A stretch of 63,487 nt of DNA, filler included, from Perkinsus chesapeaki ATCC PRA-425 (Eukaryota; Protista; Perkinsozoa): the NCBI GenBank assembly GCA_013115145.1. It is 7 parts of 7 records of this genome, joined end to end, with 100 filler letters (N's around TTAATTAATTAA, not from the genome) between each part and the next. Parts side by side here need not be neighbours in the genome. Positions count along the whole stretch, not along the records: positions 49,186 to 54,074 come from JAAPAO010001216.1; 6 more parts are not named here. The stretch is one strand, 5' to 3'. Shown here piece by piece: positions 1 through 63,487 of this stretch. The position numbers and the translations under genes are program-made. The notes beneath the pieces are model-generated. The model was given only the letters and a program-made list of their open reading frames with translations, made no database searches and was not told the DNA's origin. The stretch's first letter is position 1, and each line of letters opens with the position of its first letter.

Positions 1-358
1 TATGTGAAACGTATCCGGCGAAACGCATGCGTTGTGTGCAGCGCGCCGGTGCAACGCACTATAAATATTATCACATTCACGCGATCACAACACAAGGTCT
101 TTGTAACACTTCGCTCCGCCCTTGTGTATGCGTGCACGGTATTCTGAGCTTTAGCTATATTTCATATTATGTCTCACAAGCTCCTTCTGACCTTTAGTTC
201 TGCGTATGAGTAAGAATACTGCAACAGTCTTCCGCCGGATCATTATACAGTATAATTTATACTCGAATGTCTACTTTCGTGGCGCTGCCACGGCGCCTGC
301 GTGCATAATGTGCGCATGCGTGCAAAATACTCACTTTTCTAGTAGTCTTTTAGACCCT

Positions 359-527
359 GGGCCTATTTCACAAGCGTCCTTACATTAGGACGTCTTTACG
401 CATAGGATCCTAATGTCCTAAACTCCTAACCTAACTTAAGGAAAGGCCCCTTGTGAACGCCGTTTATCCTTAAATTGCATCCTAATGGGTTAAAATCCTT
501 ACGTTAGGACGCTTGTGGAATAGACCC
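359..527. mobile_element. 169-bp MITE, PIF/Harbinger (Tourist)-like
   Basis: 32-bp TIRs (GGGCCTATTTCACAAGCGTCCTTACATTAGGA vs reverse complement GGGTCTATTCCACAAGCGTCCTAACGTAAGGA, 5 mismatches). 3-bp direct repeat CCT on both flanks (356-358, 528-530). Confidence 0.7.
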
Positions 528-1676
528 CCTATCTCGATGCATGGAACGTTCATACAAACGTAGAATGGTTTTCAACGGCCGTCAAGTGTGCAACCTTGAC
601 TGCACTGCCATCTTTGAAAGTGGGGATATCCAACCTGGCGACTCCAAAGTTCCATTGGGGAGCACAAAGTCACATTGTCAATGAGCTTCTCCTTGGACAG
701 TCCGATAGACACTACGTGGTGATCATCTTAGCACGGTGCCTCGGATGGTTTCAGATTCGACTGGATCTAGGCAAATGAGAGGCAACATAGTTGGGGAATT
801 AACGTTTGGCCCGCGGTGCGCGATAGTATCTTGAACTAATACGAAGATTAGCTTGGATTCGCCAAACAAATCGTCTTGCCTTGGAATCGCTTAAGATCCT
901 TTCTAGAAAAAATCGCCAGTCTGGTGAAATTCAGCAGATTACAATGTGAATCACATGTCGCTACGGCGTTGACGCTCGGCGTTGTCACAGGCTGTTGTGA
1001 CTCACAGTTGGACTCCAACTGTTGGAGATCAACTGTTGACCCTCAGCTGTTGAAAAGAAGTGTTGTAGTCTAACATTTGTGAAGTTCGCAATGTGAACCA
1101 ACCAACTCACTTGTCATAATGACAATAAAGTGCACAATGAATGTGATGATGATTACAATGTGTAACCTTCAATCTGTTTGCAGGAAGTTTCCTATAGGGA
1201 AATCACGAGGGCTACCTGCCCCCATTCCAACGGGCTCGCGTGGAGTCGCGAGCTTGATTCTCGATCGCGCTCGCCGATCAACCGGTTCGAAGTATTGTAG
1301 ATCAACATTAGACCTTTGATGAGACGAACTGGGAATTAGGGGGCATGCGTGCAAGCTACGGCTTCATGAAGGCTCTGATCATAAGTATATTTAGGGGGAG
1401 TGCGTAATGCATTGTGCATTTGCTGGTATTGACTGCCACACCGATGACCACAGTAATCGCCATCGCAAGGATTGCTGAACAAGTCTTGAGCGCTCACATG
1501 ATAAACCCTAGCACGAGACGAGACACGAGAGAGAAGGATTATCTGGACGGCCGCTACTCAAACGCACCAAGTCGATGATTTCCGCCATTGCCGTCTCTTC
1601 CCCCAAACAAGAGCCGATATCGCGCCTCTCAGAGTTTGCATTGCAAGTTGAAATTTCCCATTTCACTACTATTAAG

Positions 1677-2825
1677 ATGTCCAAGTCCTTCATTATTCTT
1701 AACGTGGTCTTCCCATTTTGGCGTGGTGGTTGTGAAGCCACAGAGTTGCCAGTGACCTCGTCAGAGCTCCAACAAGGTACATATAAGGCAGTTGCAATGC
1801 CCGATAGCAGTATGATTTGCCCTTCACTGCCGACACTTGAAGAGTTCACCATGGAAGTTAAAGATGGGGTGAATGGTCAAATGGCGAGGTTGACAGCTAA
1901 GATTAACGGGCGGCATTTTGTCATGGATGATTACAGTCCATTGGTTTGGTACGCGGAGTGGTCACTTCGGATCCCTGGAAATCCGAAGTGTATGTATTTC
2001 CCGCGTCAATCATTTCATGAAGAATGGTTTGTTTCTGATATCATTTCTTGGATCAATTTAAAAGCTAAATCTACCTCGCTACTGAAACCCGGATTAGCCT
2101 TCTGTTTCGAACATAACAAGTTAACAGGCAATATGGGGAAAATAGCGGGCAAATGGAGAAAAACCATCGGTTACAGTCACAGCTTTGAGCTCGTCAAGGA
2201 ACCATCTATGGGTCTTGGCAAAAGGAAACAGCTCCAATCATCTCCTCACTCATCCACGGAAGAGCCGCCGAAGAAGCGTGGAAGAGAGCAAGGCACAGCC
2301 CAATCCAGAGACCCAAGCATGTCATTGGGATACGACACTATGCCTCTGGTGACTGACGAGGGTATGAATAGGATATCAACTCATAAGGGTGGTGATACGG
2401 GTCCCGGACCGAGCGGTAATCAGCTCCATCCGAAGAGCCTTCATCACCCATCCCATCCTCTTCGAGTAAATGAGCTACAGACGGGGACAGCTACGGATAA
2501 CGCACTCGATCTGGAAGATATAGATGTTGACAATTGGAATGGTCAGCCGGATATGGCCGATGAGATACTGGATTCGGCAAAAGCTGACAGTATTGTGAAC
2601 CCTTCTAGCACGGGAATGAGTAGCAAGCACATTGGCGGACAAGTGGTCCAACATGATAAGTCTTATAATGAGATATTGTCTCACTTGAAGGATGAAACTG
2701 CACCTAAGGGGAGTGGGTCATCCAGTGATTTATTGGACTTTAATACGGAAGCTCTACCTGATTATGATAGTATGCTCGAAAACATATTAGACTTGAAGGA
2801 CGAAGCTGAACAGAGGCGGCAATAG
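1677..2825 (+). CDS. Intronless hypothetical protein (382 aa from ATG 1677), probably secreted
   Basis: Long ORF. ATG 1677 gives a signal-peptide-like N-terminus (MSKSFIILNVVFPFWRGGCEA), then a globular-looking region, basic clusters (GKRKQ...PPKKRGR) and an acidic low-complexity tail. No family recognised. Confidence 0.65.
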   Translation: MSKSFIILNVVFPFWRGGCEATELPVTSSELQQGTYKAVAMPDSSMICPSLPTLEEFTMEVKDGVNGQMARLTAKINGRHFVMDDYSPLVWYAEWSLRIPGNPKCMYFPRQSFHEEWFVSDIISWINLKAKSTSLLKPGLAFCFEHNKLTGNMGKIAGKWRKTIGYSHSFELVKEPSMGLGKRKQLQSSPHSSTEEPPKKRGREQGTAQSRDPSMSLGYDTMPLVTDEGMNRISTHKGGDTGPGPSGNQLHPKSLHHPSHPLRVNELQTGTATDNALDLEDIDVDNWNGQPDMADEILDSAKADSIVNPSSTGMSSKHIGGQVVQHDKSYNEILSHLKDETAPKGSGSSSDLLDFNTEALPDYDSMLENILDLKDEAEQRRQ

Positions 2826-4716
2826 CCCCTGACAATGTTTAGATCTACGACTCATGTTATTCATGTAATCTTTTTGATGTTTATATCCACTTAATTCTAA
2901 AGCCCGAAAACAACTTCCACTGCATTGATGTAATCCCTTGCATGTTTATACTTATTCGATTATTATCCTTATTAAGGGATTTACTTTATTGCGAGTATTC
3001 AATCTTCGACAAGTGTTGCCGTGCTCCGTGACGAAACCGGAATATTATTGCCTCCCACAGTTTGCCATACCAAAATCAATATAGCTGTGTAATATCAATC
3101 AGTTATTCATATTATATGGAGCTACCGATAAAGCTACTAGAGCGGCCCCACCTCGATCCAGAACAGACCTTAGTAGACGAGACCAAGAATGTTATGCATT
3201 CCACCTGGCACAACGCAACGCTCCATGGAAATGGGAGCCACAACTCATTGAAGCCCCCTAGACAAAATAATATTATTGTACCTTCAGAACCTTCGCGAAT
3301 CACGAGAAAAATCATACTCCTCTTTGGGTGTCGTTACCCGCTGAGTTTTCTCTATACAAGGCCTCGTTACGGTGGAAAAAATAACTCTAACAGTGTTATG
3401 TTAAAGGGCACCTAACGTTTCTACTAACAAGATTATCTTGTCAAGATAATGTTGTGAGGATTGTGTGCAAGAACTGTCTCTCGCTGTATTCTATAGCATA
3501 GTTATTATAACAAGTATATTTCATCACTCACTTTAAGTGATTTAACGAGTTATAATGTTACTAATAGTAACATCTTTGGTAGAAGAATCAAGTACACTGT
3601 ACTTGGATCTCGGAGCTACTGAGACTCGGAACTCAGAATCGTTGAAAACAGCTGAGCAGGCTCCAGGGTTCTTCAAGTATCAAGTAAATTCCCGACTTCT
3701 GCACATATGCCTTACCAAGCTTCAAAATTGAAACTTATTCTTAACACAACAAAGTAGAATCTACCGTATCTCTACCGCTAAATTAACGCCATCAATAATC
3801 ATCATAATCGTAACCGTCATGCATAAATTACCAAAGATAAAACAAACGTCGATAGTTTTCGATACGCGAGTCAACCGCAAGCAGTTGAACAGTACTTCTG
3901 CTGCTGGTGGTGATCAATAATACCATCGCCAGTGATGACCATATCAACAGCAGCAGCAGAAGGTTCAGGTCGATGAAAGCAAATACCCGCCTCGGACAAT
4001 ATAGGGATAAATAATAGATAAAAAGGGGGACCACCAACTAACCTAGTAAGAATCTTTTATTATCAAAGCTTACAACTGCATTTTTGTTTTTTACAACTTC
4101 AAGCAAATGTAGCGGGACTGGATTTTTAATTTTTGTTAGCAGTCCAAATGATAACCAATAATAACAACAGTCGTAAACGTCACGCGCCACAAAATCCGAT
4201 AGATTTTTCCATCAGACTCTACGACGAGATAACAACGAGGCCCCTCTTCATGGACTTATATATACAGACCACTGCCATAAAGTCACGCGCCACATAATAA
4301 TAAGCAACAACCACTGGTGATAGTGCAGTTAGTGGCATATAAAAATGATAACCAACGAGCGGAGCGAAGCAGAACCTGAACAGACAAATCCGTGGAACAA
4401 GTGGAATATAATGCAAAAGGTTGATATCTCAACAATATTACAAGCCCTTATAATTTATGATAATAGTTAATGAATACTGTACGGGTAGAGTTTATATATA
4501 GACAATAGATTATTATTATTCGATATCGCCAAGGTGCTCATGCCTGAGCTTAATCCAAAGGGCAGCGTATACTAAGACCAAACAAGGTTTAGTAATCACA
4601 TTAGGCATTTAAGAGCTATTCGAAACCCGAAGGGAAAAATCTTTCCCTTTAAGCGTTCTGGAGGGTTCTGCGAATTTACCGAGAATTCGTCTCGAGTTGT
4701 ATTCCCCACCGACTTA

Positions 4717-6040
4717 CTAGCAACTACTTCCAACTTCGACCGATCGATAAGGCTTGTAGTCCGCACCACAACCGTTGCACTGCTCTGGGAACAACACACT
4801 GGTGGGGTCATGTTCGGCTGAAAATAACAATAAGGTATTAGCAAGCAATTTTCATACCAGCTTTCTCTCCGACAACCCTCAATCGCTTGGCCGCCGGCCC
4901 TTCAGACTTTTCTTCGGTGTTGGTCGACTTGCTGTTCAACTTGGCCGCGCTGACCTCCATGAAGGGCTGGATTCGCCATTCTGGTTTGTTATCGAACTCC
5001 TTACTGCGAACTGCAAGGCCAAACTTGGCCGCCTGAGGAGAAGAAGCTTTAAAAAAGTGTGCATTATACTTTATAAACCCAAGAAGGAATTGCGGTTATA
5101 TTAATTAATAAAAAGTTATTTTTTAATAATGATAATTTACGCAATCTTGCATTGTACTTAAAAATGCACTATTTTCAAAATTGTATTATTTTCCCACTAA
5201 TACCAACAATATGCTTTTAAGCTTGTCAGATTGCTGATCTTCAACGGAATACATAATGCAACGGTAAAAATGAAAAACAACGGAAACGGAGAAACGGCCG
5301 ATATCTTCGATAACAGGCTCGATTATCTACGAATTGTTACTTTAAAGCAAATAAACAACCATACGAAATAAGTGGATTTCCGTAGGTATCGGATTTGATA
5401 GAACTACCGAAGAGCTTTTCGTGATGAAACCCACGTGGGCTTGTTTGAGGATGCTTACGAGTTCGTTCATGAAGTTTATGGCGGGCTTCTGTTGCATGTC
5501 GAGGAGGGAGCGACCGGCAGCGGTTTGGAGAGTGGCTCGTTGCATTGCACCAGCGGGCGCCTTCACGCCTTTGTTGCGGCACTTGGTCAAGGCATCCTGG
5601 GTCGAAGCGTGCAAGATACAGAATAGGTCAGATTGGATACCTTGTGTGCTCTTTCTCCATTGATTCTTGATGCTTCAGGGTTAAGAATGTTCTGTAATTG
5701 GAAGCCTCTAAAGCCGATAAGGCCAGAGACAGCGCGATGAATCTTAGGCTGTTCAATCTCAATAACGAGGCCATCGTCAGAACCGTTCAACGTGGAGGAA
5801 ACCATTAGGAGATGGGCAAACAAGGGCTGCTTGATTACTACCAATAACCAACCCGATCGCTCATAAAGATATTTCGAAGGTCAGGAATTGATCCTCGGAA
5901 GTATAACGCGGTAGACGAAAGCAGAAATGGCCACCATTTGAATATCTTATATGGTTCAACAAGTCTTCATCAAGTATGTACGTCTCGTTAAAAGGAAATC
6001 GTCGGTCGCTCGCCGTTCTGCGCCGATCCTAAGGAGATGA
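4717..6040 (-). CDS. Multi-exon hypothetical protein; 5' end unresolved
   Basis: Phase-consistent GT-AG exons: ...PLFAHLLMVSSTLNG...NGERAHK | DALTKCRNKG...LKQAH | AAKFGLAVRSKEF...VVGEKA | AEHDPTSVLFPEQCNGCGADYKPYRSVEVGSSC* (stop 4717-4719). Confidence 0.5.
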
Positions 6041-6661
6041 AAGTGTGTCTAAGATCGCAAGATAGGCGGAGCGAAGCGTTTCATGTTTGCGTTTTCCAAC
6101 TGGGCCAACTCTACAGTGGTTCGTTACAATGGATGGCTATCCTGGTGGTGGGCAGCAGATACCCACTAACCCTATGATGCAGCAATGGGTTAATGTAATA
6201 AGGAAATGTCGGTACGGAAATTTAGGGCCAATTAAAAAGGTGAAAAAATCACAAAAATTAATCGCCTTTGAATTAATAAAGGTGTTCTTTAATTTGGGTT
6301 GTATGGAGAGATATTTGCTTGCATTCACGTAACAGATATGTATAAGTATATAAATGCATAGAACCATTTGCATGTGTGATGATCTTAATGTTTGGTGAGC
6401 TACACCGATGACTGTCGATGGTGGAAAGTTATTAATATTTTTGCTGGTAAATTTTCATACCAATTTCGAAGGCAATAGGCTGGGGAATTCAGGTTTTGCC
6501 GTCCTATTTTTCGCGATATCTTTTCCTATTTTTTATCTGAATGCGAGACTTCTGGTATATTATTTTTTCACTTGTTTCATTTTTGCTTGTCAAATCTCAC
6601 TAAGATGTAGCTTCCCCATCTTTCTTTGCGGTCCATTTACTAAATTCCGGACAAAGAAGAC

Positions 6662-9600
6662 ATGGTTGAATATCGTTAGAAATCTTTACAAGATTGTGTT
6701 TAGTACTATGCCGCAGCACAGGCCAGTCAGGCAGCGGCAGCCTATTCTGCATCACATGGTGGAGGAGCATATCAGATTGGTAAGTGAATATTATATGCTC
6801 ATACCGCTCCCTTCTATTGTTGACGTATTTTATATAGTCATACCGCTCCCTTCTAGTATTAACGTATTTTATATGCTCATACCGCTCCCTTCTATTGTTG
6901 ACGTATTTTATATGCTCATACCGCTCCCTTCTATTGTTGACGTATTTTATATGCTCATACCGCTCCCTTCTAGTATTAACGTATTTTATATGGTCATACC
7001 GCTCCCTTCTAGTATTAACGTATTTTATATAGTCATACCGCTCTCTTGTAGTATTAAAGTATTACGGTATGGCCCCATTTTATTCCATAACCCAGTATAT
7101 CGTTTCCCGCACAGGTTCAACCCCGGCGACCTCCTATATGCCATCCGCGAGCGCTGTTAAGCCAGTTAAGAAATGCTTTCTACATAATAAGCACAACAAT
7201 GGATGTAAAAAGTGCAGGGAATATAAGGACTGGGTAATAAACAGTGGGAAGCAGTGAAAGATATATCGGAAGATTCTCAGCGAATTGTTATGGGAAACTA
7301 TCTTGGTAAAAGGATTACCGAACACGTTTTTACTGGGAACATTTCACAGGGCAATTCCCGATAGTTTCGAGGGCTTCTCCTTGATACCGATAAATCCCCT
7401 CAAATTCACTCATGGATGTCATTCTGGACAATACAATTTTGCAATTGTATACAATGAGACTTTTAATAATACAACTTTTAGCGGCTCCTCTTTGATCACT
7501 CTATTTTAGTTTTGACAGAAGTCATTGTTCTTATCTGTCTACAGTATATTTTAAATTGGCCAGCTGAACAAGCAGTACTCATTCACACGACAGAACTTTT
7601 GCACCTCTTAATTTGCCTATTTACACTGTTATTTTGTCGCTGTGTTTTATTGACCAGAAAGTATTTTTCAATAACGTCTACCAATCTTTCATTAGCATTA
7701 ATGCTTATTATCAAATTTAAAGGTACGTTCATCGCTGAAGTGAATGTTACTTTTCGTATTTCCACCTATACTGTTCGTACTGATCAAATGAATCAGATAA
7801 AGCATGAACAGGAAGCAGCAAAGCAACAGCAATCCTTGTTAACGGCAAATGTTAATGACTCTATGATGGGCACTTTACAGTTGACTAATACTACTACATA
7901 TAACTACCCTCAGATGGTAATATCGGCAGGGCTGGGGTTTGATGGGCAACGAGGTTCTAGTAACACGGAAAATCGCGAACACTTGTGTTACCCAGTGTGC
8001 ATCCGAATCAGCTTTATTATCGGAAGCTCATCGAATCGGCATATCGATACGATATTTTATTATATTTATATGCATAAAGAACCATTTTGGGAAGAATGTG
8101 TGCGTCTTTTATAATAGGCATGCAGTACAACAATTCCTGGAATCTTCGTGTAGATCGTTTCTGAATTTTCGTATTTCTCAGTTACATCAGCAGCTGGCTA
8201 AATCTGCCTATTATCATTCGATTCAACAGTAAGTCTGTCCCCATTGTGTCATTTAAGTGGTTCGTAGGTTGGATACTCCCGACGCTATAATTGATGAGAT
8301 AAAGAGTAGATGTAAAGATGCTGAGCCTTATGCACCTGGGTAGGAGGGGTATTGTTTTGGATGTGTGTGGGAAAGTCGGTATGAACATTTAAGACTAGTC
8401 CGGTATCCACTGGGGTGACACTATAGATCACATGGGAAACCTACAGCCCGCACGTGCGGGAATAGATATACACAGTCGGACATGTGAACTCCCGAGAGAA
8501 GATTTAGGGATATGAGATGAGACTGCGCGGGGCGAGCGAACACCCCTGTGGCGGACTAGTTGCACCGTGTGCAATCACACGTAGCAAGACACATTGTCAG
8601 AATTTTTGTGGGAGAGTCGGTATGAATATCTTGTACGGTTTTATGTACGTACTTTTCCTCTAACAATCATTTATAATATAGTGTCCTCAGCTCTCAGTGC
8701 GAAGCTCCTTCACGTAACTATATCTCACCGAACCCAGATGCAGCTCGAATATCTTTACTTGCAGAACAGGCCACGCTGATTCAGCGCCGCTGAGACACTG
8801 AGATCTTTGCGTGAATTTGAGCAGCGGTAAAATACAGGTCTCTCGCGTTTGGATATTCGGTTTTCAGTGGAAAAATATTCCGGCAAGCTCCTAACAAAGC
8901 GCGCGCTTCGTGTCCTTAAGTCTTCAATGTATTCTAGAATGATTGGTCCATCAATAGTAATAGTCTCCTTAATGGCTCAGGTCTCATACCGTTCCTTCCA
9001 CAATGTTCTGCTGCCTATACCGATTGTTTGTTATGCGCATCAATAGTAAAACATTAGGGCAACTTATTAACTATCATGGAGGCCCATATGTGAGGTGAGG
9101 TATCTTTGCGCACTATGAAGAATATCTTTGGTTCTTTCAGATGCGCTGGCTTCTTGTATGTTCGGTTTGGTCTGTCACCGAGGGACTATTGGAGTTTCCT
9201 GCAGCCGCATTTGTTGGTAATCGAACGGTCTCTGGTTCGATCCCGGCATAATGTATTTCTATTAATAGGACGATGAGGAGTTCACCCCGGGCTGCGATAA
9301 AAATCGAGTTATTACTATGGGAGAATACGTCGAAAAGGTACGCATTGTGGGATGGTTAAAAGTGCTGTCGGATAAAGAAACTCTGGTGGCAATTACCGAG
9401 CAATGCAGCGGTACAGTTCTGAGACTCCTTCGGCGAAAGGCATTCACTTCGCTCTTTGATTCTACTACATGCAGTGCACAAGCTTGGTTAGCTTCATTAT
9501 CGAGTCTATGCTCCAAAATCTGTCGTTACTTTGCTGAGCTTACGCGTGCTTTCTTCTGGTGGCTCTGGGGAAAAAGGTGCAAGCTGTAGACGGCGGCATA

Positions 9601-12600
9601 GCTCAGCGAAGGAAGGGTTGAGCACTTTGCCTAGCAGTGGCTTGGTTGGCCTGCCGGATACCAACAATCCAAGGATTGAGCTGACGTAATGCGCTCCAAG
9701 TCTCCGTATTGATATAATACCACATTCTCCCGGCTTACTCTTTCTACGGATGGTAAAGTACAAGCTGCTAAAGTATTCAACTGCCCAACTTAGAATACGG
9801 AAACCGCCATACCTTGCCCTGGGTGATCGAATTGACTATTCTTCTCCCGGAGTCCCCAGATGCGCATTCGGGCATTCGGGCGCCGGTAGAGTGATTCCTT
9901 GAGCGATCGAGCTGCCATTCGTGGGGTCATCGCTGGGTGTCATCGGTCTGCAGTGCAGATGTATAAGGGGCGAGACCCGAAAGAGGAGATGAAATATGAA
10001 GTTGATTTGCAGTGATGTTTCCCAAATCTTCAGTGTACGGCTACAACATACGTCCAAACCGTCACGGCTTACTCCGTACGATCACAAGAAATAGTCCGGC
10101 AAATCAGATACAGGCATTTTTCAAAGAGTTATCAACACTGTACTGGCCATCAGCGATTTTCATTTCGATGCATTCGTGTGTGACTGAAGACACTTGATGA
10201 TGTTTTACATTTAACAATTTATGGTAAAATATATGCAGCTGACATGAGTTGCATAAATTCGACCAAGTCTGTGTGTTAGACTATCAATTGTCCAACTTTG
10301 TGGCTTCTCTCTCAGTTGTTAACGGAAGATCGGTATTACAGTGTGATTCTACCGAGGATACCTCAGGCAATCAAGACAGAGTAAGGATTCAGTGGCGATT
10401 GATATGATTGAATATCTTCGTAGGTATTGTGTGAAGTTGTTGGCCTTTGAGAAATATCAGTTCCGAGAGAGGCAAAAACAGAATAAGGCCGCCCTGGACA
10501 AATTCCATGCCAGAGCGAAGGTGAGGCGGCGATTGGAGGGGCAAATTCGCGCCCAGGTAGTTCATGTAACAGGCTGAATGATATGAACGTGACATAGGCT
10601 GTGATTTAATAATATATGAAATTATTATCAAGAGCATTTACACAAATAACTCGACCCAAGTTCGCCCCCACTTCACAATACCTCACTTCAATGATCCGCT
10701 GCATGGCTGAGGTTTTCTGATCAGATCGAGGCCTGTTCAAATGGCGACTGGCTCGATGGGGAAGTTGTCGATGTTTTGGGGCCCACAACGAACCGTGTTA
10801 GAGTCAAATGTCGTCTTGAAGATGGGTAATGCTGTCGGCGAAGCTGCGATAAGCCCAAGGTTTTGCAGATCTGTTGAGGAGATACCACTCGGTATGGTTG
10901 TACTCAAGTCCGGCGAGGGTGACAACTGGGAAGAAGGGGAGTAGGCCCGGCGGCGGTGGGCTGTTTGTAATGGTACTCACTTCAGATGGTACGATGAAAG
11001 TTGGTATGATGCTGCGGCTGGAGGGCAAGGAGGACAAAGGTGAGATATGGAACCGCTTACCCTATTGAGATTATATATTGAAATCTTTTGGGGAGAATCG
11101 GCTAACGGGTGAAATAATTTCCGCAGTTCCCTAATCGAGTTGGATATGATCGATACACTTGTTAGTGCAATGATATCCAATCATAATTATCTTCGCCAAT
11201 AATAATCACTTGTTAATCAAACTTCTGTCAACTTCTCACCAGCCTACCAAGGCGTACACGTTCATACAGCCCAAAATGATCTCACTGGGATGGGGTTCAA
11301 TTGGTGGGTGCGAATTAACGGACGCGTTGTTATGAACAGTATGTTGTCATATATAAGGATAATGTGGGATAGTATGACTTTTGTGCGATTTGTCTCCTTA
11401 GTTGGGGCAACGATCCGAATGCAGCTGGAGCCTGGGCTGAGGGAAGCGATGAGCGCAAGGGTGAAACTAAGGTGACACTTTCAAAGAGGAAATGTGCGCT
11501 TGGTTTATGTTGTCGGTTTTAGACTGTGGATTTGACTCATCAACGAACGGCGGGTACCTTCGATGATTCGGCTTATGAGGGAATGAATGCGTTGGATGTT
11601 TATAACCAACGTCGGAGGGATAAGGTAGGTCGCGATGAACTCGATTATTAGATGATTGATGTGATCATTACAACGTAGCCTTGGAAGTATTTCTATACGT
11701 TATATCATTTCTATGAATACTGAATGACATTCCTCTTCCAATAGCGCGATCTCGTGGTACTCGGAGACGTTGGTGATCCATCTCCTCTGATCCTTTTATG
11801 TGGTAGCTTGCTCCTTCAGCTGGATTGTTATCGTATATATATACCACAAGAGGAAGCCTCCTTTTATGAGACTATCACTTAAGCAGAGTGATAGGATTGT
11901 GTACATCAGTGATAGAACGCGGGCTGAACTAATCCTATTTCTAGGAAGATTCGTTCGCCACAGGCTATTTTATTTCATTCTGACTCAGCACCGCAATGGC
12001 ACCTTTTTGTCATCTTCGTTCTCCCGTCTCGCTTCTTGTTGTAATGCATCTATTTCAGCCCATGAAATGCCCGAATGTTGAATGAATGTCTTAGGCCAGT
12101 GTCTCGGCGACGAGTGGTAAGGGTTACTGCCGACCAGTTCAAGGCTATAGGAATGCCCTCTCGCGACCACATGTTGAATCCGGTGAGAAGGAATTGCCTT
12201 ATCGGTTGCAAAGGTTGGTTGTTCAGGGGCATCAGCGGTCGTGAGACGTAGAAGTCGATCTAGGAGTAGAGATCGGGATGATTTAGAGTAAGTGTGGTAT
12301 GACGAAGGCTTTCAAACAGACACTCAGCCTGTATGTCGCATGATAGCTTGGCATCACTTAATGTTGAATGGTCCAACAATGTTGAATCAACATGAAATAT
12401 TGACACTAGATTCAACTTGATAATATTACCTGATCTAATAATATTTTACTATACTGTTATAAGTTATATGTCCTGCAGACTGCAGTCAGAGTGAGTCTCA
12501 GATGATTTCAATAATAGTTGCCGATCATAACCATTTGGTTAAATCAATTTGGTCGGCTACCCAAGTTAGCAAAACTCCTGAAATTTCGACCGGTTTCCCA

Positions 12601-13362
12601 GAGCTTTACTGGAGAAGGAATATCCAAATCCTTTGGAGCAGGATAATCTGGACTAGTAACAAAAGCATACTAACAATCTGCCGACGCTCTCGGACTCTTT
12701 TGCTAAGCTGAACATGCCGATTGCTCATATTACTCCTCAATGAGGAGTCCCCATCAACGGTGGATGAGCTTGGCTCAGTTAGCGTTCCATCTTCTCTTCC
12801 CTCAGGGCTGGCAAAGGGAAAGGTCGTGGTAAAGGTAAAGGGAAAGGTCGTCATCACGATTCTGGTGGAGGATATCATAGATCAAGGTGGGTATGGGCGT
12901 ACTTGGCAATTTGCGTATACAAATCTCTAACCGCCTCTCCCTCTGAGTCTCTGGGCGACCGCACACATTTGCATATCAGCGCTTCGTAGTTTGTTCGGTT
13001 TTCTTACACGATTCTGTATCAGATACGGTGAAGGAGTTGATTACCATTCGAGCGCGACGCTTCGTGATCGATCGCCTCCGAGACATCAAGTTTCAGAAGC
13101 CACTAGAGTCAGGCAACAGGCCATCATAGGAAAGTATTCTGGTGTGGCCGAGACAGCTCAGAGTAAGCACCGCTGGGGGGCACTCTCACTTACGGAGTGT
13201 AGAGCATTTTTTCCTGTGGTCTTGAGACTCTGTCGGAGATTCAATAATATGTTTCGCAGGGAACTGCAGACCCTTAGTTTCATTCTATCGTTTGGCATCC
13301 TTTTTGTTGCTTCAGGGACCAGACAAGATTCCGAGCAGCCTGATGTCGGCCTTCTGGGGTGA
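6662..13362 (+). CDS. PRP38: PRP38-family pre-mRNA splicing factor (PRPF38B-like), many exons
   Basis: Exons 7797-7916, 8182-8228, 8268-8339, 8981-9094, 9141-9216, 9269-9337 and 10316-10380 splice in phase to TLQLTNTTTYNYPQMLHQQLAKSAYY...LDTPDAIIDEIKSRCKDAEPYAPGSHTVPSTMFCCLYRLF...PYVRCAGFLYVRF...LLDDEEF...ITMGEYVEKLLTEDRYYSVILPRIP, matching the PRP38B core. RS/RG-rich 3' exons follow; probable stop at 13362. Terminal exons are less certain. Confidence 0.85.
6792..7064. repeat. 39-bp minisatellite, 7 copies, inside PRP38 intron 6780-7114
   Basis: Unit TATATGCTCATACCGCTCCCTTCTATTGTTGACGTATTT with two interleaved variants. Confidence 0.95.
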
Positions 13363-14284
13363 CCACGTATACCTTGTTATTTTTCGAGGGCCCTAAGATG
13401 TACACTTAGTACGAGTTTGAGATCCTTGCGGAAATTACACATCTGCTTTTTGTTGGTCAATTAAAATACTGGTTTAGGTCACCTTCCGGCTTCAAGTTGA
13501 AGCCTTCAACGATTTTGTAACGATTTCACGATTTCAATTGTCGCCTTTCTTGGCGCTACCAATATGGGAAGTTAAATGGCATAAATTCTGTCATCGTTTG
13601 CTTTAGTGATTCATATCTTTTCACCGGCTAACAGTGTTGACAAATCTCGGAAATGGTCCTGCGGCTAGTTCTGCGTGATGACAAATAATTAATTATTCTG
13701 GCTTATTGACTTTCTTGATTATTTTTGTCTGAATATATTTTTTGGATACATGCATACCCTCATTTCATCGCATCATTAACGAGGATTCACTAGAGCTTGA
13801 TTCACTGCAGGGGTATGATGACTTGGAGTACAAAAGAGGCCTATGATCATCATAATGACTCATAAATGATGAGTGAAGAGTGCACTCTGCTATATCGAAT
13901 TGGTGTTTGGTTTATTCCGGTGATTAGTAGGAGTGGTTGAAATAATAGTAGCACGAACAAGATTGTTGCTCCCTCATCTAGGACATACTTGTATAGTGCA
14001 AGTTGTACTCCTTGACCTCCTTCCACGGAAGAGCCACTTCCTCACGAGCGTCTGCTGGATGCCACTTCAACAACACTGAAATATCTTGTGAGATGAAGCT
14101 TATGTGTAGCACAAGATAAAAACACGGAAGAACGTCCTCATAAACAACTAGAGCACTACTTCCTACACATATGGCAAGAATCTTTCTCATCTCTGGCGGG
14201 CGGGAACACCCGAGAAAAAAGTATAGCGTTATTATTCAAGATAGCATCCAGAATTGGTAGGCAGGTTTCCGCGGAAAAACGAGA

Positions 14285-14932
14285 TTATTTGGCGAACCAA
14301 ACGCAATCAATGGTAGCGCTGGCATCAAGAACACAGCGCATGCCTGTTGGACATTTCTTGAAATTCTGAAAGAGGACATCCTCCAAGTGATCAGACCATG
14401 GAAAATCTTACCGCACAACCCAACCTGCAGTAGCCATAACGATCACAATATTGATTGGCATTTCCGCTAGGGGGGCCCGGACAGTGGGACTTGTGTGAAC
14501 ATGGTTTAGTGCAGTAGCATGCTAGATCCCAGGTCACAAAGGCGTTCATTACCTGACGAGAAGGCTGCTCACTACATACGACAGGCTCTTACCGCGTCAC
14601 AGTATGGAATCCAACCGGGCTGACAAGTACAACCGTGTGTGACACCAAGGTGTCTACAGTGGCCAACTGGTTCGTCATAAGGAACTAAGAGCATGGGCTT
14701 AGACGACGTTGCTAAATACGGAAGGTGCTTGCGATTTTAGGGGGCAGATCTCCATACCTGTAGGCGCCTGAGTCGTGGTGGTCATATTGGTATCTCCGGG
14801 TCTTCTGTCTGAGTCCATCCTGAAAAACAGATACTTCGAGGCCTTCAACGAGGCATACTACTTATGCGTACGGATTCCCTCCAAAATACTCCCGAAGCTT
14901 CCTAAAATGTTGATGATGAGAATGATCCTCAT
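14285..14932 (-). CDS. Small secreted cysteine-rich protein (5 exons, 14 Cys)
   Basis: Spliced translation: MRIILIINILGSFGSILEGIRTHK | MDSDRRPGDTNMTTTTQAPT | VPYDEPVGHCRHLGVTHGCTCQPGWIPYCDA | VMNAFVTWDLACYCTKPCSHKSHCPGPPSGNANQYCDRYGYCRLGCA | NFKKCPTGMRCVLDASATIDCVWFAK*. All introns are GT-AG and in phase. Absent from the ORF track. Confidence 0.8.
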
Positions 14933-17209
14933 AGTATACGACATACAACTATATCAGCCGACATGAATGTATACGACCAAACGAGATAGTTAAATAATGG
15001 TTAATTATTGATTATCACTGACAACTACTGATAGTCAATGTCGCTGACAAGAACGAAGCAAAAGAGCACAAGGTTACACAGTGTAATACATACTGTGCCA
15101 CTAACACTGAAGGTGCATGAATAATAGCGTGATGCTAAAATAACGATCCAAGCTGGAAATGCTGACGTTGGAAATTCTAATTTGGAATAGCTTGCACGTG
15201 AGTAATACTCACTGAGTACACGAAAAAGTACAGAAGGGGCTTCAGCTGACCGATCGCTCCTGTGACTTCGGAGATGTCACAGACTGAAGCGTGCACATTG
15301 CTCAATGCGCAGTGTATTTGCTGGTGTTGCCGTCGTTGGTCCGGACTGCCCACAGATTAACCTACAAGTTTATCAAGCATGGTGATCTTCGGAGTTCGAG
15401 GGGCAGTCTTGGGTGGAGACAATGGAAGGGTTTGCACTTGGTGAAACAGTATTGAGTGAGTCACGCCGCGACTGTCACGGTTAGGGCATTTGATCCCAAG
15501 GTTGGGTTCCCACCTTGAGCGCTCCTCAAGAACCAGCTTAGCAGCAATAAAGTATATGATAACGCAGCAGCGACAGTCCCTCAGCGTGGTACGGGATTAT
15601 TAACACCGAACACGCAATTAACACTCGTACTATTGTTAATCAATAGCGACTCCAGACACCCAAGGCCCTTGGGTCAAGGGATGATCCCGACCGAGCGCAC
15701 AGGCTCTTTTCAACGATTGTCGATGCTTATCGACTGTGGCAGTGGTGACCAGTGCCACTGGACTCCAGTGACTGGAGTGATAGCCTCATGTTATTTTAAA
15801 ACCCTCTCGGTGAAGTTCAAATATCGATGAACCGATCATAACCGGCCAGGAAAGTTAACAGAGTAAGTTCCTCTGTGCAACTCTTACTACGGGTTGCACT
15901 GCCGCAGACATGATTATCAGAGAAACGTGTTGCTGGGGAAAGTTGGTCGGCTCAGAAGTCTGTCTTAGTATTTTATCCGTAAAGTCAGTCTTCTTGAGTG
16001 AAGCAAGACTCGGTAAACTGTGCAGATTTGTCTCTATGATTGGTCTGGTATAGAGTATCATTTAATATCTCTGCATCATCACCCTTGGCCTTTACTCATA
16101 TTTCTGGTATTACAGCTAGTATCATACTGTTTCCGAAACATACTACTAACATGTAGGCACTATTTTGCACTTGCAGTATACCTTACTCTATACTTACTTA
16201 TTCTCAACTAGTCCAGCCACACCAACGTGCCACTGCTTGTTGTAGTCCATGACCTGTGACATCGCCACCTGAGGTGACACAACTAGTGTCACCAATGAAC
16301 ACTAATGCTCCCGGCCTTCACGGCGACGGCTACTAGCTCATCTTGCTTCATTTTTCTGAATTGCAGTAACGCATATCCTCCCACCTGCGAATGGCTGATC
16401 GATGCGAATTTATACTCAAAATTGAAGACCCGTATGATGCAGATACTTTGCTTATCGGATGCCAGTCGCATTCTCCGTCTCACCCTAGACCGGGTATGAT
16501 CATAGAGGAAGGTTCTCTTTGTTCGTTGATTGAAGTATGGCTATGTTCTGAGAGATGTATATTGTGAGGCAATTGCTGCACCAGAATAGTGCTGCCGCCG
16601 TTCCCAAGCTTGAAACATAACATCTAAGCCAAGTAATTCGGGATACCAACCTGTCGATGGTGAAGGTCTGGTGACGGGGCTCGCGTGACAGCCGTAATTC
16701 CGATTCATAAAAATGCACAAGTAAAATCTGTGGACTACGGAGTCCGTAGTACGGACCGTAGGACACCGTCCTATCATTCCATAGTGACCGGTTTTCATTA
16801 CATACAAACAATATCTAAAAAGGATAACTATCTCGAATCATGATGCCTGAAACATCAGTCTAAGAGGAGTTTCAATCCTGGAACCACGGTAGGACCGACA
16901 GGGTCGGTTAATGTATGAAAATGGTGCTCATGCACATACTGGGCTGGTATAACCAGCCTTTCCGATCTTCCTTCTATCGGGGTGCTTGCCTAGCCCAAGC
17001 TTCCTGCTATTCAGAGTGCAGCTTACGCTACACGCAGTTTATACTGTATTAACTTTCTACTCTACATTAATACCAACCTGCGGTAGCATCATGCTGTGTG
17101 ACTCGCTAGCAGTAAGCCACTCTTTTAGTTTCCGTGTTAGGTGGTTTGTACTGAAAACCGTAAAAGCTTTTCACGGAGTTCATAGCACGTAAGTCAAGAA
17201 TTCTAGGCC

Positions 17210-18165
17210 TTGCGTTCAGAGTGCACCGCTCATAAAAGAGCTAAGTGCAAGTGCACACCCGAATGCGGGCTGGATAAAGCCCTGGACAACTCCACTCGTC
17301 GCAGGGAGCATGTCCGGTTTGATCACTGGGCAGAGTTGGGCCTACCACCACCCACTCCGGAGAAGCGTCGAAAACGCCGAAGATCTTCTGTAGTAACGCC
17401 ATTGGTGTTACACCAAGTTGGTGTCACCAACAGCAAGCTCTGACCTCGAAGATTATCTATGGCAACCTCAACAACTAGCATGTACGGTGATCCTCCTCTA
17501 GAAGCTATTCCTAAAATTTCGGACTTCTTCCTGAAGGTTCAAGCCGGGTATGTAAACACGACCATGAGAAATAACACTGCTCTTAACGAATACTCGATCG
17601 CGCTGATCGACAACAGGTAAAACATCAGTGTGAAACTCGTACACTCTTATAGTGATAGGAATAGTAGTTACAACTCCTGAGTAGTCGCCTGCTTCAGGAG
17701 AAAGAAGAGCATAGGTCGGAAGGAATGGATCCCGTATTTCCATCCTAGGAACTGGGTATCTGATTACTAGGAACGAGTGCGAGGAATCCCTGCCATACGA
17801 GCTCAGCTTGCAGAATTTACCGTCAAAGTTCCCCAAGTATCCTGGGAAGAGGGGCTTGACTCCATTATGGATTAGCTAAAAAGAAAGGGTATTTCATATC
17901 CTGTATGAGATACTGCAAATTGACGTTTCTAGCAGGTCGTCAAGGAATAATCCCAGAGGCAAATCTCTGTAACATGAGACCTGACGAATACCGGCAATTG
18001 TTGAGAGACGAATCTGCACTAACAGAGTACCTTTACCTGGGTTCAGTTCACCCAGCTTCCAGCGCATGTCAAGAGAGGATATTTTCGTCTGCGAAATTTG
18101 TGTCGAAGTAGGTCCCGAAAATCCTTAATCCAAAGAAACTGTCCGCCCTAGTAGTCTAAAACGTG
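17210..18165 (+). pseudogene. Decayed hAT-superfamily transposase
   Basis: BED-finger-like CTPECG...RRREHVRFDH near 17250-17330; loose TRWNS-like HPRNWVSDY*ER near 17750; C-terminal dimerisation motif YLGSVHPASSACQERIFSSAKFVSK*VPKILNPKKLSALVV*N. Broken by stops and frameshifts. Confidence 0.55.
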
Positions 18166-18959
18166 CGTGAAATATGTACGTCGCCGGATATATTTATTGT
18201 TTACCTGATTTTCACTAATAATTTCCTCAGGGCCATCGACTTATTTAGGTGTGACTAATTTATCACAAGAGATCTAGCTTAGTACGATAATTTTCATGTG
18301 GATTAGACGGCATTTCAATTCTAAAAAGATTATTATATTGATCTTCAATAACTGAGGGTACTGAAAAGTCTAGAAGTAATCGAGTTGATCTAATTACGGC
18401 TGATACAGGAATCATTGGTTACAACTCCGGAGACAACGGTCCCCGTGGGCTGTACAACTTTTCTCGCCGACTCGTTTGCAGTGCACCGATTCGTTCTAGA
18501 CTCCGCATGCTTGGTCACTATGAAGCATCATTACCGATGGAGATTCCCACGGCCTACTCAAGCGGCTCCCTCACCTTGGAAGGATTTTTGATGCTGCTAA
18601 AGCTATGGCACTTTAAATTCTTGACTAAAACATCCCTCTGTCAGCCTGGCTGACTCAGTCAAACAGGGCCGGTAGAGTGACTCTACTACTGTAGAGTCAC
18701 AGAAAGGAATTGCTGCAATTCGGCGAATTGAATTCGCTAGCTCACAGGAAATCTGTGCGAGTTTGCGATTTTTCGAATTCCTCCTGCGAGTTTGCCCTGC
18801 GAAAATTCCTTGCGAAAATCTCACCGTGAGCATGCGAGGTGAAATCCCATTGAACACGGGAGTGCGGGAGGAATATTCAGACCCGAAACCCGAACACACT
18901 CCAAAGTTGAGCGGGAAGAGGTTTCGGTTTGGGTATCCATGTCAAAGCAGCAAGTGACC

Positions 18960-19059
18960 NNNNNNNNNNNNNNNNNNNNNNNNNNNNNNNNNNNNNNNNN
19001 NNNTTAATTAATTAANNNNNNNNNNNNNNNNNNNNNNNNNNNNNNNNNNNNNNNNNNNN
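18960..19059. other. Artificial contig linker
   Basis: 44 N + TTAATTAATTAA (stop codons in all six frames) + 44 N. Confidence 0.97.
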
Positions 19060-19131
19060 TAATGCTGTTCCTCCCCCTCCTGCTAATGCTGTTCCTCCCC
19101 CTCCTGCTAATGCTGTTCCTCCCCCTCCTGC
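19060..19131 (+). repeat. 24-bp coding tandem repeat x3 (NAVPPPPA) at the MULE N-terminus
   Basis: TAATGCTGTTCCTCCCCCTCCTGC repeated exactly three times at the contig start, in frame with the transposase. Confidence 0.9.
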
Positions 19132-21358
19132 TCGTCGCGGTCAGCCGCATGACCTAAGCCCTCATATCGAACGACTTCAGCTTGTCCTCTCAACGACCAC
19201 ACGTGCGAATACCTCGTTCTGGTACCAAGGACGCCAGTACAGCTTCGTCCGTGCCGGTGCGACATCGGATAGATATCGATGCCTCAATGGCCCTCGAGGT
19301 TCTAGATGCAGCGCATCGATGACCTTGTATCACGATGGTCTAAATTCAAGGATATCCAGAGAGGAAGAGCATGTCCCAGGGTGTGTTCCTACGCCTCAGC
19401 AGCAGGAGTTGGAGTTAGCAGCCAGGAGAGCCCGAGAGCAGTTCGAAGCAGGCCAAAACCCAAATGTGCGAACGATCTTGAACGAAGGGGAAAATACGTA
19501 GGTATCTGATTAGAATACAAGTTATATCATGCAACCATTATAGTTAAGACCGTTCTGTATTTCTTGTGCGTATCAGAGCGAAGGATTTTTCCCTCAATTC
19601 TCGCGAATTAAATTGTATATTTAAATTTTAAATACATTTATTAATGATTCATTGTTGATTAGCAATTCGATAAATTTCATTCAAATAATTTTATTTTTGT
19701 TCATTATATTTCTAAATATTCATGATATTTGATTCAGGTATACCACGGTGAGAGACGAAGATAGGCTCCGAAATCGACTCTACCATTGGCGACAGAATTC
19801 CAATCAGGCCATACCATCGGGTCCAACAAACTCGCCAGAGTTCCGGCAACGAACTCACGAGAACATTGAGAATCTGAGCCAGATGACAAGGGCTAATGGT
19901 GCCGGAGAAGCTTTCCTACGGTTCAACGATGTTGATGACCACATGGCTGTCTGGGCGGCCACTGAGTGCCTCACACGCCTCGAGTCCGCTGATATGCTCT
20001 TCATAGATGGGACCTTCCGGATCACTCCTCCTGGCTTCTACCAGACCTTAACAGTCACCGCCTCCCTGGGAACCCAGTTCGTCCCCGTGGCTTGGGCTCT
20101 CTTACCGAATGTTACGGAGGGTACCTACAGGATGGCTCTCAGGGAACTCAAGAGAGCGGTCACGCTTGAAACGGGGCACTGCAATATTACTGCAGTGATG
20201 GCCGACTTTGAAACGGCCCTCCGGAGAGCAATAACCTCGGTGTTCGGAATAAATGCATCCTCATTAAGGGGTTGTATTTTTCACGCACACCGAGCGTGGT
20301 ATAGGAGGCTGATCGAGCTAGGCCTTGGTCCAGCGTACAGGGAAATTGTTCCGCGAGGGCAACCCCACTCTTTCCTGAATACCTGGTTGCATTGTACATT
20401 TGGCCTATGCTGTCTCCCTTCCGACGAGGTATCAGCTGCTTGGGATGCACTGGTAGCTCTCTTACCTAATGATCAGCGCGTCGCAGATTTCCGAGCCTAT
20501 ATGGAACGCAATTGGGTTCGTCATGGTAAGCTTTTTCGTACTTTTTATACAATTTTGGATTATTTTTGCTTTCGTACGTTAGATACAATTTTGGTCATCA
20601 AATCGTGAAAATGCAAGTCACAAGAATTAAATTAGATTCGTTTCGCTTCCTACTTTTTTTTTGATAAAAAAGTTCAAATTCGTTGTTAGAAATTATATTT
20701 CCATGCAACAATTTTTGTCTTATTCGCATTCAACTATTGGTAATATTCCTTACAGTGGAGATTATTGTGAAATCCTAGTAGAAAATGTCACTGACACATT
20801 GAAATTTACTTCATCGTATATTATTTTTATTTCTATAAATTTATAGATAAGTTTATAAATTATAAATTTAATGTATACATTGAATTCGTTAAGTTCCTAC
20901 TTAATCCTATTCCTGTATACTCTGTTAAAAATGATACACAAAGTTGATATTCATGCAAAGTTAGCATTGCCAATACCCATTGTTCTCGTCTCTATTACAT
21001 TGCCTGCATTTCAGATTCGGTGTGGCCACCAGTCCACTGGGCGGCAGTAGCTGGTGAACGCCATCGAACAAACAATGCTGCTGAAGCTCTACATAGCTCG
21101 TTGAAAGATCATTTTATAAGAGGAAGATCGGAAAGACCTGGGAACATCAACATCTTTATTGAGAGGCTCCAATCCTTCCACCAGTCTGTCCGGCGAAAAC
21201 TAAGGTCAACCGAAGAAGCAGTAAGTCGACGAGCGGTGGATAAGGAGCGTGCCCGAGTCGAAATCACAGACCGGTACCGCAGAGGGGCAATAAACTTGAT
21301 AGAGTTTTTAGAAGAAAACGGGAGGCTGAACACATTCCCCAGGAATATAATTGACTAG
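19061..21358 (+). mobile_element. Mutator-like (MULE) transposase, two introns, 5' end cut by contig edge
   Basis: Exons 19061-19497, 19738-20525 and 21015-21358 join in phase. FLYWCH/WRKY-like finger (FWYQGRQY...YRC...CSAS...H), then DDE core LFIDGTF, MADFE, GCIFH, HRTNNAAE. No internal stops after splicing. Confidence 0.9.
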
Positions 21359-22189
21359 CTTCCTAAAGATGTAATCTCATCAATTAAACTACAATTGAAA
21401 GTTTCATAATATAGCTGCCAAGGTGTCGAGTTCTTGCGAGTCAATCACGATTTTTTGGCCGCCGTAAGCTATAGATCATGAGGGCGAGCGAGGACCAACC
21501 CGGCGGAGCGAAACGTATCGCGTAACCCCTTTCTGAGATGGGGTGTCTAGTTGAGGTTAAACTTTGGGTCTCGCCAACCTTGTAGTCGAGATTAGTATGT
21601 ATCACTCATTTTGACAATAAGTAATCCAAATTGTCAGATGTATTATTTAGGACAATATGAAACTGTCCAAACACATTTCTCATTAGTAACAAACGAAAAT
21701 TGCCAACCGGTTTCCACTAATCGTTGACGTAATAGTAAAGTGGACAGCATAATTTTTGGTGTACATTGTCGGGTTTACTAAACTGCATATACATATAGAT
21801 ATTGACCTACAGTGCCCAGATTAGTGTTAATTCTAGATAGGACAACATTGACTAGGTTGACCAGGTTAGGGGTCCCGTGTTCATTTCGCGTTGTTCAAAA
21901 AAATAGGTCGGCGGTAGGTGTGATCTTCCTTGTCGACCAGTGAACGGATGGACTGATAAGTTAAAGTAACTTGGCAGGTGGGGAACATCAGGAATTGGTA
22001 TTATGGTCCAACATCAACACTATAGACGATCAGTTATAACAACTAGAGGACTTACAACTAGCAGTTGTACGGGCATTCCTAGTACACAGTGGTGGAGTGC
22101 CGCACCGCTGGTTCTAACCCGTGAGAGCTCTTGAGAAACTTTAAGGGAAGACCGACCGTAAATCAGTTGACTAATTACACTCAATTTCT

Positions 22190-23290
22190 ATGGAACAGTC
22201 TAGTCGCCGATTCACTGAGGGGAGCCCGGCGGCCGCACATAAGAAGCCACAACAGAAAGTAGACATGGCGGAAACGAATATGATGCAGGTCGGTCAGAGC
22301 ACAGATGGCCGTAGTCCAATACTGTCGTATATGACCAAAGGAAATGGAGTGGGGAGATCGCGCTCTACAGGAGCCCTCCCTAGAGGTCAGCAAACGGCGA
22401 TTTAATGAGGCGGAAATATGGCTCTATTAGGCACTATGGAGCAGAGCTTGGATATTGGACAGCATTGCACTGGAACAGGAAAACATAGTACTCCAATGGC
22501 GCTTCGTCCAGGCAATTTTTTACAAGGTCCGCAGTCTATTGCCGAGGAAATGGACACGCTACTAGAACTGCCTCTGACTCCGTTCAAGATCAAGCTTATC
22601 CATAGGAGGCTCAACACTGTTGTGAGTCTAATTACCAAATTTGAGGTGAGGAGGGAACGCTTTGGGGTCTCGATGGTATCATTGTCGGCAGTCTCGCGCC
22701 CGAGAAGGGGCTCGGCTGGAGCGGGAAGTTACCACATTACGCAAGAGGCTGGATGCAGAGACAGCACGGCGACTACAGCTGGAGAGTGCTAATGACAAAC
22801 TTCAAGAACAGGTGAGCGCTTGTAGAGACATGGCTAAGCAGAGCTGCTTCAGTTGGATGACCTTGCACGGGCTTTATCGGAGAGGGTCTCCAACCTAGAG
22901 CAGTATGAAGAGGCAGCGCATCTAGCACTGCGGACGAGGAGTAGTTTAACATACGAACTCGAAGAAAAACGACGAGGTCTTCTGGACCAAGAGGATAAGG
23001 TATGCCAGGCGGAGTGGTGGGAAGTAAACGCGAAGCTTTCCAGTTGCGCTCGTCGGTCCGGCTAGCTGGTCAGTTAGAAAAGGAACTGGATGAGTTGCGA
23101 AAGGAAGAAGGTATTGTTGACGCCGAAACGGTGACGCCGAAATTTGACAAAAGGAGGCGGACCAGTGCGGCGATCAGGCTAAGGTGGGCGAGAACCCTCT
23201 GGACTTAAAAGATGCTTTTGAGGCTTAGGGAGGAGAATCAACGAAAAGAGAGGCTGTCAATCCTTGAGCACAAAGCTAGCGATGACAGTG
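22190..23290 (+). pseudogene. Decayed coiled-coil ORF (gag/ORF1-like), fragmented by frameshifts
   Basis: Consecutive overlapping + ORFs in alternating frames (22190, 22418, 22662, 22853, 23002) read as one heptad-rich protein (LEREVTTLRKRLDAETARRLQLE; LSERVSNLEQYE; LAGQLEKELDELRKEE). Confidence 0.45.
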
Positions 23291-25033
23291 AACCATCGAA
23301 CGCCGGTGTGGAAGCCTCGTGCACGTCTGACGGTGCAAGTGAACTACGACAGGGCACAGTGTAAGCCGATCTGGAACGCCGGTCTCGAAATGCGCGATTG
23401 CCTTTTGTTTAGGGCGGCTTCTGCTCCGATGCCGGCATCAATAGTCCCTAGTCGAGACCCTTTGTTTGGCGCTACATCTATGTCGAGAGCTCTACCAATG
23501 ACGATTCAGTCGGGTGTTTACCAATTCCTACCATACAGATTAACATGAATTACATTGTCTACCGTGTCGGTAAAGTCAAATTCTTTTGTTGCCGAGTTCT
23601 GGACTGGTGATACTTCGCTCGAAAGCGATGATCAAAGTTTCGAAGCTTGAAGAGCCACCGTGTTTTCGAGTTCGTTTATAACTTGGTGACGTTGTAGGCA
23701 ATACTGTATGTTATTCACAATACTAAACACAATACCATACGGCCATATAGGGAATGGATAGACTCATGATAATGAGTCTATCGGAATCCCTTAGGCCTGG
23801 ATGGGCATAACCATTTCAAGTGTCAACTGAGATCGCGGGAGTGAGAACCAGTAACGAGCTAGGCAGATTAACGGATCTCAAGCTTGCGGTACGCAGGTAC
23901 GCATGCTCACAAGAATGCCAACTAATCATGTCACAAACTCGGGTCATTGTGGCCGATGCGCAAACAGCTATTTTAGGCTTCTACGCTGATGAACCGTAAT
24001 AACATGTCCTGGGCAAAGGTCAACCTGTATAAAAGAATAATACAACCTCAGCTCTAGTGTTTAAGAGTCTTATAAAGGCGTGGTGCAGATGAAGAATAAC
24101 CGAGACTTAGGCTTTCACTCGACATTGACAGTGACGGTCGGCAAGTCTGTCATCAGTCATCAATGTCCTATCGCATTGGTGTCGAACTAACTCTACTTTG
24201 ACGTATGTAGCGGTGCTCCACTTAAGACAGAGAGAATGTTCCATTCTCTTATCCATTCTGAATGGATAAGCTTGCTATGTTGAGCTGACATGTTATCAGA
24301 TCCGATGAAGGATAAACTAGTTAGATTCCCACATCGATAAACCTGTCACCGATAACTGAAAGTCTTTCGCATTATTGTTCAGTGTAGTTTTCTCGAACAC
24401 CTTCGATTGTAGCTTGGCAAGCGCAGGTGATCATACATTTCTTCACCTGCCGAGAACTGCGTGACTCGTCAAGTTGCCGAAATGGCCGATCGGTGGAAAC
24501 TATTAGCTCGTATCCGGCAAGTCCACCACAACGGATGTTCTCTTCTTCAGCGGTCTCACGCATACGAGCCTCATCCATTACCAATGGTGGCTTGCCAAGG
24601 TATCCATCTACCACAGAATGGTTGTCTTGCCATTAGCAACTTTGTTATACAATGTATCAATCAGTCTGTATGCCACATCCCCAAGTCTTGAGTGCATCAG
24701 GGACAGAGCATGTTCTTGTTTCCCCCTTACACGCGCGTATCAGAGTCGGATAACGATTACCGTTACGTTGAATGACTATGGGCTTCGAGATCGCGGCACA
24801 TTTCCATTAGTTCCGGCGATACAGGAACCCATCATAATAGATCTTTTCCGTGGCCGTTACTCGACACAGAGCTCAATGCCCACACCAAAGGCAAAAGATT
24901 CGTCGACATTCGTATATCGGTCTGGCAGGTTATCGCACTTTACTAGATAACAACGCAACACCTCACATCTGCACGAATTTAGTGCTTCCAGCCATGCAGT
25001 TGCAAACCCTCTCGAAACGCTTGTCGACTCACC

Positions 25034-29227
<4,194 letters not shown>

Positions 29228-29342
29228 TGTTACAACAAGATCGATACCAAACCTTCTTCATATCCTACTATGACATACTTGAAAACGCAAGCTTGTCTCT
29301 TTGAAGGGTAGAATCCCTCAACTTATCACGCACACTGTGTAT

Positions 29343-30104
29343 CTAGTTGCTAGCCGCTGCCGCAATAATGTCAGTGAACTGCGGCTTCAGTGACGCACCG
29401 CCCACCAAGAAACCATCGACGTCTGGGCATTTGATAAGTTCGCCACAGTTATCAGGGGTGACTGAGCCTCCATACAGTATCCTAGTACCATCAGCCACCT
29501 CGGGACTGACCTTAGACTTCAGATAGGCCCTAACGGTAGCGTGGGTCTCCTGAGCCTGCTCAGTAGTAGCGACCTTGCCGGTACCGATGGCCCAGACAGG
29601 TTCGTAGGCAATGACGATGTTGTTCCAGTCCTTAACAACGGGGACAATGGCATCCATCTGAGTGGCGCAGACCTCATCAGTCTTGCCGGACTCACGCTCC
29701 TCGAGCTGCTCACCAATGCAGAAGATGATCTTCAAACCGGCAGCCTCGGCCTTCACGACCTTGGCGGCTAGATCCTCGTTAGTCTCCTTGAAGATGTGAC
29801 GTCTTTCACTATGACCGAGAATAGTCCAATCCAAGCCCATATCTTTAATCATATCAGCAGTAACCTCACCAGTGTAGGCACCTGGGCCGGTTCTGCTGCA
29901 GTTCTGAGCGGAGATCTGAATGTTAGAGCCCTTGAACTGCTCCTGGGCCAACTGCAGATGGACGTAGGTAGGGGCAATGACAACATCAACGGCGTTCTTG
30001 TCGTACTTGGCCTCATCAGCTTTGAGCTGGGAAGCGAGGGCCTTGATAGACTCAACGCTACCGTTGGACTTCCAGTTACCACCAACGAAAGGTTTACGAG
30101 ACAT
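29343..30104 (-). CDS. TPI: Triosephosphate isomerase, intronless, 253 aa
   Basis: FVGGNWK (catalytic Lys), ILGHSERR (His), AYEPVWAIGTG (Glu and loop 6), YGGSV, VGGASL. Confidence 0.99.
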   Translation of the reverse strand: MSRKPFVGGNWKSNGSVESIKALASQLKADEAKYDKNAVDVVIAPTYVHLQLAQEQFKGSNIQISAQNCSRTGPGAYTGEVTADMIKDMGLDWTILGHSERRHIFKETNEDLAAKVVKAEAAGLKIIFCIGEQLEERESGKTDEVCATQMDAIVPVVKDWNNIVIAYEPVWAIGTGKVATTEQAQETHATVRAYLKSKVSPEVADGTRILYGGSVTPDNCGELIKCPDVDGFLVGGASLKPQFTDIIAAAASN

Positions 30105-30116
30105 GATGATTATCTT

Positions 30117-30135
30117 CTGCCAATAAAAAACAAAA
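30117..30135 (-). promoter_or_regulatory. Candidate splice acceptor (trans-splice or 5' UTR intron) upstream of TPI
   Basis: Minus strand TTTTGTTTTTTATTGGCAG ends 12 nt before the TPI ATG. Trans-splicing is known in perkinsids; use of this site is inferred. Confidence 0.45.
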
Positions 30136-30288
30136 CTGCGCTGATGACAGCGGAGCGATGCACTGATAAAAGCGCGCGCCCTGGTGATCGATTTCCCTGG
30201 ATCTCGATTAACTCGACACCTCGGTGATGATTCATAGGATTGAGCTGAATGCTCAATAGTAATGTTGGAGGATCAACAAACGATGGAG

Positions 30289-32267
30289 CTAAGTGACTTG
30301 AACAGTAGACTTGGTCTGCTTGCTCTTAAATACAAAGGCAGCTAGAGCGGCTAATGTAGCAGTTAATACAACACCACCGATGGCAATATTAATACGATGA
30401 TGTTGTCTCTGATATGATGCATAATTAATACATTCATCTTTAGACATACCAGTACGTCCACGCCAATGGGATTGATAAATCTAAACAATAATTAATAATA
30501 ATTATATTTATTATTTTATTATTACACCAGACGTGAATGCCTTCCTCTCACTATGTTTTAATATCTTATTAAGGTTACTTGGTGTAACATAACCATACCA
30601 ATCACCAGAATCGGAGAACTTTAAGTCGTATACAATCAACTACACAACGACAACAATCATCACCATCATTTCCCGCATAACCATTACTACATTTCCAGCG
30701 AACTTGTGGCCGCCAATATGGCTGCATTTCCTCACATGGGTCCTCGAGTCCTGCAGCTTTTCTATACACTCCGCCAGCTCCGGCCCACAGCGACCGCACC
30801 GACGATCTCTGTGTCCATGAGCGCATACAAAGATGTGCCTGAGCATGCAGTATGGGCAACGCCCACTAGTAGACAGTAGTGCCGGTGGAATCCCGGACGG
30901 ACATCAATGGTTATTCCCTTAAGTAACGCAGGCGACACTCTTTCTATCACCAGCAACCTTCTATCACACTGCAGCTTTGGTACACGTTTCCGTCCGAAGT
31001 GCGAGGAATCTTACCTTGATTCGTGCGCCACGGGAGTGCCTCGCGGATGGCTCACAATTGCCATATCCGATTCGACTTCACACTTAACTCGCCGTACATC
31101 CTCACCCGCCCGAACCCGCAGTCCTTGCGGAAAGAATAACTAATAGGGCTCCTTAGTCCTCGAAGCTCATGCACTATAGTACCACATCACCATCTCTGTC
31201 TTCACCCGAGATGCCTTCTGCAACCAACACAGGATAGCTCTTCGGCAGAGACTTCTTCAACAACGAGACGATGCTCTGAAATGACGCCGCTCTACCCCAA
31301 AGTGGAACGTGTAAAAAACAAATCCAGATTTTGCTTAGTCTTCCCCCGAATGACAAAGTTATTTCTTCACCAGTAGTGTCGACCACTGCCCTACCGACCA
31401 AATGACTGATGAAAAGGAATACGAGACTTTCAGAACATCCAGTCCGTCCGAGACGACTTCACTATCATGCCGTTTAAGGACTAAACACTTACTGACTGGA
31501 ATAACTATTCGCCTCCTCAACAGGCCCTCCTAGTAGTAAAATAATAATGCGATATAGCAATGGTCATCTCCTAATAAATTTAAATATTAAATAGTATAAT
31601 GCATTAATAGTAACCTTCCAATAGTATAATGCATTAATAGTAACCTTCCAATAGTATAATGCATTAATAGTAACCTTCCAATAGTATAATGCATTAATAG
31701 TAACCTTCCAATAGTATAATGCNNNNNNNNNNNNNNNNNNNNNNNNNNNNNNNNNNNNNNNNNNNNNNNNNNNNNNNNNNNNNNNNNNNNNNNNNNNNNN
31801 NNNNNNNNNNNNNNNNNNNNGCATTAATAGTTATCTCCTAATAGTATAATGCATTAATAGTAACCTTCCAATAGTATAATGCATTAATAGTTATCTCCCA
31901 ATAGTATAAGTGATTGGAGCAGTAAAACTCCAGGTGCTACTACTTCCTAAGTCCCCCCTAGTATGCCGTTACACGCCAGCTCCCACGATACCTACGATAA
32001 TCCTCGTATCGGTTTTAGTAGCATCACTCGGCCAATCGTTATGCTTACCGTACACCACGAAGGCCTGCCCCAGAAGCTTCTTAATTGACCCCATCACAGG
32101 CTCGCTATCTAAATGCCATTCAACTGACTTCTACTATATAGAGCAGTACTCATCTCGGGCCTGTCAAAGCCGCAACAGCTGCAGTCTGGCGGGCACGGTG
32201 GCACCTGCTCTTCATTGCTGTCACTCGACTCCGGTGACGAAGTTGGTGTAGGAATATTACTGGCCAT
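30289..32267 (-). CDS. Sucrase/ferredoxin-like (Apd1/Aim32-type) 2Fe-2S protein with C-terminal hydrophobic anchor
   Basis: Exons give CGFDRPEM|NSEPVMGSIKKLLGQAFVVYGKHNDWPSD..., IFVCAHGHRDRRCGRCGP...KCSHIGGHKFAGNV (C-x8-C...HxGGH), DWYGYVTP, HWRGRTGMS and IAIGGVVLTATLAALAAFVFKSK. One intron spans a minisatellite and an N gap. Confidence 0.85.
31590..31909. repeat. 30-bp minisatellite interrupted by a 98-N gap (31723-31820)
   Basis: AATAGTATAATGCATTAATAGTAACCTTCC: 4.4 copies before the gap and about 3 variant copies after. Confidence 0.95.
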
Positions 32268-32520
32268 ACGGAAAGTGGATCATGTTCTGATCATTGCTCT
32301 AGTCGGGCAAGTATTGTTTATAAATTCAATGGAACGGTCCGGAAGTCTAAATGACCATTTCTGTGAACTCTCGAGAGACCTGATTTCCCGACATCACTTG
32401 GCCTCTCTCCCACTCTATCCTGTCACTAACACAACGCCACCGCAAGAGATCACGATTACTAGGGGGCACTGCCTAATGGCAAATCCACCTTAGAACAAAT
32501 TAATAACGATATCGCAGCGG

Positions 32521-33542
32521 CTACTCCTCCTCAGTAACCTTGACATCGTCCTACCACAGCAAAAACCCTAGGCCACCAAACTCTACATGCCACTACCTTA
32601 ATGCAGACGTATATGTAATGAACGTTATCCTTATCATCACCACCGATGGCTGACGTCATTCCCATCATTGGTTTGGCAACTGTATGGACCTGACAGAAGA
32701 AGCCTCGCTGCATGGTGCTCATGCCCTAAGGGTCGCTTCACACCATCGTAAGGAATTTCATAAACCACAGATCCTGATAGAGGAAGCCCAGAGGTGGGAA
32801 GCCGGAAATCCTTAATCGCGCGAATGAGAGCCTTGAGCAATCTGCTTACCTTCACAGACCACTGGAACTCCGGTTTCTGTAGATAGGTGAGACGATAGCT
32901 CTGCTGTCCATGGGAGATGCATACATAGACACCATTAGAAGGATTGAGTACTCGAGATACCTACAATGGAAAGATACTTCAACCCCAAACAAAACGTTTC
33001 CCGACCTCGCTGAGCATCTTTTGAGCGTTTTGACTGGAGCCCTCACCGCACAGTATAGAATCCAGAGTACCCTTGTCAATGACAACATCGAACATACCAT
33101 CACCAAACTCGAATGCCCTACCAAAGTTCTCCAAGCCATTTTACGACCACCACACTGCCCACCTGCAATCAGCCTGCTGATACACCATACCAGGCTTATC
33201 CTGATACCGCTCCTCCATCTGCTTTATCACCACACCTACCCCAACCAGATCAACACACACTCACTTTTTCCATAGTACCCGATATATCCACATTAACAAT
33301 ATTCTGATACCCTTCCTCATACATCTCTTCGCTCAATTTAGAGTTCCCGGCTCCCACGTTAAGGATCTTGCTATCGGGCTTAACATATTCCTGGACAACC
33401 TGCCAATAACCTGATAATGCCTGCTGAACGAAGCGACATCTACTACATCCTTCAAGCCTGCCCAACGCTGATACCAGTCGAACGGCTCAGGATCGCGAGT
33501 ATAGCGCTCATCCCAGTACTCAGGGCGACCGTACTGCGCCAT
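32521..33542 (-). CDS. Class I SAM-dependent methyltransferase (EEF1AKMT4/METTL13 N-domain-like), multi-exon
   Basis: MAQYGRPEYWDERYTRDPEPFDWYQRW, KILNVGAGNSKLSEEMYEEGYQNIVNVDIS, FDVVIDKGTLDSILCG, VSRVLNPSNGVYVCISHG, HYIYVCIK | DDVKVTEEE*. Confidence 0.9.
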
Positions 33543-33673
33543 AGGTGGGGTTTACAGTATTTACTAAGGCATCAATTGATACACTTAAACACGGTAAGCG
33601 GCGGACACTAGAGAAGTCATTGAGTGAATGATATTAAAGATACTATTAGGGAGAGATAAAGATACGCTAACAG

Positions 33674-34807
33674 CTACTTTGTGGAATCAGCGTCATCTGG
33701 GTTTGATATCTTTCCAATGAAGGCCATACGACCAGTTAGGTTATGCTTAACAATGAAATAAAACGGTCTGTTGACAACCATCTCGAATGCATCTGGTGGA
33801 GGCATCACAAATGCGCGGTTCATAACCATAGCACTCGCCGCAGCAGCTTCGGTGCCTTCCTCATTCACCTTGAGGACAGCCTTATGGAAGACACTGCTGA
33901 TCTGCAAAGGCCCGTCGGACATACCCGAGTAGTCACCAGATAGCTGCAGACCTTCTTCTTCCAGTAGACCAGTGATGTCCCTAACTTCACCCTCAACATC
34001 AAACTTCGGCAACAGCACAACGCCAGGTGTTGCCTTCATGCCAGCCATCCAGGTTTCGTATGAAGTAGATACCAAAGCAGCGTTGCACTTCGTCTCGCTA
34101 GGCAAGGCAATGACGGCAGAGTACTCCGGCTGGGAATAAGGAATAGAAACAACCTGGTAGTCGCCGTCAGAAAAGTACTGAAAGACGTTCATATTTTGCT
34201 TGGTCTCAGGGCTCTCAGCGGTCATCATCGAAACCAGCTTAGTGCTACCATCGGCCAGATGGAACTGCATAGGCCGAGTCTTGAAGGTGTTAAACTTAAC
34301 CTTCCAAGAATCTTTGAAGTACGCAGCGTTGACAAGCACTGCGCCGTCCTTAGGCGGATCATCTTCTAGTATCCTGTCAATAAGATGCTTAGTGTTTTCA
34401 TCAACCCAATTATTGATTCTCTCCTTAGTAGGGGACTCCCGGAAGGCCTGGGCTGCCGGCATTCGGTCAACAACGGTCTTCAAGTAATCTTCACGGAGAA
34501 CACTCGACCAGACCGAGTTAGCTAGTATCATCGCATTCGACGTGTAGTTCTCATGCAGGAGCTCATCTAAGGGCCCCGTCAGTTTCAGTATAGCTGTTAA
34601 TGCTTCGCCTAACAGACGTAAATGCTAGAGCTGAAAGATTCTTCGAAGCTCACCTTTGGCGCCTAGCTCGACCATCGCCAAAGTCTGGGTAATGGACAGA
34701 GGGCTTATAACAACGTTATCATTCTCATTTTCAGCCAGCTTCGACAACAGAAAAAACGGCAGTATTTCCATTTGAATATTAGACGACGGGTGAAAAGAGT
34801 ACCGCAT
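33674..34807 (-). CDS. Serpin, two exons (intron 34609-34653)
   Basis: NVVISPLSITQTLAMVELGAK|GE, INNWVDENTKHLI, LVNAAYFKDSW, hinge/RCL KVNEEGTEAAAASAMVMNRAF, NRPFYFIV, FIGKISNP. Start is ATG 34807 or ATG 34771. Confidence 0.95.
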
Positions 34808-34926
34808 TTGCTACAAATAGTAAATCTTGCACTCTTGCAATATCTTGCCATTTCCTTAACGATGATCAAAGCGCATTGTCAAGATTCCGGGTGGTTTCTA
34901 CCTTATCAGCGGTAGGTTGTTGTAGA

Positions 34927-35667
34927 ATGGGCAAACCGAAGACAAGAGCAGACCATGCGGCAGCCCGGGAGCGGAAGGAAGAAAAACGGGCCAAAAAAGA
35001 GGAAGCAAAACGGATAAGCAACCAACAAGTAACAATACTATTCGAACTCTCGACCGTTGGTATCTCCGGTTAGTTCACTGACAACATTAAAAGGCAGTAT
35101 AATGACGCTGAAAAAACCTATATGAATATGACCGAGCAAGTTGAAAAGTAACGCTCCGCAACATACATCATAACACCTCAGAATGCATTTAGGTTGACCG
35201 CTCGTATCATGTACGAAATGCGGGAGAAAAGGCTGGCGGAGCTCTCAGTGCAGCACTTAGGGGAGTTCCAAGAGCTCGACGAGGGTGGCACCTCAGCAAC
35301 GGTAGCGGATGACACACTTTGACCGGAGCATCATTGTGGAGCATTCAGATGCCTACGGAGATAAACGATAGGGACTCTGTGAGATTCTTCCGCCCCAGTG
35401 GGCGAATGTTCGTTGTGAGCTCTCGTAAGGAAATGCTCGACAATGCTGAAACGAAGATTCGCGAATGCGATGAGGCGATACCCAAGCTGAAAGGGATCCA
35501 TCAAAGATTCTCAGAGAAACAGAGCGAGGTAGCATATCCGACTTCGCAACGCGAGACCCTCGGTATCTCTGTAGGCTAAACGTAATGTCGACGACATAAT
35601 AGAGATGGTGGAGAAAATGGGAGGCCGAGCAGTTCCTAAAAGCGGCGCCCCTGTGGAAGCTTCCTGA
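34927..35667 (+). CDS. Prefoldin beta-type subunit (most like subunit 1), multi-exon
   Basis: Spliced ...MTEQVEK|LTARIMYEMREKRLAELSVQHL...MPTEINDRDSVRFFRPSGRMFVVSSRKEMLDNAETKIRECDEAIPKLK...|AKRNVDDIIEM. Helix-hairpin-helix layout with the GRMF motif. Confidence 0.65.
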
Positions 35668-35799
35668 GGAATTAGTTTAACCTGAAGAGTACATGTGTAC
35701 AGCTACTGTGAAGATTCGGCGTTTTCGTCCTGTTTGATTTGTGTTGTCATACGGTAGTGAGCATTCCTGGATGAGTCTGTGTGAATTTCTGAGCGAAAT

Positions 35800-38781
35800 A
35801 TGGTACCAATCGAATCCGTGAAAACTCCTACACAAGTAAACGACAGCGACGACGGTCTTTTAGAAAAGTAAGCGTCGCAGACAAGGTGAATAGCGAAGCT
35901 GTAAAGCAGATATTACAAGAATTCTCACGCGCCCAGTGGACGAGAAATTGCCGATGAGCTAGCACAGTCTATCTTTCCAGGGTATCGCAGGTTCATGGAA
36001 GGGTGAGAGATACGTTTACCGGCTATCCACTGAAACTCGAAGGTACACTGAATCGATGTACCGACCAACCGCGAAGAAACACGACGAGAAAGAGCAGCTC
36101 AGGCCCGGTGCAGGTATTCGTGGCGCCTTTACTTACGAACCAAATGCGTTCACACAGTACTAGCACCCACACTTGTAACCTACACAGAGCTCTTTGTCCC
36201 AACGCACGACGGCGCCATGCCCCGGTCATGTCTGTTATAAGCTCCGGCAGGCTGAGTTAATGGAATGCCTCTCAGGTAGTGCATCAAGTATTCTGGATCA
36301 CTTCCGAGAGAAGGCGCGACTCATTCCGAAGCCCAACAGCGATCCAGACCGGGCCAGCTATATTGCAAGGTAAGGTGTTCCCGCCTCATGATATATTGCC
36401 ATCTGCTAATGATAAGATGGGAAACCAGACTCGCCCTGACCAATAGAGCTGTCGACTCCTTGACGAAACTTACTATTTGACTTGGTCAAGCCGACTAGCC
36501 GTGCATGTTGTAGGGCATGAATCGCTTCACAACGCACCACAGTCTTGTCAGTGCCAACTTGGCACTGCCACGTTGTTACGATCTATAGGAGCTACATCGT
36601 AGCTTCACATCCTTGGAATATTTCACTTCGCTTTCAACCAATCTATTGTTCGAATGCTGCTTCGCTATCAGCGACCTCGCCTGATAGCTGCTTGCTCATG
36701 GACACGAAAGAAGTCTTTGGGCAAGAAAGAAAGGGCGAAGCAAGGGCGAAAGAAGTTTTGTTGTAGGTATATTGCTTCTCGAGGAAAGACCACACATTGG
36801 GAGGATGATTCTGCTGCCCGTCGGGCGACTCTCCGTAAGGCTTTGCTCACCCGGAATTGGAATTCACTTATTCCATTGAATCTCGGTGCAGGCCTTCGTG
36901 GAGCACTAAGAAGTCGAAATAGGCCGCAGACGGTGCCTAGTGAACCCCACGAGGCTGCGCCGGAGGGGTGCTCAGTTCTTGAGTAAAAGCCGCTTCACAA
37001 ATTCGGCACTGTCAGCAACCTCTTCTCAGAGCGATTCCTCCGCGAAATGACAGGAAGCGTTCTTCGGTCACTCGAGCGTCCTTCGATGACAGTGTCAAGT
37101 AAGTTTTGCAAGTTCGAAATTCCGTCAGAGGTGATCGTTCGCCCGCCTACCTCCTACATCCAGCCTAACTCATCATAGGTCTCGTGAAGGTTGGGCATCA
37201 GAGAGATCACGGTCTGTGGAAAGGCGAGGATCACGATATAACTCGCTTCCTGGTGGAGTCAATCCAGAGTAAGGAGCAGCTCCCGTTGGATCGAACGCGC
37301 ATTGCTTGCCCAACGTATCAGGTTCCGCCGCCGGTACCGCAAAGATGCATGCGAAGCACTTCGAATCTTAGTTCTTGGCAGTCAGAACTCGGAAGGTAAA
37401 CGGGTTCGACTCTCCACATTGCGTGAACCCTCCAGAGCTGAACTCCATGAAATCACCTACATCATAGATCACGTATTGTAGATACGTAGGTAATTAGCTT
37501 ATCTTATATACGTGTGGTAATCGTAGATCACGGTTCACTTGGCGTCTAGAAAAGTACTATTTGAGTGGTGTGTATTCTCGACACTTTACTGTTTTGTTCT
37601 CCATAATCGTTGTCTACCTGAATCATTCAAGTTGCATGCTTAACTGCAGCTAGCCTTTTCTCAGGAGACCCACCACCGGTCTGCAGTGATCATATTGGAA
37701 CACGGCAGGACGTCGCACGCCTCCACGAGGTATGCCCTTCTCAATGTGCTTCAATAGGCACTGTGTTATCCCTTCAGTTATGGGCTCCATTGGATCCTAA
37801 CGACAAGGGCCAGATCCCATCTCTATCATTTGTGGAGCGGTTTGATGCTCACCGATCAACTAGGGTGCTGGCTATACGTGTGGTAACCTGCCTAACAGAG
37901 AGCCATCCATCAAGTAAGCAAAGTGGTCGCTTTACCCAAGTCATATGGCTCGGATGAGTGCTTTGCTGCTAATCTAGTAGCTCAGCTGATTCTCTCGGAC
38001 AGGTTCGATCAATCTACGGCTTAACGATGTGATCCTCCTCATGTGGCCTCGTGCTGGGCCAGAGGAATTCGATACGATACTACAGTGGCTTCGAGAATTT
38101 CGATCCTATGAGAAGCGAGTGGCCACTCCGCCGGTTATCTCTCGCAAGGCAAGTCAATCTAATTAGTCTGTTGGCTATAGTTGAGGAGCTCAGGTGTGGA
38201 GGGAGCTAGTGGAGAATTTCCGTTACATTGACAGCGACAAGCACGGGACGATTCAGCTGGAAGAGCTTCTTGAGGCCAACATTCTTGGCCCAGACGAGGT
38301 AGCATCGCTGCAGTGGAACTGACCGCTGAATCGGCGGCGCTGATCAATTGGACCCCGCTATTTCGGTTTTAAATGAGAACAACACCAGCATGACTACCTT
38401 AATTGTATAACTACTTGCCCGAATGCAGCTTTGCACGAGGGCTCTGGTTTGTGGACCTTCCTTGCTACATAACGCATTAATGAATGCGCTCTATCCAGGT
38501 GCAGGAACTTATAGACCGATACGATGCAGATGGTGACGGCGAGATCAATGAGTTCGAGTTCTTAACCACGCTCTGCCCAGACGGCTACCGAGCGCATCCT
38601 ACCTCCCGAAAGTAGGTTCAGTGTTATCTTATCCGGCGTTCCCAGCTCCTTTGCAACACATGTGGATGGCAGCAACCCCTATCTCCATCACAGGTGCTTA
38701 AACTCGGAAGGCGATGCCCTGGTCTTTATAGACAATGATTGCTTCACTGGTTGGCTACCGGAGGATGACTTGCCCCTCTGA
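35800..38781 (+). CDS. EF-hand-containing protein, many short exons (could be more than one gene)
   Basis: Canonical EF loop DADGDGEINEFEF at 38523-38561; degenerate loop LDPNDKGQI near 37790; repeated GT-AG exon pattern from ATG 35800 to stop 38781. The full exon chain was not resolved. Confidence 0.55.
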
Positions 38782-39776
38782 TCATATGGGACAACTCTCC
38801 TTCCGGAGATAGTCACTTTGTCATCAACGAATCTAATCGGGGGTCAGGAATTGCAGGGGTGAGGGAGCTCGTGAGACAATGCAAGGGTATACTGTGGAGG
38901 GACTTAAGGTCGTGTTCGCGCCTAAGCAGTTCGATGATGTAGAGTTCACAGTCTGACAATTGGAGGGGGTTACCGCACTTGCGCAACTCTGAAGGAGAAA
39001 AGGTCGACCCGTGCAAGTGAAGGATGCGTTAGCTGTGGCACTTATCGAGTCCCGGAGCTGTGTAGTCTAATATGAGTTTCTTTGGTTTGCGCTGATCGGA
39101 TATTTTATGCCTGTGTCGATTTCTTGTTCCTCGTTCATATGGACGAACACAAGACGAGAAGGGAGTCTACAAAGGCTCCTTCTTACTTACTTTCGCAGGG
39201 GGAATTAGCTGTGCACGCATGTACAATGGAGCGGGCGGTGCACAATGAATAACAGTGTCGGATAATTGATTTATGTGCCATCACAATATTCGCTCGCGGT
39301 CCCTCGGAAATAACAGTGTGCATGTCGGAAACATGACCGGGAAATGCTGTAGTGGACCACTGTCAGTGGTTCGAAGGCGAGTGGCGGCTCGTATCCATCG
39401 AGAGTTACGATCCGGATTGAATCTAATATGGGATACGCGAAGTGTATCGAAGTGAACTCCGAGCGAGGCCAGTCTGCCTCTCGGTCATGCACGCGTGCGC
39501 ATTCTCCATGTCACCATGGCATTGTCGCTGAATCAAGGTCGTATCAAATCTTCCTCGCTGTTCGGTTCCGTGCTTCGAGCTCCCTCCCTCAATGTTAAGC
39601 TAAAGCGCGGACAAACAGGTAGGCCAAACTCGGAAAATGGGATGCGTGATGACCGCCAAAGTAAATACAGTCTTTGGATGGCGGGTGTTGTTGGTACCAG
39701 CCTCCGGGCTGCCACTGGAGAGAACGCGACCCGCCATACGCTAGAGGGATACAGGTCAACCAAAAGTACACTGAGA

Positions 39777-39876
39777 NNNNNNNNNNNNNNNNNNNNNNNN
39801 NNNNNNNNNNNNNNNNNNNNTTAATTAATTAANNNNNNNNNNNNNNNNNNNNNNNNNNNNNNNNNNNNNNNNNNNN
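39777..39876. other. Artificial contig linker
   Basis: 44 N + TTAATTAATTAA + 44 N. Confidence 0.97.
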
Positions 39877-39877
39877 G

Positions 39878-40051
39878 ATTACTTCTGATTCTAAATGGAT
39901 CAAATTGGTTAAAGAGGATATTGAGGATCGTGGTGGGAGATGGAGAAGTCTAAGAAGTGATGTGATGGATAGGAAGAAATGGCATTATTTCACTAATATT
40001 CGGACCGCGCACGTCCCTCAGTTGGATTTATGCGCTTGATGAATGAATGAA
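39878..40051 (+). mobile_element. 3' end of an RTE-like non-LTR retrotransposon
   Basis: Frame reads SKWIKLVKEDIEDRGGRWRSLRSDVMDRKKWHYF...CA*, like the RTE C-terminal W-x3-V-x2-D...G-x-W...DR-x2-W pattern. It is followed directly by a (TGAA)3 tail. Confidence 0.55.
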
Positions 40052-40097
40052 GTAGTAGTAGTAGTATTAGTAGTAGTAGTAAGGGCTATTGTTATTA

Positions 40098-41200
40098 TTA
40101 CCTTATTCTACCAAAAGGTATTATCCTCTTATTTGAATTCTCATCAATCAAGTTTTTATCTAATTTAATAACATCTTCCCATTCATTATCAATAACATGC
40201 TTCAATGTGTTAAAGTTATTAGATGATATCAAACCTCTACACCAAGCAATAATAACACTAACCCAAGCTATATGAAAATAAGGTTCATCAACAACAACCC
40301 CCCATGGATGATGAGGATACCTAATAATAATAACAACAACAACATCATCATGATCATAATCAACATTAAGACATAATAATAACATTACTGCTGCTGCTTC
40401 TGCTTCTGGTGTAATAGTGGTGATGACGATGATGATATCCCTGTCTTGTTGTCCTCCTCCTCCTCTACTTTATCTTTCTTATTCTTCTTGCTGCTGCTGG
40501 TGGTGGTGGTTCTCATTGTTGTTGTTGTTGTCGTCGCTGCTTTCTTAGCTTTTTCAGCGGCTTTTAATGCTTCATTATAATGTTTATTTTCAAATTGTAT
40601 AATAGCTATATGACAATTCCAACCAAATGATTTATCTAAATCAGCTTTAACTTTCTGCGGTATGAGTATCATATCTTCTTCTCCTCCTCCACCACCTATT
40701 TGTCTTATCCTATGGTATGCTGATAGTGTATCGCCTTTACGTATATATGAATGCATTAAATGTATATTCATTTGTGTTAATACTGAATATGGCGTATATT
40801 TATCATTTAATGTTATTAATATAATATTAATAGCATCATCCCATAATCCTAATTCCATTAAACTTTCAACCATTACTTCTCTCATACCATCCAATAATCT
40901 ATAATCTATACCATATTCGATATTCATACCGCACCACTCTCTATTATACCATTTACTATTTAATTTATTATAACCATATTTATTAATATTCGATAAATCT
41001 CTAATAACAACAACAACAATAATAAAAATAATAGTAACTTATTATTATTATTAACTGACTTATTACTTGACAATATTTATTATCTCTTCATGATTACCTG
41101 CATCTGAATATAATTTATCTAATATTCTATATTTATATTCCCATTCTTTATTTAATAAATCTTCAACATCTTTTATATTATCATTATATGGATCTAATAA
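40098..41200 (-). CDS. Hypothetical helical-repeat (TPR-like) protein with low-complexity inserts; exon structure partial
   Basis: VMVESLMELGLWDDAINII, LMHSYIRKGDTLSAYHRI and IAIIQFENKHYNEALKAAEKA resemble TPR helices; GT-AG boundaries are visible. Confidence 0.4.
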
Positions 41201-41747
41201 TAATAACAACATATTATAAACAGCAACTCAATTGTAGTAGTAGTAATTATTATAATGATATATACCTATTAGCGCTGCTGTTGCTACACCACCACCACCA
41301 CCACCATTGTTACTATATTTCATACCAACACCGGGTGGTAGTAGTAGTAAATGATGATGATAATTATCGTATAATGATGATGATGATATATTAACAATAG
41401 CACTATTACTATTAGATGATGATATACTTGTATTATTATTATCATCATTATCACTATTACTAATATCTATTATATTATCATGTTGTCCATTATTAGTATT
41501 ATTATTATCTATACCCATTATAAGGAGGAGGAGGTAGATGATGACAGATGATGATATAGAGTAATATTAAATAATAATAACAACACAATAATAATAAGAA
41601 CTGATTTAAGGATGAGGCCATGAATGATTAATACATGACAACAACAGGGAGAGTAAGAACAAGTCATAATAACAATAATAATACCAACAACATGCCTCAT
41701 CATTATCATTATCATTTTAATCATTATCTTAATTATTGTTACTATTA

Positions 41748-43848
41748 TTATACCTTATTTAATTTATTAATAATAACATTGTATAAATCTAACGGTAATG
41801 GACATGTTGTTATCAATGGTTCTTCATTATTATTTCTTATATTTTGCGTTGAATCTTTACCTAATAATAATATAACAACATTATTAATAATAATGCAATT
41901 TACAGTCTGCTCGACAATTGTCCAGCGCCGATCTGCATGAGTTAACTATCGAATATGAGAAGAAGAATTGGTAGCATTCGAAGGTGAAATTGAGCGACTC
42001 TGTCGGTATGGAGCTTAGGAGGGGGGTGAGGGAAGTACTAGACAAGAACCAAACGTTCGATGCCGACAAGTAGAGTGCGTCGGCGGTGGCCACGCAGGAT
42101 GTCGCTGTAAGGGACCGTAGTCGAAGGGCTCCCTCATTTTGCCAAGCACCTTTGAATGCACCATTACTCAGTAGTTGTGTCCGCATAGATGAGCCCGGGC
42201 TCCTCTACCCCGACCCCTGTTTCCTGCATACAGCCACTAGAGAATTTTAGGGGGCTTGAAAAAGCGAAAACTGAGAGCTCCTCCGGCGGCGGTCGAAGGG
42301 CTGAACCGCAAGCGATGCCGAAGCATGGTAGAGTCGTTTCGCTGTCGTTGGTGGCAATAACCATCGAGAATCAAGGAATCGATAGGGTAGTACTAAAGTA
42401 GTAGGCTTATTAGTTTTGGGAGGGCCAGGCTGAGGTCGAGTTGAGTGTGAATTTGCCATTTCAGATGATTGAAGCAGCTTCCAAAAGGCTGCCGACGATT
42501 GACTTTTAACTGTGCCAACTACGGTACGATGTTCAAGCCATAATGGAGCCACGTGCATGCCGCCATTCTGCAAATTACAATACCGGTGCTGCCTGGGTGA
42601 TGTATCATTCGATCAGGTTGTTGATGAGGTTGAGAAATACGAGATAACAGTTTAACAATTAACGCTTGGACGGCGGCAAAAGTTGAATTCCTTCTCCTCC
42701 TTACATGACGTGATAGGTCATAGCTGAGATTAGTCGTATAGCCCAGCCGGATGGAAAGGCCAACAACAAATTTCACCTTCGAATGCTACCAATTCTTCTT
42801 CTCATATTCGATCGTTAACTCATGCAGATCGGCGGAGGCGGCGCTGGACAATTGTCGAGCAGACTGTCGGTGCTGTATAGCTGAGTTACTTACCCATAGA
42901 TGTAGTGATTATATTATTATATTTATTAGTATGTGATATTATTTGTAATGATGATGGTTGATAAAATGCTATTAACCAAGCATGTAAGAATAATCTTGGA
43001 CACCATCTAATATCATCATTATATTCATTATTTGATCTTATATATCTAATAATAATACAGTATAACAATAACGACAATACCATAGTATTACTTATAATCG
43101 GATACAATAGGATGACCAATATGACTCATATGTACTCTTATTTGATGTGTTCTTCCTGTTATTATCTCAACTTCTAGTAATGATACCTTTTCTTGTACTA
43201 AACAATATCTATATAAACAACTATACTGTACTAACAATTATTATTATCATTACTACTTATGTTTTTTAACATTAATTGTATATTTATTAATAAGTCTCCA
43301 TTTAGTTATAGCTTCTTTACCTCCCCCTTCTCCTTCTCCTCCTCCTTGTCCTATATAACTTGTTAATGTATTATTATTTTCAATTGTATATATTAATGTA
43401 TTTATTATACCATTATTATTATTCATATGACCATGTACCAAACATATATATCTTTTTAATATTAATCTATTTTTAAATTGATGCAATAATTGATAATATA
43501 TACTATAATTATGTGCCACCATAACTATACCACTGGTAAATATATCCAATCTATGTATAAATCCACATTGTACTGACATATCATTATTAATATTACCCAT
43601 ATTTATATACTTTTTAACAAACTCAACCTACAACAAGTCAACAACAACAACAACTATAAATATATCATTATCATTACTGCTGCACATGATGTTGCTGTTG
43701 TATTATCTGACTTATTATATCCTTTCTTCTTCTCCTTCATATCATCAATTATTCTTGATGATGATGATGATGTACAAGTATATCCCGGAGGTTTATATAA
43801 TATACTTAATATAGGTAAAGTATCACTAATAATAATATTATCAAACAT
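41748..43848 (-). CDS. RluA/RluD-family RNA pseudouridine synthase (catalytic part; may extend 5' to about 45180)
   Basis: [19 protein letters not shown] (catalytic Asp), [39 protein letters not shown], and final exon [17 protein letters not shown] (stop 41748-41750). Confidence 0.9.
41903..42875. mobile_element. 973-bp non-autonomous Tc1/mariner-type TIR element in the last intron of the pseudouridine synthase
   Basis: About 90-108 bp TIRs, CAG...CTG termini, TA on both flanks (41901-41902, 42876-42877). GC-richer than the flanks. Removing it restores a 58-bp GT-AG intron. Confidence 0.85.
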
Positions 43849-44136
43849 AACGTAGTATTATAATAATCCTCCTCCTCCTCCTCCTTATTATTATTATACC
43901 AACGACGCCTGCTTATTTATTACCTTCTTAAATGTATTGGTCTATTATAATTAGGTGTAGGTATATTTATATTATTATAAGTATTAATAATATCATCTAT
44001 TGATAATGGTTTAATATGCTTAACCATTGGTATACCATCTACACCATGACTACCATTATTACCCAATAAATCCCCTAAAGGCCTTCCTAATGGATACTTT
44101 ATAGCAATACCACCTACCATTACAAATACAACTATA

Positions 44137-44167
<31 letters not shown>

Positions 44168-45234
44168 TAATAATAATAATGATACATACTATTATTATTA
44201 TCATCCTTATTATTATTAATTAACATTCTTCTTTTTCTCTTCTTAATAATAGGTGTAGGTACATTATATAGACCTTTATAATGATAATAATAATGATAAT
44301 ATATGATTATTTTATTATTATTATTATTACTATCCTTATCCCTATTCATATTTAATATAATTATGAATACCAACTGCTGTTGCTGCAGCTGCTGCTGCAG
44401 GGATATGATGATAATAATAATAAGCTATTACTATACATACAGCTATACCACAATAACAACAACAACAAGAACAGCAAGAGCAAACACCACCGTTACCACC
44501 ACTTCTCCTCCTCATTCCTGTGACTACCCTACAAGGACTTACTATCATCATCAGAGTACTGCTCTAGCCCCTGCTTTATTATTATAACACAAACAACAAC
44601 AACAACTCTTAACCTACGACGACGACGTCAATGTCAACAATAACATGTTTTCTTCTTCTTCTTCTTCTCCTTCTTCTTGTTGTTAGGAGGATGATGATGA
44701 TGTTACTTTATCATAATAATGATATTATATAATATGCCTAATAATATTATTTTACTAATACTTTCATTATTACCACTACTTCATCAGGTGTTAATAATTT
44801 AGTATACCCACCATCATCACCATCATCATCATCATGCACCTCTTCATTTAATACTCCTTCCATCATATCACCTCCATCATCATAGTAACAACAACAACAC
44901 AACCACTGTAAAGATGATGATGATGATGATGAGGGGAAGGAGGGGGAGGTATGTCCCCCCACCTCTCCACTGTATGATATTTCCTTATATTTTATACTAT
45001 TATATCCATAACCATTATTATCATTATTATATTCCTTATTAGGCTTAATGTTATTATCATCATAAATACTCTTACTATCACCATTCTGTATTCTTCCTGT
45101 ATCCCTACTATATTGTTTAATCTTAATATTATCATATCTATTTAATTCATCTTCTAATAATCCCTCCAGTATATTCAAAGTCTTCCACCATTCATCATCA
45201 TCATCATCATCAATTACAACAACAACATCAATAC

Positions 45235-45485
45235 TCTTATTATCATCATTATTATTATCCCACCCCTCCTCCTCCTTATTATTATTATCCCACCCCTCCT
45301 CCTCATTATTATTATCCCACCCCTCCTCCTCCTTATTATTATTATCCCACCCCTCCTCCTCCTTATTATTATTATCCCACCCCTCCTCCTCCTCATTATT
45401 ATTATTATTATCCCACCCCTCCTCCTCCTTATTATTATTATCCCATCCCTCCTCCTCCTCCTTATTATTATTATTATCCCACCCC
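45235..45485. repeat. 27-30-bp tandem repeat running to the contig end
   Basis: About 8 copies of ATTATTATCCCACCCCTCCTCCTCCTT with a variable number of ATT triplets. Confidence 0.9.
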
Positions 45486-45585
45486 NNNNNNNNNNNNNNN
45501 NNNNNNNNNNNNNNNNNNNNNNNNNNNNNTTAATTAATTAANNNNNNNNNNNNNNNNNNNNNNNNNNNNNNNNNNNNNNNNNNNN
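45486..45585. other. Artificial contig linker
   Basis: 44 N + TTAATTAATTAA + 44 N. Confidence 0.97.
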
Positions 45586-45666
45586 TGCGCATAGTGCGCC
45601 ACCGTTGTGCTGAACACAGTGCCTCTCCGAGGTTCATCATATCCGACTCGAGGATCATGCCCTCCC
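45586..45666 (-). mobile_element. Polypurine tract and start of the 3' LTR
   Basis: On the minus strand, GGGGAGG (45666-45660) lies just past the integrase stop, followed by CA then TG (45657-45656). The contig ends 72 bp into the putative LTR. Confidence 0.5.
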
Positions 45667-45688
45667 CAAGTCGGTACAGTCGACTTCA

Positions 45689-48600
45689 CTACTCATACTG
45701 CAACCGGATTAAATTCCGGGTAGACTCAACTTTCTCCTTAGCGTCTACCTGGATAAGATAGCTATATGGTGATTTCCGGGCCAGAACTTTCCCGACCCGA
45801 TAGGGGTTGTCATACTTATTGGCACTATATCTTACCAGCGCCAAATCCCCTACTTCCAAAGACTCACTATTATCCGGATTCTTCCGGGATTTAACAGCTC
45901 CGCTCTTCTGGCTTTTCAACTTAAGCTCTGACCACCGACTTTCCATTATCAGTGTTCGAACAGCTCTGGCAACTTTAACCCCCAACTCAGGGGGTGCAAA
46001 AGGGTTCGTAGGTCTTGTGTAACCCCGCACCAATGTATCGTAGGTTACAACTTCTTCTCGCTGGTTTACCCGTGCTCCAACTGGCCGAGTATTCAGCAGC
46101 AGAGTAACATAGTCTAGAACAGCTTGAGTCAGCTTGGATGGGGACGCCTGGTTGGCTTTTAAGAACAATGACCGTACCCTGCGCATTCCCAGATCATGTA
46201 ACTTCTCGATCTTTCCTTGCATCCAGGGAGATCGAGACTTAGCATATACCACGGTAACATTTAGAGACTTCATGGCATCTCGGAATCTGTCACTTTGAAA
46301 GTAGCTGGCGGTGTCTACATGCATGTACTTAACCGAGTGGCCAACACGAGTAAGCAACGCATGGTAGGCTCTCACCGCCCCTTGAATAGATTCAGCTTCG
46401 GCCAGGATCCACTCGGTAGCTCCCGTCGCCAGACAGACTGTAGTAAACGCCTTTATATGCCCTCCCAAGGCTAGAAAGTCGCAATACACTACAGTGAATG
46501 GCAGCCCTTCTTCTATTAGCCGTTTCATATCGTAGCTATGTGATCCGACAGCCAACGTCCATCTTGGCTTTGAATGAACTATTTGGCACCCCGGACACTT
46601 ATCCAGGTAACTACGTATAGCCTCCCGTAGTCCCTCGACATAGAAAGTGTGGACCTTGGCCGCCGTAGCATCTACTGATCCATGGCTGGTCGCTCGGTGA
46701 GCTTCGCTCACTATCAGGCGGACCAACCGTGGGGAAGTTCTTAGCGGGATAATGGGGCGATACTCTATCGATTGGCTAAGCGTGTACACTTTCATATACG
46801 CTACTCCATCCCGCAAAGCAATCACATCCGCTTCCTTTGGTTCATAGTTGGCATAGCGGGCCCCTTGTGCGGTTCGAGCCAGTGCCAACGTGTCGGCCTC
46901 GGCACCGCGTTCTGGGACAACAACCTTCAGCTTCGCGGAGTTCTTGAGCCGCTTGGACTGTCTAAAGCCCGCTACGGCCCTCTCTCCTTTGTTAATCTCC
47001 GCATTCTGTTTGAGGATATGTAGCACAGTCCTGACGTATGCCACGCCCGTCGCCGCCTCTTGCACTGTCCTACAACCTTCGGCCACCCTATCTGCTAAAT
47101 GATGGGTATCCATTTCTTTTTCATCTAGTATAATGTCGAGCATCTCCCAGATTTGGAGCTTCGATTCTGTGGCAGCTTCCGCCACGTTCCAGACTCTGTC
47201 CTNNNNNNNNNNNNNNNNNNNNNNNNNNNNNNNNNNNNNNNNNNNNNNNNNNNNNNNNNNNNNNNNNNNNNNNNNNNNNNNNNNNNNNNNNNNNNNNCTA
47301 AGGCACGCCGTTCCACTGCTTTGCTCACCAATATCTGGTTATCAATCCCCGTCGACGTACACCACTGCACCGTAGCTTTATTGTCGAATGACAGAACAAC
47401 TTTAGACGGTACATATGGCTTCAAGTGGTCCCGTCGAACTTGTAGAAGGTCGACCACTGCTTGCACGCACCGTAGAGCAGCTGCCAGCTCTCTTCGGTTG
47501 GAATGCCACCTCCTGTGCTTCTGTCGCCATGCTTCGAACCACAGTGGAACGCGAGCACTTTCTGGGCTGTCTTTGCTTCGACAGTATATCACAAACCCCC
47601 CTCCCACGAGAGAGGCATCTGCAAACCCTTCTATGAGAAGTTCGCTCGCATCGTACAGTGGAGATAGATGGGCGCACCCTGTCGGCTCATCTAGCCCCGC
47701 CCGGCCCAGCTCCCCTACCCACTTCATAACAGCTTCGTATCGGGCTTTCTGGGTGCCTTCCAGCTTAACTGGGGCGTACCATTCCGGCCAACCCGCGGTC
47801 ATGGAACGGACTTCATCTGCTACATATCTTTCGACTGGATGCTGCTTGAGCGGGTCGTATGACAGGTTTCCCGCCAGTGAGTACATCTGAGCTTTAGATG
47901 GTTCACCCTGGGATGCTAGAAAGGCCATACACTCATTTAACCGCCCTTCTCTCTGACAGCTCGTTGTAAGCATCGGGGTGTCCCCTACCTTGCTGTAGGA
48001 CACTTCGCAACTAAGTATCTCTGCTGCTCGAACGACTGGAATCTCTGCCTCAGCTAGATCCTCATCGCAGTCCAAGCTGGTTATGGCCTTGAATTTCAAC
48101 AGCGCTATCGCGAACCCCATCAGCCGGAGCAGTATCACGATTATCCGCAACACCGGGCCAATCTTTCTCCCGGCTACCGACAGATCGTCTACGAACAACA
48201 AGCAGATAAGGTAGATAGCCATGGCAACAATGGCCGGCTCCTCTTCTACCGCCGCAATAGCACTGCCGCCCGAGGAGAAAAGCCCGGCTGGCCCCCACTG
48301 AACTCCGAAGGGCATTCGAGTTGTCTCCCACAACTCGTTCGCCTTCAGTACCAGAGGTGGGTCCTGCCTGATTCTATAAAATGCGGACTTTATATCCGCA
48401 AATGCAACTTTCGGAGGCCCTAGCATTCGCAGATTCAGCAGTAAGAGCCATATCTTCAGCGAGGGGGAAGAGCTTTTGGGGAACAACTTATTTAGTGGTC
48501 GGCAGTCTATGACTAGCCGCGGCTTTTTGGCCTTGGTCAGTAGGAAAACTTGACTCAGGGGCAGCTCAGCTGGTTGCCCTTCCCTGGGCGTTGTCTTTTC

Positions 48601-49085
48601 AGCACTTCGGCGCACCCACCAGCCTGATTGTATGTATTCGCCGACGAGTTCGTCAAATTTTATTCTATTCTCACTCGACAGCTTGTGGTACAGGGGTGCG
48701 CCATATTGAGGCCCCAACTCGTATGGGCCATTGCTTGGAGGGGAAGGGATCAAGATTTCCCACGTGTGTGTTTGCTCAGGGGTGTCTTTCGGCTCCCCCT
48801 CCGCTAGTGGACGTAGGGTTATATCAAAGGATGGGGTGAGGGCCATTGGCCTGGTGCCCTCCAACTTCAAAAGAATCTGCTGTGTTAAGGCTAGCTCGTC
48901 GGCGGACGGTACCAGAGCTATTGTACCTTCATCCTGGTGGGGCCTAGGAAGGGCCATATGTGGCAGCGTGGGAGCGCAAATAGGAGTACAGCTGTCAATT
49001 TTACTCACTACGTGCGATACCTTTTTTGGGTTTCCTCTATCAGCTTCAGGCTTATTGTATATTAGGGCGTTATTATAGATCAGCT
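45689..49085 (-). mobile_element. LTR retrotransposon pol (RT-RNaseH-integrase), BEL/Pao-like
   Basis: RT: KPRLVIDCRPLN, ADIKSAFY, MPFG, FVDD. RNaseH: FADAS, NRRELAA, FDNKA. Integrase: H-x4-H...CPGC, YCDF, HVDTASYF, SPWMQGKIE, LEVGDLALV. The frame is open to the contig edge; the only break is at the 95-N gap (47203-47297). Confidence 0.9.
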
Positions 49086-49185
49086 NNNNNNNNNNNNNNN
49101 NNNNNNNNNNNNNNNNNNNNNNNNNNNNNTTAATTAATTAANNNNNNNNNNNNNNNNNNNNNNNNNNNNNNNNNNNNNNNNNNNN
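49086..49185. other. Artificial contig linker
   Basis: 44 N + TTAATTAATTAA + 44 N. Confidence 0.97.
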
Positions 49186-49224
49186 TATCTCATATTAGGT
49201 TGTTTTCCACCGCGTTTTTGATCT

Positions 49225-50325
49225 ATGGCTGGCGACGATGAGGTTCCTGTTGAGGAGGCTGTGGTGATGGTTCCCTTGCATGATGACGTGGCAGCTCTCA
49301 TCAAGGCGCTCGCTCCGTCTGAAGTGGTCGCGAAGGAGCTGTCGGACGCCCTCTCCAAGGAATCGTTGACGTCGGCCCCCCTGCTTGGGTCACTATCGCA
49401 ACAGGTCAAGGACAAGATCAGCAACGCGGTGTCGATCGCGGCAGGCGCTACTTTGGCGGCAGTGTGCGAGGAGATCGGTGCCGTCGCTAAGAAAAGGCGC
49501 AAGCTCAATGCTGAGGTGGAGGCTGGGCAGAGCGCCATCCCAGTTACTGCTATTGTAGAAAGAGCGCTAAAGAACTACCAGTCACCCTTACCATCGAGCC
49601 TATTCTATGATCTACCGCCGGCAGTCGTGCTGGCCGCTGGGAACCCACGTAATGGTTGCTATGTTAATTTCCGCGATCTGCTGGGGTCGAAGGATGGATC
49701 AACCGTAACTCAGAAGGAAGCTTCGTCTAACGGTACCCAGGAGTCAGTTGGCGCGCCTCCCGGTAAAAATGCCAAAAGTAAGTCCCCGTCTCTGCCCGAC
49801 TTTTGTCGCTGTGCGTTGAGGTTTAGCTCGTTGGTGGCCGGTTTGGTTGACCCATCGATTTTGGGGCCGGTGGACGTCGCATCGTATGTCCAGCGGGTCT
49901 TGTCGTTGAGCCCGATGCTGACGGCGGAGCAGATCTGGTCGTATGACGACATGTACCGCAAAAGCTTATCGGCCATCATCGCTAACAGCGCGGTCTCGGG
50001 TGCGCCGATATCCCTTCGCCAGTGTTTCGTGTCCGATGTGAACCCCGGCTTGTTGTCTGAGTGGGCCAGTCGCGCAGTGGCTGCTGCCACCTCGCAGCGC
50101 TCCTCCAGAAGGGATGCTTCCTACCAGGCCAAGTCACAAGAGCTGTGTCGGGCCTACAAGAGCGGCAATTGCCGTTTTGGTGACCGTTGTCACTACAAGC
50201 ACGAAGGGTCCGCCAGGCCCTCGAACTCGATCTCTCAGCCTACCGACAAGTTGGGCCGCGGCTCTAGCCGTCAGTCCAGTGCTGAGGCATCTAAGAAGTC
50301 CCCAGGATCAGCCGAAAGTAAATAA
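49225..50325 (+). CDS. Gag-like ORF1 with CCCH zinc finger
   Basis: CRAYKSGNCRFGDRCHYKH (C-x7-C-x5-C-x3-H); lies upstream of RT. Confidence 0.85.
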   Translation: MAGDDEVPVEEAVVMVPLHDDVAALIKALAPSEVVAKELSDALSKESLTSAPLLGSLSQQVKDKISNAVSIAAGATLAAVCEEIGAVAKKRRKLNAEVEAGQSAIPVTAIVERALKNYQSPLPSSLFYDLPPAVVLAAGNPRNGCYVNFRDLLGSKDGSTVTQKEASSNGTQESVGAPPGKNAKSKSPSLPDFCRCALRFSSLVAGLVDPSILGPVDVASYVQRVLSLSPMLTAEQIWSYDDMYRKSLSAIIANSAVSGAPISLRQCFVSDVNPGLLSEWASRAVAAATSQRSSRRDASYQAKSQELCRAYKSGNCRFGDRCHYKHEGSARPSNSISQPTDKLGRGSSRQSSAEASKKSPGSAESK

Positions 50326-50356
50326 GCGGGCCGTGTAGCCCTAATAGCTACTTAGG

Positions 50357-52546
50357 TTGCTAGTTTCCACCTACTCAGGTGCGAATTGCGTTAATAGCCC
50401 AGTGGCCCCTGCGAAGGAGCAATCCGATCTGGTCAGTCAACACGCCACAGAGTTGCGTGAACAGGCTCGCCGTGACGAAGCCGAGGTCTTAGTAAAAGTC
50501 GGGTATCAGGATGGTACGGGCCTGGGCGCGGCACTGCCGTCAGTTTCTGTCGGGGAAGCCTGCCACCAGGGTACTCGTGGGTTGGCCGACCTGTTTCGCG
50601 CTGAAGCTCAGGCCATCGTGGACGCCGGCGTGCTTCAGGGGGTCAGGGGCAGTGTGGCCCCAGAGCAAATCCCATCGATAGCTCAGGCATTCGACGATGC
50701 CGAGAAGAGGTTGGTTCCGAAACTGTGCGAGCTCCTCAAGTGCTCTTCTCGCCAATCGGAGTGTGGAAGCCCCGTTCGAGCGGAGCTAGGCCGGGCACTG
50801 GCGGAGGCCTTGGGAGATCCAGATTCTAAAGTTTTCGATGAGATAGACAGCGGGCTGAGCCTCGGGGTATCGGAACCCATACGGCCTTCGGGAATATTCC
50901 CTAAGGCCAAGGACAAAAAGACTCTGAACAAGTCGATGGAACGCTTCAACATTAAACGGGCGCATCACAACTTTGCTTCCGTGGATGCGGACCCAGACGT
51001 CTGCCTGGTCCTTCTGAGGCGGGAAGTGGCACTTGGCAGGATGCGCGAGATGCCGGAATCTGAGGCGGCACTTAACGACCAGAGGCTGTATGCCCGAGTG
51101 GGTCTCATTCCGAAAGGAGACGGGAGTTACCGCATTATAGAAGACCATACCTTTAGTGGTCTGAACGGTAGGTGCAAACTTTCGGAGACTTGTTCACTGC
51201 CTAGGGCGGTGGACCTTCGCACAGGTCTGGCGGACCTGTACAGGAAGATCCCTACTTCTCTGGGGTGCGAGGAATGCGTTCGGACGGCTTCCGAGTTGAG
51301 CACCAACGGTAACTCCTTTATAATAATGAAGTTCGATATTGAAGGTGCGTTTAAGCACCTGTTCCTGCGTGAACGGGATCGCCCTCTAACATCGTTGAAG
51401 GTCGGCGGTCGGGTGTTTCAGAGTACCGCCCTTCCTTTCGGGGCAGCTGCGAGTCCTTTCCATTGGGGCAGAACTTCAGCCGTTGTCATGAGATTGGTGG
51501 TGGCCATCTTGCGCTGCCTTTTACGCCACCACAGGTTTGTGGTGTTCATATACGTGGACGACGGTTGCCTCGTTATTCCTGAAGACTGCTACGAGCTAGC
51601 GTGTGCCGTCACGTTCCTGGTGTGGTTGGTGTTGAATATCCGCATCGCCTGGAAAAAGTGCGTATTGGGGGTCTCAGTGGTCAAGTTCATAGGCTTCAGA
51701 CTGGCAGTTGGTCCAGAGGCTCCCTCCGTCATGGTGCACGACGATACCTACAAGTCAGTTCTTGGTCTGGTTGGTAAAATGCTAGACGAGAAGCGGGTGA
51801 GGCCAAAGGATCTAGCCAAGCTCCTTGGGAAACTCATTTTCGCTACTCAGTGTATGAAAGAACTAAAGGGCTTTCTGCAGCCTCTGTTCGCTCTCCTGAA
51901 GGCGTTCGAAGGGGCGAAAAGGAAAGGAAGGTTGTTTACTGTTCGGTTGAATCAGGATAAGTCCACGGAGAAGGCTCTACGTTTCTGGCAAGAGGTGCTA
52001 TCGCGTCCCCTACTGAGAGACATCCCCCTTCCGTCGGTAGCCGGTTCGACGGTGGTGGCTGCGTCCGATGCGTCAACCACGCATATCGCGGGGTGGGCAG
52101 CTGTAGCCGATGGCGGCGTGTGGTTCCGAGTTGAAGCAACACAAGCAAGTCTGGGCCATTGGGCTAAGTACCTTAGGGCGGACGTCGCAAGCCACAGGGA
52201 TATCTCTTTCTTGGAGTGCTTGGCAGCGGCAGTGACTTTATGTCTTTGCTATCGTCTATCCGCTACCTTACAAAAGTCTGGACAGGCTGATACCAAGGTG
52301 TATTTGCTCTGTGACAACCAGGCGGTGGTAAAGGTGCTGTCGAAGTTGTATTCGCCGACGAGTATGTCAGCGGTGCTTAGGGCTATCGCGGTGTGGTTCG
52401 GCAGAATCATTGATAGAACCCACGTTGCCTACGTGGAATCGGAATCTAATTGGTTAGCGGACACGCTTTCTCGTAACGGCTCGCTCGTTTTCCCCTCTGG
52501 TTGGTCGGAAGACCTTTCACCCCTCAACTGTCTTAATGAGGAGTAA
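50357..52546 (+). CDS. Reverse transcriptase / RNase H (no ATG at the ORF start)
   Basis: YRIIEDH, DIEGAFKHL, LPFGAAASP, YVDDG; RNaseH ASDAS, ISFLECLA, CDNQAVV, NWLADTLSR. Confidence 0.93.
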   Translation: MLVSTYSGANCVNSPVAPAKEQSDLVSQHATELREQARRDEAEVLVKVGYQDGTGLGAALPSVSVGEACHQGTRGLADLFRAEAQAIVDAGVLQGVRGSVAPEQIPSIAQAFDDAEKRLVPKLCELLKCSSRQSECGSPVRAELGRALAEALGDPDSKVFDEIDSGLSLGVSEPIRPSGIFPKAKDKKTLNKSMERFNIKRAHHNFASVDADPDVCLVLLRREVALGRMREMPESEAALNDQRLYARVGLIPKGDGSYRIIEDHTFSGLNGRCKLSETCSLPRAVDLRTGLADLYRKIPTSLGCEECVRTASELSTNGNSFIIMKFDIEGAFKHLFLRERDRPLTSLKVGGRVFQSTALPFGAAASPFHWGRTSAVVMRLVVAILRCLLRHHRFVVFIYVDDGCLVIPEDCYELACAVTFLVWLVLNIRIAWKKCVLGVSVVKFIGFRLAVGPEAPSVMVHDDTYKSVLGLVGKMLDEKRVRPKDLAKLLGKLIFATQCMKELKGFLQPLFALLKAFEGAKRKGRLFTVRLNQDKSTEKALRFWQEVLSRPLLRDIPLPSVAGSTVVAASDASTTHIAGWAAVADGGVWFRVEATQASLGHWAKYLRADVASHRDISFLECLAAAVTLCLCYRLSATLQKSGQADTKVYLLCDNQAVVKVLSKLYSPTSMSAVLRAIAVWFGRIIDRTHVAYVESESNWLADTLSRNGSLVFPSGWSEDLSPLNCLNEE

Positions 52547-52645
52547 CTTCTGTTTCGGCTAAGCTATAGCTCTTTTGTCTTTGCGTGATAGAGGTTTCGG
52601 TTTCGAGCGCTACGTGTGTTGTGTTAAGGTACTCGAAAGTCAGTC

Positions 52646-53677
52646 GTGCGTCACGCCGCTTACAAGGGGAAAGGGACGAAAAGAGAAGCCGCGTTCGAGT
52701 TGTTGCATCGTGTGGGTGACTCGGAGGCCCGCCGTTTGGCGGAGGATTTTGCGCATGCTGGCCTGGCGCCGAAAACCAACGAACTCTATGACCGGACAGT
52801 TAGCTTTTACCGAGAAATAGTGGGGCATTCGGGTTTTCCGCTGCGCATCGAAGACCTACAGCTTTTCGTGTGGGTGTTGTCGAAGTCAGGTTATGCTTTC
52901 AACTCAATCAGTACGTTCGTGGGTGCTCTCCGGTCAAGGAACAAGTCCTTCGGCTCTGAGTTGTCGGCGAGTGAGGCCTTCCGTTTGAAACACCTGCTCA
53001 AAGCGGCAGAGAAGGCGGCCGAGGGGGCGGCAGTAGTTAAGATGCGGCCACTGGCGTGGTCCGCGATTATCACTGTTTTCAATCACTGGCCGCCTCGGCG
53101 GGTACGCGCGGCGGCGGCCATGCTGACGGGCATTTGCGCTTTGTTGCGGGCGGACGAATTGCTGGCGCTGCGGTGGGAGGATGTGTGCCAGACGGAAGCA
53201 GTGGGCTTCTCGGGCTTAGTATTAGCCCTGTCCATAAGGTCGAGTAAAACGGACCAGGTCGCGGCTGGGCAATTGGCGTATCTGGCCTGTACTGCCCCAG
53301 TGGGATCCGAGTCTGCCGCCCCTCCGACGGCGCAGAGGTGCGAGTATTGTCCCGCTCATGTACTGCTGGGCTGGAAGGGTCGGGCAGATCCCGAGGATGT
53401 TATCTTTCCGCTATCTTATTCTTCATTCATGGCGGAGGTTCGCAAGAAGCTAGGGCCAGCAGTTGGCTTCGAGGTCGTCGATGCGTTTGGCACTCATTCC
53501 CTGCGGCGTACAGGTGCCCAGCTGCTCCATCACTCAATGCCCGGGGACTCCCCAGTCCTCATGCGTGCCGGGCGATGGCGTTCGTTGTCGGTACTCGAGT
53601 ATCTACATGAGAGCACAGAAGAAAAGGTGAAGCTGGCCTCCAGACTCATGCTAGCTAGCCAAGGTGAGGGTAAGTAG
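52646..53677 (+). CDS. Tyrosine recombinase (no ATG before the N-terminal core-binding domain)
   Basis: Catalytic set R (LLRADEL), K (SSKTDQ), HxxR (HSLRRTGA), W (GRWRS), Y (VLEYL). The N-terminal helical domain precedes the first ATG (53042). Confidence 0.93.
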   Translation: MRHAAYKGKGTKREAAFELLHRVGDSEARRLAEDFAHAGLAPKTNELYDRTVSFYREIVGHSGFPLRIEDLQLFVWVLSKSGYAFNSISTFVGALRSRNKSFGSELSASEAFRLKHLLKAAEKAAEGAAVVKMRPLAWSAIITVFNHWPPRRVRAAAAMLTGICALLRADELLALRWEDVCQTEAVGFSGLVLALSIRSSKTDQVAAGQLAYLACTAPVGSESAAPPTAQRCEYCPAHVLLGWKGRADPEDVIFPLSYSSFMAEVRKKLGPAVGFEVVDAFGTHSLRRTGAQLLHHSMPGDSPVLMRAGRWRSLSVLEYLHESTEEKVKLASRLMLASQGEGK

Positions 53678-54074
53678 CGGCGGGTTTGTCATGCAATTCG
53701 GTGGTGTGGCAGCAGGTGTGGTCGCGGTGGCGTCTCGGGCAGACTGTAGTTCCTAAGCGGGAGCTGACATAATGTCAACCTGACATGAATTCACTAAGCG
53801 TCAGCTTAACCATTAAGTATATCCGGATTCGCGTGTTTCAGTCAGCGTGTTGCGTTGAAGGTAGGGTTAACGATTCTATGGCACAGCGCACGGTGTGTGT
53901 TAGCAGCTCGACTGGTAGCCGTCGACTTAAACACATCCCTTGCGGTTATTACTAACATCTGGTTAGTCTTTCCGTATCTCTACTCACAGGCAGCGCAATC
54001 GGGGTTGGACCTTTTGAGTTTATGTTGCGAACATGGGTGTGTGTCTATGCTCGCAATTTAAACCCATAAGGTCG

Positions 54075-54174
54075 NNNNNNNNNNNNNNNNNNNNNNNNNN
54101 NNNNNNNNNNNNNNNNNNTTAATTAATTAANNNNNNNNNNNNNNNNNNNNNNNNNNNNNNNNNNNNNNNNNNNN
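54075..54174. other. Artificial contig linker
   Basis: 44 N + TTAATTAATTAA + 44 N. Confidence 0.97.
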
Positions 54175-54480
54175 GATGAGTACACCTTAGTTGTTCTTAA
54201 ACCCTTGAAAAACACGAGTTGATAAGAATTTGACGCGCAGTGTATATCGAGGCGTGTAACGAGATATGTAAAACGGCAGTATATGCGTATGTAGTACATG
54301 CCCTGCCCAATGTGGTACCAGTGTTCGTGTCTTTCAACGTGGCCTTGTAATATGACCAACCATATCGCTCCTCCTAGCAATACAGAGAGACTAGTCTGCA
54401 AGTTCAGAGCTCAGGTATCTCTCAAACATGCCCCATCTCATATGCATAGCATCTACTGTAAGCCATGCAGTTTATGTCAG

Positions 54481-55723
54481 GTTAAGGCTAACTGGATGGT
54501 ATTACGAGTTGCGTGGCCGTGGTTCGTAGTAGCATTACTCTTGCTCTTGATCCATGCTTTGGCAGTGGGACTTGTGTCATTATTAGAGTTTAGGTGAGGT
54601 ACCGGGTATCCTCGTGATCACACAAAGCCGTTGGTACTTTCATTGGAATATTTGCCCATTTCATCTAGATACAATCTGCTCGGCAAACAGTCCGACGTGC
54701 TGGTAGACTTCGGGCACATGCTCGTCCCGGCTGTTGAGGTATACCCTGCTGGTGGCATCTGTACGTGGCTTGTAAGTCAGACAATTTGAAACATCAATGC
54801 TGCATTAAAGACGCCAATGTTAATTTTAGTGTCATGTTAATCTCAGTTGGTGCTGCTTATGACCTGGTCAGTTGGCTCTCTCACGGTCGTAACTATTATG
54901 CGTCCTCGCCCTGGAATAACTATCATTGGCATTCTATGGAGGACAGTATTTGTTTGCGCGCTGGCGTTCAATCTTCGGTCTATATCATTCCTGGTCACTC
55001 TGCTCCCCGCGCCCTGGCCGGAATGTCAGGAGTAAGTATCCTTTTCCGAGTCCTATATATTTACACTTCCTCTATGATGTAATGTATGCAAATTCGAGGT
55101 ACTTCATGAAACCTTTGACTGTTAGTGATGTCTTCTCTCTCATCCATAGTACAAGTGGCTGTGGCGATCTCATCTTCAGCGGCCATACACTGTAATAAGT
55201 TATTACTAATAACTCGAGGAGTCAGCCTCCCAGTTTGCTTGACAGGTGCGGTATGGCCTGCCTCCTTGCTGTGGCGCACTATTCCACGAACTGGATAATC
55301 AATGTAAGTTTTGACCAGCAGGATAGGAGATGATTTAACTTCACTATACCCCCACGATGCGAATTTGGAATTGCTCTGCTTGTAGGCTGATTCCATTAGA
55401 TACCAGGATGGGTGCTCTTCCTCGGTGAGATCGTGGCTATTTTAGCAGAGAGGGCACACTACTCGGTTGATATTGTGGTGGCGCTCTTTACAACACCAAT
55501 GCTATGGATATGCTTTTACCACTTCTTTCCAAAAGATCCATCAACTAGAATCGCATTTTGGAAGGACCAACCGCGATATGAGGATTACGACAGGTGAGTA
55601 GTTCGAAGATTTGAGAATCGCACTTGCATTATCGAGTATCTTCGAGTTCCAACGTCTTCAAATATCGACCTTTCTATCAGGGATGCATCAATCACAGCAG
55701 AGGATTCGCATGGTGCTTGTTGA
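54481..55723 (+). CDS. Sphingomyelin/IPC synthase-like protein (PAP2_C family), multi-exon; start unresolved
   Basis: Exons give VLVDFGHMLVP, FNLRSISFLVTLLPAP, GCGDLIFSGHT|LCGMACLL, and ILAERAHYSVDIVVA (catalytic H, H, D) among several TM helices. Confidence 0.85.
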
Positions 55724-56499
55724 TACAAGCTCGATTCGTCTACCATCTATCCTTTACAACTAACTTAACTTATAAAGCATTAAGTTAGGGCCTAACTGTT
55801 GGGCTACCCAACGTCAGAAGTGTTAAACCATAGGCGGTGTCAAACGTATGTCAAACCTATTTGTCAAACTTAACAAATGTCAACACTTGTTGAAGTGTGC
55901 TATCATCAGTATATATAGCTTTAACAATGGATCAGCGTTTCCTAAACGATAAAGATGTTTAGTTCATCGAAGCATAGCATAAGTAACGTAGCACAAACCT
56001 GTGAAGGAGGTTGCATGCGTGCAGTTATACTGTGTCACGCCCATAGGCGAGTGCAAAAAGCGGTACGCACTCATGTACCGAAGCTGCTCTAGATTTCACC
56101 TAATCCTAGTTGATGAGATGGCTCTCCATATTCAACCTCATATTTAACCTATTATATAATAGGGAAAGATCGCCCTGATAACCATAACATATATTCCCAG
56201 TTTACGAAACTCATTCACTTCATAAATTGTAACGCAACTCGCAAGGCGTAAGCTATGGATTATCATTGAGAAAACGTAACTTTACGAAACCGTTTGGAAT
56301 CGCCTCACCACAATTTGGGCATCTCATTCTCGCCTCAGATCGGCAAGTCTCACAGATGCCGTGACCACAGTCCGTCGTAGCATACTTAACTTTCTTGCCG
56401 CATTTACAAGCCAATTTACGCTTATAACGAGCAGCTAATAGACCTTCGCGTGAGTTCGCCTAATATAAAAGGTGACGCGAGAAGCTTCTTCGAGAGAAG

Positions 56500-58663
56500 T
56501 TAATGACAGAAGCGGGTAGAAGCAAATACCTCTGAAAAGTTCGCATCCCTCTCCAAGTGGCTTAGCTGCTCCTTCTTAACCTCTATGACATTCTCCTGGT
56601 CCTCAATCCTGGAGAGGAGGCTTTTCGCCTCGCTTCCCTGAATACAAAACATACATCCGACCAACTCGAGAGTCAACGCACGCACCCTTCGATCATCGAG
56701 ATTAGAAAAAAGATCTCCAAACTTATAAAGAGCCTCCTCGGCTGCATGCGCTCTCGTACTCAACATCTGAAAACAGAATGAACGCGGGGGTGATAGATCC
56801 ATAATGTGAGCCATGCTCATCGAGTACGACGGGCTTGCCTCAGTTTTTGCTGGCCATCCTTTGCCATTAGGAAGTAATGCTTTAGAAGGATACAGGGTAA
56901 GTGCTACTTCTCTTGGCATTGTGAGAAGCTTTCTGATGCCAATAGACGTGAACGATGAACCAAGGAGGAGAAGTGACCGACACGTCTCTTTATCACCGCG
57001 AATAAGCTAAGACGAATATTAAACAGTACACTCGAAGACACCAATTGAGCAAGAAGCCTACAGCGATATCTGCAGCGGTTTGTCCTTGACATAAAGCGTT
57101 TAGGTCGGCTCCACTATCGTACAATAGCTTCACTTCTATTGGTGTACTGCACGAGTGTATCGGAAATAAGCCTTGTACACTAGCCCATCCTACAATGTGA
57201 TAAGCTATGTTCAAGGGTGTCTTTTTACTTCCATCAAGCGGGACATTCGGATCCGCTCCTTCATTGATAAGCCTGCTTATCTCTTTTATCATCATAGTGT
57301 CACCCAACTCCTCTCTACGATATACCAACAATTCATTTAATTCTTGGGATGTGTCATATCGTATCCATTCCGCCTTGCTAACTTCATCGTAACCAGTAGC
57401 AATACGCATTAGATTTGCCCAAACGAGAGGCTCCACCTCATAAGAGAGAGCCGCCCAACTTTTGCAGGCTTTGCAGCGGCACTGCGATTGCGGCTTAGCT
57501 CGAGCTCTCGAACGTATATGCCGGTATAATCCCATTATCGAATACGACCTTCGAGCACCAAATTTCATAAGTTCATCTACGAGACATTCTGTACCCTTCC
57601 CCGCAGTAGTGAGCAACCTCAGAGGCTGCAGACAGCGGAGGAGGGGAACCGAACCGACAAGATCGAGACACTGAACGTCGACGGAACCTAGGTCTTGATG
57701 CAAAGCAAGTTGCGACTCCCAATGGGCCATCATATAAGGAAGAAACTCGCAAACGCCTTTTATCGATCTCTCGAAGCATACCAATAATAGATGAGCTATA
57801 CTGGCGCCAGCTGGAAGATATTCGGCGTATTCAAGCAAAGGAGCACGTGCTTTCAGACTAACTACACCTTCGTCTAACAATCGAGTTAACTGTGCCACAT
57901 TTAAGCCTTCATTTGCTTCCAAAGAATAGAGAAACTCAGCGAGGAATTCTCCAGTCCTTGTCACTTGCTCGCTGCACCGCTTCTTCAACATAGTGAATAT
58001 TTCATTTGAGTGGGCGGTGCCAAATCGTAGAAGACAGAGCTTAGCAATTGCCATGTCAGCATCTTTCATCAGATAGGTATCATCCACACTCAATAAAGCC
58101 TCGACTATATCACTATCTTGGGCGTAGAGACCTATCTGTAATGCCGATATACTCCCGACAATCTCGCCTCGACATGCTGGCGGGAGAAGTCTTTGGATGT
58201 TCTTGGATATTTGCAGCGGCCGACTGGTAAGAGGGTTCGAGCAGTGGCGGGCTATGGGTACAATGGTCTCTGCAGCGCTCTCTCCCATGCCTCTTGTTCT
58301 AGCTATCAACCGCAGAGTCAAAACCAAGTTGGCGTTTGCGCTGTCACTGAGGGGCGCATCATCGATGGTACCGCATGCCCGTCGAACCTCGCGTGGTCCA
58401 ACTCTCTCCAACAGACCGCCACCCAGCATACCACTGATGGCATTTCTAACTAATGCTTCAGTTAAGATGGTAACCCACTCCACGTTGGACTGTCCCATAG
58501 GGAGAGTACTCTCTCGGACTGCTTTGAATTCTGCTAACTTACAATCTAGCGCAGTATCGTCGTTCGAGCACATAGCGACTGCTACCTCGCGTGAGGAAGG
58601 AAGTGATGAAGGTAAGAGGCATGGAACCATGGAATACACTAATATGCATTGAAAACATAACAT
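56500..58663 (-). CDS. Hypothetical protein with C-terminal ankyrin-like repeats; probably spliced to the 56500-56919 ORF
   Basis: 556-aa ORF ending RLINEGADPNVPLDGSKKTPLNIA ... VKLLYDSGADLNALCQGQTAADIA, followed by a GT donor and a further helical ORF. Confidence 0.6.
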
Positions 58664-59216
58664 GCCACCACAGGAGGGGACACTAACAGTAATACTAACA
58701 GGTATGGCAGCTGCTACGATGATACGGAATAGCCAGGCTGAGAAGAAATATTGGTTACAACTTGTAACTTACAAGTGCAACGCTTCTATAGGGTATACGA
58801 GGCCCGAGGAGTGACTCACTCCAAGTGAGGCGTATAAATGAACAAAAGAGACGACGACAAGGCGAACAGAATGTCATCAAGCAATGTGTACCACAGCGGA
58901 ATACAGTATTGAGTAAACACAAGAACTTGAAGGATAGGAACCCGTACCGTTTGAGCCGACTGGTGTAGACTTGGTGCCCCAGACTGAGGCATGCAGCCTT
59001 CGCAACTCACGCTCCCTAGACCGCACATCGGAATGAATAACGAAAGGATGACAACTCATGAAGTAATAACAGTTGGTTTTATAATAATCAGTAGTAATGG
59101 GTACATCTAATGTTATCGTGTCAAAAGGGACACCAAGCTGGATGTAAAGAAATCTGATAAATAGATGGCACTTGAAGCAGCCAAGTCGACCAATCTTACC
59201 GAACTTCATCCAGTTC

Positions 59217-59316
59217 NNNNNNNNNNNNNNNNNNNNNNNNNNNNNNNNNNNNNNNNNNNNTTAATTAATTAANNNNNNNNNNNNNNNNNNNNNNNNNNNN
59301 NNNNNNNNNNNNNNNN
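59217..59316. other. Artificial contig linker
   Basis: 44 N + TTAATTAATTAA + 44 N. Confidence 0.97.
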
Positions 59317-59463
59317 CCCAGCGGAAGGGCGGGACTGGCGAACCTTTGTCCTGTCATATAGAGTGACTGGACGTCAACCACGCGTGGTAAATAATAGCCA
59401 CAGCGTTAAAGCCCAAATATAATGTACCAGACCAGGGCAGAGGTACTTGCGCATCAGAGACTA

Positions 59464-59491
59464 CTAGTAGCTAGCTTGGGGAGAACCCCAA
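59464..59491 (-). mobile_element. Helitron 3' terminus (hairpin + CTAG)
   Basis: Minus strand: TTGGGG-TTCT-CCCCAA hairpin, 8-nt spacer, CTAG, then T. This is the canonical Helitron right end and target nucleotide. Confidence 0.7.
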
Positions 59492-60326
59492 TGAACTATT
59501 GCTCTAAACGAATCGAAGATATTCCACAGTCGATCTCACATGAGAAAATAGCCACCGATCTACTACTATTGCTAGTTAATACAGACAAATACTTAAGATA
59601 GCGGCCTGATACTCGATAAATCCACAAAGGAACAGGAGTTAGAATTTCTAACTTACAAATAGTAAAGTGATAGTCTTATGAACCCCCAAATAATAGTACA
59701 ACGTATTATTTCAATATTTATTGCGAGATTACGAGAAAATACAATAGTACACAATTAAAATAATCAATCATCCACTCAGAAATTACTCTCCACCAGCCTC
59801 TCATCCACCTCTCTCTGCTCATAAGCCTGCCAGCCATCAACCACCGTAACCACCAACTATCACCACAAACTATCACCATCATCCATCACCACCACATATC
59901 ACCGCCAGTCATCAGTACATAGAATCTGACTATTTACAAGAGTAGAGTAAGACGTTAATTTCAGAAAATAAGTAGTTCAGTAAAAAGAAAAAAGCGTAAA
60001 GAATGCCCTGCTCATCACAAAGCGAGATAAGCAGACCCCGAAGGGTTACAGGCAATCTCGACAGGTGGCATCGGACGAAGTGAGGTGCTGGTATTGCTCA
60101 TTGTGAGTAACCCTCCGGGGTGAGAACCTCACGAGCTCGAGGCACTTCGCCGATCCTCCCTGCTCATATCCAGCAAAGGGTTGAGCAGGTTGGTATAGCC
60201 GCACTCCTTACACGGGCATGCTACATTTTAAAAAGTTGTTAAAAAATTGGGCCATTCAACTACTACTATATATATCTTAAAAAAATTAATTAATATACGT
60301 TACATACTATACATTATATATACAGT

Positions 60327-63300
60327 TTATAAATCTCCACATTGCACCATCACGAGATTCGGGAAGTCACGCCGCAGTACATTATTATAAATTGTAACCC
60401 AAGCATCCAGCACATTCAGTGGAGTTGGGTTACCGTTATAATAATGATTTGCAGCTGCATTCCACGTGTGTTCTACATGTTCGCGAGCACTACGATTACG
60501 CCCGGTATCTACTAATTGGTCAAACCCTACGATGTAAGCTAATAGGGCCCAAGGTTGGAACTGCGCAAGAGCAGTAAACCTGGTACCAGAACGAGAATTA
60601 TGTTCATCAATTCGACGCCTCAAATTCTCTGTTTGACCAATGTAGGATACCGAAGTGTGCTCTGTAGACACGATGATATACACATAGCCGCGTATGTCGG
60701 CGGGGATAGGAGTATCCCTAGGCCGGAAAGGCCTAATGTTAAGTTGAATAACTGGGGGTGCTAAAGCACCTCCTGTTAAGATACCAACTACATGTCTAAC
60801 ATAACCATCCCACTGTGTAGATTGAGCTAATAACGTCCTAACCGCATTCATAGTTTCGGCTATATTGCCAACAAAATAAATATGAGCCATGGCCCTAACG
60901 CGGGAAATAATGACATAAAGTTGTGATTTAAGCCACAACTTATAAGCCGACCTTCTGTCGGATATTTCCGTGGCTACCATTCCAAGGGTGTCCCCCATGA
61001 CTTTATGAATGGTAGACGCAATATAGTGGCGGATGGGATACTGCTCTCTCCTGACCTTCATCGTGCCCTCTAAACGTTGAGGGATCGTGAATACTTTCGA
61101 GATAGTCAGCTCCTGCCACCCTTGGTCTATAAATTCCTGTTCTGTCCGGGGAATATTTCGTCTCCCGGGTGGAGCAACTCTAACTGTGAAACTCCCTTCA
61201 TTCTCAGGGAGTTGTCTCACTACGCAAAGCTGGCTTTGATGAAAAGCCCTCCTTGCGGAAGTGTCATTACAAGTGAATCGCATAACAGCACCCACGTACA
61301 ACGTTATCGTCTGTGGAGGTTGCAACTTGCGATTCATATTTATTCTTATCCGCTCCTGTGTTACAGGAAGCCAAACTTGACCTCCATCCAAGGTATATTG
61401 GTCTTGAGAATTTATAGTAACCTTGACAACTGTTTGGTCTTGTTGTACTCGATCAAGCTGCCTAGAAACGGCTTCTTGCTCAGCTTGACGATGACCAAAT
61501 ATTTGCAAGGCCTCAGAAGGAACGGAGCTCCAGTTCGGAGCGAAACGACAGTGCTCACGGATAAGATCTTGTATCCGTTGAATGTCGTCTTCAGAAGGCT
61601 GAAGCTTCTGGAACAAAGTCAAAACCTCTTGGAGGTTCTGATCTGTAGAAGAACGAACGAAGTGGTTAAGCATGAAAAGCCGAGTAGTACATATAATAGA
61701 AGGACTAGTCCAAAGTAACGTTTGTTTGATGGGTGGTAGCTGGTTGGGATCCCCACTTCCCATAATGAGCACACCACCAAATGGCAATGGGGAATTGTGC
61801 AAGAACTGAAGAATTTTGTTCTGCACGTCAAGCAACTCGGCTCCCTCTGTTCCAATTTCTTCATGAATTATGACCCGGATAGACCTTAGCCACTGCATCT
61901 TCACCGGATCTCTAGCAAGCCTGGTCAACGCCCTTTCAGCTACAATACGAGACGATAGAGCAGACGTGACAGGAATTGAGAACACTAAGTGAATATGCTC
62001 TCCTCCTAATGCGGCAGCTCGCTCACTAGCAACACTGGTTACTATAGTATTCAAGCCCTTGGCTAAGGCGTAAGCACCCCAGTGCGCAGTTACGTGAGAC
62101 TTACCACTGCCAGGTGGGCCCAGCAACACTGGAGCTGGAATAAATGCACGCTGACCCGAGCAAAACAAATCTATAGCTTGAAGGCCGAGATCGAGGGCAA
62201 CTTGCTGCTCTTGAAAAGACTCAAGCGTCTGCGTGTCACCGCGACGAATCTCCGGTCTCCAGTCTAACGGGAGACTTTGAGTAGCGTTAGTTAAGTCATC
62301 TATTGATGGCAGTTGATAAATTGGATTCGAGAAGAAATGAAGAGCCTCTGCCATGGCACGCTTACTCTCTGCAGTGCGCTGTTGCAACGCAGTAGATGCA
62401 GCTTCTGTCATTTCATTCCTCAAAACTAATGGAGTTGTATAGAACTGCAACTCCCCTCCTAATAGTAAACTACGGAGCGCATCACGTGCGTCAATAAGAT
62501 GCTTATCGAACGACGTGGTTCCTCCTGGCAAATAAAGCAGCTGTGACAAGATATATCTACGGAGAATCGTGTACACTTCTTGCTCCGTCGGATTATTGGA
62601 ATCTTGGACAAGCCCAGCCAGCTGAAATGACTGCCGTAGATGATTAACTGCAAAAAGGTCAACCTCGGTATGAAAGTTTCCGAGGGAAAGAACTATATGA
62701 AGAAGGAAACGATCTGCATATCTGGGCAGAGGATTAGAAAGTACGGCTACATGTGGCTTACGATTGCCTTGGAAAATAAAGCGATCAAATAACCCCTGAG
62801 GGGGCTGTTGCCCTAATAACGGGTCTATTATATGCTCTATTATGTTACCTACTAACTGACGCTCAGCCAAACTGTAGCGGGCTACATTGTCACGATAAGC
62901 TACAGCACACTGCCTAACCCGAGGCAGCTGTGCTGGTATTATTCTAATTTGCTTATCAAACCCATCAATCCAGGGGCAATCAGGTATACTTATGTTCAAC
63001 AAGGCCTGTTGCGGGTTCACTGGATTGCCCTCAGCGTCATTTTGAGCACTTTTAGGGATGGGAAGCCTAACCACACATTCGAAGTAATCTACTAAAGTAT
63101 TCAAGAATTTTAACTCCGGTGGTCGAGAACTAAATATCGAAACCGAATCCACCGTTATATTGCTAGTGTTGGAGTCAACTATAGTTAATCGCTGAGCGTC
63201 AGTATACTGCCTCACGGGAGGAAAGTGGAGAGCATGCCGAGCCATAATGGCTGAAACCTCTTCTGCTTGATTACCGGGTCTAACACGCTGACGCTCGTGT

Positions 63301-63487
63301 TTTATCACGCCGCCTCTGTCTTGTTTGAACCCCGTATTTATGTGTATATAGTGCGAGCACAATTCGACATAAGGGAAATTAAGAAGCCACCAAACTGCTT
63401 CTGTGAGCGAAAGGGTCCGACCTTCAACAGCTGTAGATGGCCGTTCTTTCGCTTTGTCCTTTTCGGACGCAATAGCGGCTCCAGTAA
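60327..63487 (-). CDS. Helitron Rep/helicase protein (C-terminal ~1050 aa): PIF1-family helicase fused to a GIY-YIG nuclease
   Basis: The frame is open from the window edge and includes the post-Rep motif GRTLSLTEAVWWLLNFPYV. Helicase motifs GPPGSGKS, IIHEEIG, GDPNQLPPI, HFVRS, ASTIHKVMGDTL, QLYVIISRV. Nuclease GYVYII...YIGQTENLRRRIDEHN...PW...GF...VEHTW. Confidence 0.88.
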   Translation of the reverse strand, partial: TGAAIASEKDKAKERPSTAVEGRTLSLTEAVWWLLNFPYVELCSHYIHINTGFKQDRGGVIKHERQRVRPGNQAEEVSAIMARHALHFPPVRQYTDAQRLTIVDSNTSNITVDSVSIFSSRPPELKFLNTLVDYFECVVRLPIPKSAQNDAEGNPVNPQQALLNISIPDCPWIDGFDKQIRIIPAQLPRVRQCAVAYRDNVARYSLAERQLVGNIIEHIIDPLLGQQPPQGLFDRFIFQGNRKPHVAVLSNPLPRYADRFLLHIVLSLGNFHTEVDLFAVNHLRQSFQLAGLVQDSNNPTEQEVYTILRRYILSQLLYLPGGTTSFDKHLIDARDALRSLLLGGELQFYTTPLVLRNEMTEAASTALQQRTAESKRAMAEALHFFSNPIYQLPSIDDLTNATQSLPLDWRPEIRRGDTQTLESFQEQQVALDLGLQAIDLFCSGQRAFIPAPVLLGPPGSGKSHVTAHWGAYALAKGLNTIVTSVASERAAALGGEHIHLVFSIPVTSALSSRIVAERALTRLARDPVKMQWLRSIRVIIHEEIGTEGAELLDVQNKILQFLHNSPLPFGGVLIMGSGDPNQLPPIKQTLLWTSPSIICTTRLFMLNHFVRSSTDQNLQEVLTLFQKLQPSEDDIQRIQDLIREHCRFAPNWSSVPSEALQIFGHRQAEQEAVSRQLDRVQQDQTVVKVTINSQDQYTLDGGQVWLPVTQERIRINMNRKLQPPQTITLYVGAVMRFTCNDTSARRAFHQSQLCVVRQLPENEGSFTVRVAPPGRRNIPRTEQEFIDQGWQELTISKVFTIPQRLEGTMKVRREQYPIRHYIASTIHKVMGDTLGMVATEISDRRSAYKLWLKSQLYVIISRVRAMAHIYFVGNIAETMNAVRTLLAQSTQWDGYVRHVVGILTGGALAPPVIQLNIRPFRPRDTPIPADIRGYVYIIVSTEHTSVSYIGQTENLRRRIDEHNSRSGTRFTALAQFQPWALLAYIVGFDQLVDTGRNRSAREHVEHTWNAAANHYYNGNPTPLNVLDAWVTIYNNVLRRDFPNLVMVQCGDL

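What the first reader, a model, noticed from the sequence alone, without database searches (positions are those of the whole stretch)
50318..50378. Putative 61-bp spliceosomal intron fusing gag to RT/RNaseH in a YR retrotransposon
Seen: a GTAAAT donor sits within the last codons of ORF1 (GAA A|GT AAA TAA), with a CTAAT branch-like site at 50341 and the acceptor TTTCCACCTACTCAG at 50378. Splicing gives A|GT GCG AAT TGC, exactly in the ORF2 frame, and removes the gag stop. ORF2 has no ATG near its start, and the length matches host introns in this window. Inference: the Gag versus Gag-Pol ratio is set by intron retention rather than by frameshifting or overlapping ORFs, the usual layouts in DIRS-order elements.
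Basis: partly seen in the sequence, partly recalled or inferred. Interest (0 to 1): 0.8.

Follow-up and report, generated by a model that had tools for sequence, protein, structure and literature searches.

The report
Conserved intron joins gag to pol
A 61-base stretch between the gag and reverse-transcriptase genes of a tyrosine-recombinase retrotransposon looks like a real intron, because eight related elements from three Perkinsus species have one at the same place and phase; splicing would make the Gag-Pol fusion, but no RNA data could be obtained to show it.

Summary
The piece is a near-complete Ngaro-like tyrosine-recombinase retrotransposon: gag with a CCCH finger, RT/RNase H, then a Cre-fold recombinase. 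It is present as about 7-8 identical copies in its source genome. ORF1 and ORF2 do not overlap, and an ORF2-frame stop lies downstream of the gag stop. ORF2 has no in-frame ATG for 195 codons although that stretch is conserved as protein. Frameshifting and readthrough are therefore excluded.

The only relatives found are in Perkinsus chesapeaki, P. olseni and P. marinus. Eight related elements (31-59% protein identity) each have a GTA-type donor in phase 1. It lies 28-39 residues after the zinc finger and 2-7 codons before the gag stop. Seven of the eight donors begin GTA (the other GTG). Each also has a YCAG acceptor in phase 1. Intron lengths are 61-424 nt in all three length classes mod 3, with stops in every frame.

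This pattern strongly supports a conserved spliceosomal intron. Splicing itself was not shown: two possible RNA runs did not cover the element. I estimate 0.75 that it is real. ORF3 also begins at a conserved phase-1 acceptor, which suggests a wider splicing programme. I found no published description of this for DIRS-order elements. The closest analogue is the plant Ogre intron.

The parts
49186..49221 (+). Inner end of the 5' terminal repeat ('A'); the rest lies outside the piece
   Evidence: contig depth is about 2200-2400 here against 881 for the interior. An alternative contig joins 49221 through 16 other bases to 54002 (depth 1565).
49225..50325 (+). ORF1, gag-like protein of 366 aa as translated from unspliced RNA; exon 1 would end at 50317
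   Evidence: ORF; 29-34% identity to the N-terminal parts of the Perkinsus fused gene models P0002, P0004 and P0001.
50137..50202 (+). CCCH zinc finger (C-x7-C-x5-C-x3-H) of gag
   Evidence: zf-CCCH PF00642, E 1.2e-4, 22.3 bits against a cut-off of 20.5, residues 305-326. The cysteines and histidine are invariant in alignment A2.
50318..50378 (+). Candidate spliceosomal intron 1, 61 nt, phase 1, GT..AG. It contains the gag stop (50323-50325) and an ORF2-frame stop (50345-50347).
   Evidence: Homologous phase-1 introns occur in eight related elements.
50318..50323 (+). Donor GTAAAT, preceded by AAA. It is weaker than the G|GTAAGT form common in the relatives.
   Evidence: rank 15 of 376 GT sites in the piece.
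50341..50345 (+). Branch-point-like CTAAT (fits CTRAY), with its A 34 nt upstream of the acceptor
   Evidence: The evidence is weak: a CTRAY match is expected by chance in about 1 in 5 stretches of 61 nt (my estimate).
50364..50378 (+). Pyrimidine-rich tract and acceptor TTTCCACCTACTCAG
   Evidence: rank 26 of 332 AG sites. All relatives end in YCAG.
50379..52546 (+). Exon 2 / ORF2: linker, reverse transcriptase and RNase H-like domain. No in-frame ATG before 50933.
   Evidence: There is 44-51% identity to the Perkinsus models, starting about 17-30 residues after the acceptor.
51107..51703 (+). Reverse transcriptase domain
   Evidence: RVT_1 PF00078, E 7.2e-13, residues 254-452 of the open frame.
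52050..52474 (+). RNase H-like region, assigned by motifs only (DAS ... E ... CDN ... NWLADxLSR)
   Evidence: Motifs read and conserved in the relatives. Pfam gave no significant hit, so this is an inference.
52547..52628 (+). Spacer between ORF2 and ORF3 with four stops in the shared frame. It ends in a candidate phase-1 acceptor, TGTGTTGTGTTAAG|GT, that overlaps the last stop.
   Evidence: rank 3 of 332 AG sites with the intron-1 matrix, though only rank 16 of 332 with the combined matrix and 124 of 332 with the ORF3-acceptor matrix, because the window has AAG where the relatives have CAG. Six relatives have YAG|GT as the first AG that opens the ORF3 frame.
52629..53677 (+). ORF3, tyrosine recombinase. 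No ATG before codon 132 of the GTG-started ORF.
   Evidence: R, K, HxxR, W and Y motifs are conserved. PF00589 matches weakly in 4 of 5 members; the model (pLDDT 63.7) matches Cre, Tn1549 Int, XerH, XerD and lambda Int.
54002..54074 (+). Start of the 3' repeat ('B'), cut off by the edge of the piece
   Evidence: depth about 2300-2400, joined elsewhere to 49221 through 16 bases. One copy runs into single-copy sequence after 54052.

Best explanation
The interval 50318-50378 is most likely a genuine U2-type GT-AG intron. It was inherited by a lineage of Ngaro-like tyrosine-recombinase retrotransposons of perkinsid alveolates.

Proposed mechanism:
1. The full-length unspliced transcript encodes only Gag, because ORF1 stops two codons into the intron.
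2. The unspliced transcript is also the template for reverse transcription, because every genomic copy keeps the intron.
3. In a fraction of transcripts the spliceosome removes the 61 nt. This joins codon position 1 at 50317 to 50379-50380, and translation from the gag ATG then runs on into RT/RNase H as a Gag-Pol fusion.
4. The share of spliced RNA therefore sets the Gag to Gag-Pol ratio. The comparatively weak donor (AAA|GTAAAT) would favour retention.

Shown: the anatomy, the impossibility of frameshift or readthrough, and the conservation of the intron's position and phase.

Inferred: that splicing occurs, that it is partial, and that the fusion is the functional Pol precursor.
For: 1. Anatomy: there is no ORF overlap. 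A stop in the ORF2 frame lies after the gag stop. ORF2 has no in-frame ATG for 195 codons, yet that stretch is conserved as protein in the relatives, so it must be translated from upstream.

2. Relatives: the only close homologues are Perkinsus proteins. Several are NCBI gene models that fuse gag and RT through an intron.

3. My own mapping of those models onto their DNA, plus the P. marinus locus, gives these sites:
- Donors: G|GTAAGT (L001, L002, L007, L010), G|GTAGGG (L003), G|GTAAGA (L004), G|GTAAAG (L005), G|GTACGT (L006).
- Acceptors: CTCAG, TTCAG or ATCAG.
- Phase: 1 in every case.

4; the donor lies 28-39 residues after the last His of the CCCH finger in all eight elements tabulated there. 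The retained intron adds 2-7 residues and then a stop. Intron lengths are 61, 153, 134, 142, 176, 270, 311 and 424 nt (mod 3 = 1, 0, 2, 1, 2, 0, 2, 1), so the ORF1/ORF2 frame relation differs between elements while the phase does not. Every intron has stops in all three frames. One (L006) carries a simple tandem repeat.

5. The P. marinus gag model ends in the read-through tail GKSG, exactly as expected for the unspliced reading.

6. The element is recently active: the interior forms one unbranched contig at about 7.5 times the depth of the flanking single-copy contig (881 against 117). It is therefore not a decayed copy.

7. DNA contigs show no intron-less form, as expected if unspliced RNA is the one copied.
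Against: - No RNA evidence was obtained. The two runs guessed to be RNA did not cover the element at all, and no transcript-derived protein crossing the junction exists in the protein collection.
- The relatives' introns come from gene models whose evidence basis I could not establish; the genome paper is not held. A gene finder will bridge neighbouring ORFs with the best GT..AG it can find.
- The window's own splice sites are only moderately good (donor rank 15 of 376, acceptor rank 26 of 332, chance about 3%).
- The best donor-like site in the piece (49778, AAA|GTAAGTCC) lies inside conserved gag coding sequence. Site quality alone is therefore not diagnostic.
- In L005 and L006 an in-frame ATG lies inside the intron, so independent initiation of ORF2 is conceivable in those two.
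Confidence: 0.75

Rival explanations
1. There is no cis-splicing. ORF2 is translated on its own from the unspliced RNA, by non-AUG initiation, reinitiation after gag, or an internal ribosome entry site in the spacer. The GT..AG pair is coincidental, and in the relatives it is an artefact of gene finders bridging adjacent ORFs.
For: No RNA support was obtained. TTG (50357), GTG and CTG codons lie in frame between the frame opening and the first conserved residues. L005 and L006 have an in-frame ATG inside the spacer. Some in-frame GT..AG pair is expected by chance at most ORF junctions, and the window pair scores only moderately.
Against: This does not explain why all nine elements keep a GTA-type donor in phase 1 at a fixed distance from the zinc finger, plus a YCAG acceptor in phase 1, while the spacer varies from 61 to 424 nt and is not alignable between families. 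Reinitiation after a 366-codon ORF is generally inefficient (established knowledge).
Confidence: 0.12
2. The AG at 50378 (and the one at 52628) is an acceptor for spliced-leader trans-splicing, which perkinsids use. It would cut the polycistronic element transcript into separate gag, pol and recombinase mRNAs rather than fusing them.
For: Each downstream ORF begins at a conserved acceptor-like site. Donors at the end of ORF2 are not conserved, which fits acceptors that need no cis donor. That Perkinsus uses spliced-leader trans-splicing is my own knowledge and was not tested here.
Against: The conserved GTA donor just before the gag stop, with a phase matched to the acceptor in all nine elements, is unnecessary under this model. 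ORF2 and ORF3 lack AUG codons near their starts in most elements, so a leader-capped monocistronic mRNA would have no start codon for the conserved N-terminal parts.
Confidence: 0.08
3. The gag/pol separation is damage: an ancestral single ORF broken by mutation in a dead copy.
For: Some relatives are clearly degenerate. L007 and L010 have frameshifts further downstream.
Against: About 7-8 identical copies exist in the source genome. All three ORFs are intact. The same layout occurs in nine elements from at least four genomes.
Confidence: 0.03

Closest known systems
Ogre Ty3/gypsy LTR retrotransposons of legumes (intron between ORFs; Steinbauerova et al. 2008, cited in PMC12786077)
   Same: An intron containing stop codons separates two coding regions of a retrotransposon. 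Splicing restores one reading frame, and the unspliced RNA must persist as the template for replication.
   Different: Ogre is an LTR element with a DDE integrase, found in plants. As I recall (the paper is not held), its intron lies between the protease and RT regions, not between gag and RT. Here the element uses a tyrosine recombinase, lives in an alveolate, and appears to have a second conserved acceptor before the recombinase ORF.
Ngaro elements (DIRS order), e.g. the Cafeteria burkhardae Ngaros (PMC8547959) and fungal Ngaros (PMC3783388)
   Same: The ORF order is gag-like, RT/RNase H, then tyrosine recombinase. There is no methyltransferase domain and the ORFs do not overlap. Terminal repeat pieces that flank the interior are also found joined to each other elsewhere in the genome.
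   Different: None of the held papers on DIRS, Ngaro or VIPER elements mentions introns or splicing inside the elements. Gag here carries a CCCH finger. The full split-direct-repeat structure could not be seen because the piece is cut.
Splicing in retroviruses and in copia, BARE and EVADE elements
   Same: Unspliced RNA serves as genome and gag message, and spliced RNA gives other products. The balance of the two sets protein ratios.
   Different: In those systems splicing makes subgenomic messages (env, or gag only) rather than fusing gag to pol. In most retroviruses Gag-Pol is made by frameshift or readthrough.
Programmed frameshift or readthrough Gag-Pol expression (Ty1, Ty3, many retroviruses) and the long ORF overlaps of DIRS1-like elements
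   Same: Same biological end: much Gag, little Pol.
   Different: Tested here and excluded. There is no overlap, and stops lie in the ORF2 frame downstream of the gag stop.

Membership tests
U2-type spliceosomal intron | GT at the 5' end and AG at the 3' end | tested here: met
   GT at 50318-50319 and AG at 50377-50378. The same holds in all eight relatives.
U2-type spliceosomal intron | Branch-point motif and pyrimidine tract upstream of the acceptor | tested here: inconclusive
   CTAAT at 50341 fits CTRAY, and 11 of the 13 bases before the AG are pyrimidines. A CTRAY match is expected by chance in about a fifth of such stretches.
U2-type spliceosomal intron | Position and phase conserved in homologues while length and sequence drift, with no coding constraint inside | tested here: met
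   All nine elements are phase 1, with the donor 28-39 aa after the zinc finger. Lengths are 61-424 nt in all mod-3 classes. Stops occur in all frames, and one intron carries a simple tandem repeat.
U2-type spliceosomal intron | Removed from RNA (junction reads or cDNA) | tested here: inconclusive
The two possible RNA runs laid nothing on the element. No junction-crossing transcript protein was found.
Ngaro-type tyrosine-recombinase retrotransposon (DIRS order) | Reverse transcriptase plus RNase H in one pol ORF | tested here: met
   RVT_1, E 7e-13. RNase H is assigned by conserved motifs only; Pfam was silent.
Ngaro-type tyrosine-recombinase retrotransposon (DIRS order) | Tyrosine recombinase instead of a DDE integrase | tested here: met
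   The ORF3 model matches Cre and other tyrosine recombinases: 29 Foldseek hits at E<=1e-3, all Cre-type recombinases (Cre, its variants, Tre); Tn1549 Int, XerH, XerA/XerD and lambda Int follow at weaker E-values. PF00589 is weak in 4 of 5 members. R, K, HxxR, W and Y are conserved.
Ngaro-type tyrosine-recombinase retrotransposon (DIRS order) | No methyltransferase domain after RNase H (this separates Ngaro from DIRS1 and PAT) | tested here: met
   ORF2 ends 23 residues after the NWLADxLSR motif, and no further Pfam domain is found.
Ngaro-type tyrosine-recombinase retrotransposon (DIRS order) | Split direct repeats A1-[ORFs]-B1A2B2 | tested here: inconclusive
   The piece is cut inside both repeats. 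In the assembly graph the left repeat end is also joined through 16 bases to the right repeat start, at 1.8 times the interior depth. That fits A2B2 plus solo AB repeats but does not prove them.
Ngaro-type tyrosine-recombinase retrotransposon (DIRS order) | RT groups with named Ngaro elements in a tree | not tested
Ogre-like intron-mediated ORF fusion | Intron with stops between two element ORFs; its removal restores one frame | tested here: met
   Shown in silico only.
Ogre-like intron-mediated ORF fusion | Ty3/gypsy LTR element with integrase | tested here: not met
   The element has no integrase or protease and uses a tyrosine recombinase. It is an analogue, not a member.
Frameshift or readthrough Gag-Pol | Overlapping ORFs, or a single stop followed by an open pol frame | tested here: not met
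   There is a 22-nt gap. The ORF2-frame stop at 50345 lies after the gag stop, and multiple stops occur in all frames.

The most novel reading that the evidence does not exclude
The element runs a retrovirus-like alternative-splicing programme. There is one conserved phase-1 donor at the end of gag and two conserved phase-1 acceptors, one before RT/RNase H (50378) and one before the recombinase (52628). Unspliced RNA would give Gag. Donor to acceptor 1 would give Gag-RT/RH. Donor to acceptor 2 would give a Gag-recombinase fusion, or, using element-specific donors at the end of ORF2, a full Gag-RT/RH-YR polyprotein. All three protein levels would then be set by splice choice, in a retrotransposon lineage that has kept its introns through many rounds of reverse transcription.
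Probability: 0.25. Interest if true: 0.75.

Novelty: new variant of a known kind. Interest (0 to 1): 0.6.

Why it matters
How tyrosine-recombinase retrotransposons with separate, non-overlapping ORFs express their polymerase and recombinase is not established.

A conserved intron that fuses gag to pol would give a concrete, testable answer for one lineage. It would extend intron-mediated ORF fusion, so far known from plant Ogre elements, to a different order of retroelements and a different eukaryotic supergroup.

It also raises the question of how an element that replicates through RNA protects its genomic RNA from splicing over long evolutionary time.

In practice, current Perkinsus annotations treat these elements inconsistently. 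Some give fused 'hypothetical proteins' and others give gag models that end in the read-through tail. Recognising the layout would improve repeat and gene annotation in these mollusc parasites.

Tried and rejected
RNA evidence
- The only reads call used two runs guessed to be RNA (X6, X7). Neither laid any contig on the element, so the result says nothing either way.
- A profile of junction-spanning segments of the relatives (A2) was searched for transcript-derived proteins. It found only a P. marinus gag model.

Searches for the element elsewhere
- An exact look-up of ORF1 in the assembly collection found nothing on record.
- A scan of viral contigs with ORF2 found no relative. An early idea that this was a Cafeteria Ngaro inside a virophage (PMC8547959) was dropped when all relatives turned out to be Perkinsus.

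Site scoring
- Position matrices built from the relatives give only modest support for the window sites. The top donor-like site falls in conserved coding sequence at 49778, so I do not rely on them.
- Comparing intron and exon identity between the P. olseni and P. marinus copies showed the intron about as conserved as the exons, which is uninformative.

Other annotation checks
- Pfam did not detect RNase H.
- Pfam and a PDB sequence search gave only sub-threshold hits for the recombinase. A predicted fold was needed.
- Rfam and tRNA scans of the piece were empty.

Unavailable sources
- The Ogre paper and the Perkinsus genome paper are not held. I could therefore not establish whether the Perkinsus gene models used RNA evidence.

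Rejected mechanisms
- Frameshift, readthrough and a decayed copy are rejected (see rivals).

Step left out by instruction
- I did not build, search or fold the joined (spliced) protein or the joined junction sequence. The exons were searched separately by reference.
Full report
WHAT THE PIECE IS

The stretch 49186-54074 carries three ORFs on the + strand.
- ORF1 (49225-50325, 366 aa) has a CCCH zinc finger.
- ORF2 (open frame 50348-52546) has a reverse transcriptase domain (RVT_1, E 7e-13) followed by RNase H-type motifs.
- ORF3 (52646-53677 as listed; the frame is open from 52628) has no significant Pfam hit. Four of five family members match PF00589 weakly. A predicted structure (pLDDT 63.7) matches Cre recombinase first, then Tn1549 integrase, XerH, XerD and lambda integrase.

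There is no methyltransferase domain, protease or DDE integrase. The order gag, RT/RH, recombinase without overlaps is the Ngaro layout as defined in PMC13465315 and PMC3266345.

In the DNA runs that hold the piece, the interior (49192-54031) is a single unbranched contig. Its depth is 881 against 117 for an adjoining single-copy contig, which means about 7-8 identical copies.

The two ends (up to 49221, and from 54002) are about 2.7 times deeper still. They are also found joined to each other through 16 other bases. That fits split direct repeats plus solo repeats, but the piece is cut inside both repeats, so this is not proven.

THE OBSERVATION

- The cut A|GT lies at 50317/50318 in the codon AGT, two codons before the gag TAA.
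- CTAAT is at 50341.
- TTTCCACCTACTCAG ends at 50378.
- The interval is 61 nt.
- After its removal the reading continues in the ORF2 frame.

The ORF2 frame has a TAG at 50345-50347, downstream of the gag stop, so frameshifting or readthrough cannot link the ORFs. The first in-frame ATG of ORF2 is codon 196 (50933). The stretch before it is nevertheless conserved as protein in the relatives, so translation must enter the frame within about 80 nt of the proposed acceptor.

RELATIVES

ORF2 has close homologues only in Perkinsus.
- P. chesapeaki models: P0002, P0004, P0005, P0011, P0020.
- P. olseni models: P0001, P0021 (fragment P0006 is noted but not counted among the eight, as its locus L008 has no gag-pol junction to test).
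- P. marinus: P0154.

I fetched their contigs (L001-L008, L010) and mapped each protein onto its DNA myself.

In every element the gag part and the RT part are separated by a GT..AG interval in phase 1.
- Donors: G|GTAAGT (four elements), G|GTAGGG, G|GTAAGA, G|GTAAAG and G|GTACGT.
- Acceptors: CTCAG, TTCAG or ATCAG.

tabulates the window and seven of these elements; L010 was read separately.
- The donor lies 28-39 residues after the last histidine of the zinc finger.
- Reading on without splicing adds 2-7 residues and then a stop.
- Every interval has stops in all three frames.
- Lengths are 61, 153, 134, 142, 176, 270, 311 and 424 nt, which covers all three classes mod 3.

The relative frame of ORF1 and ORF2 therefore differs between elements, while the phase of the interruption never does. 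These elements share only 31-59% protein identity, and their linker regions and intervals are not alignable between families. One interval (L006) holds a simple tandem repeat.

The P. marinus gag model ends with the read-through tail GKSG, so its annotators read the unspliced form. This is the pattern expected of an old, homologous spliceosomal intron. It is hard to reconcile with a spacer in which GT and AG occur by accident.

CAUTIONS

- The fused proteins are gene models. I could not find out whether RNA evidence was used, because the genome paper is not held. A gene finder will bridge adjacent ORFs with the best available GT..AG.
- Scored with matrices built from the relatives, the window donor ranks 15 of 376 and the acceptor 26 of 332. 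An equally good, correctly spaced pair occurs at 2.8% of positions in the piece.
- The best donor-like site of all (49778) sits in conserved gag coding sequence. My argument therefore rests on conservation of position and phase, not on site scores.
- No RNA evidence was obtained. The two runs guessed to be RNA did not cover the element. A profile search with junction-spanning segments found no transcript-derived protein.
The exons were searched apart by reference.

MECHANISM

The most likely reading (0.75) is as follows.
1. Unspliced RNA is both the genome and the Gag message.
2. Spliced RNA gives a Gag-RT/RH fusion.
3. The spliced share sets the ratio of the two.

All genomic copies retain the interval, and no DNA contig lacks it. 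This fits reverse transcription of the unspliced form.

The window's donor departs from the relatives' consensus at positions -1 and +5. That would favour retention, but this is inference.

Rivals are independent initiation of ORF2 (0.12), spliced-leader trans-splicing at the acceptor (0.08) and a decayed copy (0.03). The first two do not explain the conserved, phase-matched donor. The third is contradicted by the identical copies and intact ORFs.

A SECOND SITE

ORF3 shares its frame with ORF2 but is separated from it by four stops. It has no early ATG.

The first AG that opens the ORF3 frame, 52628 (TGTGTTGTGTTAAG|GT), overlaps the last stop. It is phase 1 and ranks 3 of 332 with the intron-1 matrix, but only 16 of 332 with the combined matrix and 124 of 332 with the ORF3-acceptor matrix, because it is AAG where the relatives have CAG. 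Six relatives have YAG|GT in the same place and phase.

Phase-1 donors at the end of ORF2 exist in the window (52473, 52500, 52530) but are weak. They are not conserved, and L008 has none. Because the gag donor is also phase 1, it could join either acceptor in frame. This suggests one donor with two acceptors, which I rate at about 0.25.

COMPARISON AND NOVELTY

The nearest known mechanism is the intron of Ogre LTR retrotransposons. Splicing is also used by copia, BARE and EVADE elements and by retroviruses for other products (PMC12786077).

The held papers on DIRS, Ngaro and VIPER elements do not mention introns or splicing within the elements: PMC3266345, PMC3783388, PMC6681497 and PMC8547959, and neither did two full-text searches. 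The reviews by Poulter and colleagues are not held, so an earlier mention cannot be excluded.

I class this as a new variant of a known kind. The host is inferred to be a perkinsid only from the relatives; the source organism is coded in the tools.

Noticed in passing
window 52547-52646: ORF3 (recombinase) is in the same frame as ORF2, behind four stops, and has no early ATG. The first AG that opens its frame (52628, TTAAG|GT) is acceptor-like and phase 1, as in six relatives (YAG|GT). Donors at the end of ORF2 are not conserved. This may be a second intron, or a second acceptor for the gag donor.
   Followed up: partly
window 49186-49221 and 54002-54074: Both ends are about 2.7 times deeper than the interior in the DNA runs. 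They also occur joined through 16 bases (CCCACCCTCCTCTCCC) at 1.8 times the interior depth. That fits split direct repeats plus solo repeats. The interior is about 7-8 identical copies, so the family was active recently.
   Followed up: partly
window 49775-49785: The best donor-like site in the whole piece (AAA|GTAAGTCC, phase 1) lies inside conserved gag coding sequence (KSKSP, also present in P0005). The nearest downstream AGs would shift the frame. It is probably a chance match or a cryptic site.
   Followed up: partly
window 50137-50202: Gag carries a CCCH (C-x7-C-x5-C-x3-H) finger rather than the CCHC knuckle usual in retroviral nucleocapsids. The finger is invariant across all the Perkinsus relatives.
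   Followed up: no
L010 8001-10137 (P. marinus GG684277.1): The P. marinus annotation splits a related, partly degenerate element into three small genes. The gag model ends in the read-through tail of the retained intron (…SSGKSG).
   Followed up: partly
L006 6760-6884: The gag-RT intron of this P. chesapeaki element contains a GTCA/GTTA-type simple tandem repeat of about 125 nt. The intron is AT-richer (38% GC) than the others.
   Followed up: no
L003 9555-9775 and 15365-15419: Arrays of a 15-nt unit ending in GTACAC flank the P. chesapeaki element on both sides, about 5.8 kb apart. They are probably part of its terminal repeats; the contig ends inside the right-hand one.
   Followed up: no
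L005 1458-1500 and L006 7003-7057: In the two most distant relatives an in-frame ATG lies inside the intron just upstream of the acceptor. ORF2 could therefore also start independently in those families.
   Followed up: no
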